A stretch of 64,000 nucleotides of DNA from Desulfosoma sp. (lineage in GTDB: Bacteria > Desulfobacterota > Syntrophobacteria > Syntrophobacterales > DSM-9756). Below, piece after piece: positions 1-64,000 of the stretch (positions are counted from its first letter, which is position 1; each line of letters begins with the position of its first letter). The notes beneath the pieces were generated by a model, which saw nothing but the letters and a program-made list of their open reading frames with translations, was not told the DNA's origin and did not search any database. The translations under genes and the position numbers were made by a program. The stretch covers positions 1 to 64,000 of the forward strand of contig JBBFKW010000014.1 of the NCBI GenBank assembly GCA_037481835.1. The letters run 5' to 3'.

Positions 1-19
1 GTGTTCCCATTGGTTTTCG

Positions 20-913
20 GTCCGAAGGCAGGCCCCGCTTTGAGGGGATTGAGACTACTCAGACAGCTCCCTCGGCGCATACTTGTGGATCAGTCCGAAG
101 GCAGGCCCCGCTTTGAGGGGATTGAGACTGGTCTTTCTCCTCTTTTTAATTGTTCATGCCAATCCGTCCGAAGGCAGGCCCCGCTTTGAGGGGATTGAGA
201 CAAGTATTGCCCCAACTCGGCCAGACGGAGGGGGGCGTCCGAAGGCAGGCCCCGCTTTGAGAGGATTGAGACGTGGGAGTTTCGGATTTCGCCCGTGATT
301 CGGGCGAGGTCCGAAGGCAGGCCCCGCTTTGAGGGGATTGAGACAGCTCCTTTCTTTAGATGTCTATACCAAACATTAGCAGTCCGAAGGCAGGCCCCGC
401 TTTGAGGGGATTGAGACATAACTGTATCCGGTGATACAATTAGTCCACCATAAAAGTCCGAAGGCAGGCCCCGCTTTGATTTGATAGGGCCTTTGCAAGG
501 GCCCATTTAAGCTGGGTCCGAAGGCAGGCCCCGCTTTGAGGGGATTGAGACTGGTCTTGGCAATCTTCCTTATCTTGTCCTCCAACGTCCGAAGGCAGGC
601 CCCGCTTTGAGGGGATTGAGACAGCTCCTTTCTTTAGATGTCTATACCAAACATTAGCAGTCCGAAGGCAGGCCCCGCTTTGAGGGGATTGAGACGTCTC
701 AGGTTTTCCTTCTGCTTCTGGGCGATGTTGATGTCCGAAGGCAGGCCCCGCTTTGAGGGGATTGAGACGTTGTCGCGATGGGTGCGGCGACGGGGCTGCC
801 TCTGGTCCGAAGGCAGGCCCCGCTTTGAGGGGATTGAGACCCGATCACAAAGATTCTTACCAACCAACTTCTTGACTGTCCGAAGGCAGGCCCCGCTTTG
901 AGGGGATTGAAAC
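20..913 (+). CRISPR. CRISPR array (distal part; probably continues upstream of the window), 13 repeats and 12 complete spacers
   Basis: Repeat GTCCGAAGGCAGGCCCCGCTTTGAGGGGATTGAGAC (36 bp) starts at 20, 93, 166, 237, 309, 382, 456 (truncated), 516, 587, 660, 733, 805 and 878; spacers are 35-38 bp. A CCCC/GGGG hairpin followed by the 8-nt ATTGAGAC tag implies + strand transcription. The last repeat ends in the variant ATTGAAAC. Confidence 0.99.
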
Positions 914-1180
914 GAAGTGGGTTCTCCTATCCGGGATGCTGCGGCAGATGCGCACTTCCGCTCCCGGAAATCCGAGGCTCGCGAAAATACTTTTCCCGCC
1001 TATTCTCAAGTTCGTCGACATGGCCTGGGTTCCCCGCGCCGCTTGGGGTTCAAAGGCAACAGCCCAAAGCGCTCGTCCCCCAAAAGGCTCCCAAGGAAAA
1101 TTTCCGGTGCTTTCTGAAAAAAGCCCCGCTGGTGCCGTTATCCATGTCAGAGGCAAGAAACTGGATAACGGGAGGTCGCG

Positions 1181-1591
1181 ATGAAAAGAACAGCTTTGAT
1201 CCTTATGGTTTTGGTCTTATTTTCCACCGGTTGTGCGAGCAAGGAGATCCTGAAACAAAAATACATGCAAGACATGGCGGCTCGCATCGACATGGGTTCG
1301 GTTCAGGACATGGCGCGATTCCAAACGGATCTTTCCACCTGCGCCGACCTGGCCGCCGAATGGCACTGCCGGGCCCAGAACGAAGCCATGGCCAACGGCC
1401 TGGTGGGGGCCCTGGTGGGCGCCGGGCTCGGCTACGGCTTGGGCCGCGCGTGGGGCGGACACAACGATGCGGGGTGGGCGGCCACCGGGGCGGCCGCGGG
1501 TGCCGCGGGAGGCGTGGGATCCGTAAGCAACCATGCGGACACCGTGTTCAAGAACTGCATGCAGAATCGGGGCTACAAGCTCCTCTGGTAG
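1181..1591 (+). CDS. Glycine-zipper lipoprotein
   Basis: GGAGG RBS; signal peptide with lipobox (LFSTGC); GxxxG-rich hydrophobic segments; C-terminal CMQNRGY motif. Confidence 0.8.
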   Translation: MKRTALILMVLVLFSTGCASKEILKQKYMQDMAARIDMGSVQDMARFQTDLSTCADLAAEWHCRAQNEAMANGLVGALVGAGLGYGLGRAWGGHNDAGWAATGAAAGAAGGVGSVSNHADTVFKNCMQNRGYKLLW

Positions 1592-1731
1592 CCCGCGGCG
1601 GACCTTTCTCAAAAGGTGAAACAAACGGCAAAGGTGATGAGTGTCCTGCGCATTCGTGGTATTCTGCCGATTACACGACGGGCAAGAAGCTGCGGCCGCG
1701 TCCATGGTTCCATTGAGGCAACGGATAGCCC

Positions 1732-3900
1732 ATGGCGCACGTTCTCATCACCACCTTGGGAAGAAACTGGCAGATCGTTCCGGAAATCCTCGGGTGGACC
1801 AACCCGGATCTGGTGGACCTTTACGCAAACCATCCCAACCGGGACGAATTGAGAGCTCTTCGGGCCGAGTACAACATCGAACCCATTGAAAGCCTTTGGA
1901 TCATCACCACGGACGATTCGGCGATCCAGAAGGCCCTGGAACGGCTTAAAGACTGGCGGCGTGCCGTGGGGGCCCGGGGCATGCGGTTCCGGGTCGTTCG
2001 GGTGAGCGGGATTCACGATCTGTCGTCTCTTGCCGAATGCCGCCGGATAAGAGAGGCCATCCACCAGGTGGTTCTTCGAGGGTCCAGGGAGGCGGGCGCG
2101 GAAGGCTCCCTCGTCTTGTCCCTCACCGGCGGCCGAAAGACCATGAGCAGCGACATGCAGGCCGCAGCCTCCTTTTTCGGGTGCCGCGCCCTGGTCCATA
2201 TCGTCGGCCGGGACGACAAGCTGGAGCACTTTAAAAAACTAGACATCCAAGACTTCTGCAAGCCTTTACCGCCAGCGCTCGCCGACGCCGCCACCCCCGT
2301 GGTGGTGGGTCGGCATGCGCCCAGCCCCCTCCTGGACTATCCGGATCCCCGCGGAGAGCCCCTGTCCGATTGCCTCCAGGAAAGCCTCCAAACCGATTCG
2401 GCTTTTCATTCCTTCTGGGAGGATCTCAGCCTGTCCGTGGAGGACACCCGCCTGCTCGATGCCCTGGAAAACCGCTTGAAGGCCGCTTCCAACCTGGCGG
2501 CCAATTACGCCAGCCGCATCATCCAAGAAGAAACCTCGGCCAACTTCCTGGCCCTCTACAGCCTTCCTCCCCGGGAGATTCAAAGGCTCAAGGAAATCGT
2601 GGTGGGCGCCGACCCAAACCCACAGCGGCAGGCAGCGGAACTGGACCTGCTTCGCCGGCTGCCCAAGGCCGAACTCCACTGCCACCTGGGAGGCGTGCTC
2701 ACCGTCGGGGAAATCATCCAAGTGGCCGACTCCGTCCGCGAAAGAATCAAAGAATGCCGAGGGCGGCTCCAGCCGTGGCTCGAGGGGTGGAAATCCCGCC
2801 TGGAAACCGAAGATCCCGACCGCTTGGGGGAAACGCTCCAATGGAAGGAACTGCGACGGCCCGTTTCGGGCGTGCCCGAACCGCTTGCCGTGGCCGCCTT
2901 CCTGCTTCTTTTCGAGTCCTGCCCGCACGTTCTGGAAAAGATGATCTACGGCAACTACCTGAAGGAAGAAAACTTCGTGGGTATCGGATTCGACGCCTAC
3001 GAGCGCTTGGGCGATCTTCAGGGATCGGCCCTGCTGCAGTGTGAAGAAACCCTTCGGGCCGCCTGCCGGATCCTGGGCCGCAAAGCCCGGGAACACAACG
3101 TACTCCACCTGGAAGTGCGCTGTTCTCCCAAGAACTACACGCGGGGAGGCTTGAGCTCGGCGAGCGTGCTCGAAATCATCGCGGACGAATTGGCCCGAAG
3201 CGGTCCCGAATCCACCGTGGTGCTTCTCATCGGCAGCCGCCACCGCGACTTGGCGGCGCTGAGCGAAAGCGTGGCCCTGGCCGAACAGGCGTTGGCCGAC
3301 GAGGGGACCGCCTCCCGGATGCTGGTCGGCTTCGATCTGGCCGGAAACGAAAAGGCCCTGGAGGCGGCGGAAGTGCGTCGGGCCTTCCTGCCGCTTATGG
3401 AACGGTGCCTACATGCCACGATCCATGCCGGGGAGATCGCGGACGCTTCCAGCATTTGGCAGGCGGTCTATCATCTCAACGCGGAGCGCATCGGGCACGG
3501 TCTCACCCTCGAAGGGAATCCGGACCTCCTGGAGCGTTTCCGAGACCGGCGGATCGCCGTGGAGATGTGTCCTTCCAGCAACTGCCAGATCGTGGGCTTT
3601 CGGGACTCTCATCTGCCCGGAACGGCCTCTCGGCCGATCTATCCCCTTTCCGCGTATTTGAATAAGGGGCTTCGAGTCACGGTCAACACGGACAACCCGG
3701 GTATCTCGCGGACCGACTTTTCCAGGGAATACCACCGGGCGGGGCGCCTCAGCCCCGAGGGTTTAAGCCTTTGGGACCTTCTGCTCCTCATCCGAAACGG
3801 CTTTAAGGCGGCTTTCACCGAAGCCCCCAAGCGCCATGATCTCCTTCGAAAGGCGGAAAACAGGATCCTTCACGTGCTGGAAACTGCCTTTGATCTATGA
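1732..3900 (+). CDS. cad1: CARF (NE0113-like) - adenosine deaminase fusion, type III CRISPR effector (Cad1/CAAD family)
   Basis: N-terminal CARF motifs VLITTLG...SLTGGRKTMS; C-terminal deaminase motifs LPKAELHCHLGG, HAGE, RIGHG, EMCPSSN, VNTDNPG; adjacent to the array and csm genes. Confidence 0.92.
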   Translation: MAHVLITTLGRNWQIVPEILGWTNPDLVDLYANHPNRDELRALRAEYNIEPIESLWIITTDDSAIQKALERLKDWRRAVGARGMRFRVVRVSGIHDLSSLAECRRIREAIHQVVLRGSREAGAEGSLVLSLTGGRKTMSSDMQAAASFFGCRALVHIVGRDDKLEHFKKLDIQDFCKPLPPALADAATPVVVGRHAPSPLLDYPDPRGEPLSDCLQESLQTDSAFHSFWEDLSLSVEDTRLLDALENRLKAASNLAANYASRIIQEETSANFLALYSLPPREIQRLKEIVVGADPNPQRQAAELDLLRRLPKAELHCHLGGVLTVGEIIQVADSVRERIKECRGRLQPWLEGWKSRLETEDPDRLGETLQWKELRRPVSGVPEPLAVAAFLLLFESCPHVLEKMIYGNYLKEENFVGIGFDAYERLGDLQGSALLQCEETLRAACRILGRKAREHNVLHLEVRCSPKNYTRGGLSSASVLEIIADELARSGPESTVVLLIGSRHRDLAALSESVALAEQALADEGTASRMLVGFDLAGNEKALEAAEVRRAFLPLMERCLHATIHAGEIADASSIWQAVYHLNAERIGHGLTLEGNPDLLERFRDRRIAVEMCPSSNCQIVGFRDSHLPGTASRPIYPLSAYLNKGLRVTVNTDNPGISRTDFSREYHRAGRLSPEGLSLWDLLLLIRNGFKAAFTEAPKRHDLLRKAENRILHVLETAFDL

Positions 3901-4367
3901 GCTCGGAAGAGCACGTCTGGTGCGTCCCGCGCCACGCTGTGCCGGCCGCCTGGCTGGAGCGGCGGGCCGCTCTTCGCCGCCCCTGCGGGTTCTGTCTTGA
4001 GGTCCTGGACGCGGCGGGCTGCTGTTCCATGCCACGGGGAGAAATAAAAAGGATCCGCGCTGCGAGCAGATCGTCCCTTACGCGGTGGCCCTGGATCCCC
4101 GGGGTTCAGGGTGGGTTGTTATGCGCGCAAGGGCTCGGAAAAGCGGCTCCATGGAGGGGCATCGGTTTGATCTTTCAGGGAATCATCAACGAGGAGGAAT
4201 CCGCCGTGGGCGAAGTGCCCCTGGGAGTCCTCTTCCGCATGGACCTTTCGACCCCGGAACCCCTCCGGCCCGGCGCCGAACTCCATGGGTTTAAGGGGGT
4301 CCCCCTTTCCCAGGCGGGCCGGCATCCCCCGAAGCTATGGTCCGGCCTGGCCCTCGAACTTCTCTAG
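3897..4367 (+). pseudogene. Frameshifted, internally deleted Nudix-family phosphoesterase (COG4112-like)
   Basis: ATGA overlap with cad1. Family motifs are split over three frames: DPRCEQIVPY (~4052), YARKGSEKRLHG (~4120) and GIINEEESAVGEVPLGV (~4180). The central GGH/Nudix box is missing. Confidence 0.7.
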
Positions 4368-4441
4368 AAGATTGTCTGGAAACGAGCAGCCGCGTTTCTT
4401 TTTCAGTGGGGCGTACCGGTGCCGACATCAAAGCCCGCCCC

Positions 4442-5614
4442 CTATAAGCAATCTCCTGTGGTAAGAATCAGCCATCCGAATGGCATGGCGAGGTTTCCGT
4501 TGTCCATGGCGCACAGGGTCCTGGTGGATCCCATGTCGCGGATGGGTCTCCTTGCCTGGACGTTATATCCCTGGCGGAGTCCATCGACTGAAAGCGACTC
4601 AAAATGGGAAAAACGTCCGACCCGCAATAAGACCCTCTTTCGAGGCTGCTGCTCGGAAAACCAATACGGGGTGCTCGGGTCCAGGATCATCACTTGGCCG
4701 TCGGGAAGCTTCGCCCGAGGGAAACGTTCGTGGATGGCCTTCCAATGTTTGTCGTTTTTTCCCCGGCCGTAAAACTTGTCCGCTTCCGCCAGCATCCGCC
4801 CCCAGTAAAACCGGTTGCAGGCGTCAAAGAGGGTTTTGGCGTCCAGTTTTCTGCCGAGAAGCCGGGCTATCTCCGGCCGATTCATCTTTTCTTCGTCAAT
4901 TTGAATTTCCACCTCGAACGCGGGAGGTTTCCAGGTGTCGGCAAACGAGACCAGGCGCTCCACCCACATCTGGATATTTTCCGATCCCGGCTTATTGGGG
5001 TTCCAGTTCATGGCCCGGTCGATCCGGGTGGCTTCGTCGGGAAGTTCCACGTCACGAACCTTGATCAGGCGAAAGACGTCCTTTTCGGTCTGATCCGATG
5101 GCCGGTTGAGAGCCGACTCCTCGAGAACCTTCGCCTTTTTTTCCACAGCAGCTTGTTTAACCTCCGAGTGAACTCGAGGCTTGGTTTGTGGATCCAGATT
5201 GGCAAAATAATTCACCACCGCGGTTCGGATGGCTCCCTTGATGCTGGAGCCGGGCAGGAACGCCTTTTCACTCACAGGATTCCGCGGCATCATGTCCACC
5301 CGAAAACTTCGGTCCGGTGATCCGGCTTTCAGGGAAAATTCCTCCTCGAACCTTTTCGACACACCGACTCGCAGAATCCGGTCTTCGGCCTTTAAATGGG
5401 TACGAAAGAAAAGCTGGATCCCCTTGAGGTCTCCCCGGTCCACAAGCGACAGGAACCTTCGACGCTCGCTGTCGTCCAGCTCGCCGATCACCTGAGCGGG
5501 ACGGAACCGAAGGAGGAATCCCCGGTCCAGAACAAACTGCAAGGGATCGATTTCCACTGCCGAACCCACGTGAATGGGGGTGAGGGCCTGGGCCGTAAAA
5601 CAATAGGTGGTCAT
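4442..5614 (-). CDS. csm5: Type III-A RAMP protein Csm5
   Basis: LTPIHVGS, LPGSSIKGAIRTA, C-terminal PFGW; last gene of the csm operon; ATG overlaps the csm4 stop. Confidence 0.9.
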   Translation of the reverse strand: MTTYCFTAQALTPIHVGSAVEIDPLQFVLDRGFLLRFRPAQVIGELDDSERRRFLSLVDRGDLKGIQLFFRTHLKAEDRILRVGVSKRFEEEFSLKAGSPDRSFRVDMMPRNPVSEKAFLPGSSIKGAIRTAVVNYFANLDPQTKPRVHSEVKQAAVEKKAKVLEESALNRPSDQTEKDVFRLIKVRDVELPDEATRIDRAMNWNPNKPGSENIQMWVERLVSFADTWKPPAFEVEIQIDEEKMNRPEIARLLGRKLDAKTLFDACNRFYWGRMLAEADKFYGRGKNDKHWKAIHERFPRAKLPDGQVMILDPSTPYWFSEQQPRKRVLLRVGRFSHFESLSVDGLRQGYNVQARRPIRDMGSTRTLCAMDNGNLAMPFGWLILTTGDCL

Positions 5615-6558
5615 CCTTCCACCTCCGTGAAAAATAGGGGTAGGTGAACGGCGTAGTGGCACACCTGGGCCAGCTTGGGATCGTGATGGACTCCCTCGAG
5701 GATCGCCCCGAAAGGACCTTCTCCACGGGGAGCGAATGTCGCTCCCGGTTGCGCCATCAAGATGGGATACTTGAACGGGCTGAATCCGCCCTTGGCATAG
5801 TCACCGCCCAACTTCCCGAAGTGCACATGTTGCTTGTATCTGGCATCCGCCATGTTCTTTGCCACGATGCCGTGAGAAAGGCTCACGGCCTTGTTGCCCC
5901 CCTGGTCAAAGAGATCGGTTTCCTCAATCTCTATGCGGAACCCACCGTTGCCGGTGCTCGCATTGGCACCAAAGCCGTGGGTGCCGACGAAGTCCAAAAG
6001 CTCCTTGAGATCATCCACACAGGGGAGCTCCCCGGCCACATAGACCTGCCACCTGTGACGGCTTCCGTGGGGCACCAGATCCTCGAAATAGAGCCCCCCC
6101 AACTCCGGAGTTGTTCCGGAACGTCTGTCGATCCGGTTATGGGGCCGGACCGTTTCCCCGGCCGATCCGGCATGGCGGTGCGTCTTCTTTCCTCCCTTAG
6201 GCAAATCGATCAGTTCGGCACTGAGGGAGGCTTCGCTCAAGGCGTCGCGCACCTTCCGGAACACATCTTCGGGGATCCAGGAAAGCTTTCGCACTGCCTT
6301 TTCCCTTTCCATATCCTTGAGGGATTCTTGCGGGCCGGCCCGGCGGGCCCTTTTGAGAAGAGGACGAGGGAGCATTCCCTCGGGCATGGCGCTGGATACC
6401 AGCCATGGCCGTTTTTTTTGCTCGTCCAGCCAGGCGAGAAACTTCCTCTCTCCGCGCAAATAGCGGACCGCCCACGCCAAATGCCCCCATAGGGTGCCGG
6501 ATATCATGGGAGTTCCCAGGGGCCCTTGCAAGGCAACTCTCACCCGATAAGCATTCAT
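5611..6558 (-). CDS. csm4: Type III-A RAMP protein Csm4 (Cas5 group)
   Basis: SGTLWG, VSSAMP, HNRIDR, Gly loop GFGANASTGNG; position between csm3 and csm5. Confidence 0.9.
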   Translation of the reverse strand: MNAYRVRVALQGPLGTPMISGTLWGHLAWAVRYLRGERKFLAWLDEQKKRPWLVSSAMPEGMLPRPLLKRARRAGPQESLKDMEREKAVRKLSWIPEDVFRKVRDALSEASLSAELIDLPKGGKKTHRHAGSAGETVRPHNRIDRRSGTTPELGGLYFEDLVPHGSRHRWQVYVAGELPCVDDLKELLDFVGTHGFGANASTGNGGFRIEIEETDLFDQGGNKAVSLSHGIVAKNMADARYKQHVHFGKLGGDYAKGGFSPFKYPILMAQPGATFAPRGEGPFGAILEGVHHDPKLAQVCHYAVHLPLFFTEVEG

Positions 6559-6559
6559 T

Positions 6560-7288
6560 TCAGGCACTCCTGCGGATTTCGAGGATCTTTTCCGGCGAGA
6601 TGGATTCGAACCGCTCCTGGATATCCTCTCCATTGAGCCGCAATCCTCGGAATCGAATCCGACCGTATCCTCTGGAACCGGAACCGCCGAGGCAGTCGTG
6701 TTCGAGAAGACGCATTGCCGCCAGCAGATGTTCGAAATAGGCCTCGTCCGTCCGCCCTTCATCGCCCGTGTCAAAGACGCGATACAGAATGGTCAGATCA
6801 AACTGGGAACCGGCCGGCACCCTTTCCGTCTTGCGGATTCCTACTCCGGCTTTGCCCTGGATGCGATTGATGTTGTTCTCGAACTTTTCTTCCGTAAACG
6901 GCAGACCCATTTCCACCAAGCGGTCGCGCCATTCCCTCTTGAAAGGACAATCGCGAACGATGAGGCGCGTAGGACCCGCCATCCATGTCTTCAGGGTGGT
7001 CCCGAAAATACGCAGAACCGGATCCGCGGCCAAGACCTCGGGATTCGTCTCTCCTCCTCCCTGCCACGTATCCCCGCTGCTTTCGACCCGGTTGGTCGCC
7101 CATTCCATCAGGCAACGAAGCTTACCCTTCAGGGAAGACCCGGGGATGTAGGGTTCCCTGGTGTAGGGGTTTTTCACCACCGGATTGTCCACGCCGCCGA
7201 TTTCTATAGCGTCCTTGCCCGCACCGATGTGAAGCCCGGTCATGACTTCCACATATCCTGTAACGACCTTGGTGCCGATGAGCTTCAT
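6560..7288 (-). CDS. csm3: Type III-A backbone RNase Csm3
   Basis: TGLHIGAG, IGGVDNPVVK (catalytic Asp present), PYIPGSSLKGKLR, LGGSGSRGYG. Confidence 0.96.
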   Translation of the reverse strand: MKLIGTKVVTGYVEVMTGLHIGAGKDAIEIGGVDNPVVKNPYTREPYIPGSSLKGKLRCLMEWATNRVESSGDTWQGGGETNPEVLAADPVLRIFGTTLKTWMAGPTRLIVRDCPFKREWRDRLVEMGLPFTEEKFENNINRIQGKAGVGIRKTERVPAGSQFDLTILYRVFDTGDEGRTDEAYFEHLLAAMRLLEHDCLGGSGSRGYGRIRFRGLRLNGEDIQERFESISPEKILEIRRSA

Positions 7289-7300
7289 GGGACCCCCTCC

Positions 7301-7771
7301 TTAATTGTCTGCGGCAAAATAGCGATGGAAAGCCACCACCGCCTCGAAGATCCGAGAAAAGGCCTTCAGGTCCTTGATATCCCGAATGGATTCAACATGA
7401 TCGAAGATGAACTGTGAAAAGGAGCGCGGAGAAACTTTGCGTTTCTCCGCGTACAGCGCCTTGGCCTTGAACATGCGAATCAGGGCAAGATCCCGCTGCA
7501 AATTGGCTTCCTGCACCTGAACGCTTTCTCCCATCAGGATCCTGCGCTCGATGGCCTTGAATTCGTCGTAAAAACGTCTCAGCTGGGTGGACTTGAGATC
7601 ACGGCCAAACGCCCTCGCCCACTCCAGGGCCTTTTCATCCACCAGCTTGGGATCGAGCTGCTCTTTCTGGGAATCGGTATAATATAGAATGGTATTGGCC
7701 CGCGGCACACCGGAGTCCCCGGAATTCCCCCTGAACGCATTCCTTTGAGATTCTTGACGTCCCGAAGACAT
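7301..7771 (-). CDS. csm2: Type III-A small subunit Csm2
   Basis: STQLRRFYD...FEAVVAFHRY helical signature; GAAGGAGG RBS before the ATG at 7771. Confidence 0.92.
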   Translation of the reverse strand: MSSGRQESQRNAFRGNSGDSGVPRANTILYYTDSQKEQLDPKLVDEKALEWARAFGRDLKSTQLRRFYDEFKAIERRILMGESVQVQEANLQRDLALIRMFKAKALYAEKRKVSPRSFSQFIFDHVESIRDIKDLKAFSRIFEAVVAFHRYFAADN

Positions 7772-7784
7772 GTGGTCACCTCCT

Positions 7785-10340
7785 TCATGCAGTTCGCTGA
7801 CGATAGAGTGCAATGGTCAACGGCAACCTCCAATCGTAGAGATTGGAATGCTCCGTGGTGAAACGAAGCTGGTCGTCCAAACCAAGATGCGTAAGCCACG
7901 CGAGCAAGATTTGCTGCTTGGCTTTGGCGTCCTGAGCCCTGATGTTCCTGGACAGATGGTAAGCCAGATGTGCCCTCCAGTTGGCTTTCCGCAAATCACC
8001 ATTCTCCATGAAAGCCTCAGCGTCCTTGATGATGTCGAACAGCTTGTGCAGGAAACCGGTGCTCACCAGGGCGCTTTCCACCAGTTGTTCATGGATCCAC
8101 TGGGCATCCTGGAGGCGTTGCGCATACCGATCCCAGGGAATCGGCCTTGGCAGGATGGCGCACACCTTGTTACGTCCCTCCTCCTTGGCCGTTTCCAGGA
8201 AAGACTCCGCTTCCCACACGCCGCGATTCACCGGGTAGTTGGGCTTGATGAGGGTCAAGCCCGCCGACAGAGTGATGCTGGGATTTCGGCCCGTATATTC
8301 CCGGAACGTCTCGTAAATCCTGTGAGTCAATGCCATGGTTTGCCGCCAGGGGCCGATCATCAAAAGATCGTCCCCGCCCGCATAGACGGTGTAGGTGTCG
8401 GGAAACTCGCGGTGAAGCAGCCCCTTGAGATAACCCGTGAAGTAGAGGTCCAACATTCGGGAAAGCTGGGCCACCCGGGATATGGAAAGCCTGTCCTTTG
8501 CCTCGTCTTTGCGGCGAAAACCCGAACTGAAGATAAACCCCAGGTAATCCACGTCCGCCTTCAGCAGCCCGAGATATCTCCGCCCCATGAGCCGGCCGTC
8601 GGGGTCCAGTTCCAAGCTCAAGGCGGCAATATGCTGGAACGTCTTGACACCCAACCGTTCCGCTGAGCCGTCTTCTTCCTCTTCTAGCCTCTCGAACCTC
8701 GGGTCTTTCAATTCCCCCGAATTTTTGAAGACCGGCACGTGATTGGCCAGGGTCCTGCGGCACCAGGGAATTTCGCCGGGGTCTCCGACGATCTTCTGCA
8801 CGGACAAAAAAGGAACGGCGTTTTCCTCGTCCGGGCCGTCACTTGAGACGGCCAAATCCAGATCCAGGATTCGGAAAGGCTGCAAGGACTTGGGAAGTCC
8901 ACGCCCCCACGCCACGTATTTTCCCTGGACCAGCTTCCGGCCTATTTGAAACTCCATGTGACAGGTGGGGCACCTCCACACAAGGTCTTCTTCCACCACG
9001 GCGGGTCGAACTCCGCAGGCGCTGCAGGCCCTATCTTCGGGATATTCCCGTTTCAGCACGCCGTGGGGCACAGTGGCCAAGGGGCGAAATTTGGCCTCCT
9101 CGATCTTAACGGCCAACTCATGAAAGATTCGGTTCAAATTCCAGGGCTTGAAATCTTCGGCCGCAAACGGATCGGACAGCGCCAAGTTAAGGGCCAGGGA
9201 GCCCGTGTACTTGTCCAACAGCCATGCGTCGATCTCGCGCCGGAGCTCATCCACCTTGGATTCCAGATCCGGGACGTCGGCAACCAGAGCCAAGAAACGT
9301 CCGCCCGCTTTTTGAAGGACGCAGCAGTAGGGGAGATCCAGCGCTTCCAATACCCGTAGAGCGCCCGCTTCAACCAACGCGCCCATGGCGAAGGACCTGG
9401 CCCGCAAGATCTTGTTGACGCCCCGGACTCCCTGTGCCTGAAGGGTAAAGAGAGTTTTCTGAATCCCCGACAGGTCGCCGCTCAAGAATCGAAACTTCTT
9501 TTCCTTTTCATCGCGAATGGCCCTCTCGTCATTCAGGTTTCCTCGGATTTCGTGAAACCTGTAAAGGCATGCGGCGATGGCTGCCGTGGTTCTTGAATGA
9601 TCGTAGAGAGAAATGTCGGGACAATCGATGGTGCTGGACGGCACGGCCCAGAAGTACCGCTCCAGCAGTCCCAGTATCATCTCCTCCAAGAGCCGAAAGG
9701 AAATGCGACGGGGATACAGGAGAGCCGTTCTTTTGAAATCTTCCTTGAAGCCCAGGCAGACGTCCCGGTACCGCTGGGGCAAATCGTCCATCAAGCCATT
9801 GGGAGTCCACGGGATCGGAAGCAGCGCCGTATCGTCTTCGGGATCCAGCGGAACAAGGCGATAGGCGTGACGGGTCGGCTTGTCCAAATTCTTTTCACCG
9901 AGCACCACTTCATCAAAAATGCAGCTGAGCGGTGTTTTCTTATAGGCATCGCGGGTGCTGTCGGAACCGCCACCCTCCTCTGCCTCATCCGGCCTGCGAT
10001 CCATTCCTGCGGATAACCGATCGGCAACGGCACACAACCAGGAAGCCGCCGGCTCGGGTGAAGAGTCGGGTCTATGGTGATAACTGGCTATATTGTCCAC
10101 GTGTTGGAGATTCAAAGAACCGCCGAAAGTCAGTCCCTCTTTTTCCATCCAATCCATAAAGGCGCTTGTGAAAAGAACATGCTTGTGCGAATAGCGCCCC
10201 CTGCAGCTGGGGCACAAGGTGGACTCCAGGTTTAGGTCCACTCCGCAGGCCTCCCTGATGGACGTAAAGCCTCTTTGAAGCGGTTTTCCCACATCGTGCA
10301 GCAACGCCCCAACAACCACTTCTTTCATGGAATAGGCCAT
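7785..10340 (-). CDS. cas10: Cas10/Csm1 with HD nuclease and cyclase palm domains
   Basis: LLHDVGK HD motif, ISLYDH, GDLSGIQ, CSAC..CPTC zinc finger, KADVD and YAGGDD. Confidence 0.97.
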   Translation of the reverse strand: MAYSMKEVVVGALLHDVGKPLQRGFTSIREACGVDLNLESTLCPSCRGRYSHKHVLFTSAFMDWMEKEGLTFGGSLNLQHVDNIASYHHRPDSSPEPAASWLCAVADRLSAGMDRRPDEAEEGGGSDSTRDAYKKTPLSCIFDEVVLGEKNLDKPTRHAYRLVPLDPEDDTALLPIPWTPNGLMDDLPQRYRDVCLGFKEDFKRTALLYPRRISFRLLEEMILGLLERYFWAVPSSTIDCPDISLYDHSRTTAAIAACLYRFHEIRGNLNDERAIRDEKEKKFRFLSGDLSGIQKTLFTLQAQGVRGVNKILRARSFAMGALVEAGALRVLEALDLPYCCVLQKAGGRFLALVADVPDLESKVDELRREIDAWLLDKYTGSLALNLALSDPFAAEDFKPWNLNRIFHELAVKIEEAKFRPLATVPHGVLKREYPEDRACSACGVRPAVVEEDLVWRCPTCHMEFQIGRKLVQGKYVAWGRGLPKSLQPFRILDLDLAVSSDGPDEENAVPFLSVQKIVGDPGEIPWCRRTLANHVPVFKNSGELKDPRFERLEEEEDGSAERLGVKTFQHIAALSLELDPDGRLMGRRYLGLLKADVDYLGFIFSSGFRRKDEAKDRLSISRVAQLSRMLDLYFTGYLKGLLHREFPDTYTVYAGGDDLLMIGPWRQTMALTHRIYETFREYTGRNPSITLSAGLTLIKPNYPVNRGVWEAESFLETAKEEGRNKVCAILPRPIPWDRYAQRLQDAQWIHEQLVESALVSTGFLHKLFDIIKDAEAFMENGDLRKANWRAHLAYHLSRNIRAQDAKAKQQILLAWLTHLGLDDQLRFTTEHSNLYDWRLPLTIALYRQRTA

Positions 10341-10373
10341 CGGATCCTCCCACTCTCACGGCCGTCTGATTGA

Positions 10374-11423
10374 TCATAATTCGCCCAGATCGGGCAGATC
10401 GTAGGTGCCGAGACCGAACGTGGTATTTTTCCCTACCCCGAGCCAGGAACCCAACAGAAGGGCCGGGACGAAATCCTCCAGGGGTCCCCTGAAGCAGATT
10501 TCTCCCACCAGCCCTCCCAGCTTCATGCGGCGGTCTTGTCTCTTCGAATAGCGTTCCCAGTCGTGCCAGTGCAGGCTGGACCAAACCGTCATCACCTGTT
10601 CGATCCTCTCTTTCCAGGGCCCCCAGTCCACAAAAGCCGGGCCCTCGCAATGGAAATGGAGGAGGTTTTCCAGGCGCCTCAAGGTGGTTCGAAAGAGCAC
10701 TGCGAAGGACAGCTCCCGGCACAGGGACCCGTTGCTCTGAATTCTCAAGGGACTAAGAAGCCGCAGGCGAAGTTGCCGACCGCCTCGATATTCGGCACCG
10801 ATGGCGAGGGCCTCCTGAACCCCCAAGACCATGGGGGCTTCTTTGGCATCCAGGTCCGGGTAAAGGGTTTGAACCGGATCGCCCCTCCCGTCCAGCACGA
10901 CGATCCCGATGAGATCAAATCGACCGCGCCCCTTGCCGACTCCCAACCGCCCCATGATCTGAAAGGCATGGATAAAGGACGGCAACCACCGGATGGCCCG
11001 GCCCGTCAGCGTGACCCTGAAAGAAAAGATTTGACCTCTTTCAAGAAGCTCCTCACCGCCCACTTGAAGTTGAAAGTTGAAGGGATGGGGCGCATCCCGA
11101 TAGCGCCCCGCCTTGACGAAACAGTGATCCGGCTCCGTATTGAACAGGTACATGTAGACGCACTTGGAGCGAAGCCCGCATTCTTGGCAGTCATTCCTGG
11201 GAAGAAGACAAAGGGCCTTTTTGAGTGCCAGCCCGAAAACCCCCCGGAGAGAACTCCCGCGGTAATGGGGCAATTGCACTGTCTCCAGAGCTCTGACCTC
11301 GACCAAGAGCCTCACACACCTCAGTCTGGCGAACTGTTCGTATACTGCCAGGGTTTCCCTCCAGCCCTCTGACCCGCCCACCCCCGGGCTCTCCGCGATT
11401 TTTCTCGCCTCATGCAGCCTCAT
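10374..11423 (-). CDS. cas6: CRISPR endoribonuclease Cas6
   Basis: GSSLRGVFG, Cys cluster, C-terminal GVGKNTTFGLG loop; upstream of cas10. Confidence 0.92.
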   Translation of the reverse strand: MRLHEARKIAESPGVGGSEGWRETLAVYEQFARLRCVRLLVEVRALETVQLPHYRGSSLRGVFGLALKKALCLLPRNDCQECGLRSKCVYMYLFNTEPDHCFVKAGRYRDAPHPFNFQLQVGGEELLERGQIFSFRVTLTGRAIRWLPSFIHAFQIMGRLGVGKGRGRFDLIGIVVLDGRGDPVQTLYPDLDAKEAPMVLGVQEALAIGAEYRGGRQLRLRLLSPLRIQSNGSLCRELSFAVLFRTTLRRLENLLHFHCEGPAFVDWGPWKERIEQVMTVWSSLHWHDWERYSKRQDRRMKLGGLVGEICFRGPLEDFVPALLLGSWLGVGKNTTFGLGTYDLPDLGEL

Positions 11424-11843
11424 ACCTACGACCTTTTCCCCCAGGTCCCGTCACAAAGTTTTCCCCTCGCAAGGTGCGGGCACCGAGAACCCCCATGCGC
11501 CAGGTGCTCATCTGCAATGGAAACCATCGAGTCATAGGCGCCCTCATAGGTAGGGGAACCTCCCTCGTTCGGTAGAGAAGGCGCGTGACCTCATTTTTTT
11601 GTCGCTTGTTCACCCTTTCTTACGGCACCCCTGGTCGGATTTTCAAAAGAACGGAATGTGAACTTTTTCTCGTACCGTCAACCGCATTGTCAAGCGCTAT
11701 CGCATTCGCGTATTGGGTCTTTAAAATCTGGGCTCTCCGTGCTGTAGTTACCAGGAGAGACGAAGGGCCGTCAGCACCCTGTATGGAGAGAAAGGAGCCC
11801 CGATATGCGCCAGGGTCATAAGGGCCCCTGGACAAGGTTGTCC

Positions 11844-12195
11844 ATGCCGCAAAGGTGCCTTCAGGAGGTCATCGCCACTCCCGGCTATAAAGCTGTCTTG
11901 GGGTCGCTGGCCTCACATCCTTACAATCGCGATGAGATGTTGACGACCATCTGGTGGCTCTTTGCGCCAACACGCCGCGGCGGAAACTGGCCCGCCTACC
12001 ATCTGGGGAAATTCATCTTCTTCCTTGGCACATCGCACTCAGAGCTGTTCGTCGGCCTGCATGTGGAAAAAGGTATCGGACAAGAACTGGCGGAAGCCTA
12101 TGGCACCCGAGTGGGCCGCACCCTCCGGTTGGACAAAACCTGGCTCTGGCACCGATTTCTCAAGCACCTTGGAGACGGCACTGTGGCGCACGCTA
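11844..12195 (+). pseudogene. Truncated hypothetical gene fragment
   Basis: Protein-like segment (PYNRD..WWLFAP..WPAYHLGK..GLHVEKG) that degenerates into non-protein-like sequence near 12195. Confidence 0.45.
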
Positions 12196-12635
12196 GGGGA
12201 GTTTCACCATCTCAAGGGCTTTTCGTCCCCGTTCCCCTGGGAAACCGCCCGGCGTCTTACCAACCTCTTCGATCCTCCCGCGGTGGTGGAAATTGGACCG
12301 GATGGCGCGCTCATAGGCGGGGAGGCTCCAGTACGGCGCCCGGTGCAGGAAGCCCTGGTGCATCGAACCCGCCGGGGCGACTTGGTGCGTTCCAAGTCCG
12401 AAGTCATCATCGCCGATCTGCTCTACAGCAAGAACATCCCCTACCGGTACGAACAGCCCCTGTGGGACGCGGCGGGCAACGTGCGCTACCCGGACTTCAC
12501 CATCGAGGACGCCGAAACGGGCCTGGTGATCTACTGGGAGCACCTGGGCATGCTGTTCGATCCGGACTATCGCGCCCGCTGGGAGCGCAAGAAGGCGTGG
12601 TATGAAGCCCAGGGAATACGGCCGTGGGAAGGAGT
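12195..12635 (+). pseudogene. C-terminal fragment of a RecD-like helicase/PD-(D/E)XK nuclease
   Basis: ETARRLTNLF..VRSKSEVIIAD..YEQPL..YPDFTI..YWEHLGM..W.RK..WY motifs; no credible start codon; no helicase core. Confidence 0.6.
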
Positions 12636-12640
12636 GATTC

Positions 12641-13705
12641 ATGGCCCGAGAAATCCTCTGCACTGTGGGAACGTCCCTGCTGACCAACCGGGATGACCGG
12701 CCCTGGGGCGGCTGGAGCCCTCGGGACGGTCGGCCCCTGCCTGAACCGGACCTCGTGGACGATTGGCTCCAGAGCGCCGATCTCCGCACCGCCAGCGCCG
12801 AGACGAACACCTTGAGCCGGCTGGACATTGTGGAAACCGATGTCTTGGCCTTCCTCCATTCCGAAACGGAGGAAGGAAAGTTCTGTGCAGAGCGACTAAA
12901 AAGCTTCTATGGGACAAGGGCATGGAAAGTCGATTTGGAAAAGATCAGCCGGCTCGGTTATGGGGCCTACACATTCACCGCGGGCCTCAAGGCCCTGGTG
13001 GACGTCACCATTCGTAGAGTGCACAAAGCCTACGAGGCGGGCCGTCATGTGCTTTTTTTCGCCACCGGGGGCTTCAAGGCGGAAATCGCCTTTCTAAACC
13101 TTGTGGGAGCCCTGCTGGGAATCGAAGTCGTCTACATCCATGAATTGCACCATGAGTTGGTTCGCCTGCCGCGCTTGCCCCTGAGCTGGGATCCGGAATT
13201 CGTGGAACAGCACAAGGATTTCTTCAACTGGATCGACGAGGAACCCAGAAAGAGCACTGAGGTGGAATCCTGGCTGCAGGCACGGCCCGATCTGCGATCC
13301 CTCGTGGAAGACGCCGATGACGGATACACCTACCTCTCCGCGGCGGGAGATCTTCTCTTCAAGGTGGCCAGGGAGCGGATCGCCATGGGGCCGCGGGTCA
13401 CCTGGCCGAAGGCCGATCCTAGGCCTCCCGCTGCAAAAAACCAAGTGTCGACTGTCGAACATCATCGTCCTCCAGGCTGGGAACACTATGTGGCTCGACT
13501 CTGCGCCATCGACTGCGTCACCGCCGTCCGTTACGACCCGCGCGCTCGATCAGGGTCGCGCGTGAAAGTCCTGGACCCGCAAAACGGCGTCGTGGGGGCG
13601 ACTTATGGCGATACAGAAAACTGTTTGCCGCTGCGCATAGAAACAACGGCACGTGGCGCTCGGCAGACGGAAATGGTGGCGGAACACATCCGAGGCTTGA
13701 AATGA
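12641..13705 (+). CDS. CRISPR-associated CARF protein (APE2256 family) with uncharacterised C-terminal domain
   Basis: ILCTVGTSLL, HSETEEG..CAE, ATGGFKAE, VYIHE..LP.LP motifs; AAGGAG RBS; additional ~170 aa C-terminal region. Confidence 0.85.
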   Translation: MAREILCTVGTSLLTNRDDRPWGGWSPRDGRPLPEPDLVDDWLQSADLRTASAETNTLSRLDIVETDVLAFLHSETEEGKFCAERLKSFYGTRAWKVDLEKISRLGYGAYTFTAGLKALVDVTIRRVHKAYEAGRHVLFFATGGFKAEIAFLNLVGALLGIEVVYIHELHHELVRLPRLPLSWDPEFVEQHKDFFNWIDEEPRKSTEVESWLQARPDLRSLVEDADDGYTYLSAAGDLLFKVARERIAMGPRVTWPKADPRPPAAKNQVSTVEHHRPPGWEHYVARLCAIDCVTAVRYDPRARSGSRVKVLDPQNGVVGATYGDTENCLPLRIETTARGARQTEMVAEHIRGLK

Positions 13706-14010
13706 GCCATCCTTCGGCCCCGCCGTAGCCAGTGAGACCCGACTCGGCCTTTTTCCCGCGCACAAAGTCCGCGTGGTTTCGTCTTGAATTTCGCACCCCC
13801 GATTTTTGAAAAAAGCGAGCTTCGCGCCGTATTCGTCGCCAAGAGGGGATCATCGCCTTGCACACAAAAGGCTTGGTCCCTTCGAAGGAAAAACACAAAG
13901 AGCGGCGAGCCGAGGCCGGGAGCCGTTCGCGGCGCAAAGGCATGATCGTGCGGGGAAGGTCACACCCGTGGGCATGAGCCGCCGAGCGGTCGCCGGGAGG
14001 AGGTGCGAAC

Positions 14011-14430
14011 ATGAGAGGGTGGTTCAACGGCATGCAACGCATGAGGGAGATCATTTTGGATCCTTCCGTAACCATTCTTGCATGCCGTTTCGGAGACATC
14101 GCCGTGACGGTGGAAACGGAGGATCATGAAAAGATGGAGCGGCTGTGCCTTGGTATCGTGGGCGTAAGAGTTTCCAATCTTCTTATTCTGTCCCGTCCCG
14201 AGGCCCAATCCCAGTGCGAGGAAATGCGTGTTTGCAACCCCTACCCATGGGAAAGAATTCCGGTGCCGGAAAGAGAGGTGGAAGTCTTTTATTTGGGCGG
14301 TGACGATCCCTCCAATCATGGAATTCGGCTCCGCTATAAGACGATCCGGGTATGGGACATCCTTTTTGAAGTCATTTTCGAGGAGACGGGCTACGGAGAA
14401 TTCATGCGCTGTCTGTTTTTCGGGCCCTGA
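14011..14430 (+). CDS. Hypothetical protein
   Basis: Strong GGAGGAGGT RBS; protein-like composition; no recognised motif. Confidence 0.6.
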   Translation: MRGWFNGMQRMREIILDPSVTILACRFGDIAVTVETEDHEKMERLCLGIVGVRVSNLLILSRPEAQSQCEEMRVCNPYPWERIPVPEREVEVFYLGGDDPSNHGIRLRYKTIRVWDILFEVIFEETGYGEFMRCLFFGP

Positions 14431-14468
14431 GGGGCGGCGGAGGGCTCCAGTGCGGGAAGGGCTGCCTA

Positions 14469-14588
14469 AGAGCTTGTCCGAGAATGAACCCGAAGGCCTC
14501 TTCTCCTGGGAGCGCGGGCCTCCGGCCCGCACGAGAAGCGGGCGAGACGCCCGCGCTCCCAGGAATATGCCATTCTCGGACAAGCTCC
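14469..14588. mobile_element. 120-bp MITE-like element, copy 1
   Basis: Perfect 17-bp inverted repeat GAGCTTGTCCGAGAATG (14470-14486 / 14571-14587); TA on both flanks; internal GC-rich hairpin; inverted second copy at 58341-58460. Confidence 0.8.
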
Positions 14589-14846
14589 TAGGCGAAGAAA
14601 TGGACTGAAAGGACCTTCGCCGTGCCATATGGGGTGTGCCCGAACCCGTTTCCGCGGCCGCTTTCATCTTGCTTTTCGAAAACCGTCCGGACGTTTTGGA
14701 ATGGATGATGTACGGCCGTGAGGCTCGCCGGCCCAATGGGCTCCATTTGGAAGTTCGCTGTTCCGCTGCTCATCGGAAGCCGCCATCGGGAAATGGAGTC
14801 GCCTGGAGAGAATGTAAATCTCGCCGGGCAGATCTTGGACAAAGGC
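14589..14846 (+). pseudogene. Decayed remnant of a second cad1-like deaminase gene
   Basis: Translates to GEEMD*KDLRRAIWGVPEPVSAAAFILLFE..LHLEVRCS and (frameshift) LLIGSRHRE, collinear with Cad1 segments encoded at ~2821-3306. Confidence 0.85.
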
Positions 14847-14885
14847 GGCCTTCGCCCGAGCCCCGGTGCGCCGCGGAGAGTTTCG

Positions 14886-15821
14886 TCAAAATTCATAGGA
14901 CCAGAAAGCGGCTATCCCTTTGTGCGCCAGATAGGCCTCCACGTTGGGGTGGAAGTCGTGGGCCACGAAGAGGCAGAAAGGATTGCGGATCACACCGGAT
15001 CGCTCCAGGCGGTCCACAGCCTTGAGGAAGCGGTCCACTTCGGTGCGTGAGGGCCTCACCTTGCATTCCCCAACAATGGTCACGGGCTGCCCGTCCCGTT
15101 CCCCATCGCCGTAAATATTGACTTGGAAGCCTTCCAGATAGCAGCGACGCAAAGGCCCGTTGACCGTGACGCCGCGGGCGGCCAAAAGAGTCGGCAGGGC
15201 TTTGTAGGCCGCATTTTCCAGCGTGTAGCCGACCGAGTTGGAGACGCCCTCAAGACGCTCGTTGGTGCGCTTGAGGGTTTCTTCCGTCCGCCTTTGAGCG
15301 GCGGCGAGTTCTTCGAGGCGCTCTTCGGTGCATTTCTGAGCGACGGCGAGCTCCTCGACCCGCAGGGTGAGGGCCTCCAGTCGGTCTTCTGTGCGTTTTT
15401 GAGCGGCGGCCAGTTCTTCGAGGCGCTCTTCGGTTCGTTTTTGGGCGGCGGCGAGCTCCTCGACCCGCAGGGTGAGGGCCTCCAGTCGGTCTTCGGTGCG
15501 TTTCTGAGCGGCGGCCAGTTCTTCGAGGCGTTCTTCGGTGCGTTTTTGGGCGGCGGCGAGCTCTTCGACCCGCAGGGTGAGGGCCTCCAGTCGGTCTTCT
15601 GTGCGTTTCTGGGCGGCGGCGAGTTCTTCGAGGCGTTCCTCGGTGCGTTTTTGGGCCGTGGCCAATTCGGAGACCACAGCCTTGAGTTCAGCGAATTCCG
15701 TCTTCGTGACGGTCTGCTGCAAGTCCCCATAGATTTGGCGAAGGGTCTTCACAAGGGTCCGCGCCTGGGTTTCCCCCATGGTCTGAACAAATTCTTCATA
15801 AACTTGATAAAAATCAATCAT
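14886..15821 (-). CDS. Heptad-repeat coiled-coil protein with C-terminal PD-(D/E)XK-like domain (DUF3782-like)
   Basis: Repeated [14 protein letters not shown] heptads; C-terminal VNIYG..IVGECK. Confidence 0.8.
15290..15670 (-). repeat. Intragenic ~105-bp (35-aa) tandem repeat, about 3.5 copies
   Basis: [35 protein letters not shown] units, near-identical at the DNA level. Confidence 0.9.
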
Positions 15822-16170
15822 CGACCCTTAATACCCCCTTGGGCGGGACGTTGCCCCGGTGGACGCCTTCCCGGCCTTTTCCCCTGCCCGTGTTATTTAT
15901 CATCCCCCCCATTGCAAATCAATCGTCTTGCCGTCACGGCCCCTCTCCAAAATTTAGGCGAAAACGCGCCGCCCTTGACACCCCGCGACGAAACGCGGAT
16001 TTTAGGGACTCGCCGAGGACATGGCCGGCGCCCGTTCGAACGGGGCTGAAACCGATGGGGTGCGGCGTCAAGGCAAGCATAGAGGCGGGCTCACCCGTTT
16101 CACGCCTCGCCATGGGGCCCGCTTTCCCGGGATGCGCCCCCGGAAAAGACAACCGCGCGAGAGAAGACCT

Positions 16171-17082
16171 GTGGATGCTGTGGTGCATGTGGAGAACCTG
16201 GTCAAGCGGTTTCGGGATGTGACGGCGGTGGACGGCATGTCCTTCGCTGTGGGGCGCGGGGAGTTCTTCGGGCTGCTTGGGCCCAACGGCGCCGGAAAAA
16301 GCACGACGATCCGCATGCTCTACGGATTTTCCCCACCCAGCGCCGGATCGGTGCGCGTCTTCGGGCTGGACATCCGCACCCACTGGCGGACCATCAAGGC
16401 CCGCATCGGGGTCTGCCACCAGGAAAACACCCTGGATCCGGACCTCACCGTGGAGGAGAACCTGTGGGTTTTTGCGGGCTACTTCGGCCTTCCCCTGGCG
16501 GTGGCCAAGGATCGGGCTTCGGAACTCCTGGATTTTTTCGCCCTGTCCCACAAGAGGCGCTCCAAGGTCGCCGATCTTTCCGGCGGCATGGCCCGCCGGC
16601 TCATCCTGGCCCGCGCCCTCATCAACCGCCCGGAGCTCCTCATCCTGGACGAGCCCACCACGGGGCTGGATCCCCAAAGCCGCCACCTGCTTTGGGACAA
16701 ACTGGAATCCCTTCGCGCCGATGGCATCACGGTGCTCCTGACCACCCACTACATGGAAGAAGCGGCCCGGTTGTGCGATCGGCTGGTGATCATGGATCAC
16801 GGCAAGATCCTCGTGGAAGGGGCTCCGGAGGCCCTCATCGCGCGTCACGCCGGAGCCCATGTGCTGGAAATCGGCGGGCCGAGCCGGGAACTCCGGGATT
16901 ATGTGCGCACGGAGGGCTTGAGTCACGACGACCTGGGCGATCGCTTGATCCTCTATGTGCCGGAAGGATCCCCCCTTACGGAAACCCTGCGCACGCGCTT
17001 TTGCATGGAGCGGTGCACGTGGCGGCGGAGCACCCTGGAAGACGTGTTCCTGCGGCTTACGGGAAGGGAGCTTCGAGAATGA
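16171..17082 (+). CDS. ABC transporter ATP-binding protein (NodI-like)
   Basis: GPNGAGKST, LSGGM, ILDEPT; GTG start assumed. Confidence 0.9.
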   Translation: MDAVVHVENLVKRFRDVTAVDGMSFAVGRGEFFGLLGPNGAGKSTTIRMLYGFSPPSAGSVRVFGLDIRTHWRTIKARIGVCHQENTLDPDLTVEENLWVFAGYFGLPLAVAKDRASELLDFFALSHKRRSKVADLSGGMARRLILARALINRPELLILDEPTTGLDPQSRHLLWDKLESLRADGITVLLTTHYMEEAARLCDRLVIMDHGKILVEGAPEALIARHAGAHVLEIGGPSRELRDYVRTEGLSHDDLGDRLILYVPEGSPLTETLRTRFCMERCTWRRSTLEDVFLRLTGRELRE

Positions 17083-17861
17083 CGGGCGGTGCCGTTTCGT
17101 GGCGGTTCTTGAAGGTCTGGCGGCGGAATCTGTGGACCTATCGCCGCATCTGGAAGGTGAGTTTCCTCACCCCGCTCTTGGAGCCGCTCTTTTTCGTCGC
17201 CGCATTCGGGTTGGGGCTGAGCGGCTTTATCGGGGAGGTGCCCTACGGCGGGAGGCATTTCGATTACCCGACGTTCATCGCGCCGGGCTTGGTGGCGACG
17301 GCCATGATGAACAACGCCTTCTTCGAGACGACCTACGCCTCTTTTGTGCGCATGTATTACCAAAAGACCTTCGACGGCATGCTGGCGACCCCGCTCAGCC
17401 TGGAAGAAATCATGATCGGAGAGATCGCCTGGGCCGCCACCAAATCCGTTGTGGCCGCCTGCCTCATGAGCGGCGTCCTGGCCGTGTTGGGCCTGGTGAA
17501 GCCGTGGTCCATCGTCGCCATTGTGCCGACGGCTTTTCTCGGCGGAGTGGCCTTCGGCGCCGTGGGGCTGTGGATCACGGGCCTGACGCCCCACATCGAA
17601 ATGTTCAACCTGCCGGTTTTTCTTCTCGTCACCCCCATGTTTCTCTTTTCCGGGACGTTTTTCCCCGTCTCCACCCTGCCCGCCTGGGCGGGGGCGGCGG
17701 CGCGGGCTTTCCCGCTCTACCACCTGGTGGAGCTATGCCGGAGGATGCAGATGGGCGCGGGGGAATACCCCGCGTGGGGGAGTGCGGCCTACCTCGTCGT
17801 TTTTGCCGCACTGTTCACGGTCTTCGCCGTCCGCGCCATGAAGCGGCGCCTCATCCGCTAG
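17079..17861 (+). CDS. ABC-2 type permease (NodJ-like)
   Basis: Multi-TM; FIAPGL, LFSGTFFPV; ATGA overlap with the ATPase. Confidence 0.88.
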   Translation: MTGGAVSWRFLKVWRRNLWTYRRIWKVSFLTPLLEPLFFVAAFGLGLSGFIGEVPYGGRHFDYPTFIAPGLVATAMMNNAFFETTYASFVRMYYQKTFDGMLATPLSLEEIMIGEIAWAATKSVVAACLMSGVLAVLGLVKPWSIVAIVPTAFLGGVAFGAVGLWITGLTPHIEMFNLPVFLLVTPMFLFSGTFFPVSTLPAWAGAAARAFPLYHLVELCRRMQMGAGEYPAWGSAAYLVVFAALFTVFAVRAMKRRLIR

Positions 17862-18184
17862 TAGCCGCGTTCGCCGCGGAAGATGACCGCAAGACGGCCG
17901 CCTTCAAAGCGAAGGGTGTGCAGAAAATCCGTGGGGCCGAAATTGTAGACCCATTCCTCGACGACAATCTTGTCATAGCCGTAGCGCGTTCGAACGATCT
18001 TTTCCCCCACAAACTGCTGGTAAAGGGGCGGACCGCATTTGGCGGCCACATCCGTCTTGGTTTCCCCGACGACGACGAGCCGCGTGCCGCACCGAAGGGA
18101 GGAAAGGGAATCCTGGGCGCCGGCACCCGCCGGCGCTCCAAGGAGACCCGCCATTATAAGAAGGATCCCGACCACTCGTTTCAT
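17858..18184 (-). CDS. Secreted DUF2845-like protein
   Basis: Signal peptide; LRCG..V..G....V..KCG.P and EEWVYNFGP motifs. Confidence 0.75.
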   Translation of the reverse strand: MKRVVGILLIMAGLLGAPAGAGAQDSLSSLRCGTRLVVVGETKTDVAAKCGPPLYQQFVGEKIVRTRYGYDKIVVEEWVYNFGPTDFLHTLRFEGGRLAVIFRGERGY

Positions 18185-18489
18185 GACCCGCTCCCCGCCG
18201 ATTCGCCCCGTAGCCTCGCCGGCCCCCGACTATTTGCCACCCGCTTTGAAGAAATGATACCTTTCTTTGTGCCCGCACACAATTTCGTTCTCTGCGAAAA
18301 CGGGGCGCAGCCGTCGGCGCGCCTCCCTTGTCTCGGGCCGGAGCCTCCCCGATCCCTTCGTAAAGCACAAAATTGTTCCTCACCCATGCCTTTTTCGCCT
18401 GAAGCCCGAGCCTTCCTCTTTTGATGGGGCTTGGTTTTTCCTGGTGGATCAAAGGGTTTTCCTTTTTGATAAGCGATCGGTCGAGATTT

Positions 18490-18504
18490 GGGCACGGAGT
18501 TTGC
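18490..18504 (+). promoter_or_regulatory. Putative sigma-54 promoter of amtB-glnK
   Basis: GGGCACGGAGTTTGC fits the GG-N10-GC (-24/-12) consensus about 75 bp upstream of amtB. Confidence 0.65.
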
Positions 18505-18579
18505 CTTGTCTTGATTTGACCGTACGGCGGGGGACGACATGGGGAAAACCATCGAGCACCAGGAAAGGAGAATCAGGGG

Positions 18580-19794
18580 ATGGACAGCGGCGATACGGCA
18601 TTCATGCTCAGTGCGACGGCTCTCGTGATGCTCATGACGCCGGGCTTGGCTCTTTTTTATGGAGGCCTGGTGCGCTCCAAGAATGTACTGGCCACGATGA
18701 TGCAAAGCTTCATTTGTCTCGGGGTGGTTTCCATCCTGTGGGTTCTGTTCGGCTACAGCGTGGCTTTCGGGCCGGACAAGGGCGGGGTCATCGGCGGCCT
18801 GGATTGGGCGTTCCTCCGGTCCGTGGGGACCGAGCCCGGCCCCTATGCGGCCACCATTCCCCACCTGGTCTTTTCGGCCTTTCAGCTCATGTTCGCCATC
18901 ATCACGCCGGCCCTGATCACCGGGGCCTTTGCGGAACGCATGAAATTTTCAGGCTTTCTTCTCTTTACGGTCTTGTGGACGACATTCGTCTATTTTCCCG
19001 TGTGCCACTGGGTTTGGGGCGGCGGCTGGATCGGAAAGCTCGGGGCCCTGGATTTCGCCGGCGGCACCGTCATCCACATCAATTCGGGCGTGGCGGCTCT
19101 GGCGTCGGCCCTGGTGGTGGGAAAACGGCGCGGGTATCGCAAGGAACCCTTCCAGCCCCACAGTTTGCCGCTCACCGTGCTGGGAGCGGGGCTTTTGTGG
19201 TTCGGCTGGTTCGGTTTCAATGCGGGAAGCGCTCTGACGGCGGGGGCGGTGGCCGGGGTGGCCTTCTTCAACACTCAGGTGGCGACGGGCGCGGCGGCGG
19301 TGGCCTGGATCACGGCGGAATGGATCAAAATCGGCAAACCCACAACCCTCGGAGCGGCCTCAGGGGCCGTAGCGGGCCTCGTGGCCGTAACCCCGGCCGC
19401 CGGTTTCGTGGGACCTGTGCCCGCTCTCGTCATCGGACTTTTTGCGGGGTTTTTCTGCTACGGAGCGGTGTTGGCCAAGGAAAAACTCGGTTACGACGAC
19501 GCCCTGGACGTGGTGGGGATCCACGGCGTGGGCGGATTGTGGGGCGCTTTGGCCACGGGCCTCTTTGCCTCAACGGTTTATAACCCGGCCGGAGCGGACG
19601 GCCTCTTTTACGGCAACCCGAAGCAGCTTCTCATCCAGGCTGTGGGGGCCCTGGCGGCCATCGTCTATTCCTTTGTCCTCTCGTGGGTTCTGCTCAAAGT
19701 GACGGGAGCCGTGACCGGCTTGCGGGTCCCGGATGAGGAAGAAGTCCAGGGATTGGATCTGTCCCAGCACAGCGAGACGGGCTACGTCCTGTAA
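18580..19794 (+). CDS. amtB: Ammonium transporter
   Basis: MTPGLALFYGG, DFAGGTVIH, LWFGWFGFNAGS, DDALDVVGIHG. Confidence 0.97.
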   Translation: MDSGDTAFMLSATALVMLMTPGLALFYGGLVRSKNVLATMMQSFICLGVVSILWVLFGYSVAFGPDKGGVIGGLDWAFLRSVGTEPGPYAATIPHLVFSAFQLMFAIITPALITGAFAERMKFSGFLLFTVLWTTFVYFPVCHWVWGGGWIGKLGALDFAGGTVIHINSGVAALASALVVGKRRGYRKEPFQPHSLPLTVLGAGLLWFGWFGFNAGSALTAGAVAGVAFFNTQVATGAAAVAWITAEWIKIGKPTTLGAASGAVAGLVAVTPAAGFVGPVPALVIGLFAGFFCYGAVLAKEKLGYDDALDVVGIHGVGGLWGALATGLFASTVYNPAGADGLFYGNPKQLLIQAVGALAAIVYSFVLSWVLLKVTGAVTGLRVPDEEEVQGLDLSQHSETGYVL

Positions 19795-19847
19795 CGGTTC
19801 AAAAGGAGGCGCCGGGGACGGCTGTGCGGTACAGCCGATCCGCCTGA

Positions 19848-20216
<369 letters not shown>

Positions 20217-20246
20217 TCGGCCATCCCGGGGTCCTTGGCCCCGGGT

Positions 20247-21182
20247 TCACTGGTTGACCCAGACGGCCTGGTGGCGAAAGTCGGCGAGGATCTTCTTGGT
20301 GACGGAACTCTTGAGAAAGCCCCAGGTGCCGGCCGAGCCGCCGTGGCCGAGGACCACGATTCCGGCCTTGTTTTCGGCGCAGTAGGAGAGAATGTCGGCG
20401 GCGATCTTTCCCGAGCTCGGGGCCGCCACGAGGCGCAGCCGGGCCGGATCCACGGCGCTCTCCCGAATGAGGCTCAAGGCCTGGGCGTAATTGGCGCGGA
20501 CATCCGCCGACTGGCCGGCGACCCACCGGGTGATCTCGCCGTCGGGTTCGATCCCGTGAGAGACGAGTTTCCTGGACAATTTCTTGGAAAAATGGACGAC
20601 GTCGATGGCCGTGGCGGTCTCTTCCAGCATGAACAGGGCATGGTCCAGAGCCCGCACGGACGCTCGGTGTTCGGAGACGCACACCACCGCCCGGGACGTG
20701 TCCGCAGGCTCATCCACGAACCAGATGGGGCTGACCAGGCAATGGTGGAGCAGGGCCGAGGTGTGATCGCCCTTGAGGAAGCCTTCCAGAGCGCTGCTGG
20801 ATTGCTTGGGGAAGAGCACGGCGTCCACCCTCTTGATGTCGGCCAGGCGGCAGGCGTGATGGGCGACGCTCAGCTCCTTTTCCTGGACCAGTTCGTGGAT
20901 CACCTCTTCGCTGAAGCCCACATCGAGAAGGACCTGCTTGGCCCGGGTGCAGGCTTTTCGGGCGGCTTCATCCCGTTCCTTGAGGAAGGCTTTTTTCTTC
21001 GCCACCTGAGCCGGAGTGAGCCGCCCTTCGGCGTAGACCGGGGGCAGGGCGGGGACCAGGTAGTGGATGATCAGGGTGATCCGGGACCGATCGGGGTAGA
21101 GTTCCGTGAGAAACCGGATCGGTCGAAGGGATTCTTCCGTGTCGTCGATGGGCAGCAGGAAGGCTTTCGGCGTCACTGTCAT
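20247..21182 (-). CDS. Tandem universal stress protein
   Basis: LLPIDDTEES N-terminus; VVLGHGG..SSVTKKIL C-terminal Usp motif. Confidence 0.8.
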   Translation of the reverse strand: MTVTPKAFLLPIDDTEESLRPIRFLTELYPDRSRITLIIHYLVPALPPVYAEGRLTPAQVAKKKAFLKERDEAARKACTRAKQVLLDVGFSEEVIHELVQEKELSVAHHACRLADIKRVDAVLFPKQSSSALEGFLKGDHTSALLHHCLVSPIWFVDEPADTSRAVVCVSEHRASVRALDHALFMLEETATAIDVVHFSKKLSRKLVSHGIEPDGEITRWVAGQSADVRANYAQALSLIRESAVDPARLRLVAAPSSGKIAADILSYCAENKAGIVVLGHGGSAGTWGFLKSSVTKKILADFRHQAVWVNQ

Positions 21183-21217
21183 GGGCGGGCTCCTTGGCGC
21201 ACGAGGGGCCGGAACTC

Positions 21218-22003
21218 TCAGGGGGTCAGTTCGCAGGGCGGGCCGGGGTGGTCTTGAGCGGCGATGAGGAAGCGCACATGAGCCCACCGGTCCCGTTCCA
21301 GCCGATGTTCCAGGGTGCCCCGCACAAGCTGCGGGTGGTTGTTGATTTCGCTCAAATGGGCCATGACCACGATCTGCAAGTTCTCATGGTGCACATCCTG
21401 GAGGAGGTCGCAGCATTCGTCGTTGCTGAGGTGCCCGTGGCGGCTGCGGATGCGTTGCTTCAGGGGCCAGGTGTAGGGCCCGTTCAGGAGCCGATCCACG
21501 TCGTGGTTGGCCTCCACGATCAAGCCGTGGCACTGGCGAAGGCGCGTGCGCACCAGCTGGGTGGCCGTGCCGCAATCGGTGCACACCGCCAGGCGGCACC
21601 CGTCGTGTTCCACGATGAAGCCCACGGGGTCTGCCGCATCGTGGGACAGGGAAAAGGGTAGGACGCAAAGATCCCCCACCCGGAACGGCCGGCCCGATTG
21701 GATGAGGTGCACGGCGGCCAGCTCCCCCAGTTGGGGCGGGAGGGCTTCCAGGCATCCTTGGGTGAGATAGACGGGAAGGTCGTGACGGCGGCTCAAAACC
21801 CCCACGCCTCGGATATGGTCGCTGTGTTCATGGCTGACAAGGACGGCGGAAAGGCCCTTTGGGTTCAAGCCGCAGGCTTGAAGGCGCCGCCCGATGTCCT
21901 TGGCGCTCAACCCGGCGTCCACGAGGAGCGCCGTGGAACCTCCAGCGACATAGATGGCGTTGCCTTTGGATCCGCTGGCCAGCACTTGGAACACGAGAGC
22001 CAT
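21218..22003 (-). CDS. MBL-fold metallo-hydrolase (YycJ/WalJ-like)
   Basis: LASGSKGN, SHEHSDH, SHDA, EANHD, GHLSN, HLSE.N. Confidence 0.9.
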   Translation of the reverse strand: MALVFQVLASGSKGNAIYVAGGSTALLVDAGLSAKDIGRRLQACGLNPKGLSAVLVSHEHSDHIRGVGVLSRRHDLPVYLTQGCLEALPPQLGELAAVHLIQSGRPFRVGDLCVLPFSLSHDAADPVGFIVEHDGCRLAVCTDCGTATQLVRTRLRQCHGLIVEANHDVDRLLNGPYTWPLKQRIRSRHGHLSNDECCDLLQDVHHENLQIVVMAHLSEINNHPQLVRGTLEHRLERDRWAHVRFLIAAQDHPGPPCELTP

Positions 22004-22014
22004 GGCGGAAAAGC

Positions 22015-23268
22015 CTACGCGAGGGGGACGTCGGCCGCCCCGTTATCCGAAACGGGCCCGAGAAGTGTGAGGGCCGTGTTTTCGGGGCGGTATTGGGCGG
22101 CGAACCATGACTGGACGTCGTCGGCCGTCACCCCATCGATGGCGTGTTCCACTTCTTCCAGGGGCACGTGACGGCCGAAGACGAATTCGTTCTTGGCCAA
22201 GCGGTTCATGCGCGAGTCGGTGCTTTCCGCATTGAGGTACATGCTCCCCTTGAGGTATTCCTTGGCGGCGGCCAATTCGGATTCCGTGATGGAGTCCCGG
22301 CGGACGGCCTCCATTTCCGCGGTGATGACCGCTAGGGTTTCCTTGACGTCCTCCGGGGCCACGGCGGCGTAGACGCCCATGAGGCCCGTGTCTTCGTGGT
22401 TGTTCACGAAGGAATAGATGGAATAGGCGAGGCCCCGCTTTTCCCGCACTTCCTGAAACAGCCGGCTGCTCATGCTGTTGCCCAGGACCACGTTGAGCAC
22501 ATGGCAGGCGAAGCGGTTGGGATCGGATTGGGAGCATGCGGGAAAACCCAAACAGATGTGGACCTGTTCCAGGTCCTTGGACACGACGGTGCGGTGGGGG
22601 ACGACCCGCGGGGCCGAACGTTTGGGCGGGCGGCGGTTGTGGTTGAGCGTCTCCAAGTGAGGCGCCACCAGATCCACGAAGGCGGCGTGGTCCACGTTGC
22701 CCGCCGCGGCGACGAGCACCACCTCCGGGGCGAAGCGCCGCCCGAGAAAATCGATGATGGCGCTGCGGGTCAAAGCCCGCACGGATTCCTCGGTGCCGTA
22801 GATGGGCACGCCCAGCGGGTGATCCTTCCAGAAGTCCTGCTGAAACAGGATGTGGACCAGGTCTTCGGGTGAATCCTCGATCATGTTGATTTCCTGCACC
22901 ACGACCTGGCGTTCCCGCTCGATTTCCTCATCGGCAAACAGCGAATTGAGGAAGATGTCGGTGAGCACATCCACGACCAGGTTCAGGTGCGTGTCCATGA
23001 CCTTGGCGTGGATGCAGAGGTTTTCCTTGGACGTAAAAGCGTTGGCGAAACCGCCCACGGCATCCAGAGCCTTGGCGATGTCCAAGGCCGACCGGGTGGC
23101 GGTGCCCTTGAACAGCATGTGCTCCACGAAATGGGTCACGCCCTGTTCGTGGGGTTCCTCGTCCCGGGATCCCACATTGACCCAGATGCCCGTGGACACC
23201 GAATGAAACCCGGGCATCTTTTCGGTCACGACCCGAATGCCGTTGGGAAGAATCGTCTTTTGAACCAA
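22015..23268 (-). CDS. M16 family zinc peptidase
   Basis: HFVEHMLFKGT (HxxEH), SSRLFQEVREKRGLAYS. Confidence 0.93.
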   Translation of the reverse strand: MVQKTILPNGIRVVTEKMPGFHSVSTGIWVNVGSRDEEPHEQGVTHFVEHMLFKGTATRSALDIAKALDAVGGFANAFTSKENLCIHAKVMDTHLNLVVDVLTDIFLNSLFADEEIERERQVVVQEINMIEDSPEDLVHILFQQDFWKDHPLGVPIYGTEESVRALTRSAIIDFLGRRFAPEVVLVAAAGNVDHAAFVDLVAPHLETLNHNRRPPKRSAPRVVPHRTVVSKDLEQVHICLGFPACSQSDPNRFACHVLNVVLGNSMSSRLFQEVREKRGLAYSIYSFVNNHEDTGLMGVYAAVAPEDVKETLAVITAEMEAVRRDSITESELAAAKEYLKGSMYLNAESTDSRMNRLAKNEFVFGRHVPLEEVEHAIDGVTADDVQSWFAAQYRPENTALTLLGPVSDNGAADVPLA

Positions 23269-23278
23269 CGCGTCCTCG

Positions 23279-25375
23279 TTACTTGCGGTGTTCCGGATTG
23301 CCGAGCACGGCCTTGCGGCTGAGCCGGATCCGTCCTTCCCGGTCGATGTCGATGACTTTCACCAGGACTTCGTCCCCTTCCTTGACCACGTCGGTGACTT
23401 TTTGCACGCGTTTGTGGTCCAGCTGGGAGATGTGGATGAGGCCTTCCGTGTTGGGAAGGATTTCGGCGAAGGCGCCGAAGTCCGTCACCTTGGTGACCCG
23501 GGCCATGTAGACCTGGCCCACTTCGGGTTCCATGGTCAGACCCCGGATCTTGTCGATGGCCTTTTGGCAGGCGTCCTTGTCGGGACTCATGATGACCACA
23601 CGGCCCGAGTCCTCGATGTCGATCTTGGCGCCCGTTTCCGCCACGATCCCTCGGATGATCTTGCCTCCGGGGCCGATGACGTCCCGGATCTTGTCCGGAT
23701 TGATCTGGATCACTTCCATGCGCGGGGCGTAGGGGGACAGTTCCGGCCGCGGTTTGTCGATGACTTCGCGCATCTTGGACAGGATGTGGAGCCGGCCTTG
23801 GCGGGCCTGATCCAGAGCCCGGGTCATGATGTCCCGGCTGATGCCGGCGATTTTCACGTCCATCTGGATGGCCGTGACCCCTTTTTCGTTTCCGGTCACC
23901 TTGAAGTCCATATCCCCCAAGTGATCTTCATCGCCCAGGATGTCGGACAGGATGAGAAACTCATCGCCTTCCTTGACCAAACCCATGGCGATGCCCGCAA
24001 CCATGTCTTGGACGGGAACCCCGGCATCCATGAGCGAAAGGCAGGCGCCGCACACGGAAGCCATGGAACTGCTGCCGTTGGATTCCAGCACTTCGCACAC
24101 GACGCGGATGGTGTAGGGGAAACTCCCGTTGGACGGGAGGATGGGTTTGACGGCCCGTTCGGCCAGAGCGCCGTGGCCGATTTCTCGGCGGCCCGGCCCG
24201 CGCAAGGGGCGCACTTCCCCGACCGAATAGGGCGGGAAGTTGTAGTGGAGCATGAACGATTTGAAGGATTCTCCCGTGAGGGCTTCGATCTTTTGTTCGT
24301 CGCTGGAAGAGCCCAGCGTGGTGACGGCCAGCACCTGGGTTTCCCCGCGGCGGAAAAGGGCCGATCCATGGGTGCGGGGCAAAAGGCCCACTTCGATGCT
24401 GATGGGGCGGATTTCGTGGAAGGAGCGGCCGTCGATGCGGCGCTTTTCGTCGACCATCATGCGCCGCACGGTCTCCTTTTCCAGCTTTTCCAGGACGCGT
24501 TCCACGTCTTTTTCGGAACCGGGGAATTTTTCCGTAACGGCGGCGAGCACGTTTTGGTGGAGGGCTTTCTTCTTGTCCCGGCGAAGCATCTTGTCGGCCG
24601 TGGTCATGGCCTCCCGCATGCCGTCCGCCGCCAGGTGCCTGACGAGGTCTTCCACGGCGGGGTCCACCACGGGTGGGGCGATCTCTTCCTTGGGCAAGCC
24701 GGCAATCCGGCGCAGTTCTTCCTGGGCGTCCAGGATGGGCACGATGGCCCGGTGCGCTTCGTCGATGGCTTCCAAGATGTCGGCTTCGGGAACGAAGAGG
24801 GCGCCCCCTTCCACCATCACCACCGCGTCCCGGCTCCCGGCCACCACGATGTTCATGTCGCTGTGTTCGAGCTGGGCGGCACTGGGGTTGATCACCAGCG
24901 TGCCGTCCACGCGTCCCACCCGGACGGCCGCCACGGGGCCGGCGAAAGGCACGGCGGAAAGGTGCAAGGCCGCGGAGGCTCCCGTCAAGGCCACCACGTC
25001 GGGCTCGTTTTCCTGGTCCACAGAAAGGACCGTGGCGATGACCTGGGTTTCGTAGGCGAATCCTTTGGGGAAAAGAGGCCGAATGGGCCGGTCGATGAGC
25101 CTGGAGGTGAGGGTTTCCTTTTCGCTGGGCCTGCCGATTTCCCTTCGGAAGAAACCGCCCGGGATCCGGCCGGCGGCATAACTCATCTCCTGATATTCCA
25201 CCATCAAGGGGACGAAATCGATCCCTTCGCGGATGCGGTCTTCTTTTACGGCGGCCACCATGACGACGGTATCGCCGTAGCGCATGAAAACCGAGCCGCT
25301 TGCTTGTCGGGCCGCATGGCCCGTTTCGAAAATGAGCGGTCGTCCGCCCACGTCAACCTGAACCGTTTTCTTCAT
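23279..25375 (-). CDS. pnp: Polyribonucleotide nucleotidyltransferase
   Basis: [31 protein letters not shown] and S1 domains. Confidence 0.99.
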
Positions 25376-25418
25376 AGAGGCGTTCCTCGTCTTTCCGGGG
25401 TCGATCCACCCGCGCCCT

Positions 25419-25688
25419 TTAGCGGCGCAGCCCCAAGCGCTCGATGAGCGTATGGTAGCGATCGATGTTTTTTCGTTTCAAGTAGTTGAGAAGCTGCCGC
25501 CTTTGCCCGACGAGCTTCAACAGGCCGCGTCGGGAATGGTGGTCCTTCTTGTGGATTTTGAAGTGCTCGGTGAGATAGTTGATCCTTTCGCTGAGCAAAG
25601 CGATTTGGACTTCGGGCGATCCCGTATCGCTGGGGTGGATTTTGAAGGTGTCGATGATTTCTTTTTTTCGTTCAGGGGTGAGAACCAC
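25419..25688 (-). CDS. rpsO: 30S ribosomal protein S15
   Basis: [21 protein letters not shown]. Confidence 0.99.
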
Positions 25689-25703
25689 GGTTGTCCTCCT
25701 TTT

Positions 25704-26690
25704 CTATGTGAGATGTTCCGGGGATGAAAAAACCTTCAGACGGCGTTCTCCGGGAGGCGCCGCGGGCCACCACAGGGCCAGCAGCACGTTGTCGGGACCC
25801 ATGAGCCGTACGGGTCCGGGATGTCCTTCCACAACCGCCGCATGTCGATCCAGCCAGGATTCCGGCACTTGTCCATGGCGCACCCGGTTCCGGATCACAG
25901 GGTCGTCCACCACCAAAGCAGGCAGATGGGAAAGGGCCGCATGGAGCGGAATAACATGGCGTTTCCACTCCCCATCGCGTCGCATCCCTTCGAGCGTGTC
26001 CAAAGGCAGAGCGTTAAGGACTGAAAAGGGCCCGCTGTCCGTTCGACGCAGGGCCGACACATGGGCGCCGCAGCCCAGGCGACGCCCCACATCGGCGGCC
26101 AATTGCCGCACGTAGGTTCCCTTGGAACAATGCACACGGCACGTGACGTCCGGCCAGGTGTCGTCCAGGACCTCGAGGGCGTAAATTTCCACGAGTCGAG
26201 GCGGTGCTTCCACCTCACAACCGGAACGCGTCCATTCGTAGAGGCGGCGTCCCCGGACTTTGACGGCCGAATACTTCGGCACCTCTTGGTATTGGGACCC
26301 GACCATTTGGGAAACGACCCGGCGAAGCCGAGCGCCCTCAACGGGCGGGCCGTCGTAGACGTGCGTCACCCGGCCTGTAAGATCCAGCGTGTCCGTTTCC
26401 ACGCCCAGGCGCATGCGAAACACGTAGCGCTTGTCCGCGTGCGTGAGAAGCTCCGCGATGCGGGTGGCTTCGCCGAGGCACACCACGAGCAGTCCCGTGG
26501 CGAAGGGATCCAAGGTGCCGGTGTGTCCCGTCTTGGACACGCCCAGCCGGCGGCGCACCCAGTCCACCACCTGGTGGGACGTCCATCCTTCGGGTTTGTC
26601 CACCAAAAGGACTCCGGTCACCGCCTCCGCCTGTTTTCCGCACGCCGGGGTCATGGATGCCGCCGATATGCGCTGCGCCGCTTCATGCAT
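25704..26690 (-). CDS. truB: tRNA pseudouridine(55) synthase
   Basis: DKPEG.TSH, GHTGTLDPFATG, CSKGTYVR; start uncertain. Confidence 0.96.
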   Translation of the reverse strand: MHEAAQRISAASMTPACGKQAEAVTGVLLVDKPEGWTSHQVVDWVRRRLGVSKTGHTGTLDPFATGLLVVCLGEATRIAELLTHADKRYVFRMRLGVETDTLDLTGRVTHVYDGPPVEGARLRRVVSQMVGSQYQEVPKYSAVKVRGRRLYEWTRSGCEVEAPPRLVEIYALEVLDDTWPDVTCRVHCSKGTYVRQLAADVGRRLGCGAHVSALRRTDSGPFSVLNALPLDTLEGMRRDGEWKRHVIPLHAALSHLPALVVDDPVIRNRVRHGQVPESWLDRHAAVVEGHPGPVRLMGPDNVLLALWWPAAPPGERRLKVFSSPEHLT

Positions 26691-27732
26691 GGCCGTCGAT
26701 GTACTCACGTGCGGCCCGCGTGACGGCGGCCCGCACGTCCGCCAAAGATCCCTGGGTTCGAAAAGCCGCCGCTTGGCGATGGCCGCCGCCGCCGTAGCGG
26801 CGGGCGAAAGCCGCCACATCCACAGGCTCCTTGCTCCGAAGGCTCACATGGACCGTGCCGTCTCCTTCCTCGCGAAACAGGGCGGCCATGAGCACGGTGC
26901 GGATGCTTCGCAGGTGATTGATGAAACTTTCCGCGTCGGATCGGCATGTCCCCGTCTCCCGGAACATGGCCTGGCTCAATTCCGCCGTGGCCAGCCGATC
27001 GCCGGCGTCGAAAGCGACCGTCGATAGGACTCGGGCGAGAAGGCGAAGCCGCTGAGGAGACCCCGAATCGTAAATCCGGCTTGCGATGAAGGCGGGCTGG
27101 GCACCGTGGCCCACCAGGTCGGTGGCGATGGCCAACACCTTGCGGGTGGTATTGGAAAACCGAAAGGAGCCGGTATCGGTGAGGATCCCCGTGTAGAGCT
27201 GTGCGGCCAGGTCGGCCGTCCAGGGGACCTCCAGGTACACGGCCAGATCGTAAAGGAGTTCGCAGGTGCTGCTCGCCGTCGGATCGACCCAGGAAACCGT
27301 CCCAAAGGGATCCAGGTTCACATGGTGATCGATATTGACGAGAACCGGGATGCGGGACAGAGGTTCGGAAAGGGTCGGGCCGACCCGGTTGAATTCGCCG
27401 CAATCCACCAGGACGGCCGTATCGTAAGTGGCGGAGGCGGGCCAGGTGTGGCGGATGTCTTCGATACCGGCCAGGAAGTCATGGCCTGGAGGCGGCGGAT
27501 CCTCGCAGTACGGGTCGGCGGTTTTGCCCAAGAGGCGAAGCATGGTGGTCAGGGCCAAAACGGATCCCACCGCATCGCCGTCCGGCCGCACATGGGTCGC
27601 CACGGCAAACCGCCGTCCCGAGTCGATGACCTGTTTCAAGGCCGCCAGGACCCGGGTGCGCTCCGTCGGGGCCCGGTTCGAAGGATCAGGTGCCACGTAC
27701 GGGGCCGTGCAAGGCCCTTCAGGATTCTTCAT
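26683..27732 (-). CDS. nrnA: DHH family oligoribonuclease/PAP phosphatase (NrnA-like)
   Basis: H.RPDGDAVGS, IDHH, DTGSF, GGGGHRQAA; start uncertain. Confidence 0.88.
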   Translation of the reverse strand: MKNPEGPCTAPYVAPDPSNRAPTERTRVLAALKQVIDSGRRFAVATHVRPDGDAVGSVLALTTMLRLLGKTADPYCEDPPPPGHDFLAGIEDIRHTWPASATYDTAVLVDCGEFNRVGPTLSEPLSRIPVLVNIDHHVNLDPFGTVSWVDPTASSTCELLYDLAVYLEVPWTADLAAQLYTGILTDTGSFRFSNTTRKVLAIATDLVGHGAQPAFIASRIYDSGSPQRLRLLARVLSTVAFDAGDRLATAELSQAMFRETGTCRSDAESFINHLRSIRTVLMAALFREEGDGTVHVSLRSKEPVDVAAFARRYGGGGHRQAAAFRTQGSLADVRAAVTRAAREYIDGHA

Positions 27733-28066
27733 GGATTCGGTGAAGCAGGCGCTCAATTTTTTCCCCATAGTCGAAGGACGTGTCGTAAAAGAATTGGATG
27801 TCCGGCACGTAGCGCAGTTCCACGCGTTGTCCGATTTCCCGGCGGATGAAGGCTCGGGCCTTCTCCAGGGCTTTCGCCACCTGGGGTCTTTCTTCGGGCG
27901 TTCCCACGAAGCAGTAGAAAATCTTCGCGTACCGAAGATCGGCGCTCACTTCCACGCCGGTGACGGTCAATTTGCCCAGCCGCGGATCCCGAACTCGCCT
28001 CAAGAGGATTTCGGCCACGGTCCTTTGGAGGAGATCCGCCACACGGTCGGCTCTCTTGTATTCCAT
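27719..28066 (-). CDS. rbfA: Ribosome-binding factor A
   Basis: RADRVAD..DPRL..DLRYAK..LRYVP; synteny with infB. Confidence 0.96.
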   Translation of the reverse strand: MEYKRADRVADLLQRTVAEILLRRVRDPRLGKLTVTGVEVSADLRYAKIFYCFVGTPEERPQVAKALEKARAFIRREIGQRVELRYVPDIQFFYDTSFDYGEKIERLLHRIHEES

Positions 28067-28148
28067 AACTCTTCCGTCTTCCCGCCCTCGGGAGCTTTTC
28101 CACGCCCGCCGCCGCTCCACGGGGAAGCGGGCGCCGGCGCATGAGCCC

Positions 28149-28451
28149 CTAGAGGGGGATCAGTTCGATGTCGTGACTTTCCAAATCGGCAAGGCCCATG
28201 CCTGCCATGTAGTCCACCACCTTGTCCAAGATGGAGTTGAGCAGTCGGGAGTCGTTGCCGATGACGGCAATCCCCAAAGTGGCCCGCTGGTAGCGGTCCA
28301 AGTCATCCACTTCGGCGATGGAGACGGGAAAGCGGTTTCGGCTCTTTTCAATGAGGCTTTTCACGATCTTGCGCTTTCCCTTGAGCGAGTCGTTGCCGTG
28401 GAGCCGAAAGGTCACCCGGGCCACACCCACACTGACGGTCACATCCTTCAT
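28149..28451 (-). CDS. DUF503 (YlxP) protein
   Basis: SLKGKR..VSIAEV..D; typical position between infB and rbfA. Confidence 0.9.
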   Translation of the reverse strand: MKDVTVSVGVARVTFRLHGNDSLKGKRKIVKSLIEKSRNRFPVSIAEVDDLDRYQRATLGIAVIGNDSRLLNSILDKVVDYMAGMGLADLESHDIELIPL

Positions 28452-28472
28452 CGCGTGTTTTCAGACCTGCTC

Positions 28473-31415
28473 CTAGGACGGGCGGCGTTCTTCTTGGGGT
28501 TGGGCGGGTTCCAGAACCGGAGCCACCTCCACCATGCGGTAGACTTCCAGAATGTCGCCCACCTTGATGTCGTTGAAATTTTCCAAGGTCAGGCCGCATT
28601 CGAATCCGGCCTTCACTTCCCGTGCATCGTCTTTGAACCGCTTGAGCGACGAAATCTTCCCGTCCCACACCTGGACGCCGTCCCGGACGAGTCTCGCCTT
28701 GGCGTTGCGTTCCACTTTGCCTTCGGTCACGTAGCAGCCGGCCACGGTGCCGATGCGGGAAATGTGGAACGTCTGGCGCACTTCGGCCCGACCGAGGATT
28801 TCCTCCTGGTACTGGGGTTCCAGCAAGCCCACCATGGCATCCTTGATGTCGTCCAGGATCTGATAGATCACGTCGTAGTAGCGGATGCTCACCTTTTCCT
28901 GTTCGGCCAGTTCCTGGGCTTTGGCATCGGCCCGCACGTTGAATCCGATGATGATGGCATTGGAGGCGGACGCCAGCATGACATCGCTTTCCGAAACGGC
29001 ACCCGTGCCCGCATGGATGAGCGAGACCTTGACTTCGGGCGTGGACAGTTTCAGCAAAGAGTCCCGGATGGCTTCCAGGGACCCCTGGACGTCGGTTTTC
29101 AAAATGACGTTGATTTCCTTGATCTGGCCGTCTCGGATCTGTTCGTAGAGCTTTTCCAGGGTGACCTTCGTGGTTCGGGACAGTTCCTTTTCCCGAGCGC
29201 GCAGCTGGCGGTGTTCGGCCACCATTTTGGCCTGCTTTTCATCGGCCAGCACGACGAAGTCGTCCCCGGCGTTGGGCACGCCCGAAAGGCCCAGCACTTC
29301 CACGGGAACCGACGGCCCGGCGGCCGAAATCCTCTGGCCCTTGTCGTTGAACATGCTGCGCACCCGGCCGGAATACGTCCCGCACACGTAGGCATCGCCT
29401 TCCTTGAGGGTTCCTTCCTGGACGAGGATCGTGGCCACGGGGCCCCGGCCTTTGTCCAGCTTGGCTTCGATGACGCGCCCTCGGGCCGGTTTGTTGGGGT
29501 TGGCCTTGAGTTCCAGGAGTTCGGCCTGCAGAAGGACCATTTCCAGCAGCTCTTCGATCCCGATTTTTTTCTTGGCGGAAATTTCCACCATGGTCACGTC
29601 CCCGCCCCATTCTTCCGGCAGGAGGCCGTGTTCGGACAATTCCCGTTTCACCCGGTCGGGATTGGCGTTGGGTTTGTCGATTTTGTTGATGGCCACCATG
29701 ATGGGCACTCCGGCCGCCTTGGCGTGGTTGATGGCTTCCACGGTCTGCTGCATGACGCCGTCGTCCGCGGCCACCACCAAGATGACGATGTCGGTGACCT
29801 TGGCGCCGCGGGCGCGCATGGCCGTGAAGGCCTCATGACCCGGAGTGTCCAGGAAGGTGATGTGGCGCCCGTCCAGTTCCACGAAATAGGCGCCGATGTG
29901 CTGGGTGATCCCGCCGGCTTCTTCGTCGATGACCTTGGTGTGGCGGATGGCATCCAAAAGCGAGGTCTTGCCGTGGTCCACGTGGCCCATGACGGTCACC
30001 ACGGGCGGCCGAGGCTTGAGGTCTTCCGGGCGGTCTTCGGTGGTATGGAGGATGTCCTCTTCCTCGAACCCGGCCTTTTCCACTTCATAGTTGAATTCCG
30101 CGGCCACGAGGGCTGCGGCATCGTAGTCGATGGCCTGGTTGATGTTTGCGGGAAGTCCCAGGAGCAGGAGTTTCTTGATGATTTCCGTGGCCTTGACCCC
30201 CATCTGCTTGGCCAGGTTGGCCACCGTAATGGCTTCATCGATGCGGATGCGCCGCTTGATGGCTTTGGGAACCGTCACCACGGGCTTTTGCGGGCCGATC
30301 TCTTCGCGCCTTAAGCCCGCTTTGCCGCGTTCTTCCTGGGCTCGCAGCTCCTTTTTGGTGTAGAGGTCTTCACGGCCGACGACTTCCTTTCGACCCTTGC
30401 GGAGCTTTTTCTCCGGCGCCACCGGTTCTTCGTCCGGCCGAACGCGTTTCTTTCGGAGGGGTTCCCGACTGACCTGCTCTTCCGGGATGAAGCGCACCAC
30501 CGTCGGCGGCACCTCGGCTTCTTCCTCGGGCTCGGCGGGAAGGACTTCGGGCAGGCTGATGATTCGGGCCGGCTCGTCTTTTCGGCGCTTTCGGCGGCGC
30601 CGCTTGGCCTTTTTCTTTTTGCCCTTCTCGTCTTCTTCTTCGCCCTCTTCAGCGGCCGCTTCCGCTTCTTCTTCCCCGACGGCGACGCCCATCTCGGGTT
30701 CCTCCCTGAGCGGGACGACCGGCGCGGGTTCGGCTTTCACGGGTTCGCCCAAGGGTTCCACCGGCGCAATTTTTTCGGCGGGAGGCGGCGTCGGTTCGGG
30801 AACGGCTCTTGCGGCGGCTTCCCGATCCTCGAGGGGTTTTTCCACAACGGCGGGGGCGGGCTCTTCCAACGTGGGAACGGAGACGGCCGCTTCGCGAACG
30901 GGGGGTTCCGCCGGGGTCGGCTCCGCGGCCTCGGGCTCCACGTAAGCGGGGGGCGGCTCCGGCTTTGCGACCGGTTCGGCCGCAGGGGCTTTCTCTTCGG
31001 CGGGCTCCGCGGGAGTCGGCGCAGGAGGCGCAGGTTCGACCGTCACGGGGGCGGCCGGCTCGGCGGACACGGGAGCCTCCGAAACTTCAGCTGCCGCTTC
31101 GGCAGCGGCCTCGGCACCGAGGGGCTCTTCTCCCGCGACAGGCGCCTCTTCCAGCACCTGGGCGGCTTCGGCCTCGGCGAGCTCCTCCATCTCCGTTTTC
31201 TTGCGTCGGCGGATCACCTGTCGGCCGATACGCTTTTCCTCAACCTTTTTGGCACCCGCCCCCTGGAGGTGTTCGCGAATTTTGGCGATGGCCGATTCGC
31301 TTAAGGTGCTCATATGGTTTTTGACGGAGATCCCCATCTTGAGGATCCTGTCGAGGAGCTCCTTGCTGTTCATATCCAACTCTTTGGCTAGTTCGTGCAC
31401 CCTCATTCGTGCCAT
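28473..31415 (-). CDS. infB: Translation initiation factor IF-2
   Basis: [26 protein letters not shown]. Confidence 0.99.
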
Positions 31416-31427
31416 GGAAAAAACCCC

Positions 31428-31802
31428 CTAGAAATCTTCAGCGACCGTGTCCGCGGTGTGAGGCCGTGGACGTTTTTTGGCATCACGCACACATGATGAT
31501 CGATCCTCCATGGTTTGGCAGCCCGTCTCATCCCCTTGCGCCCGGTGGACCCAGTCCATAAAGAGCGGCGACATCCCCTGAAGCCGGCCTCGGAAAGCCC
31601 GCCACAGCGCCTTCCCTTTCAGCACCGACCCCAGGCAGGTCTCGCACACGTAGGCGCCGCGCCCCGGCAGACGGTGCCGGCAATCCGGGATCACCCGGCG
31701 TTCTTGATCCAACGCCAGCCGCAGGAGCTCCCCTTTCGGCCGTTTGGACCGGCACACGATGCATGTTCGGTAGGGCACGTGCCCCGAGGATTTTGCGCTC
31801 AT
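31428..31802 (-). CDS. YlxR/DUF448 RNA-binding protein
   Basis: PYRTCIVCR..GRGAYVC; nusA-infB synteny. Confidence 0.88.
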   Translation of the reverse strand: MSAKSSGHVPYRTCIVCRSKRPKGELLRLALDQERRVIPDCRHRLPGRGAYVCETCLGSVLKGKALWRAFRGRLQGMSPLFMDWVHRAQGDETGCQTMEDRSSCVRDAKKRPRPHTADTVAEDF

Positions 31803-33145
31803 TCCACCGGCTTGACTTCTTCCGTGGATTCGGGCTCTTGGGAACCCTCCTCAGCCTCGGTGTCGTTTTCTTCCTCCATCTCGTCGTCTTCCTGGGCTTC
31901 GACGGCGGCACCCGATTCCAGCAAAGTCCTGGCCTGGTGCTGCATGGCTTCCAGGGCCGTGGCCGAAAGGCCGGTCAGCGTTTCCAGTTCCTCCAGGTCC
32001 GCTTCGCAAAACTCTCCAAGGGACGTGATGCCCGCTTCGTAGAGCTTGTCGGCCATTTCTTCCGACAGGTTGTCGATGTGGAGAAGCGCCTGGTATCCGG
32101 CCTGCTTTTGACGCTCATAGCGGGATTCGCTCTTCACGTCAATGTGCCAGCCCGTGATCCGTGAAGCCAGCCGCACGTTTTGGCCGCGTCGTCCGATGGC
32201 CAAAGACAGCTGGTCGTCCGGTACGATGACTTCCATGCTCCGGTTGGTCTGGTCGATGATGACCTTGGTGATGATGGCCGGAGCGAGGGCGTTCACGACG
32301 AATTTGGCAGGGTCCATGTTCCACGGGACGATGTCGATCTTTTCACCGCGCAGTTCCTGGACCACCGCCTGGACCCGGGATCCCTTCATGCCCACGCATG
32401 CGCCCACGGGGTCCACATCGGGGTCCTTGGACACCACGGCGATTTTGGCTCTTGAGCCGGGTTCGCGGGCGGCCGCCAGGATGCTCACCGTGCCGTCGGA
32501 CACTTCGGGCACTTCGATGCGGAACAGCTGGATGAGGAAATCGGGATGGGTGCGGCTGAGGATGATCTGCGGTCCCTTGCTGATCTTTTTCACGTCCAGG
32601 ATGTAGGCCCGGATCCGGTCGCCCTGGCGGTAGATTTCCCGGGGGATTTGTTCTTTGACCGGCAGGATGGCTTCGGCGCGGCCCAAGTTGACGATAATGC
32701 CGGAGCGGTCCACTTTCTGGACGATGCCCGTGACGATCTCCCGCTTGCGGTCCTTGTATTCTTCGTAGGTGGCTTCCCGCTCGGCGTCCTTCATCTTTTG
32801 GATGATGACCTGCTTGGCCGATTGGGCGGCGATGCGGCCCAAGGTGTCCGTGTCCATGCGGATGCCCAGTTCGTCGCCGATTTCCGATTCGGGATCCAAG
32901 GCCCGAGCCTCGGGAAGGGAAATCTGCTTGTCGGGGTCGTGGACTTCCTCGACGACTTCCTTGAACATGAAGGCTTCCATTTCGCCGTATTCGTCGTTGT
33001 AGGCGACCTCCACGTCCATCTTGGTGCCGTAGCGCTTCTTGATGGCCGATTTGACCGCTTCGACCAGAGCTTCGATCAACACGGCGCGGTCGATCCCTTT
33101 TTCCCGACTCACTTGATCGATCAACCGCTTCAGTTCACTGGCCAT
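31799..33145 (-). CDS. nusA: Transcription factor NusA
   Basis: GRIAAQSAKQ, REPGSRAKIAV, LSLAIGRRGQNVRLA. Confidence 0.99.
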   Translation of the reverse strand: MASELKRLIDQVSREKGIDRAVLIEALVEAVKSAIKKRYGTKMDVEVAYNDEYGEMEAFMFKEVVEEVHDPDKQISLPEARALDPESEIGDELGIRMDTDTLGRIAAQSAKQVIIQKMKDAEREATYEEYKDRKREIVTGIVQKVDRSGIIVNLGRAEAILPVKEQIPREIYRQGDRIRAYILDVKKISKGPQIILSRTHPDFLIQLFRIEVPEVSDGTVSILAAAREPGSRAKIAVVSKDPDVDPVGACVGMKGSRVQAVVQELRGEKIDIVPWNMDPAKFVVNALAPAIITKVIIDQTNRSMEVIVPDDQLSLAIGRRGQNVRLASRITGWHIDVKSESRYERQKQAGYQALLHIDNLSEEMADKLYEAGITSLGEFCEADLEELETLTGLSATALEAMQHQARTLLESGAAVEAQEDDEMEEENDTEAEEGSQEPESTEEVKPVE

Positions 33146-33208
33146 GATGGCTTTTCTCCTCCTGTGCCCGAAAACCGGTTTCCACCCGGTTGGGATCTCT
33201 CGAAACTT

Positions 33209-33715
33209 TCAATCTTGGGGCGTCGTCACGGCGCCGCCCGATTCAAAGTAGCGCAAGCGGGCCCTGTCCACGGCGTCCAAAGGAATGTCGTAGATCGTCC
33301 CGTCGCAGTCCACGCGGATCGCTTCGGGGCTCGCCGCCACGAGGATGCCTTTGAAATTCTTGCGGGCGCCCAAAGCCGTGCGCGTGCGCACGGCCACCAC
33401 CTTGCCGATCTGCCGGTGGAAATGCTCCCAGCGCCGAAGCGGCCGGTCCAGCCCTGGAGACGACACTTCCAGGTGATAGGGGCCGGCGATGGGATCCGCC
33501 ACATCCAGAAGATCGCCCACCACCCGGCTGACGGCGGCGCAGTCTTCCACACTCACCCCGCCGTCGCGATCCACGAAGAGCCGGAGGACCCAGCCTTGGC
33601 TTTCCCGCCGATATTCCACCTCCACCAGCTCCAGCCCTTCGGCGGCGATGACGGGGGTGGTCAAGTCCCAGATTTTTCGAACGACCGCTCGGGTCGGATC
33701 TTCTTTGGCGTCCAT
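33209..33715 (-). CDS. rimP: Ribosome maturation factor RimP
   Basis: LRLFVD..VEDC..YHLEVSSPGLDRPL. Confidence 0.97.
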   Translation of the reverse strand: MDAKEDPTRAVVRKIWDLTTPVIAAEGLELVEVEYRRESQGWVLRLFVDRDGGVSVEDCAAVSRVVGDLLDVADPIAGPYHLEVSSPGLDRPLRRWEHFHRQIGKVVAVRTRTALGARKNFKGILVAASPEAIRVDCDGTIYDIPLDAVDRARLRYFESGGAVTTPQD

Positions 33716-33757
33716 GGCCGTCTCGGGGCCTCGAGGGCCGACTTTCCCGGACGATGC

Positions 33758-33785
33758 AAAAAAAAAGTGGGCGTTTAGCCCACTC
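33758..33785 (-). promoter_or_regulatory. rimP leader hairpin/attenuator
   Basis: Minus strand GAGTGGGC-TAAAC-GCCCACT followed by a U-run upstream of rimP. Confidence 0.65.
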
Positions 33786-33965
33786 CCATTAGCAGAGCAA
33801 TGATCTCAGGAAATCCGGCTTCAGTGCCGTAAGGTGCGACGTTCACAAAAGACCGAGTTGAGCATTGTCATCCACTAATCGAAGTCGGCGTCCGCCAGGT
33901 ACTGCGCCCACGCCACCTCAAAAAGGGAAGCCTTCCGCTTTTGGAAGGGTGAGCTTTCCGTCGTG

Positions 33966-34041
33966 TGGAGCGGGCAACGGGATTCGAACCCGCGACCCCA
34001 AGCTTGGGAAGCTCGTGCTCTACCAGCTGAGCTATGCCCGC
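33966..34041 (-). tRNA. tRNA-Gly (CCC)
   Basis: 76-nt cloverleaf GCGGGCA...GGTTCGAATCC...GCCCGCTCCA; anticodon loop TTCCCAA. Confidence 0.97.
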
Positions 34042-34192
34042 TCAAACGCCACAACGAGGCTATCCTAATGAGCCCGCCGTGGGAAGTCAAGACCAATGTG
34101 GCCCCGTTCGGGGTCAATCCAACCGCACCCAAGGGCGAACACGCCCCGCTCCCGCGGCCATGTCGCCTTATGTGTAAAAGCCGCGGATGCGC

Positions 34193-34224
34193 GTTGGGGT
34201 TCGCTCCGCTCACCCCAACCTACG
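34193..34224. repeat. GTAG-type REP-like palindrome
   Basis: GTTGGGGTTCGCTCCGCTCACCCCAACCTACG; same family as the copies at 47298-47556. Confidence 0.75.
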
Positions 34225-34441
34225 ACTTTGTCCAAGGATACGGGCCGGCGAAATCGTGGTCGGGGTTTGCTTCGCACACCCCGACACCACACGGCTTCAT
34301 CGGCGCCACCCCCCGGCCATGACTCTCCCCGACCGTGAAAGGCTTCTCTTTGCGCCGTGGAACGGTTACCTCTATACCACACGGACCGATTGGGTGCCAA
34401 GGCAAGGCGGCGCGAGGCTTTGGGGAGGCGAGGGCGGCGGG

Positions 34442-34864
34442 ATGGAAAGAGCGCTTTACGAAATCGTGGACCATACGGCCGATGTGGGGATTCGGGTGCA
34501 GGGGCGGGACCTTGCGGAGGTCTTTGAAAGAGCCGCCCTGGCCTTTTACGACCTCATGGTGGGGCTGGATGCCGTGGAGATTCGACAAAGCCGCGAGGTG
34601 TGCGTGGAAGCGCAAGCCCTGGACGAACTGCTCGTCCAATGGTTGTCCGAGCTCCTGTATCTTTTCGACGTCCAGGGGTTCCTCGGCAAGGCGGTGCAAA
34701 TCGCCGTGAATCCCTCGTGGCGGCTTACGGCGACCGTCCACGGCGAGCCTTTGGATCCCGATCGGCACCGCGTGGGACTCGTCTACAAGGCCGTAACCTA
34801 CCACGCCGCCTCTGTGAAGTTCACGGACGGGCTGTGGACGGCCCAGGTCATTTTCGACATCTGA
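34442..34864 (+). CDS. Archease
   Basis: YEIVDHTADVG..KAVTYH..IFDI; directly upstream of rtcB. Confidence 0.93.
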   Translation: MERALYEIVDHTADVGIRVQGRDLAEVFERAALAFYDLMVGLDAVEIRQSREVCVEAQALDELLVQWLSELLYLFDVQGFLGKAVQIAVNPSWRLTATVHGEPLDPDRHRVGLVYKAVTYHAASVKFTDGLWTAQVIFDI

Positions 34865-34910
34865 CGCAGCGCTCTTTTAAGAGGGTTTCAAGCCACAAGG
34901 AGGTGGGGCC

Positions 34911-36368
34911 ATGGTCGCCAAGGATCGCTTGACGCTGGAAAGGATCGACGGGTGGCGCTGGAAGATCCCTCGAACCGGCGCCATGCGCACGGACGGCATG
35001 ATTTACGCCGGCGAAAAGATGCTGGACGCCATCCGCCAGGATCAGGCCATGGACCAGGTGGCCAACGTGGCCTGCCTTCCCGGCATTGTGGGCTATTCCA
35101 TGGCCATGCCGGACATCCATTGGGGCTACGGCTTTCCCATCGGCGGGGTGGCGGCTTTTTCCATGGACGACGGGATCGTCTCCCCTGGAGGGGTCGGCTA
35201 CGACATCAACTGCGGCGTTCGTCTCATGACGACCCACCTGAGGGCTCGGGAATTGGGCCTGGAAAAGATCCGCGATCTGGTCACGGCCCTTTTTCGAAAC
35301 ATTCCCTCCGGTGTGGGCTCGTCCCGCAAGGACTTCAAGCTTACCGAAGCCGAACTGGACAAGGTGCTGCTCAAAGGGGCCCAGTGGGCCGTCTCCAAGG
35401 GCTTCGGGGACGCCTCCGACCTGGAACGCATCGAAGAAGGGGGCTGCATCCCCTGGGCCGATCCCAAGGAAGTGTCGGCCAAGGCTAGGGATCGAGGGCG
35501 ATCCCAGCTGGGCACCTTGGGGTCGGGAAACCACTTTGTGGAAATCGGTGTCGTGGAAGAGATCTACGATTCGGCGACGGCCGAGGTCTTCGGCTTGTTC
35601 CAGGGGCAACTGACCGTGTTCGTCCATACGGGATCCCGCGGCCTGGGCCACCAGGTGTGCGACGATTTCATTCGGATTCTGCTCAAAAGCAGCCAAAAGT
35701 ACGGGATCGATCTTCCGGACAAGCAGCTGTGTTGCGCGCCCGTATCGTCCCCGGAAGGACGGAGCTACCTGGGAGCCATGGGGGCGGCGGCCAACTTCGC
35801 CTTTGCCAACCGTCAGATGATCAGCCACTGGGTGCGGGAAACCTTCGAAGAGTTTTTCGGCACATCGTCCGATCGCCTGGGCCTGTCCCTTCTCTACGAT
35901 GTGTGCCACAACATGGCCAAGATCGAAGAGCATGCCTGGCAGGGGGAACGCCGAAAACTGTGCGTGCACCGAAAAGGAGCCACCCGCGCCTTTGCGGCGG
36001 GCCATGAGGCCGTGCCGGCCGTGTACCGGTCAGTGGGCCAACCCGTGCTCATCCCCGGAGATATGGGCCGCTACAGTTATGTCCTCGTGGGGACGCAGCG
36101 GGCCATGGAAGAGACCTTCGGGAGCACGTGTCACGGGGCCGGCCGGGTGCTCAGCCGCCACCAGGCCGTCAAGAGCGCCAGAGGGCGAAGCGTCGTCAAG
36201 GAAATGGAAGAGCGGGGCATTTTCGTCATGGGGGCCAGCAAGGCGACCTTGGTGGAAGAGATGCCCGAAGCCTACAAGGACGTGAGCGACGTGGTGGAAG
36301 TGGTGGCCCGGGCGGGGATCAGCCGGCCCGTCGCCCGCCTGCGCCCCCTCGGCGTGATGAAGGGCTGA
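34911..36368 (+). CDS. rtcB: RNA ligase RtcB
   Basis: MPDIHWGYGFPIGG, DINCG, GSGNHF, HTGSRG, HRKGAT, CHGAGR. Confidence 0.97.
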   Translation: MVAKDRLTLERIDGWRWKIPRTGAMRTDGMIYAGEKMLDAIRQDQAMDQVANVACLPGIVGYSMAMPDIHWGYGFPIGGVAAFSMDDGIVSPGGVGYDINCGVRLMTTHLRARELGLEKIRDLVTALFRNIPSGVGSSRKDFKLTEAELDKVLLKGAQWAVSKGFGDASDLERIEEGGCIPWADPKEVSAKARDRGRSQLGTLGSGNHFVEIGVVEEIYDSATAEVFGLFQGQLTVFVHTGSRGLGHQVCDDFIRILLKSSQKYGIDLPDKQLCCAPVSSPEGRSYLGAMGAAANFAFANRQMISHWVRETFEEFFGTSSDRLGLSLLYDVCHNMAKIEEHAWQGERRKLCVHRKGATRAFAAGHEAVPAVYRSVGQPVLIPGDMGRYSYVLVGTQRAMEETFGSTCHGAGRVLSRHQAVKSARGRSVVKEMEERGIFVMGASKATLVEEMPEAYKDVSDVVEVVARAGISRPVARLRPLGVMKG

Positions 36369-36601
36369 GGAGATTCTCTGCAAGGCGAGGGGCCACGCCG
36401 TCACGGGGCGCGCCTCCGCGGGGTGCGTCGTGTCGGACCATAGTGGGAAAATATCTTCGGCGCAAAGGGGCTTTCGTTGTGCGCCCTTTGCCGTTTTTCT
36501 CAAAGCCCTTCATGGGGCGAGGCGCGGAGACGGCGGGCTTTTTGACAGCCGGATTGTGCCGAATCGCCACAGACGGCGCCGCCATGGGCTTTCGACGGCC
36601 T

Positions 36602-37072
36602 TTAGAGTTCCACGTGGAGGATGCGGTAGGTGCGTTCGCCGGCCGGGGTGAACACGGTGATTTCTTCGCCGGGGGCCCGGCCCATGAGGCCCCGGCCCAC
36701 GGGGGAGTCCACGGATAGCTTGCCGTTGCGCACATCCGATTCAAAGGGCCCGACCATCTGAAAGCGGAAGGTCTGGCCCGTGTCCACGTTGAGGACGACG
36801 ATTTCCGTGCCGAAAGCCACCTGCCGGACGAGAAACTTTCGGCCCACGACGATTTCACACTGGGCGATCTTGGCCTGGAGATCGTCGATTTTTCGCTGAA
36901 GCACGCGGTGCTGTTCCCGGGCAAGCAAATACTGCTGGTTGTCCACCTTGACGCCGTAAAGGCGCGCTTCCTGCAAATCTTCCAGCACACGGGGCCGCAC
37001 CACCCGCCTGAGGTACAAAAGCTGGGCGTTGAGGTTTCGAAAGCCTTGGCGTGTGATGGGAACCTTTTCCAT
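36602..37072 (-). CDS. GreA/GreB family factor with atypical tip
   Basis: PITRQG coiled-coil N-terminus, V.FG..V, VGPFESD..SVDSPVGRGLMG C-domain. Confidence 0.85.
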   Translation of the reverse strand: MEKVPITRQGFRNLNAQLLYLRRVVRPRVLEDLQEARLYGVKVDNQQYLLAREQHRVLQRKIDDLQAKIAQCEIVVGRKFLVRQVAFGTEIVVLNVDTGQTFRFQMVGPFESDVRNGKLSVDSPVGRGLMGRAPGEEITVFTPAGERTYRILHVEL

Positions 37073-37149
37073 GGGCGTCTTTTGCCGTGTGTGTTCAAGG
37101 CCGTCCGAAGCGCATATGCCCGTTCGGCCCGACCCCATAGGCCGAGTCC

Positions 37150-37713
37150 TTAAACCGAAAAAAAGGCCTGGGCCAAAGCGCCCCGTTCCCGAAGGCTCTG
37201 GAAGAGGCTCAAGGCGATGACCGTTTTGCCGTCGGTGATTTCGCCGCGGTGGACGTCTTCCCAGAGGCGCTCCACGGGGAGGATCTCCACCCGGGAGATT
37301 TCCTCCTCGTCCCTTTCCGCCTTTTCCCGTTTGAGGCCCCAGGCGGCGAAGATGACGATGGCTTCATCGGAATAGCCGATGGCCGGATGATACCGGAAGA
37401 GGGGCACCAGGACCGAGGCCGTATATCCCGTTTCTTCTCGAAGCTCCCGGCGCGCCCCGTCTTCAGCCGATTCCCCGGGGTCCAACTTTCCCGCCGGGAT
37501 TTCCCAGGTCTCGCGCCCGATGGCATAGCGCCACTGGCGCACCATGACAACCTGCGTGAGGTCCGCATCCGCAAAGGCCAAAACGGCGGCCGCCTCGGGG
37601 TGTTCCATGCGGATCCGTTCCGTGATCCGCCCCGTGCGCAACCGCACCGCATCCAGATGGGCGCTGAAATGGTTCGCGTGAATACTGGCCAGGGTCCGTA
37701 CGCGTTCTTCCAT
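37150..37713 (-). CDS. Nudix hydrolase (ADP-ribose pyrophosphatase-like)
   Basis: EIPAGKLDPGE..A.RELREETG Nudix box; DGKT. Confidence 0.9.
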   Translation of the reverse strand: MEERVRTLASIHANHFSAHLDAVRLRTGRITERIRMEHPEAAAVLAFADADLTQVVMVRQWRYAIGRETWEIPAGKLDPGESAEDGARRELREETGYTASVLVPLFRYHPAIGYSDEAIVIFAAWGLKREKAERDEEEISRVEILPVERLWEDVHRGEITDGKTVIALSLFQSLRERGALAQAFFSV

Positions 37714-38042
37714 GGAAACTCCGTTTCTCTCTTGGTTTTCCCCAAAGGAGCTCGTGCGCCGCCCAGTGGGGGCTTCCCGAAAGGGGGGTGGCGATCAGCC
37801 CAAGGCGTCGCCTTTCATTAAAACAGCTGAGGGCCTTCGGGAAAGCCTTTTGTTGCGAAACGGGGACATTTCCCGTCGCCTTTTTAAGACGCACAACAAC
37901 CGGACGGACCTTGTGAAGAATTTCATTGACACGGGCCCGAGGATCCCCCATAGTTGTGCAACCTGACGGCTCCCGTGAAGGCGGATGTGGCGAACGGCGT
38001 GGTGCGGAACTTCCAAAGACCGAGAAAGCGGGTAGGGATTCC

Positions 38043-39890
38043 ATGAGGCGTCCAGCGGTCTTTCAAAACCCTTCCAAAGACCTCAGCCCTTCAGAGGTCG
38101 CTCAGCTCCGGCAGATCATCGAAGCGCATCGCGGCAAGAAAGGGGCCCTCCTTCCCCTGCTCACAGAAGCCCAGCAGGCGTGCGGCAATTGGCTTCCGGC
38201 CAACGTGCTGGCGTGGATCGCCGACGAGGTGGACGTCCACCTGAGCTACCTCTACGGCATTGCCACTTTTTACACCATGTTTTCCCTTGAACCTCGGGGT
38301 CGGTTCATCATCCGGGTGTGCGAATCCCCTGCGTGCCACATCCTGGGAAGCGAAACGGTCCTGGAGGCCCTTCGGTCGGTCTTGGGGATTGGCGAAGGCC
38401 AAACCACGCCGGACGGGCTTTTTACCCTTGAGCTCTCATCCTGCCTTGGGGTGTGCGAAGTGGCCCCCGCCATGCAGATCAACGAAGTGGTCTTTGGAAA
38501 CCTCACCCGCGAAAAGATCGAAGAGGTCATCCATCGCTATCGGCACGGCGATGTGGTGGACTATCGCACCCTTCCCGGATCGGGCGGTCGAGTGCGCACC
38601 GATTGGGAGGTGCATCGGCGGGCCCTTTTGCTCCACGGGGTCGGCGACATCGATCCGGAAAGCATCGACGATTATCTCGCCATCGGCGGTTACGAAGCCC
38701 TCCGCAAGGTCGTCTTGGGAATGTCGCCCGAAGAGGTGGTGGAGGAGGTGAAAGCGTCGGGCCTTCGCGGGCGAGGCGGAGCGGGTTTTCCCACCGGGAT
38801 GAAGTGGTCCTTCACGCTGCCGCTCAAGGCCCCGGAAAAGTACGTCATTTGCAATGCGGACGAGGGGGAACCGGGCACCTTCAAAGACCGTTACATCATG
38901 GAAGGCAATCCCCACCGTCTCTTGGAGGGGCTCATCATCGCCGGGTATGCCATCGGCGCGTGCAAGGGGTTTATCTATGTGCGGGGCGAGTACGCCCTGT
39001 CCATGCACCGGTTGCGTCGTGCCGTGGAGCAGGCCCGGGAGCGGGGTTTCCTCGGGGAACGGATTTTGGGGACGTCCTTTTCCTTCGAGGTGGAAATTCG
39101 TTCCGGAGCCGGCGCGTACGTGTGCGGCGAAGAAACGGCGCTCATCGAATCCATCGAGGGGCTTCGGGGGAACCCCCGGGTGAAGCCGCCTTTTCCGGGG
39201 GTTCGCGGCCTGTGGGCCATGCCCACGGTGGTCAACAACGTGGAGACCCTGGCCAATGTCCCGGCCATCTTGAAAAACGGCGCGGAATGGTACCGCTCGT
39301 TCGGCACCGAGGACTCTCCGGGCGTGAAGCTCTACCAGATCTGCGGCCATGTCAACGACCCCCAGATCGTGGAAGCGCCCTTGGGGCTCACCTTGCGGGA
39401 ACTCATCGAAGTCTACGGCGGCGGCATGAAAGACGGCATCCCGTTCAAGATGTGCCAGACGGGGGGCGCCTCTTTCGGCTTCTTTACTTCCGAACATCTG
39501 GATACGGTCATGGACTATGCGTCCATGCAGAAGAAGGGCGGAGCCTTGGGCTCCGGCACCATGCTGGTCATGAACGAAAGGACCTGCGTGGTGGATGTGG
39601 TCCGCAACATCATGCACTTTTTCCAGCACGAATCCTGCGGGTTTTGCACGCCGTGCCGGCGCGGCACGCGGGTGCTCTACGAAACCCTTTCCCGCATCGC
39701 CCAGGGGGAAGGCCGGGAAAGCGACCTTCCCCTGATGATCGACCTGGCCCAGACCATGTCGGCCACGGCCAACTGCGCTCTGGCCATGTCCCCCATCTTT
39801 TTCGTCCGCACCACCATTGAACGGCTCAAAGACGAATACCTGGCCCACATTGTGGACAAGACCTGCCCCGTGGGTGTCTGCCCGCTGTGA
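38043..39890 (+). CDS. nuoF: Fused NuoE-NuoF NADH-oxidising module
   Basis: N-terminal [2Fe-2S] motif (CESPAC..CLGVC); GRGGAGF, NADEGEPG, YVCGEET, ESCGFCTPC. Confidence 0.92.
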   Translation: MRRPAVFQNPSKDLSPSEVAQLRQIIEAHRGKKGALLPLLTEAQQACGNWLPANVLAWIADEVDVHLSYLYGIATFYTMFSLEPRGRFIIRVCESPACHILGSETVLEALRSVLGIGEGQTTPDGLFTLELSSCLGVCEVAPAMQINEVVFGNLTREKIEEVIHRYRHGDVVDYRTLPGSGGRVRTDWEVHRRALLLHGVGDIDPESIDDYLAIGGYEALRKVVLGMSPEEVVEEVKASGLRGRGGAGFPTGMKWSFTLPLKAPEKYVICNADEGEPGTFKDRYIMEGNPHRLLEGLIIAGYAIGACKGFIYVRGEYALSMHRLRRAVEQARERGFLGERILGTSFSFEVEIRSGAGAYVCGEETALIESIEGLRGNPRVKPPFPGVRGLWAMPTVVNNVETLANVPAILKNGAEWYRSFGTEDSPGVKLYQICGHVNDPQIVEAPLGLTLRELIEVYGGGMKDGIPFKMCQTGGASFGFFTSEHLDTVMDYASMQKKGGALGSGTMLVMNERTCVVDVVRNIMHFFQHESCGFCTPCRRGTRVLYETLSRIAQGEGRESDLPLMIDLAQTMSATANCALAMSPIFFVRTTIERLKDEYLAHIVDKTCPVGVCPL

Positions 39891-39924
39891 CGGTTCGGGG
39901 CGGGGTGTGTGAGGAGGCCGCTCG

Positions 39925-40281
39925 ATGACGGCGATGTATCTCCCGGTCCTTTTGTATCTCGTGATCACCATGGGGCTGATCGGCGTTCTGGTGGTCCTGT
40001 CGGGTCTCATCGGGGAGCGCAAGGCGACGCGCCAGAAGCTGCTCCCCTACGAATGCGGCATGGATCCCATCGGCACCTTGGAGATCCACTTTCCGGTCAA
40101 GTTTTACGTGTTGGCCATGATTTTCATCATCTTCGACATTGAAACCGTTTTCCTCTACCCCTGGGGCGTCATTTTCCGGGACCTGGGCTGGTTCGGCTTC
40201 GTGGAAATGCTGATCTTCACGGCCGTCTTGCTCATCGGGCTCGTCTATCTCTACCGAAAGGGGGCTTTGGAATGGGATTAG
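39925..40281 (+). CDS. nuoA: NADH-quinone oxidoreductase subunit A
   Basis: PYECG, FIIFDIE..FLYPW. Confidence 0.97.
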
Positions 40282-40808
40282 AACAACAGATCCGAAGCCA
40301 GATCCTCACGTCCACCTTGGAGAAGTTCGTCAACTGGGCGCGCAAGTCGTCCGTGTGGCCGGCCACGTTCGGTTTGGCCTGCTGTGCCATCGAAATGATC
40401 TGCACAGCGGCCAACCGGTTCGATATCGCCCGTTTCGGCATGGAAGCCTTTCGGGCGTCGCCCCGGCAGGCGGATCTCATGATCGTGGCGGGCACCGTGA
40501 CCAAGAAGATGGTGCCGGCGGTGGTGCGGATCTACGAACAGATGCCGGAACCCAAATGGGTCATCGCCATGGGGGCGTGTGCCTCTTCGGGCGGTATCTT
40601 CCGAAGCTACGCCGTCGTGCAGGGCATCGACCGGTATCTGCCCGTGGACGTCTACGTGCCGGGATGCCCGCCCCGTCCGGAAGCTTTGCTCTACGGGATC
40701 CTCAAGCTCCATGAAAAGATCCTTCGAGATCCGTTCCTCACGCGGAAGGAAGGGCCCGTTGTGGTCGATCCCCAGGAGGTTCCGGCGCTTCAGGAGGTGC
40801 GGGCGTGA
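40272..40808 (+). CDS. nuoB: NADH-quinone oxidoreductase subunit B
   Basis: [22 protein letters not shown]. Confidence 0.98.
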
Positions 40809-41287
40809 GTGTTCCGACGGCCAAGACGGCGTATGTGGAAGAGGTGGTGGAAGGGCTCCCGGCGGGCGCCGTGACGCAACGGGAAAGCTTTCGGGATCAA
40901 TGGGCCGTGACGGTTCGACGAGACGCCTTGGTGGAGGTCATGGAGGCGCTTCGGGACCGGTGGGGCTTCCGGTACCTTGTCGATGTCACGGCTGTGGATT
41001 TTCATCCCCGAAACCCGCGCTTCCAGGTGGTCTATCACCTGTGGTGCCATGAACGAAACGCCCTGCTTCGCGTGAAAACCTGGGTCGAAGGCGATCCCCC
41101 GTCGGTTCCGTCCATGACGGCCTTATGGTCCACGGCCAACTGGCATGAACGGGAATGTTTCGATCTTTTCGGCATTCTTTTCGACGGGCATCCGGATCTT
41201 CGGCGGATCCTGCTTCCCCAATCCTGGGAAGGCCACCCTCTCAGGAAGGACTACCCGACCGAAGGTCCCGATTGGGATGTGGATTAG
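40805..41287 (+). CDS. nuoC: NADH-quinone oxidoreductase subunit C
   Basis: [26 protein letters not shown]. Confidence 0.96.
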
Positions 41288-41296
41288 GACGGTGCC

Positions 41297-42472
41297 ATGA
41301 GCGAACTGACCGAACGGTTGATCCTCAACGTGGGGCCGCAGCACCCCAGCACTCACGGGGTCTTGCGCGTGGTGGTGGAGCTGGAAGGGGAAGTCATTGT
41401 GCGGTGCACGCCGGACATCGGCTATCTCCACCGGGGCATCGAAAAACTCATGGAGTCCAAAACCTACCACCAGTGCCTCCCTTTGACCGACCGAATCGAC
41501 TACCTGGCGGGGTCGGCCAACAACCTGGGCTTCGTCCTGGCCGTGGAAAAACTGCTGGGGATCGAGGTGCCGCCTCGAGCCCGTTATCTGCGGGTCATCA
41601 TTGCGGAAATGACGCGGATTTCCAGCCATCTTTTCTGGCTTGCCACCCACGCCCACGATCTGGGGGCCATGACGCCGCTCTTCTACACCTTCCGGGAGCG
41701 CGAGCAGCTCATGGACCTCTTTGAAGCCGTGGCCGGCGGTCGCCTCTTTCCGTGCTACTTCCGCATCGGCGGGGTGGCCCGCGATGTCCCCGACGGATGG
41801 ACCGAGGCGGTTCGCCAATTCTGCCGCACGTTCCCTCAAAAGATGAAGGACTACGAGACGCTTCTCACCAAGAACCCCATCTGGATCAAGCGAACCAAGG
41901 GGGTCGGGGTGCTCACCGTGGACGAGGTGTTGGACTACGGGCTGAGCGGCCCGGTGGCGCGGGGATCGGGGATCGCCTGGGACGTTCGGCGCGCCGACCC
42001 CTACTGCGGCTACGACGAGTTCGATTTTATCGTTCCGACGGGAGAAAACGGCGACACCTACGACCGGTATCTGGTCCGACTGGAGGAGATGCGCCAGAGC
42101 GCCCGGATCATCGAGCAGGCCTTGGATCGGCTCCCATCAGGGGACATCGTCGTGGACGACCCCACCGTGGCCTATCCGCCGAAGGCGGACGTCTTTACGA
42201 AGATCGAATCCCTGATCCAGCACTTTTTGCTCGTGGAAGAAGGCATTCGTCCTCCCAAAGGTGAGGTCTTCCACCATACGGAAGCCCCCAAAGGGGAGTT
42301 GGGCTTTTACATCGTCAGCGACGGCTCATCCCACCCGTTTCGGGTGAAGGTGCGCACGCCCAGTTTCGTGAATTTGCAGGTGTTGAGCAAGATGGCTGAA
42401 GGCAGGCTTTTGGCGGATCTCATCGCCCTCATCGGAACCATTGATATCGTGCTTGCGGACGTGGATCGATAG
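41297..42472 (+). CDS. nuoD: NADH-quinone oxidoreductase subunit D
   Basis: GPQHPSTHGVLR, GYLHRG.EK, EAPKGE, DVDR. Confidence 0.98.
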   Translation: MSELTERLILNVGPQHPSTHGVLRVVVELEGEVIVRCTPDIGYLHRGIEKLMESKTYHQCLPLTDRIDYLAGSANNLGFVLAVEKLLGIEVPPRARYLRVIIAEMTRISSHLFWLATHAHDLGAMTPLFYTFREREQLMDLFEAVAGGRLFPCYFRIGGVARDVPDGWTEAVRQFCRTFPQKMKDYETLLTKNPIWIKRTKGVGVLTVDEVLDYGLSGPVARGSGIAWDVRRADPYCGYDEFDFIVPTGENGDTYDRYLVRLEEMRQSARIIEQALDRLPSGDIVVDDPTVAYPPKADVFTKIESLIQHFLLVEEGIRPPKGEVFHHTEAPKGELGFYIVSDGSSHPFRVKVRTPSFVNLQVLSKMAEGRLLADLIALIGTIDIVLADVDR

Positions 42473-42474
42473 CG

Positions 42475-45159
42475 ATGATCACAGTGACCATCAACGGCAG
42501 AGCCCTGGAAGCCCAACCGGGCATGACCATCATGGAAGTGGCGGACAAGAACGGGATTTACATCCCCAGGCTGTGCTACCACAAGGCGCTCAGCCCCATC
42601 GGGGCGTGCCGCATCTGCGTGGTGGAAGTCAAGCCCGGCCCGCCGCGGCCCGTGCCCGCCTGCACCACGCCCGTAACGGACAAGATGGAAGTGACCACCG
42701 AATCGGAGCGACTCACCCATTACCGCCGTGAGCTGCTCCAGCTGCTGCTCATCAACCACCCTTTGGATTGTCCCATCTGCGACAAGGGAGGGGAGTGCGA
42801 GCTGCAGAACCTGACGCGAGCCCTCAAAATCAAGGAACAGCCGTACAAGGCCGCTCGACTGACGCCGCGCTACGATGCCCAATCGCCGCTCATCGAGCGC
42901 TACCCGGACCGGTGCGTCAATTGCGAACGGTGCGTTCGCGTGTGCCGTGACCGAGTGGGGGCGGCGGCCCTGTATTTTGACAACCGGGGCTACCGCACGG
43001 CGGTGACCGCCGGCGGGCCCGTCATGGACTGCGAATTCTGCGGTTCCTGCATCGGCGTGTGTCCGGTGGGGGCCATCATCGATAAGACGTTCAAGTACAG
43101 CGCCCGGGCCTGGCAGTTGGAAAAGGACACGGCCGTGTGCCCGTATTGCGGCGGCGGCTGCCATCTCGTCCTGAACCTGAAAAACGGCCGACTGAAAAGA
43201 GTCACCACGTCCTTCCAGGAACCCGTCAACGGCGGGATCATCTGCAGCCGAGGCCGCTTTGGGTTGAACATCGTCCAGGAAGAGAGGCGGTTGAAAGAGC
43301 CCTTGGTCCGCAAGGACGGACGGCTGACGCCCGTATCCTGGGACGAGGCCTTGGATTTCGCCGCCACACGGCTTCGAGAAATTCTTTCCCGATTCGGCCC
43401 CAAGGCCGTGGCCGGGCTGGGATCGGCCCGCACGACCAACGAAAGCAACTACGTCTTTCAGAAGTTTTGCCGGGCCGTCTTGGGTACCCCGCACGTGGAT
43501 GCCACCACGAGCCTGGATCACCAGCGCATGATCCATGCCCTGGTGGATGTTTTGGGCCGTCCCAAGGTGACTTACGGAAACGAAAGGGAAAGCCTGCCCC
43601 GGATCATACGCGGGGTGTCCGGGTTCCAGCTCGCCTTGGGCACCTATGACGATCTGAACAAGGCCGACACCGTTTTGGTGCTCGGATCGGACGTGAAAAA
43701 GGAAATGCCGCCCCTGGTGTGGCGGGTCAACGAAGCGCAAAAAGACAAGCGGCTCCGGGATCTTCTCATCATCAGCTCGCGCCGGACCCGGTTTCGTTCC
43801 GCCGCGCAATGGAACGCCTATTGCCGCCCGGGAAGCCCGGGTTTCGTGGTCCTCGGCATTTTGAAAGCCCTTTTTGAAACCGGAGGCCAGCGGCTCCGCG
43901 ACTTGGGGGATTTCCGCCGAGAAGGGCTGCTCAGGAGGCGCCTGGACGCAACGGATTGGGCCCTGGTGGAAGAGACGACCGGGCTCGACCGAAAAGACAT
44001 GACCTACGCCGCCGAAAAGCTCCTGGCCGCCGAAAGGCCTTCTCTGATCATCGGCTACGATGTGGCGGGCCTTGCCGACGGATACGGCGCCATGTGCTAC
44101 GTGGCGGACCTCCTGCTGGTGCTCGGAAGAAAACTGCGGCTCCACCTCACGGCGGAAAAGGCCAACACCCAAGGATGTTCGGACATGGGGGTGAGCCCGT
44201 TTTGGCTTCCGGGCTACATCCCCTTCGACGAGGCGCACGTCGTGGAAAAGCTCTGGGGGCGACCTTTCCCCAAAGAAGCGGGACTTCCCTTGGGGCGGAT
44301 TCTCCAGGCGGCGGCCGACGGAGGGCCGGAAGCCCACAAAGCGCTTCTGCTCGTGGGCACGGACCTCCTGGGGACCCATTATCCCCGGTCGGTGGTGGAA
44401 AGAGCCCTTCAGAACGTGGATTTTCTCCTGTGCCAGGAAGTTTTCCTCAACGAAACGGCGGCTCGGGCCCACGTGGTTTTCCCGGCGAAAACGGCCGTGG
44501 AAAGCCAGGGGACCCTTACCAGCGGCGAACTTCGGGTGCAGAAGCAAAAGGCGCGGAGCTTCGTTGACGGGCCGTGGGATGACTGGAAGATCGTCCAGGA
44601 GTTGGCCCGGAGGCTGGGCGTGGACATGGGATACGCTTGTGCGGAAGATATTTTCAAGGAAATCTGCACCCTCTTTCCCCATTACGATCAGTATGCCTTT
44701 TCCCAAATCCCCCATGAGGGGTTCTGGTGGAACCGGATGTACCGGGCCAAGTACGGATCGGCCGGGTGGCGCCGGGTGCTGGATCCGGCGTTGGAGGCGG
44801 TGATCCCGTGGTTGGAACTGCCGGCCCAACCCTCGGAGGCCTTTCCTCTGCTGTTGTTTGTGAGCCGATCCCTGTTTCAGTCCGGGACCTACGGCCGATA
44901 CGGGATTGGAGCGCGAACCCTGGAACCCCAAGGCGGGGTGTGGATGAGCCCGGAAGATGCCGAAAAGCTGGGCATGGGAGAGGGTCAACCGGTGGTGCTA
45001 ACGACGGCCTACGGGACGCTTGAGGCACAGGTCGGCATCGATCGGCGTGTGCCTCAAGGGGTCGTGCAGGCATCGACCCATTTTGAAGACCTGCCCATCG
45101 GGCGGGTGACGGACGGCAGTGTGCTCGTTCCCGTGCGCGTGGATAAAGCGGTGTCTTAG
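42475..45159 (+). CDS. nuoG: NADH-quinone oxidoreductase subunit G (molybdopterin-oxidoreductase fold)
   Basis: IPRLCY..CRIC, HPLDCPICDKGGEC, two CxxCxxC motifs, CPYCGGGC; located in the nuo operon. Confidence 0.9.
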   Translation: MITVTINGRALEAQPGMTIMEVADKNGIYIPRLCYHKALSPIGACRICVVEVKPGPPRPVPACTTPVTDKMEVTTESERLTHYRRELLQLLLINHPLDCPICDKGGECELQNLTRALKIKEQPYKAARLTPRYDAQSPLIERYPDRCVNCERCVRVCRDRVGAAALYFDNRGYRTAVTAGGPVMDCEFCGSCIGVCPVGAIIDKTFKYSARAWQLEKDTAVCPYCGGGCHLVLNLKNGRLKRVTTSFQEPVNGGIICSRGRFGLNIVQEERRLKEPLVRKDGRLTPVSWDEALDFAATRLREILSRFGPKAVAGLGSARTTNESNYVFQKFCRAVLGTPHVDATTSLDHQRMIHALVDVLGRPKVTYGNERESLPRIIRGVSGFQLALGTYDDLNKADTVLVLGSDVKKEMPPLVWRVNEAQKDKRLRDLLIISSRRTRFRSAAQWNAYCRPGSPGFVVLGILKALFETGGQRLRDLGDFRREGLLRRRLDATDWALVEETTGLDRKDMTYAAEKLLAAERPSLIIGYDVAGLADGYGAMCYVADLLLVLGRKLRLHLTAEKANTQGCSDMGVSPFWLPGYIPFDEAHVVEKLWGRPFPKEAGLPLGRILQAAADGGPEAHKALLLVGTDLLGTHYPRSVVERALQNVDFLLCQEVFLNETAARAHVVFPAKTAVESQGTLTSGELRVQKQKARSFVDGPWDDWKIVQELARRLGVDMGYACAEDIFKEICTLFPHYDQYAFSQIPHEGFWWNRMYRAKYGSAGWRRVLDPALEAVIPWLELPAQPSEAFPLLLFVSRSLFQSGTYGRYGIGARTLEPQGGVWMSPEDAEKLGMGEGQPVVLTTAYGTLEAQVGIDRRVPQGVVQASTHFEDLPIGRVTDGSVLVPVRVDKAVS

Positions 45160-45275
45160 GAACTCCATCGCGATACGGGCGGGCGGTACGGGCCCGGGGC
45201 GGCATGCCGGCGGCGTCAATGTGGGACGGACAAAGCCGGGCGACGCCCTGCATGCGTGGTGAAAGGCTGGGCACA

Positions 45276-46304
45276 ATGGATTGGATCGTCTACGGGGTTT
45301 TGACCCTCGCAAAAACGGCGCTGATTCTTTTCATCCTCCTGACGGCTGTGGCCTACGCCACCCTCATGGAACGCAAGGTCCTGGGGTTCATGCAGTTGCG
45401 CCTTGGGCCCAACCGCGTGGGACCCTGGGGATTGCTGCAGCCGCTTGCCGACGGGGTGAAGCTGTTCTTCAAGGAAGACATCGCCCTGCCGGTATCCGAA
45501 CCCCGCCTCTACGCTCTGGCTCCGTGGGTCACGGCGGTGGCGGCCCTGACCCCCTTTGCGGCCATCCCCTTCGCCGACACCCTCTTTCCGGAAACCGTCA
45601 CCGTCTTCGGCCGCACGGTGGATCTTACGGTCTACGGCATCCACAGAGGGGTCATCGCCGATCTGCCGGGGGCCGTGCTCTTCATTCTGGCCATCTCCTC
45701 CCTTTCCACCTACGGGGTGGTTTTGGGCGGCTGGGCGTCGGACAATCGGTATTCTCTGCTAGGCGGGATTCGGGTGACGGCGCAGATGATCAGCTACGAA
45801 CTGTCCTTGGGCATGGCCGTGGTCGGCGTGCTCATGGTCGCCGGGTCCATGCGTTTGACGGAAATCGTGGAGGCCCAAAGCCGCCTGCCTTTCGTCGTTT
45901 ATCAGCCGCTGGGGTTCGTCCTGTTTCTTACGGCCGCCTTCGCCGAAGCCTGCCGCACGCCGTTCGACCTCATCGAATGCGAAAACGAGCTTGTGGCCGG
46001 ATACCACACGGAATACAGCTCCATGAAATTCGCCCTGTTTCAGCTGGCCGAATACGCCCATATCATCACCGTGAGCGCCGTCGCGGTGACCCTCTACCTG
46101 GGCGGCTGGCAGGGACCGTGGCTGCCGTCGGGGTTGTGGTTCGCCTTGAAAACGGCCGCCCTGGTCTTTTTCTTCATCTGGGTTCGCGCCACCTATCCTC
46201 GGGTGCGCTTCGACCAGCTCATGCATTTCGGATGGAAGGTGCTGCTGCCTTTATCCCTGGCGAACGTGGTGGCCACGGGATGCTTTCTCATGATTTGGGG
46301 CTGA
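45276..46304 (+). CDS. nuoH: NADH-quinone oxidoreductase subunit H
   Basis: ERKV..RLGPNRVG..QPLADG.KL..KED, R.PFD..E.ELV. Confidence 0.98.
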   Translation: MDWIVYGVLTLAKTALILFILLTAVAYATLMERKVLGFMQLRLGPNRVGPWGLLQPLADGVKLFFKEDIALPVSEPRLYALAPWVTAVAALTPFAAIPFADTLFPETVTVFGRTVDLTVYGIHRGVIADLPGAVLFILAISSLSTYGVVLGGWASDNRYSLLGGIRVTAQMISYELSLGMAVVGVLMVAGSMRLTEIVEAQSRLPFVVYQPLGFVLFLTAAFAEACRTPFDLIECENELVAGYHTEYSSMKFALFQLAEYAHIITVSAVAVTLYLGGWQGPWLPSGLWFALKTAALVFFFIWVRATYPRVRFDQLMHFGWKVLLPLSLANVVATGCFLMIWG

Positions 46305-46323
46305 ACGGGTGTGAGGAGAACAC

Positions 46324-46725
46324 ATGCTGGGACCGCTCGTTAAGGGGCTTGCCAAGACCTTCGAACAGCTTTTCCGCAAGCCCATCACCATCCAGTATCC
46401 GGAAAAGAAACGGGAAGTGTCCGAAAGATTTCGGGGACATCCCAGGCTGTTGCGCGACGAGAACGGCCGGATCAAGTGCGTGGCCTGCCATCTGTGCGAG
46501 ACGGTATGCCCGTCCAAGGCCATAGCCATCGAGCCGGAAGCGGGGGAGACCATGCACGAGAAGCGGCCTCGGCGGTTCGTCGTGGATCTTGCGCGATGCA
46601 TCTTTTGCGGCTTCTGCCAGGAAGCCTGTCCCAAAGGGGCCATCATGCTGAACCGAAAATACGAGCTCGCTCAGTATGACAAGAGCGCTTTGGTCTATGA
46701 CAAGGAAAAGCTCCTTCAAGATTAG
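46324..46725 (+). CDS. nuoI: NADH-quinone oxidoreductase subunit I
   Basis: TIQYP, RFRG, two CxxCxxCxxxCP motifs. Confidence 0.97.
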   Translation: MLGPLVKGLAKTFEQLFRKPITIQYPEKKREVSERFRGHPRLLRDENGRIKCVACHLCETVCPSKAIAIEPEAGETMHEKRPRRFVVDLARCIFCGFCQEACPKGAIMLNRKYELAQYDKSALVYDKEKLLQD

Positions 46726-46745
46726 GACGTGGTGAGGACCCTTCC

Positions 46746-47264
46746 ATGGAATTGTTTCTGTTCGTGGTCTTTTCCCTGATCACCCTGGTGAGCGCGGGTG
46801 CCGTGGTCTGGCATCCCCATCCCGTCAAGAGCGCGCTTTTTCTCATCGTGTCGTTTTTTGCCATGGGCGGATTGTATCTGCTCATGCAGGCGGAATTCAT
46901 CGCCTTGATGCAGGTCCTGGTCTATGCGGGCGCGGTCATGGTGTTGTTTCTCTTCGTCATCATGCTGCTCAACCTCAAGCCTCGAGGCGAGGACCGATCG
47001 GCGTTCCGAAAGCGTCTTCGATGGGCGGTCCCGTTGATTTTGGTTTTTGTGGGGGCGGCGCTGACGGCGGTCACCAGTCCGCTGGCCCGGCTGGGCCCTG
47101 CGGCGGGGCAAGGGGCGGCGTGGGTGGAAAGCCAAGGGGGAAACGTGAGGGCCGTGGGGCGAGCCCTTTTCACTCGGGCTTTTCTTCCCTTTGAAGTGAC
47201 GTCCATCGTCCTGCTGGTGGCTGTGGTGGGTGTGATCGTCTTGGCCAAGAAGGAGCGCCGTTGA
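46746..47264 (+). CDS. nuoJ: NADH-quinone oxidoreductase subunit J
   Basis: QVLVYAGAVMVLFLFVIMLL, PFE. Confidence 0.96.
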   Translation: MELFLFVVFSLITLVSAGAVVWHPHPVKSALFLIVSFFAMGGLYLLMQAEFIALMQVLVYAGAVMVLFLFVIMLLNLKPRGEDRSAFRKRLRWAVPLILVFVGAALTAVTSPLARLGPAAGQGAAWVESQGGNVRAVGRALFTRAFLPFEVTSIVLLVAVVGVIVLAKKERR

Positions 47265-47297
47265 AAGGGATTGGGGACGGGCTGGGAGTGCGGGGGT

Positions 47298-47556
47298 GTT
47301 GGGGTTCGCTTTGCTCGCCCCAACCTACGGTTGGTTTTGATGGTGGCGTTGGGGTTCGCTTTGCTCACCCCAACCTACGGTTGGCTTTGATGCTGGCGTT
47401 GGGGTTCGCTTTGCTCACCCCAACCTACGGTTGGTTTTGATGGTGGCGTTGGGGTTCGCTTTGATCATTCCAACCCCCATTGTTCGTTGTCTCGCCGGGG
47501 CGAGATGCCGGTCGCGGCGGGAGACGTAGGTTGGGGTGAGCGCAGCGAACCCCAAC
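47298..47556. repeat. REP-like cluster: 50-bp tandem units (about 3.5) plus an inverted copy
   Basis: GTTGGGGTTCGCTTTGCTCACCCCAACCTACG at 47298, 47348, 47398 and (degenerate) 47448; inverted CGTAGGTTGGGGTGAGCGCAGCGAACCCCAAC at 47525. Confidence 0.85.
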
Positions 47557-47730
47557 GAGAATGTGAGTCGGGCATAGGGAAGCGAACCCCAAAAAACATC
47601 CTGGAAGGATCACCGCTCCGCGGGATCCTGTGAAGGGGGGACGGCGGGGCGCGCGGCCTTTGGGCAAAAGGCGCGGTGGGACACGACCGCCGCGGAAGCC
47701 GGCGAGTCCCGGACAAAGAAAGGGTAGGGC

Positions 47731-48036
47731 ATGGCGGTTCCGGTTCATTACTACATCATCGTGAGTGCCTTGCTGTTTGCCGTCGGGGTGTTGGGGGTTC
47801 TCACCCGGCGCAACGCCATCGTCATTTTCATGTCCATTGAATTGATGCTCAATGCGGGCAACCTGAGCTTTGTCGCCTTTTCCAAGGCCTTGGAAGGCTT
47901 GGACGGGCAACTGTTCGTGTTCTTTGTCATGGTGGTGGCCGCCGCGGAAGTCACCGTGGGCTTGGCCATCATTGTCACCCTTTACCGGAACTGGAAGACG
48001 ATTTTCGTGGACGAAGTCCGGCTTCTCAAAGGCTGA
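47731..48036 (+). CDS. nuoK: NADH-quinone oxidoreductase subunit K
   Basis: [22 protein letters not shown]. Confidence 0.97.
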
Positions 48037-48058
48037 GCGCGGAAAAGAAGAGGTCGCT

Positions 48059-49978
48059 ATGGAGACAGCATGGGTCATTCCGGCCTTGCCCTTCGCCGGG
48101 TTTCTCATCAACGGCCTGTGGGGACGGCGTCTGGCCAAAAAATTCGTGGGTTGGATCGCCTGCGGGGCCATGGGCTTGGCCTTTCTTTCGGCCTTGAGGC
48201 TCTTTTGGATTCTGCTTCAGGAAGCGCCCTCCCTTCGGTTTTGGGAGCCCGTCTATTACACGTGGATCCGGGTGGGGGATTTCCACGCCGATGTGTCCTT
48301 TCTCATCGACCCCTTGAGCATGGTCATGATCTTGGTGGTGACCGGCGTGGGGTTTCTCATCCACGTATATTCCGTGGGCTACATGCACGAGGATCCCGGC
48401 TACGCGAGGTATTTCGCCTACCTGAACCTTTTTGCATCGGCCATGCTTGTGCTCGTCATGGCCAACAACCTGCTCCTCATGTTTGTGGGGTGGGAAGGGG
48501 TGGGCTTGTGTTCCTATCTGCTCATCGGCTTTTGGTATGAAAAGCGCTCGGCGAGCGATGCCGGAAAAAAGGCCTTCATCGTCAACCGGATCGGCGATTT
48601 CGGGTTTCTCTTGGGCATCTTTCTCACCTTTTGGACCTTCGGGTCGCTGAATTTCCGGGAAATCTTCCAAGCCGCCGTCGCGGGGTTTTCGGCGGGCGAT
48701 GCGGTCCTCGCGGGGATCACGCTGCTCTTGTTTGTCGGCGCCATGGGCAAATCCGCCCAGATCCCGCTCTATGTCTGGCTTCCCGACGCCATGGAAGGTC
48801 CGACGCCCGTCTCGGCCCTTATCCATGCGGCCACCATGGTCACCGCGGGGGTGTACATGGTCGCCCGGTGCAGCGTTCTTTATGCGCTGGCGCCGTTTTC
48901 CATGGGCTTTGTGGCCATGATCGGGTGCACGACGGCCGTCTTTGCGGCGTCCATCGGGTTGGTGCAAAACGACATCAAGAGGGTGCTCGCCTATTCCACG
49001 GTCAGCCAGCTCGGCTACATGTTCTTGGGATGCGGCGTCGGGGCTTTTGTGGCCGGCATCTTCCACCTCATGACCCATGCCTTCTTCAAGGCGCTACTGT
49101 TTCTCGGGGCCGGCAGTGTCATTCATGCCCTTTCCGGGGAGCAGGACATTCAGCGCATGGGAGGCCTGCGCGCCAAACTGCCGGTGACTTTTGCCACCTT
49201 TTTGATGGGTTCCCTGGCCATTGCGGGGATCTTTCCCTTCGCCGGCTTTTTCAGCAAGGATGAAATCCTCTTCGAAACCCTCATGAGCGGCCACGGGGTC
49301 CTGTACGCGCTGGCCCTGGGCGGCGCGGCGCTCACGGCCTTTTACATGTTCCGGCTGGTTTTTCTCACCTTCTTCGGCGAAAGCCGCTTGGATCCCCATG
49401 CGGCCCACCATGTTCATGAAGCCCCCAAGACCATGGCCGTCCCCTTGATGATTCTGGCCGCTTTGTCCCTGACAGGCGGCTGGATTCAACTGCCCGGAAT
49501 CGAAGGCGGGCGGGTCTTCGGCCGGTTCCTGGAGCCCGTCTTTCACGAGGCGACCGCAATCCTGGGGCATCACGGCGCCGCCCATCCGCCGCTGTGGCTG
49601 GAAGGGGCGCTCATGGGTGTCTCCGTCGCTGTGGCTCTGGCGGGCATTTTTGCGGCCTACCGCTGGTACATCAAGGATCCCCAGCGGCCGGTGCGCATGG
49701 CTCAAAGGTTTTCTCGGGCTTACCGATGGCTGTTCCACAAATACTACGTGGATGAACTCTACCAGGCGGCCATCGTCGATCCGCTCAAGCAGGCGGCCGA
49801 AACGACGCACCAGTGGGTGGACCGGCGCCTCATCGACGGCGCCGTGGACGGCACGGGATCGGTATTCCGCAGCCTGAGCGGGGCGGTTCGCCGGATTCAG
49901 ACGGGGCTTGTGCACCATTACGCGCTTTCGGTGCTGGCCGGAGCGTGCCTGCTCGTTCTGTTCGTCATGGCGCTTTGA
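48059..49978 (+). CDS. nuoL: NADH-quinone oxidoreductase subunit L
   Basis: KSAQIPL..WLPDAMEGPTPVSALIHAATMV. Confidence 0.98.
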   Translation: METAWVIPALPFAGFLINGLWGRRLAKKFVGWIACGAMGLAFLSALRLFWILLQEAPSLRFWEPVYYTWIRVGDFHADVSFLIDPLSMVMILVVTGVGFLIHVYSVGYMHEDPGYARYFAYLNLFASAMLVLVMANNLLLMFVGWEGVGLCSYLLIGFWYEKRSASDAGKKAFIVNRIGDFGFLLGIFLTFWTFGSLNFREIFQAAVAGFSAGDAVLAGITLLLFVGAMGKSAQIPLYVWLPDAMEGPTPVSALIHAATMVTAGVYMVARCSVLYALAPFSMGFVAMIGCTTAVFAASIGLVQNDIKRVLAYSTVSQLGYMFLGCGVGAFVAGIFHLMTHAFFKALLFLGAGSVIHALSGEQDIQRMGGLRAKLPVTFATFLMGSLAIAGIFPFAGFFSKDEILFETLMSGHGVLYALALGGAALTAFYMFRLVFLTFFGESRLDPHAAHHVHEAPKTMAVPLMILAALSLTGGWIQLPGIEGGRVFGRFLEPVFHEATAILGHHGAAHPPLWLEGALMGVSVAVALAGIFAAYRWYIKDPQRPVRMAQRFSRAYRWLFHKYYVDELYQAAIVDPLKQAAETTHQWVDRRLIDGAVDGTGSVFRSLSGAVRRIQTGLVHHYALSVLAGACLLVLFVMAL

Positions 49979-50005
49979 GAGAACGTGCCTCGATAGAAGG
50001 ATGGC

Positions 50006-51577
50006 GTGATGGAGCCTTTGTCCTTTCCTCTGCTTTCCACCCTCGTTTTTCTTCCTTTGGTGGGCGTGCTGGTGCTCCTTTTCGTGGACAGGGAAAACCA
50101 TGCGGTCCAGCGGTGGACGGCCCTGACGGTGATGAGCGGCGGGTTCGTTCTGGCCTTGTTCGTCTACGCGGGGTTTGATCCCGGAACGGTGGCCTTCCAG
50201 TTCGAGGAAAAGCACACCTGGATCCCCGGCTTGGGCATTTCCTATCACGTGGGCATCGACGGCATCAGCCTGCTTCTGGTCATGCTCACGGCCTTTCTCG
50301 GCCCCATTTGCGTCCTGGCGTGCTGGACGGACATTCGGGTTCGGCTCAAGGAATTCCTGGTGTGCCTGCTCTTTTTGCAGACCGGCATGCTGGGGGTCTT
50401 CGTCAGCCTGGATCTCATCCTCTTCTACATCTTCTGGGAGGTCATGCTCATCCCCATGGCCCTGCTCATCCTCATGTGGGGCCATCCTGCACGGCGGATT
50501 TATGCGGCGGTGAAGTTTTTTCTCTACACCATGGCCGGGTCCGTCCTCATGCTCGTCGGCATCTTGGTCCTCTATTTCTATCAGGCCCGAACCACCGGGA
50601 CCGCCTCCTTTGACTGGACGACCATGGCTGGGCTCAGCTTGCCGTTTTCCTTGCAATTGTGGCTGTTTTTGGCCTTCGGCCTGGCCTTCGCCATCAAGGT
50701 GCCCATGTTTCCCTTCCACACGTGGCTTCCCGACGCCCATACGGAAGCGCCCACGGTGGGCAGCGTGGTCCTGGCGGCCGTCCTGTTGAAGATGGGCACC
50801 TACGGCTTCTTGCGCTTCAATCTGCCCCTGTTCCCCGACGCCTCGGTCTTTTTCATGCCCCTCATGGTCGCCTTGGCTCTGGTGGGGATCATCTACGGCG
50901 CTTTCATGTGCCTGGTCCAAAAGGACCTGAAGCGGCTCATCGCCTTTTCCAGTGTGAGCCACCTGGGTTTCGTGATCCTAGGCATTTTTAGCTTCACCGT
51001 ACAGGGGGTTCAGGGCGGCGTCCTCCAGATGATCAATCACGGGTTGAGCACCGGGGCGCTCTTCCTTCTCGTGGGGATGCTCTACGAAAGGCGCCACACG
51101 CGCATGATTGCGGACTTTGGCGGCTTGTCCACGCCGGTTCCCACGTTCACCACGTTTTTCATGATCGCCACGCTGGCCTCCATCGGTTTGCCGGGTTTGA
51201 ACGGCTTTGTTGGGGAATTTCTCATCCTGCTCGGGACCTTTCACGTCAAGCCCGTCTGGGCGGTTTTGGGCGCCACGGGAGTGATCCTGGCCGCATGGTA
51301 CATGCTGTGGATGGTCCAGCGCGTCTTCTATGGAACCGTGACCCACGCGGAAAACGCCACACTTCGGGATTTGGTTCCTCGAGAAATCGGACTTCTTGTC
51401 CCCGTGGTGGCCATGATGGTGTGGATCGGCGTGGCCCCCACGTCGTTTTTGCAGAAGTCCGAACCGGCGGTGCAGCACGTCCTGAAAAACGTGCAGGAAA
51501 GTGTGCGGACGGCGCAGGGGCGGAGCACCCCCTGGATGATGGCGTGCGCGGCATGGGAACATCTCAAGGGAAAGTGA
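50006..51577 (+). CDS. nuoM: NADH-quinone oxidoreductase subunit M
   Basis: KVPMFPFHTWLPDAHTEAP, LKMGTYG. Confidence 0.98.
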   Translation: MMEPLSFPLLSTLVFLPLVGVLVLLFVDRENHAVQRWTALTVMSGGFVLALFVYAGFDPGTVAFQFEEKHTWIPGLGISYHVGIDGISLLLVMLTAFLGPICVLACWTDIRVRLKEFLVCLLFLQTGMLGVFVSLDLILFYIFWEVMLIPMALLILMWGHPARRIYAAVKFFLYTMAGSVLMLVGILVLYFYQARTTGTASFDWTTMAGLSLPFSLQLWLFLAFGLAFAIKVPMFPFHTWLPDAHTEAPTVGSVVLAAVLLKMGTYGFLRFNLPLFPDASVFFMPLMVALALVGIIYGAFMCLVQKDLKRLIAFSSVSHLGFVILGIFSFTVQGVQGGVLQMINHGLSTGALFLLVGMLYERRHTRMIADFGGLSTPVPTFTTFFMIATLASIGLPGLNGFVGEFLILLGTFHVKPVWAVLGATGVILAAWYMLWMVQRVFYGTVTHAENATLRDLVPREIGLLVPVVAMMVWIGVAPTSFLQKSEPAVQHVLKNVQESVRTAQGRSTPWMMACAAWEHLKGK

Positions 51578-51587
51578 GGCATCGTGC

Positions 51588-53054
51588 ATGTCGGCTCTAA
51601 CGGTTCTTTATGAATGTCAAGGCATCGTGCCGGCCCTGATTCTGTCGGCGACCGGGGTCGTCATCCTCCTTCTGGACGCCTTTTCGCCCTTGGGGCGGAA
51701 AGGACGGTTGGGGGCGGTGGCCGTCACGGGGACCGTCTTCGCTCTGGGGTCTTTGGCCGTGGCCCCTTCCGGTGCAGAGTTCTTTCACGGCATGGTGGTC
51801 TGGGACCGGTTCAGCGTGTTTCTGAGCGCCGTCCTCATGGTGGGGGCTTTGCTGGTTTTCTTCCTGTCTTTCGATCCGCTGCGCCGCTCCGGATTGGAAT
51901 GCGGCGAATACTACGCCTTGGTTCTCTTCGCCACCACGGGGATGATCCTCATGGTGCAGGCGGCGCACTTCATCATGCTTTTCCTCGGCCTGGAAATCTT
52001 TTCCATCGCCATCTACATCCTGGTGGGCATGCCCCGCCATGAGAAGCGCGCCAACGAGGCGGCCTTGAAATACGTTCTGCTGGGCGGTTTCGCCTCGGGG
52101 TTTCTGCTCTACGGCCTCACTTTCATCTATGGGGCCACGGGGTCCCTTTCCATGAGTGTCATGGCGGCGCAGTTGGGCAAAGCCGACGCGGTTTTCAATT
52201 CCTACCTCCTCTTCGGCTCGGCCCTGGTTCTGGCGGGTTTTGCCTTTAAACTGGCCCTGGTGCCCTTTCATCTGTGGACCCCGGACGTGTACGAGGGCGC
52301 TCCTACGCCCATCACGGCCTACATGGCCGTCGGCGTCAAAGCGGCGGTGTTCGGCGCGTTGGTGCGAACCTTTTGGGTCGCGCTGCCCACGGTCCACCCC
52401 CACTGGGCCGTGTTTTTCTGGGCTTTGGCCGCGGTCACCATGACCGTGGGGAACCTCATGGCCCTGGCCCAAGAGAGCGTCAAACGCATGCTCGCCTTTT
52501 CCAGCATCGCCCACGCCGGGTATCTCTTCGTGGCCGTGGTGGCCGATTCCAAGGAAGGGCTGACGGCGCTGCTGGTCTACCTTCTGGCGTACACGGTGAT
52601 GAACGTCGGCGCCTTCGGGGTCATGGTGGCCGTGCAGAACCGGCAGGAAAGCGGGGAACGGCTGGAAGACTTTCGAGGGTTGAGCAGCCGGTCGCCGTTT
52701 TTGGCGGCCTTCATGGCCCTTTTCCTTTTTTCCCTTGCCGGCATCCCGCCCACGGCGGGCTTTGTGGGAAAATTCATGGTCTTTTCGGCGGCCGTCCAAT
52801 CCGGTTATACATGGCTCGTGATCATCGCCGTGATCAATTCGGTGATCGCCGCCTATTACTATCTCCGGGTCGTCATCATGGTGTATCGGCCCGGGGAAGA
52901 AGCCGCCGCGGAAGATCCCGCAAGCGAGGCCGCTCGACTGAGTGCCGGGGAACGCGGCGCGCTCTTCGGCGCGGGCGCCCTCACGGCCGTCGTGGGGCTC
53001 TGGCCCAATGCCTTTTGGGATCTGGCAAGGCAGGCCGTGCACGTGCTCTTTTGA
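51588..53054 (+). CDS. nuoN: NADH-quinone oxidoreductase subunit N
   Basis: EAALKY, PFHLWTPDVYEGAP, KRMLAFSSIAHAGY. Confidence 0.97.
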   Translation: MSALTVLYECQGIVPALILSATGVVILLLDAFSPLGRKGRLGAVAVTGTVFALGSLAVAPSGAEFFHGMVVWDRFSVFLSAVLMVGALLVFFLSFDPLRRSGLECGEYYALVLFATTGMILMVQAAHFIMLFLGLEIFSIAIYILVGMPRHEKRANEAALKYVLLGGFASGFLLYGLTFIYGATGSLSMSVMAAQLGKADAVFNSYLLFGSALVLAGFAFKLALVPFHLWTPDVYEGAPTPITAYMAVGVKAAVFGALVRTFWVALPTVHPHWAVFFWALAAVTMTVGNLMALAQESVKRMLAFSSIAHAGYLFVAVVADSKEGLTALLVYLLAYTVMNVGAFGVMVAVQNRQESGERLEDFRGLSSRSPFLAAFMALFLFSLAGIPPTAGFVGKFMVFSAAVQSGYTWLVIIAVINSVIAAYYYLRVVIMVYRPGEEAAAEDPASEAARLSAGERGALFGAGALTAVVGLWPNAFWDLARQAVHVLF

Positions 53055-53091
53055 AAATTCCATCCGAAGCCCGGCAGGGAAAGGAAACGCC

Positions 53092-53928
53092 ATGGAAAAG
53101 AAAACGAGTCCTCAGGTCCAAAAGGCGCTCAGCTTGGTCCTTCAAGGCCTTCTGGAAAGCCTTTCCGAGCCCCAGGTGGCCGATATGGTGGTGGATCGGT
53201 TGGCAAAGAAGGTGCAGCAGGACGGGTGCTGCCCGCTCAACATCAAGGACGTCTCCGACCTGGAAGCCTGCCCCTTTACCGCCCTGTCCTTGGAATGCTT
53301 TCATCGGCAGGCCTTTGTGGCGGGCGAAATTGACGAAGATTCCGTGGCCATGCTGCGGCTTTTCAAGAACCCCTACCTTCAAGGGTTTATGAACATCAGC
53401 CGCACGGTCACATCTACCTTGGAATACCGCAAGGTTCTCCAGATCATCGTGGAGGAGGTGACCAAGATCTTCCACGCCAAAGGCTGCACGTTGCTCCTGT
53501 TGGACAAGGAAAAATCCAGGCTGGATCAGGCCGCCGCCTACGGACTCAGTGAAAAATACCTGGAAAAGGGGCCGGTGGACGCCGCGCGCAGTATCGCCGA
53601 AACCACGTCGGGAACCCCTGTGCAGATCTACGATGTGCAAAACGACCCCAGGGTGCAATATCCCGCCGAAGCGGCCATGGAAGGGATCGGTTCCATCCTG
53701 GCCGTGCCCATCGTGATCCGCGATCGGGTCATCGGCAGCATGAGGATCTTTACGGAAAACAAGCGCCATTTTCACAAATACGAAGTGGAATACGCCATGG
53801 CGGTGGCTGAACAATGCGGCATCGCCATTGAAAACGCCCTCATGTACAGCAAGGGAAAGGAAAAGTACCGCTCTCTCCTCTCCGAAGTGCACAACTGGAT
53901 CGAATACTGCGCCTATCGTCCGGAATAA
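53092..53928 (+). CDS. Stand-alone GAF domain protein
   Basis: AYGLSEKYL.KGP..D...DPRVQYP..A..EGI.SIL.VP..VIG GAF signature. Confidence 0.85.
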   Translation: MEKKTSPQVQKALSLVLQGLLESLSEPQVADMVVDRLAKKVQQDGCCPLNIKDVSDLEACPFTALSLECFHRQAFVAGEIDEDSVAMLRLFKNPYLQGFMNISRTVTSTLEYRKVLQIIVEEVTKIFHAKGCTLLLLDKEKSRLDQAAAYGLSEKYLEKGPVDAARSIAETTSGTPVQIYDVQNDPRVQYPAEAAMEGIGSILAVPIVIRDRVIGSMRIFTENKRHFHKYEVEYAMAVAEQCGIAIENALMYSKGKEKYRSLLSEVHNWIEYCAYRPE

Positions 53929-53943
53929 GGGACGAAGGACGAT

Positions 53944-55167
53944 TCACTGCACGCGAAAGACGCGCTCGGTCCATTCCACGGCTTGGAGATACCGCGCCGT
54001 AAGTGTGGAAGGCTCAAGGCCCAACTCCGCGCTCACGCGGGACAGGACGTCCCATTTGGCCTGCTCGTACCCTAGGGCGATCTCAAAGAGCACGCGGTAT
54101 CGGTTCACGGCGCCAAGGAGCGCCGCCTTGACGTCATCGCCCAGCGGCACTTCCTGGGCGGCCTCTTCCATGGGCCGCCCCAGAAGCGTATCCATCACGG
54201 AGAAGATGCCCATAAGGAAAAGCTGGTCCTTCTCCGCCCCCATGCCCACACAGTCCGCGAGCAGTTCGAGGAACTGGGCCCGCACCAAAGACAGCTTGAC
54301 CAGTTCGTAAGGTTGCTTGGCGCTCAGGCGCGAATAGACGGTGAGGGTGGCCCATTTTCGGATTTCCCGCTCGCCGAGCAGCACCAGGGCGTGCCGGATG
54401 GAATGCACCTTGTGGCGCAGCCCGAAAAAAGCGGAATTGATATAGCGCAGCAGTTTGTACACGAGGGCCGGATCGCGTTTGATCACAGCGTGGACGGCCT
54501 CCACGTCCAAGTCGGGTCGGTTGAGTTCGCCGATGAGTTTGAGGGCGTTGATTTTGAAGACCGGCACGTCTTTTCGGTTGACGATGACGGGCCGGCTGAA
54601 AAAATAGCCCTGAAACAGGGTGTAGCCGGCTTCCAGGGCTTTCTGGAATTCCTCGCGGGTTTCGGTCTTTTCGGCGAGAAGATGCGGCACGCGCGAGGAG
54701 AAACGCCGAACGATGCGCGCCTGTTCCTCGGGGGTTGTTCCCCGAAAGTCCACCTTGAGGATGTCGACCAGGGCGAGGAGGTCGCCGCAGGACCCCGTGC
54801 TCAGGGTAAAATCGTCCAGGGCCAGGAAGTACCCGTTTTCCTTGAGGCGCTTGCAGGCGGTGTATATTTCCTGGGTGGGTTCCACATCTTCAAGGATTTC
54901 GATAACGGCCCATTCCTTGGGCAGGAAATAGGGGGCATCGGAGAGGAGCAGGTTCTGGGTGAAGTTGACGAAAGCCTTGCGGCCGCCGGCGAAGAGGTCC
55001 GTTCCCATGGTAAAGAAAAGGTTTTGAATGACCGACAAGGACGCCCGGTCCCCGTCCTGAAAAACGGACTGTTGGTCCTGAGAGGCGGCTCGGTAGAGGA
55101 TTTCGTAGCCGTAGACCTGAAGGCGGCGATCGAAAATGGGCTGCCGGGCGATGAAACTTTCCGGCAT
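53944..55167 (-). CDS. EAL + HDOD domain protein (YuxH-like)
   Basis: FIARQPIFD, YEILYR, ALDDF, LAEK.E, FQGYFF; HDOD LLRYINS. Confidence 0.9.
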   Translation of the reverse strand: MPESFIARQPIFDRRLQVYGYEILYRAASQDQQSVFQDGDRASLSVIQNLFFTMGTDLFAGGRKAFVNFTQNLLLSDAPYFLPKEWAVIEILEDVEPTQEIYTACKRLKENGYFLALDDFTLSTGSCGDLLALVDILKVDFRGTTPEEQARIVRRFSSRVPHLLAEKTETREEFQKALEAGYTLFQGYFFSRPVIVNRKDVPVFKINALKLIGELNRPDLDVEAVHAVIKRDPALVYKLLRYINSAFFGLRHKVHSIRHALVLLGEREIRKWATLTVYSRLSAKQPYELVKLSLVRAQFLELLADCVGMGAEKDQLFLMGIFSVMDTLLGRPMEEAAQEVPLGDDVKAALLGAVNRYRVLFEIALGYEQAKWDVLSRVSAELGLEPSTLTARYLQAVEWTERVFRVQ

Positions 55168-55330
55168 GGGGCCGCGCGGGACGAACATGTCCATGGGCTT
55201 GATGTCTTTCCGGCACGGAGAATCCACAAGATGAGGAAAAGTTTTCCCGTCGTGCATGCGCGTCCTCTAAGGCGTCGATCCGGGCCGTTCTTCCCTCGTG
55301 TCCCCGTTCCCTCATCGAGGGGATGATGCC

Positions 55331-56200
55331 GTGTGGGTCGTCCTTTCCATCCTAACGGCTTTGGCCGCGGCGTCCACCGATGCGTGGACCAAGAAATTTT
55401 TCGGCGACGGGGACGCCGTGACCATGGCCTTTTATCCCTTGGCCTACAGCCTGCCCTTGTTCGCTCTAAGCCTTCCGTTCGTCCCCGTACCGCCCTTGGA
55501 TGCCGTCTTCTGGTGGTGCTTCGCCCTTTCCATTCCCATCAACTGCATCAGTTTTGTGCTCTACATGGAAGCCATACGCCTTTCGCCCCTATCCCTCACG
55601 GTGCCCTTCCTGACCCTCACCCCGGCCTTCCTGGTCATCACCGGCTATACGGTCCTCGGCGAAAGGGCAACGCCCGCCGCCGTTTTGGGGATTGCGGTCA
55701 TTGTCTTCGGCGGCTACCTGCTCAACGCCCCGGCCGCCCGAAACGGGCTCCTCCAACCCCTTCGGGCTGTCGCCACGGAAAGGGGTTCCGCGATGATGAT
55801 CGCCGTGGCGCTGATCTACAGCTTTTCCGCCGTGCTCGGCAAAAAAGCCATCCTTCACTCCTCTCCTTTGTTTTTCGGAATGTTGTTTTTTCTTCTTCAA
55901 AACTTTTTCCTGGTCGTCTGGGCATGGGCTACGGGCGCCGTTGGGCGAGGTAGGCTTTTTCGGCCTTCGGCGGTCTTCAAAGGCATTCTCGTGGGAGCGT
56001 TTTATTACCTGCACGTGGTGCTCCATGTATGGGCCATTTCCATGACGCAGGCGGCCTACATGATCGCCCTGAAAAGGCTGAGCGCCGTCTTCGGCGTGCT
56101 CTACGGCGGATGGCTTTTCAGGGAAAAGCATTTGGGATGGCGCCTCACGGGTGCCACGGTGATGGTCGCAGGAGCCGCAATCATCGCGTGGGGCGGCTAG
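55331..56200 (+). CDS. DMT/EamA family transporter
   Basis: About 10 TM segments in two EamA repeats; GTG start assumed. Confidence 0.85.
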   Translation: MWVVLSILTALAAASTDAWTKKFFGDGDAVTMAFYPLAYSLPLFALSLPFVPVPPLDAVFWWCFALSIPINCISFVLYMEAIRLSPLSLTVPFLTLTPAFLVITGYTVLGERATPAAVLGIAVIVFGGYLLNAPAARNGLLQPLRAVATERGSAMMIAVALIYSFSAVLGKKAILHSSPLFFGMLFFLLQNFFLVVWAWATGAVGRGRLFRPSAVFKGILVGAFYYLHVVLHVWAISMTQAAYMIALKRLSAVFGVLYGGWLFREKHLGWRLTGATVMVAGAAIIAWGG

Positions 56201-56240
56201 AGGGTCGGGACGACTTGGGCAAACGGGAGGGATTGACGCC

Positions 56241-56582
56241 ATGAAAACAGGGCTCAAAAGGGTCATGATCGGTGTCTGGGTGTGCGCCGCCGTCTGTGCC
56301 GTGTCTTTTTCAGGGGTTTCCGCCGCGGAAAACAATTTTTACCGGGCGGGCTACGTCACGGGTTTTCAGGACGCCCCATCCTGGAAGGCGAAAGATCCGT
56401 CGATGACGGCCGGCCGATACGCCGACGTCAAACGCGACATGCTGGCGGCTCAAGGGCCGGTGCCCAGAAATTTCTGGCGGGGTTTGCGGGACGGCTTTCG
56501 CGATGCGGTGAGGGAATACACCCCCAAGTTCACTCGGGACAAGGTGCGTGTGGACGAGTTGCCCGAACATCTCCGTCCCTGA
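56241..56582 (+). CDS. Secreted hypothetical protein
   Basis: GGAGG RBS, signal peptide, Y..GY..GF.D / F..G..DGF.D repeated motif. Confidence 0.65.
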   Translation: MKTGLKRVMIGVWVCAAVCAVSFSGVSAAENNFYRAGYVTGFQDAPSWKAKDPSMTAGRYADVKRDMLAAQGPVPRNFWRGLRDGFRDAVREYTPKFTRDKVRVDELPEHLRP

Positions 56583-56692
56583 AGTGTCGCCGAAAGATAA
56601 ATTTTTTTGTCAACTTTTTATCTCCCTCTTCCGATAACCAAACAGGGTAGGGAAAGGCTTTGATACGGTCTGCTTCAGGGGGAGGGAACACA

Positions 56693-58318
56693 ATGGGGAG
56701 AGCCGGGCTTAAGAGAGGGAAGTTGTCCACAAAACTCGTTCTTTTCGGGGTCGGGGGAGTGCTCGCTTTCACGGGGGTGCTCGCCTGGATTGCTTTTTCG
56801 CTGGAGTCGCGCCTCATGGATGAAAAGAGGACCGCGACCAAACACGTCGTGGATGTGGGCTATTCGCTCTTGGAAAAATACGCCAAGGAGGTCCAGGAAG
56901 GCCGCGTGACCGAAGAAGCCGCCAAGAAGGAAGCCTTGGATCACATCCGGGCTCTTCGGTATCGGGAAAACGACTATTTTTGGATCAACGACCTCAAGCC
57001 GGTCATGGTCATGCACCCGTTCAAACCTGAACTGGACGGGAAGGATTTGACCGATTTCAAGGATCCCAAGGGCAAGCAGCTCTTTGTGGAGTTTGTCAAA
57101 GTCTGCCGGGACAAAGGAGCCGGCTTTGTGGATTACCTGTGGCCCAAGCCCGGTTTCGACAAACCCGTGCCCAAGGTGTCCTATGTGAAACTTTTCCAGC
57201 CGTGGGGATGGATTATCGGCAGCGGCATTTACGTGGATGATGTCAGGGCTCAGGCGAACCGCATCAGGCTTCTTTTCGGGGCCATTGCAGGCGGGATGCT
57301 GATTCTGGGACTTATGGTCACATGGTGGATCCTGAGATCCGTGACCCGGCCCGTCTACAACGTGGTCCATGGGCTCCACAAGGGTTCGGAGGAGGTGGCG
57401 GCCGCGGCGGATCAGGTGGCGCAAGCGGGCCAGAGACTTGCCGACGGCTCGTCCCAGCAGGCGGCGTCCATCGAAGAGACGTCTTCGGCTCTGGAAGAAC
57501 TGGCGTCCATGACCCGTCAGAATGCGGACAACGCCGGGCAGGCCAACGCCATTGTCAAGGAATCGGCTCGCGACATCGAAGAGGCGACGGCGGCCATGAA
57601 CGACCTCACCAAGGCCATCCAGGCCATTTCCGCCGCCAGCGAAGAAACGCAGAAGATCATCCGAACCATTGATGAAATCGCCTTTCAGACCAACCTCCTG
57701 GCGCTGAACGCGGCCGTTGAGGCGGCTCGGGCGGGCGAAGCGGGGGCCGGGTTCGCCGTGGTGGCCGACGAAGTGCGCAACTTGGCCATGAGGGCCGCCG
57801 GTGCGGCGAAGAGCACGGCGGAAATCATTGAGGATACGGTGAAGAAGGTTCGCGAATGTTCCACCATGGTCACGCGGGCCAACGGAGCTTTCGGAAAGGT
57901 GGAAGGGGGCAGCCGGCGTGTCGGCGAGTTGGTGGCGGAAATCGCCGCGGCAAGCAGCGAACAGGCGGAAGGGATCGACCAAATCAACAAGGCTGTTTCC
58001 CAGCTGGATCAGGTGGTGCAGCAAAACGCCGCCAGCGCGGAAGAAACCGCTTCGGCTTCAAGCGAACTGCAGCACCAGGCGGAACGCATGAAGCGCTACG
58101 TGGCCGAACTGCAAAGCATCGTGGGCGTGTCGGCACAGGACGCGGCGGGCGAGGACGAGCGCTCCCATCCGAAAAAATCCCGGAAAGGAAACGGCAAGGC
58201 GGTGTGGGAGGCCCGGCACGGGGCCCATTCCCCGGAGAGCGAGGTTCCGGTTGCGGTGCGGAGAAAGGATCCCGGGGCACGGCGGAAGGACGGCCCGGAA
58301 GCGTTTTCGAATTTTTGA
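56693..58318 (+). CDS. Methyl-accepting chemotaxis protein with Cache sensor domain
   Basis: YFWIND..MVMHP..Y.WPKPG..K.SYVK Cache domain; [23 protein letters not shown]. Confidence 0.95.
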
Positions 58319-58340
58319 GCTTCGGCGCGCTGTGACAATA

Positions 58341-58460
58341 GGAGCCTGTCCGAGAATGGCATATTCCTGGGAGCGCGGGCGTCTCGCCCGCTTCTCGTGC
58401 GGGCCGGAGGCCCGCGCTCCCAGGAGAAGAGGCCTTCGGGTTCGTTCTCAGACAACCTCA
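58341..58460. mobile_element. 120-bp MITE-like element, copy 2 (inverted)
   Basis: Reverse complement of 14469-14588 with a few terminal mismatches; TA on both flanks. Confidence 0.8.
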
Positions 58461-58725
58461 TAGTCAACACGCAGGGCCGGGCGGCAGGCGGAGGTGCCGT
58501 CCGGCCCTGAACGTTATGGGGCCGTGACCGAAGTGCCTTCAAGCCGATGCGAAAAACCGGCGACATCCAAGCCGCCACATCCTTTGGGGAATCCCCGGAA
58601 GGGGATCTATCGGGGGGTTGGAGGGGGCAGGGGTCCGGGTGAAGGCAAAGAGCCCATGGGCACTGGTGATCCCCTATGCCGTAGTGCTATAAAAAAGGGC
58701 AAAAACGGCAGCAAGGGGACTTTCC

Positions 58726-59439
58726 ATGAACGGTTCTCCAAACGGGCGGTCTTCCGGCGACAAAGTGGAATGCCTTCGTCACGGGCTCCTCTTTGAAAAC
58801 CTGAGCGCCGAGCAGTTAAAAAAGCTTTCGGCCATCGCCGTCGAGCGTTCCTATCGCAAAGGGGACGTCCTTTTCGCCGAAGGCAAGAAGGCTGACGGCT
58901 TTTTTGTCGTCTGCAGCGGCCGCGTCAAGGTGTTCAAGGTTTCGTTCGACGGTCGCGAACAGATCCTCCACCTTTTCGATGCCGGCAACATCCTGGGCGA
59001 AGTCCCCGTGTTTGCCGGCGGGGCCTATCCCGCCCACGCCGAGGCGCTTACCGACGCGCGGGCCCTGTTCATCCCGAGGGAAGGCTTCATCCGCCTCATC
59101 CAGGAGGAAAGCGGTTTGGCCCTGGCCATGCTCGCCGTGCTTTCCCGAAAGCTCCGCCATTTCACCCATCTGGTGGAAAGCCTTTCCCTGAAGGAGGTTC
59201 CCGGTCGGCTTGCCTCTTATCTGCTGGTCATGTGCGAACGGGGCGGATCGGAAGACGCCGTGGACCTGGAGATTTCCAAAACCCAGTTGGCGGCCCTGCT
59301 CGGCACCATCCCCGAAACCCTCTCCCGCATCTTTTCCAAAATGACCGCCGCGGGCCTCATCGCCATGCAGGGGCGGACCATCCTCATCAAAAATCGAGAA
59401 GGCCTTAGAGCGCTGGCCCAGGGAGAAAAGCTCGCCTGA
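58726..59439 (+). CDS. Crp/Fnr family transcriptional regulator
   Basis: cNMP-binding fold (G.VKVFK..GREQI) and HTH GTIPETLSR. Confidence 0.93.
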   Translation: MNGSPNGRSSGDKVECLRHGLLFENLSAEQLKKLSAIAVERSYRKGDVLFAEGKKADGFFVVCSGRVKVFKVSFDGREQILHLFDAGNILGEVPVFAGGAYPAHAEALTDARALFIPREGFIRLIQEESGLALAMLAVLSRKLRHFTHLVESLSLKEVPGRLASYLLVMCERGGSEDAVDLEISKTQLAALLGTIPETLSRIFSKMTAAGLIAMQGRTILIKNREGLRALAQGEKLA

Positions 59440-59572
59440 AGGATCCCCCGGGGACTCCGTCGTGACTCCCCTGCGGATCGAACCGCCCTGGGCGCGAAAA
59501 CGGCCGTTTGGCTCGGGACATCCCCCCGCGTTTTTCAGCCAAAGGATCTCCCGGCGCAGTCCACGAGGGCCT

Positions 59573-60577
59573 TCAGGAGCCTTGTCGAGCGTTGGAAGGC
59601 GATCGGCTTTTTACTGGGGCTGTCTTGGCCGCCACGCGCACCTGCGGATGGCCGAGGCAGTAGCCCACGAGCCCGCCGACGATGAGCGCCAATCCCCACC
59701 AGCCCCACATTTTGGGCCATGCGCCGTGGAGAAAGACAATCTCCCCGAGAAGGGAAAAGACGACTTCCCCCGCTTGGGTGGCATCCACGGCGGCGACGGC
59801 CACAGGGGCATGGGAGGCGTTTCGGGCTTTGTAGAAAAGGGAAGTGGCCACCACCCCCGAAGACAAGGCGACCAAACCGGTTTGAAACCATTGGGACGCC
59901 GGCGGAGGGTCCGGTCGGACCGTGGCCCACAGGATGATCCAAAAGGGGATGGAGCCCAGGGTCATGAGCAGAACACAGGTGGGGGCGTCCTGCAGATGCC
60001 GGCTCGAGACACCGGGGATTCGCCCGGAACCGCCGTGACGGGCCGTATGGAGCATCTGGTTTCCCGTGGGATAGGCAAAGGCGGCGAGAAGAACGAAAAG
60101 AGCGCCGAGGAGCGCGTCTCTCACATCGGGGGTGTGGGCGGCCTGTTCCGCATGGACGAGAAGAATCCCCACGAAAATGACGGCCGTAAACAGCACGCCG
60201 AAGTAAGGGACACGGCGGTTGAAAGCCCACAAAACGATGGGAGTGGCCAGGATGGTGATTTGCCACGTGGCTGCGACGATCCAGCCGGGAGCGTGGTCGG
60301 CGGCGAAACACAGGGCGGCGTAAAACACCCCGAAGCCCACGGATCCGGCCGTGATCCAGAAGAATGCGTTTGAACGAAAGACGGCGAAGACTTCGGCGAG
60401 ATATTTCCATCCATGGCGGATAAGGATCCAAAGGACGAGGATCCACAGCATGTGGACGTAGCGCAAGAAAGCCGACCACATCCAATGGCCGCCGGAAAGA
60501 CTCATGGCTCGATTCAGGATGAATGTGGCGCTGAAAAAGGCCGATGCGGCCAGCCCCAACAAAACCAGACGAACCAT
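59573..60577 (-). CDS. DMT superfamily membrane protein (YjlA-like)
   Basis: FFSATFILNR, GGHW.WS, VAATWQ.TI, ATQAGEV; multi-TM. Confidence 0.8.
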   Translation of the reverse strand: MVRLVLLGLAASAFFSATFILNRAMSLSGGHWMWSAFLRYVHMLWILVLWILIRHGWKYLAEVFAVFRSNAFFWITAGSVGFGVFYAALCFAADHAPGWIVAATWQITILATPIVLWAFNRRVPYFGVLFTAVIFVGILLVHAEQAAHTPDVRDALLGALFVLLAAFAYPTGNQMLHTARHGGSGRIPGVSSRHLQDAPTCVLLMTLGSIPFWIILWATVRPDPPPASQWFQTGLVALSSGVVATSLFYKARNASHAPVAVAAVDATQAGEVVFSLLGEIVFLHGAWPKMWGWWGLALIVGGLVGYCLGHPQVRVAAKTAPVKSRSPSNARQGS

Positions 60578-60826
60578 CGCACGCCCTCCTTCAGGGGAAA
60601 CATTCATGGGACGGATTCATATCAGGCCGTTGACGGCACAGAATATTTGGCATGGAAGGTCTGCTGTGGTAAAGGGAAATGGCTCCGCAAGATGCTCAGG
60701 CTCCCTCCCCGTTTCCTTTTCCCATCCTTTTCGCCCGTTCCCGCGGATGCGCATGCCGTGCCGGATCTCTTGGGGGCTTTAGGTGCCGTGTGTGGGTAAA
60801 GCGCGACTCGAACAAAGGAGGATCGG

Positions 60827-61927
60827 ATGGACAGAAGGTCTTTCATGAAGAAGGTGGGACTGGGGACGGCAGCCGCTGCGGCCGCAACGACGGTCAACGC
60901 CCCATACGTGTGGCCGAAGGGGGAAACCTACCAATGGCGCATGGTGACCACATGGCCTCCCCAGATGCCCGTGCTTCAAACCGGAGCGGAACGGTTCGCC
61001 AAGCGCGTGGAAGAGGCCACCGAAGGGCGCCTCAAGATCCAGGTTTACGCCGGCGGCGAATTGGTTCCGCCCTTGGGGACTTTCGACGCCGTTTCCCAAG
61101 GCACCGTGGAATGCGGCAGCGGCGCCTCCTACTACTGGGCGGGCAAGACCCCGGCGGCCCAGTGGTTTTCCGCGGTTCCCTTCGGATTCAACCCCCAGGG
61201 AATCAACGCCTGGTTTTATTCCGGAGGGGGACTCAAGCTGTGGGAAGAAGTCTACGCGCCTTTCAACGTCATTCCCAGGCCGCAGGGCAACACGGGCGTC
61301 CAGATGGGCGGCTGGTTCAACAAGAAAATCGAAACCATCGACGACTTCAAAGGCCTGAAGATGCGGATCCCGGGTTTGGGCGGCAAGGTGGTGGCCAAAG
61401 CCGGGGGAACCGTGGTGCTTTTGGCCGGCGGCGAGATCTACACGTCGCTGGAACGCGGCGTCATCGACGCGACGGAATGGGTCGGGCCGTTGCACGACCT
61501 GCGCATGGGCTTCTATCAAGCCGCCAAGTACTATTACTATCCAGGCTGGCATGAACCGGGGACGACCCTGGAAGTCATTTTCAACAAGAAAGCCTACGAA
61601 TCCCTTCCCAAGGACCTGCAGGCGATCCTGGACGCCGTGGCCATGGAGACGAACCTGTGGAGCTTGTGCGAATTTGAAGCGCAAAACGGCGCGGCGTTGG
61701 AAACTCTGGTGAAGGATCACAAGGTGCAGCTGGTGCGTTTTCCCGATTCGGTCCTGGATGCCCTGCGCAAACTGTCCGAAGAAACCATCGAGGAAGAAGC
61801 GAACAAGGATCCCATGGCCCGGAAGGTTCACGACGCGTTCAAAGCCTTCAAAGCGAAGCTCGGCCCGTGGGGCACCATTTCGGAAAAGGCCTACTACGAC
61901 CTCATCGCCGCCAAGATCGGTGCCTAA
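60827..61927 (+). CDS. TRAP transporter solute-binding protein (DctP/TakP-like, Tat signal)
   Basis: RRSFMK Tat motif; KMRIPGLGG, DATEWVGP..D, YYPGWHEPG. Confidence 0.93.
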   Translation: MDRRSFMKKVGLGTAAAAAATTVNAPYVWPKGETYQWRMVTTWPPQMPVLQTGAERFAKRVEEATEGRLKIQVYAGGELVPPLGTFDAVSQGTVECGSGASYYWAGKTPAAQWFSAVPFGFNPQGINAWFYSGGGLKLWEEVYAPFNVIPRPQGNTGVQMGGWFNKKIETIDDFKGLKMRIPGLGGKVVAKAGGTVVLLAGGEIYTSLERGVIDATEWVGPLHDLRMGFYQAAKYYYYPGWHEPGTTLEVIFNKKAYESLPKDLQAILDAVAMETNLWSLCEFEAQNGAALETLVKDHKVQLVRFPDSVLDALRKLSEETIEEEANKDPMARKVHDAFKAFKAKLGPWGTISEKAYYDLIAAKIGA

Positions 61928-61949
61928 CGATCGGATCGGCAAAGAACGG

Positions 61950-61982
61950 AAAACGAGCCTGCATGCGGCGGGCTCGTTTTTT
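61950..61982. terminator. Probable bidirectional intrinsic terminator
   Basis: AAAACGAGCC...GGCTCGTTTTTT between the convergent TRAP genes. Confidence 0.7.
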
Positions 61983-63298
61983 CAGCGAAGAAGCTTGTGC
62001 GGAAGCCACGTGGCCAAGGGGGGATAGAGAACGACGGTGAGCAGCCCCAGGAGTTGCAAGATGACGAAAGCGATGATGCCCCGGTAGATGTGCCCCGTGG
62101 TGATTTCCGGGGGCGCCACCCCCTTGAGGTAAAACAGCGAAAAGCCGAAAGGCGGCGTCATGAAGGACGTCTGTAGGTTGACGGCAAAGAGGATGGCGAA
62201 CCACAGGGGATCGAAACCCAGTTCTTTCATGATGGGCGCCAGAACCGGAATGTGGATGAAGGTGATTTCGATGAAATCCAAGAAAAATCCGATGACGAAA
62301 ACGATGCTCATGCAGATGAACAGCACACCCCATTTTCCATAAGGGATGTGGGTGAGGATGTTGCGCACCCAGTGGTCCCCTCCGAGCCCCCGGAACACCA
62401 ATCCAAAAGCCCCGGCCCCGACGAGGATGATGAACACCATGCAGGTGAGCCGCGTTGTGGTCTGCATGACCTGAAGGACCACATCCCAGGTGAGCCTCCT
62501 GTTAAAGGCGGCGAGCACCATGGCGCCCGTCGCCCCCACGGCGGCGGCTTCCGTAGGGGACGCGATCCCCGCGAAGATGGATCCGAGAACACTCACCATG
62601 AGCACCAGAGGCGGGACGAGGGCCCGCATCAAACGCCTGGAAAGCCCCGAACCGACGATTTCCCGCCATTCTTCGATGGGAATGAGAGGCGCCCAGGCGG
62701 GTTTGAGGCGCGCGACAATCATGATGTAGATGATGTAAAAGACCACGAGCACCAAGCCGGGAATAACCGCGCCGACGAAGAGATCTCCTACGGAGACGCC
62801 GATGATATCGCCCAACAAAACGAGGACAATGCTCGGCGGGATGATCTGCCCCAGGGTTCCGGAAGCGGAAATGGTTCCCGTGGCCAGTTCCGGCTGGTAG
62901 CCTCGGCGCAGCATGGTGGGAAGGCTCAACAGCCCCATGGTCACCACTGTGGCCCCGACGATGCCCGTGGACGCCCCGAGCAGAGCGCCCACGACCACCA
63001 CGGAAACGGCCAAGCCGCCTCGAAGACGGCCGAAAAGGAGCGCCATGGTCTCCAAGAGTTCTTCGGCGATTCCCGAGCGTTCCAGCATGACGCCCATGAA
63101 GACGAACAAGGGCACCGCCAGGAGCGTAAAGTTGGTGATCACACCCCAGATGCGCAGCGGCAAAAGATTGAAGAAATTCCAGCCGAAACCGTAAAGGCCG
63201 AAAAAGAGCGCCGTTCCCAAGAGGGTGAAGGCGACGGGAAAACCGAACATGAGAAGAATGGTGAGCGCAAGGAACATGAGTCCCGGCAAGGATTCCAT
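61982..63298 (-). CDS. TRAP transporter large permease (DctM)
   Basis: LAVPLFVFMG, GTLGQIIPPS, TPPFG. Confidence 0.94.
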   Translation of the reverse strand: MESLPGLMFLALTILLMFGFPVAFTLLGTALFFGLYGFGWNFFNLLPLRIWGVITNFTLLAVPLFVFMGVMLERSGIAEELLETMALLFGRLRGGLAVSVVVVGALLGASTGIVGATVVTMGLLSLPTMLRRGYQPELATGTISASGTLGQIIPPSIVLVLLGDIIGVSVGDLFVGAVIPGLVLVVFYIIYIMIVARLKPAWAPLIPIEEWREIVGSGLSRRLMRALVPPLVLMVSVLGSIFAGIASPTEAAAVGATGAMVLAAFNRRLTWDVVLQVMQTTTRLTCMVFIILVGAGAFGLVFRGLGGDHWVRNILTHIPYGKWGVLFICMSIVFVIGFFLDFIEITFIHIPVLAPIMKELGFDPLWFAILFAVNLQTSFMTPPFGFSLFYLKGVAPPEITTGHIYRGIIAFVILQLLGLLTVVLYPPLATWLPHKLLR

Positions 63299-63840
63299 CA
63301 GTGCCCCCCTTTCTCGGCTTGATCACGATCTGGAGATTTTCCCATGAGGACCATCAGGTTCCGGAGAGTCATGGGAATCCCTTGGATGGCCACCAGGGTG
63401 AATCCCAAGGGGATCATGGCCTTGATAACGTAGCGCGCCGGAAGACCTCCAGGGTCCGGTGAGCCCTCGTTGACGGCCCAGGAGGCGGCGACGAATTTCC
63501 ACGAGGTGGCGATGATGAGGTAGCAGCCGGGGAAGAGAAACAGGAGGCACCCAAGGAAATTGATCCAGGCCTGGGATTTGGGGGACAGGCGCTGATAGAA
63601 TACGTCCACCCGCACATGGGCGTCGTAAAGGAGCGTGTAGCCCGCGCCGATGAGAAACAGGAGGCCGAAAAGGTGCCATTCCAGTTCCTGGACGAACACG
63701 AATGTGGTCTTGAACAGGTAGCGCATGATGACGTCCACCGTCACCACCACGACCATGAGCAGCGCCACGTAGGAAACGCCGCGGCCCACGGCCCGGTTGA
63801 CGGCGTCCAGGCGGTTGCACAGCCTTTCGAGCTTTTCCAT
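63298..63840 (-). CDS. TRAP transporter small permease (DctQ)
   Basis: 4 TM segments; QELEWHLF, HVRVDVFY, S.DPGGLP. Confidence 0.92.
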   Translation of the reverse strand: MEKLERLCNRLDAVNRAVGRGVSYVALLMVVVVTVDVIMRYLFKTTFVFVQELEWHLFGLLFLIGAGYTLLYDAHVRVDVFYQRLSPKSQAWINFLGCLLFLFPGCYLIIATSWKFVAASWAVNEGSPDPGGLPARYVIKAMIPLGFTLVAIQGIPMTLRNLMVLMGKSPDRDQAEKGGH

Positions 63841-64000
63841 AGGGGATGTTTTCCTCCTTGCCGAAAGAGGGGTGACACTCACCAGGCCAAAGCGCACGAT
63901 GGAAACACGGCGGCGCGGTGGCCTCGAGGATCGGCCGCGGCCACCCACACCCCGTCCCGTTCCCGAGAGACGGCGCAGATGAAACCCAAACTCCAAGGCG

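Follow-up and report, generated by a model that had tools for sequence, protein, structure and literature searches.

The gene at positions 12641..13705 (+) of the window, the 64,000-nucleotide stretch of Desulfosoma sp. DNA analysed here, encodes an ordinary, intact member of the CARF7_DUF2103 family, a protein in which a sensor of the APE2256/CARF7 type is joined through a winged helix to an alpha/beta tail of ~105 aa. In the best reading of the sequence comparisons, this CARF7-wHTH-'DUF2103-like' family would be a sister of Cami1 that has, instead of the RelE tail, an alpha/beta domain of ~105 aa unrelated to RelE. The analysis establishes the architecture of the protein and the family to which it belongs, and shows that its tail differs from RelE, that the family is linked to type III genes and that the same tail recurs in toxin-type slots of other proteins. 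As for function, we favour a cA4-gated, self-limiting effector in which the tail would act as a metal-independent nuclease and the CARF site would, in addition, turn off the Cad1 deaminase encoded nearby.

An intact gene of a catalogued family in a type III CRISPR locus

According to the ORF list and its translation, the ORF is uninterrupted, starts at an ATG and encodes 354 aa. The features of the surrounding locus are the following:

16..925 (no strand): CRISPR array, 13 repeats with a spacing of 60-74 nt, repeat family D1 from the repeat search
1732..3900 (+): CARF-adenosine deaminase of the Cad1 type, second CARF protein at this locus (Pfam A_deaminase and Cas_NE0113)
4442..7813 (-): csm5, csm4, csm3 and csm2, RAMPs plus small subunit (Pfam RAMPs, Csm2_III-A)
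7785..10340 (-): cas10, 851 aa, with HD motif and intact GGDD cyclase motif (Pfam Cas10 palm2, Csm1_B, HD)
10374..11423 (-): cas6 (Pfam CRISPR_Cas6)
12629..12634 (+): Shine-Dalgarno-like AAGGAG, 6 nt 5' of the ATG, predicted by reading the sequence
12641..13705 (+): whole gene, CARF7 - wHTH - DUF2103-like tail, 354 aa plus stop (ORF list, translation, PADLOC PDLC01931)

The Cas10 translation contains 'GALLHDVGK' and 'AGGDDLL', and this protein is presumed to be the source of the cOA signal of the locus. The Cad1 ORF matches PADLOC CARF5--CARF_ADA over its full length (E 1.3e-207). A previous, sequence-only reading of this DNA had described the gene as transcribed divergently from cas6 and as intact among decayed neighbours. 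The first description holds loosely, for the two genes do lie on opposite strands but are separated by a 1.2-kb stretch with a gene remnant. As for decay, only positions 11805-12696 look broken, while Cas10, Csm2-5, Cas6 and Cad1 give good matches to their families.

Residues 3-351 of the protein align with positions 2-336 of the 340-position PADLOC profile PDLC01931, 'CARF7--CARF_DUF2103' (E 2.5e-135), and a cyanobacterial member, L079, matches the same profile with an E of 1.4e-134. The CARF7 classes reportedly originate from Makarova et al. 2020. The family or its domain also appears by name in PMC12065111 and in the Domainator preprint. Because the family is already catalogued and the domain has already been proposed in print as an effector domain, the labels given from the sequence, 'unrecognised' for the tail and 'new' for the effector candidate, do not hold. 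On the other hand, 'DUF2103-like', one of the identities that had been offered for the tail, is the exact label used by PDLC01931 and, in their accessible parts, by the two papers. A literature search found no experimental or biochemical work on the CARF7_DUF2103 family.

The label itself is loose, since Pfam DUF2103 (PF09876) gives no match to the protein at E<=1. When the genome that carries the gene was searched with PF09876 at E<=10, a single site was found, on another contig, and the CARF7 gene was not matched. DUF2103 was also absent among the 25 listed families, of 83 found, in 64 diverse members, and a search for Pfam DUF2103 members in the genome that carries locus L001 and in 201 genomes of the same phylum gave none, matches coming only from control genomes.

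Three-part architecture of the protein

The existence of a CARF, a linker and an alpha/beta tail in an intact gene, which had been read off the sequence, was borne out by the 354-aa ORF, by PF09651 and by an AlphaFold2 model of the full-length protein built on 40 homologues (pLDDT 85). In the model, a Rossmann-like CARF domain (residues 1-~180) is followed by helical/winged-helix residues 185-248 and, at the C-terminus, by an alpha-beta4-alpha domain with a helix at 280-288, strands at 293-298, 308-312, 317-323 and 328-335, and a second helix at 340-351. The three parts map to the gene as follows:

12641..13186 (+): CARF7 (APE2256) sensor, residues 1-182 (PF09651; motifs G10-T11-S12 and G143-G144-F145-K146)
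13193..13384 (+): helical/winged-helix linker, residues 185-248, from the secondary structure of the model, common to Cami1 and Sis0811
13385..13702 (+): DUF2103-like tail (residues 249-354), in which the tail-only model shows an extended arm and then an alpha-beta4-alpha core

In Foldseek searches the full model has apo Cami1 as its top match (E 8e-14). At E<=1e-3, 934 database proteins match the sequence; the best 120 of them are 322-372 aa long, share 54-69% identity and align with 91-100% of the query. With this many matches, the best of them near full-length, the observation is far beyond chance.

The CARF7 sensor carries a candidate ring-nuclease site

PF09651 (Cas_APE2256) covers residues 50-179 with an E of 2.6e-27 and 95.8 bits against a cut-off of 24.8, and TIGR02619 covers residues 42-178 with 87.7 bits against 37.45. 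The top PDB sequence matches are Sis0811 and Cami1, spanning only residues ~37-251, in agreement with the earlier placement of the sensor in the CARF clade of the Crn1-type ring nucleases and Cami1. The G10-T11-S12 and G143-G144-F145-K146 motifs are invariant across 40 homologues and form a candidate ring-nuclease site. In the PDB sequence comparison K146 aligns with K169 of the ring nuclease Sis0811, a residue that, according to the title of PDB entry 7pqa, was mutated jointly with S12. In the protein of the window S12 sits in the invariant GTS motif; the N-terminus lies outside the alignments, and the match to S12 of Sis0811 is by position only. The NCBIfam model 'CRISPR system ring nuclease' (NF040951) matches residues 49-191 partially (E 3e-11), with 42.7 bits against a cut-off of 600, a score below the equivalog level for a stand-alone CARF(-HTH) ring nuclease.

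According to the accessible text of PMC9676260, a CARF7-RelE protein from Synechocystis cleaves cOA in vitro. Cad1, as described in the available part of PMC11645235, leaves both cA4 and cA6 uncleaved in vitro, and the locus would thus otherwise be devoid of an off-switch. The CARF7 protein is the only candidate at the locus for clearing the cOA that drives the Cad1 deaminase.

The tail is a conserved domain that differs from RelE

A model of the tail alone, built from 64 sequences, reached a pLDDT of 94 and a pTM of 0.86. The arm contains W255-P256, P263, K266 and H274-H275-R276-P277-x-G279-W280, and the core terminates in E334-T335-T336-A337. The segments VEHHRPPGW, RLCAIDCV and LRIETTARG, by which the tail had been described, are all present in the translation. 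Conservation was counted in 64 diverse sequences drawn from clusters at most 50% identical, and results showed that K266 is kept in 64/64, H274 in 63/64, R276 in 59/64, P277 in 63/64, T335 in 62/64, T336 in 60/64 and A337 in 59/64. K266, H274, R276, T335 and T336 are candidate catalytic residues.

Profile searches with Pfam and NCBIfam found no family matching the tail, and the ESM Atlas gave no usable match. Foldseek, the comparison that the sequence-only reading had proposed for the tail, was run with the tail-only model against PDB and against the viral structures of BFVD; it showed no clear neighbour, and the best E values of 0.089 and 0.11, respectively, provide no usable fold assignment. 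No RelE, YoeB, HigB, Cami1, HicA or barnase-type chain is among the listed structure matches of the tail model, a result that leaves room for a relationship to any of them.

No clear RelE signature had been noticed in the sequence of the tail, and the profile comparisons agree. In PADLOC the tail alone matches DUF2103-type models only (PDLC01931, profile positions 243-336, E 4.2e-30), while three Cami1-type tails, including that of Allochromatium vinosum Cami1, match RelE-type models only and no DUF2103-type model. An hhalign comparison of this tail with Cami1-type tails gave a probability of 0.5%. Against HicA, Gp49 and NERD tails hhalign found nothing, but the control, Cami1-type tails against the Gp49 tail, failed likewise, which means that the shallow profiles used here are blind to remote links. 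Pfam is uninformative as a test for RelE, because it finds only PF09651 in the genuine Cami1 and in four Cami1-type proteins. Taken as sequence comparisons, the PADLOC and hhalign results indicate that the tail is different from RelE.

The family is linked to type III CRISPR loci

In data with one genome per species we confirmed 319 CARF7 relatives, and this tail is present in 58 of the best 80. All linkage counts refer to these 58 tail-bearing loci and to the stretches fetched around them. Type III genes are present at 41/58 loci and Cas10 at 33/58, so that the linkage to cas10 on which the sequence-only reading had staked its effector proposal was found in the neighbourhood survey. At 26 loci a type III gene is the next gene upstream on the same strand, and the CARF7 gene is typically the last of the operon. 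Within about 10 kb, as judged from our own ORF calls and clusters, 22/33 Cas10 loci contain no other CARF effector cluster; a Pfam search of the unassigned neighbour ORFs of at least 150 aa at 18 of those 22 loci revealed no further CARF, SAVED or HEPN effector. The other 11 loci contain a second CARF effector cluster, which is Card1-nuclease-like, Csm6 or NE0113. This genomic context points to an effector role.

At 17/58 loci the fetched stretch contains no type III genes, and 11 of these 17 stretches are 14.8-21 kb long. At L008, L016, L022, L035 and L047 the gene is found among housekeeping or other genes. The gene is convergent with the ribosomal L10 gene at L047 and L052, which come from two related genomes. 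At L045 the relative has lost the tail, and the gene is therefore dispensable there.

The tail is reused in toxin positions of other scaffolds

Sequence comparisons place the same tail in toxin positions of two other scaffolds, the Menshen protein NsnC and cyanobacterial membrane proteins. Regarding the former, the tail of the cyanobacterial member L079 matches the C-terminal part of PADLOC NsnC (E 5e-7), a match found with L079 alone, since the protein of the window gives none to the NsnC model at E<=0.01. The accessible text of PMC12065111 lists a 'DUF2103-like' domain among the effector tails of Menshen NsnC, which are mostly RNases, mentions its fusion to Cas_APE2256 in CRISPR loci, and places BECR RNases in a class apart from the DUF2103-like domain, with a distinct topology. 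Regarding the latter, the cyanobacterial TM-coiled-coil proteins P0126, P0127, P0130 and P0141 terminate in the wHTH plus the tail. Nine cyanobacterial paralogues end in a HicA toxin (3), a Gp49/RelE-like domain (1), a NERD nuclease (1), HATPase_c (2) or an unassigned domain (2).

Among the observations that point against an effector reading are that HATPase_c, at the end of two of the 9 paralogues, is not a toxin, that 17/58 loci show no type III genes in the fetched stretch, that 11 Cas10 loci have another CARF effector cluster and that the tail has been lost at L045.

Possible functions of the CARF7_DUF2103 protein

The sequence-only reading had offered two functions, an effector that is gated by cOA and possibly limits itself, or else a means of turning off the deaminase, and both stay as the leading readings. 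We consider the effector, with a CARF site that would also turn off Cad1, to be the probable one. The tail is probably a toxic nuclease, as judged from its sequence, an assignment that draws on the conserved residues and on the reasoning that the domain occupies the same slot as toxins.

The protein could instead be a dedicated ring nuclease. As such it would degrade cA4 in its CARF7 pocket and reset Cad1 and other effectors, while a non-toxic wHTH and tail would tune stability, dimerisation or localisation. The invariance of S12 and K146, the presence of the ring nucleases Sis0811 and Sso1393 among the closest solved relatives and the partial NF040951 match are consistent with this proposal. 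Given that the window also carries Cad1, the other CARF protein here and one without ring-nuclease activity in vitro in the accessible text of PMC11645235, a pure off-switch role would suffice. Moreover, the published ring-nuclease census (PMC12409355) capped length at 250 aa and would have missed a ring nuclease of 354 aa. We nevertheless regard a dedicated off-switch as unlikely: the extra ~105-aa domain with its near-invariant Lys, His, Arg and Thr is kept across phyla, the tail occurs without a CARF in membrane proteins and also matches the NsnC model, 22/33 Cas10 loci show no other CARF effector to switch off, and NF040951 stays far under its cut-off.

A Csa3-type, cOA-responsive transcription regulator, made of CARF and winged helix with a tail serving co-regulation or oligomerisation, seems less probable again. 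The model does contain a winged-helix part, Foldseek matches Csa3 structures with E values of 4e-6 to 3e-4, which reflect likeness of fold, and many CARF partners in the Domainator preprint are HTH/wHTH domains, possibly regulators. However, the conserved polar residues of the tail look catalytic rather than structural, and, as a weaker point, the gene is usually the last of an effector operon and not next to adaptation genes or promoters. PADLOC Csa3 models give no match to the protein at E<=0.01.

A divergent Cami1 with a much-changed RelE/BECR-fold, ribosome-dependent mRNA interferase as its tail would have in its favour the shared CARF7-wHTH chassis, the alignment of PADLOC PDLC01033 ('CARF+RelE') over residues 3-350 and an alpha-beta-beta-beta(-beta)-alpha order that we take to be close to the RelE core topology, but it is very improbable, since the tail alone matches no RelE-type PADLOC model, PDLC01033 included, the tests of Cami1-type tails and hhalign separate the two, RelE, YoeB, HigB and Cami1 chains are missing from the listed Foldseek or VIA matches, and the Menshen paper, in its accessible part, keeps BECR RNases apart by topology. 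The same proposal could draw on the 'cami1' table in the supplement of PMC11229360, whose accessible part gives APE2256 proteins of 216-462 aa with Cas_APE2256 as the only listed Pfam family; since its rows show Cas_APE2256 alone, the DUF2103-tailed family may have been counted there as Cami1.

Returning to the self-limiting effector, the Csm complex would meet a target RNA and Cas10, with its GGDD intact, would make cOA, most likely cA4. Family relatives suggest that a dimer of the protein would bind the ring in the CARF7 pocket, and by analogy with Cami1 the change may be relayed through the winged helix so that the tail is freed or ordered. The invariant residues and the company that the domain keeps suggest that the tail would be the toxic output, slowing cell and invader, most likely as a metal-independent ribonuclease using H274 with K266, R276 and T335/T336. 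Finally, the conserved S12 and K146 suggest that slow cutting of the ring by the CARF pocket would turn off both the protein and the neighbouring Cad1.

A bolder proposal, which we advance tentatively as possible and rather short of probable, is that the tail represents a new toxin fold with a Lys/His/Arg/Thr-Thr site, either a metal-independent RNase or an enzyme that targets nucleic acids in some other way, used in at least three unrelated sensor scaffolds (CARF7, the inactive-PIN NsnC and the cyanobacterial membrane coiled-coil proteins). On this view CARF7-DUF2103 would be a self-limiting cA4 effector of wide distribution, miscounted as 'Cami1' and acting on another target.

Effectors of type III CRISPR, Cami1 and Cad1 among them, have brought much new biochemistry to light. 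The family described here is common, unusually well conserved across phyla and often the sole CARF protein beside Cas10, and no fold neighbour is known for its output domain. Should the tail prove to be a new nuclease, type III CRISPR, Menshen and cyanobacterial membrane sensors would be explained at once, and the censuses in which every APE2256 protein is counted as Cami1 would have to be divided.

Comparison with known systems

Within the CARF7_DUF2103 family (PADLOC-DB PDLC01930-01932), the protein of the window is a full-length PDLC01931 member without structural difference. Crn1-type ring nucleases (Sso2081, Sso1393, Sis0811) belong to the same CARF clade, and Sis0811 also has an HTH after the CARF (PMC9638899, accessible text), but the protein of the window has ~100 extra residues that constitute an independent conserved domain. 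Crn1 is mostly crenarchaeal (PMC12409355), whereas members of the present family come from many bacterial phyla. Menshen NsnC has, instead of a CARF, an inactive-PIN domain as its sensor or carrier part and belongs to a ParB/ABC-ATPase system.

The closest comparison is with Cami1 (CARF7-wHTH-RelE; Allochromatium vinosum; PDB 8phb and 8phj), which reportedly was studied by Mogila et al. 2023. The Cami1 class is defined by cA4-dependent, ribosome-dependent mRNA cleavage. Both proteins have the CARF7 sensor and the winged helix, are similar in size and are encoded in type III loci; the residues predicted to form the ring-nuclease site are conserved. The profile match to 8phb covers residues 48-241, hhalign aligns the N-terminal parts with those of Cami1-type proteins at a probability of 100% (E 1.8e-75), and the protein is 27% identical to A. 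vinosum Cami1 in an alignment limited to residues 6-251. In contrast, PADLOC and hhalign find the tail of the window protein unrelated to the RelE tail of Cami1. The same logic likely applies to the two proteins, with cA4 binding leading to the release of a C-terminal toxin.

A type III locus with an intact CARF7 gene

The gene lies in a locus that opens with a CRISPR array and is organised as follows.

16-925: CRISPR array of 13 repeats, at the start of the window
1732-3900 (+): Cad1-type CARF-adenosine deaminase, full-length match to PADLOC CARF5--CARF_ADA
3897-4367 (+): 156-aa ORF, overlapping the Cad1 stop codon by 4 nt
4442-11423 (−): csm5, csm4, csm3, csm2, cas10 and cas6 (Pfam)
11805-12605 and 11962-12696 (+): two overlapping frames between cas6 and the CARF7 gene
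12641..13705 (+): CARF7-wHTH-DUF2103-like gene, ATG-to-stop open frame of 354 residues

Because the HD motif and GGDD are both present in Cas10, cyclic oligoadenylate (cOA) signalling is expected of the locus. Pfam found no further cas genes downstream of the CARF7 gene in the window. The 156-aa ORF belongs to no family in Pfam, NCBIfam or PADLOC. tblastn located a match to it (47% identity, from position 11740) in L045, a locus of Desulfacinum infernum DSM 9756 where Cad1 too has a match (88% identity, from position 13905), and the ORF may be a Cad1 partner. Inside the array, a degenerate repeat occupies 452-503 and the spacing after it is short (60 nt); the two spacers that follow the repeats at 305 and 583 share their first 12 bases, which suggests that part of the array was duplicated internally.

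The gene had been described as transcribed divergently from cas6 and intact among decayed neighbours. The divergence is not direct, given the two frames that stand between. One of them, 11962-12696, shares 56 nt with the start of the CARF7 gene, and its match to the 1,221-position PADLOC model PDC-S68 (E 2.5e-49), for a candidate defence protein whose end is PD-(D/E)xK-like, covers positions 1057-1187 only; since the match is confined to the last ~130 positions, the frame looks like the 3′ remnant of a large gene. Among the neighbours, signs of decay are confined to this remnant. Further along, a coiled-coil ORF at 14886-15821 (−), with weak SMC/JetC-type matches only, contains four tandem 105-nt repeats (15280-15699, 66-100% identical).

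The protein belongs to a catalogued three-part family

The sequence AAGGAG stands 6 nt 5′ of the ATG of the gene. Pfam placed PF09651 (Cas_APE2256) on residues 50-179 of the protein (E 2.6e-27) and NCBIfam placed TIGR02619 on residues 42-178. The closest solved structures by sequence, those of the ring nucleases Sis0811 (7pq2 and relatives) and Sso1393 (3qyf) and of the CARF7-wHTH-RelE effector Cami1 (8phb, 8phj), align with residues ~37-251 only. A full-length AlphaFold2 model from an alignment of 40 homologues (pLDDT 85) consists of the CARF domain, a helical/winged-helix part (185-248) and a C-terminal domain (280-351) in which four strands follow one helix and precede another, with an extended conserved arm ahead of the domain; the tail (residues 249-354), modelled alone with 64 diverse sequences, reached pLDDT 94. 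As model and matches agree, the three-part description of the sequence-only reading was accurate. Its view of the tail as unrecognised has to be given up, since the PADLOC model PDLC01931 'CARF7--CARF_DUF2103' spans residues 3-351 (E 2.5e-135). Within this catalogued family the gene is an ordinary member, and it is intact.

With E<=1e-3 as the limit, a word-indexed search returned 934 proteins. At 322-372 aa, the best 120 of them are 54-69% identical to the query along 91-100% of its length, and each has PF09651; their named sources are Desulfosoma, Acidobacteriota, Gemmatimonadales, Desulfobacterales, Thermovirga and Planctomycetaceae. One-genome-per-species data contain 319 stretches that code for a relative; among the best 80 of these, tblastn detected the tail in 58, most of the other 22 combining the same CARF7-wHTH chassis with a different tail. 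The gene is single-copy in its own genome and was found in 5 of 40 relatives within its lineage and in none of three same-genus genomes, the patchy pattern expected of an accessory defence gene.

Among relatives, the D. infernum protein (L045, 10001-11066; 61% identity over residues 1-261) has lost the tail just past the conserved W-P and continues into unrelated sequence, and in a same-family genome (G409) the match spans residues 1-256 and is interrupted by three in-frame stops. Another CARF7-wHTH protein (L071, 9998-11077) matches neither RelE-type nor DUF2103-type PADLOC models beyond residue ~253 and may carry a third kind of tail.

Most tail-bearing relatives lie in loci with type III genes

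ORFs were called and clustered in all 80 loci, one Pfam-scanned representative naming each cluster, and names were extended with HMMs built from the clusters; greedy ORF choice lost the family ORF in six loci. The neighbourhood survey proposed by the sequence-only reading did not bear out its refuting condition, homologues unlinked to cas10: 41 of the 58 tail-bearing loci hold a type III gene and 33 hold Cas10 (32 and 31, respectively, of the 46 loci no shorter than 10 kb), and 17 showed no type III gene, 11 of these on fetched stretches of 14.8-21 kb. Examples among these 17 adjoin housekeeping genes or a restriction enzyme. A type III gene is the next one upstream on the same strand in 26 tail-bearing loci; the operon usually runs cas10, small subunit, RAMPs and, last, the family gene. 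Another CARF effector cluster (Card1-nuclease-like, Csm6 or NE0113) occurs in 11 tail-bearing loci. On the fetched stretches, 22 Cas10-bearing loci are free of such a cluster, and in 18 of them, where unassigned ORFs of 150 aa or more were scanned up to 7 kb away, Pfam found no further CARF, SAVED or HEPN effector.

In two loci from related genomes (L047 10001-12159, Chthonomonadales; L052 10001-12266) the family gene has no cas gene nearby and stands in convergent orientation to the gene for ribosomal protein L10; Cami1 is reportedly captured by the ribosomal stalk, and we give no weight to two related genomes. In a further locus (L056), where no type III gene was detected, a small HEPN-domain gene (11107-11628; PF05168, E 1e-17) directly follows the family gene.

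A possible switch in the CARF sensor

All 40 homologues keep G10-T11-S12 and G143-G144-F145-K146 unchanged. K146 aligns with Sis0811 K169, and according to PDB entry titles, deposited variants of Sis0811 are mutated at S12 and K169. In PMC9676260, a Synechocystis CARF7-RelE protein cleaved cOA in vitro and displayed no RNase activity on total RNA; a citation in PMC12409355 attributes ring-nuclease activity to Cami1, and PMC11645235 describes cA4 and cA6 as uncleaved by Cad1 in 16 h. Accordingly, the protein would be the only visible means of signal removal in this locus. The best-supported mechanism, which we hold to be somewhat probable, is that of a cA4-gated, self-limiting effector whose tail is toxic and probably nucleolytic. 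The main rival, a pure ring-nuclease role, seems to us rather unlikely, and a regulator role ranks after it as quite improbable.

The tail is not recognisably RelE

The lack of a clear RelE signature was borne out, as the tail alone matches no RelE-type PADLOC model. It matches PDLC01931 (E 4e-30), PDLC01930 and PDLC01927, whereas the tails of two Cami1-type proteins and of Allochromatium vinosum Cami1 match RelE-type models only (PDLC01937, PDLC01936, PDLC01939). PDLC01033 'CARF+RelE' aligns along the whole protein; this score comes from the shared chassis, since none of the tails alone matches that model. By hhalign, CARF and wHTH of the family and of Cami1-type proteins match at probability 100% (E 1.8e-75) and the tails at 0.5%, the latter in a shallow comparison whose control between two RelE-like groups failed, PADLOC being the stronger test. 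Pfam cannot decide the matter, because PF09651 is the sole match even in A. vinosum Cami1 and four Cami1-type proteins. These profile comparisons indicate that the tail is not RelE, and a derived RelE, ranked last, is very improbable.

The label 'DUF2103' is loose, since Pfam DUF2103 (PF09876) matched neither the protein at E<=1 nor, when the whole genome was scanned at E<=10, this gene, and is absent among the 25 listed of 83 Pfam families found with 64 diverse members. The tail model had no clear neighbour in PDB (Foldseek, best E 0.089) or BFVD (best E 0.11), and the ESM Atlas gave nothing usable. Conservation is high at several positions.

Conserved tail residues in 64 sequences from clusters at most 50% identical
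K266: 64/64
H274: 63/64
H275: 51/64
R276: 59/64 (Lys in 4)
P277: 63/64
T335: 62/64
T336: 60/64
A337: 59/64

Metal-independent phosphoryl-transfer enzymes use a Lys/His/Arg/Thr set.

Reuse of the tail and comparison with known effectors

A tail-only search of 1.84 billion representatives yielded 76 proteins, and PF09651 is present in 41 of the 64 aligned (fragments left out). Four clusters (P0126, P0127, P0130, P0141; 582-672 aa) differ in architecture from the CARF7 members, with two membrane helices around an outer segment and a long coiled coil before the wHTH and tail. P0127 found matches in 16 of 401 cyanobacterial genomes, in 13 of them over the N-terminal part only. The C-terminal slot of nine paralogues examined holds a HicA toxin (3), a Gp49/RelE-like toxin (1), a NERD nuclease (1), HATPase_c (2) or nothing recognisable (2). 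In cyanobacterial loci L088-L098, membrane-anchored coiled-coil proteins join a common N-terminal module to these swappable named ends or to wHTH plus the DUF2103-like tail, and look like a polymorphic sensor-toxin family.

The literature searched contained no experimental study of the CARF7_DUF2103 family; Makarova 2020 and Mogila 2023 may say more about the architecture. The 'cami1' list of the effector census (PMC11229360, supplement) includes APE2256 proteins of 216-462 aa with Cas_APE2256 as the only listed Pfam family, so CARF7_DUF2103 members may have been counted there as Cami1. A cyanobacterial member (L079; PDLC01931, E 1.4e-134) ties the family to the DUF2103-like domain of the Menshen effector NsnC, because its tail matches positions 194-269 of 281 of the PADLOC NsnC model (E 5e-7), a model that the window protein did not reach at E<=0.01. 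Judging from these architectures, the tail takes a slot that RNase or nuclease toxins mostly fill otherwise in three scaffolds, namely the Cami1 chassis, the membrane scaffold and NsnC.
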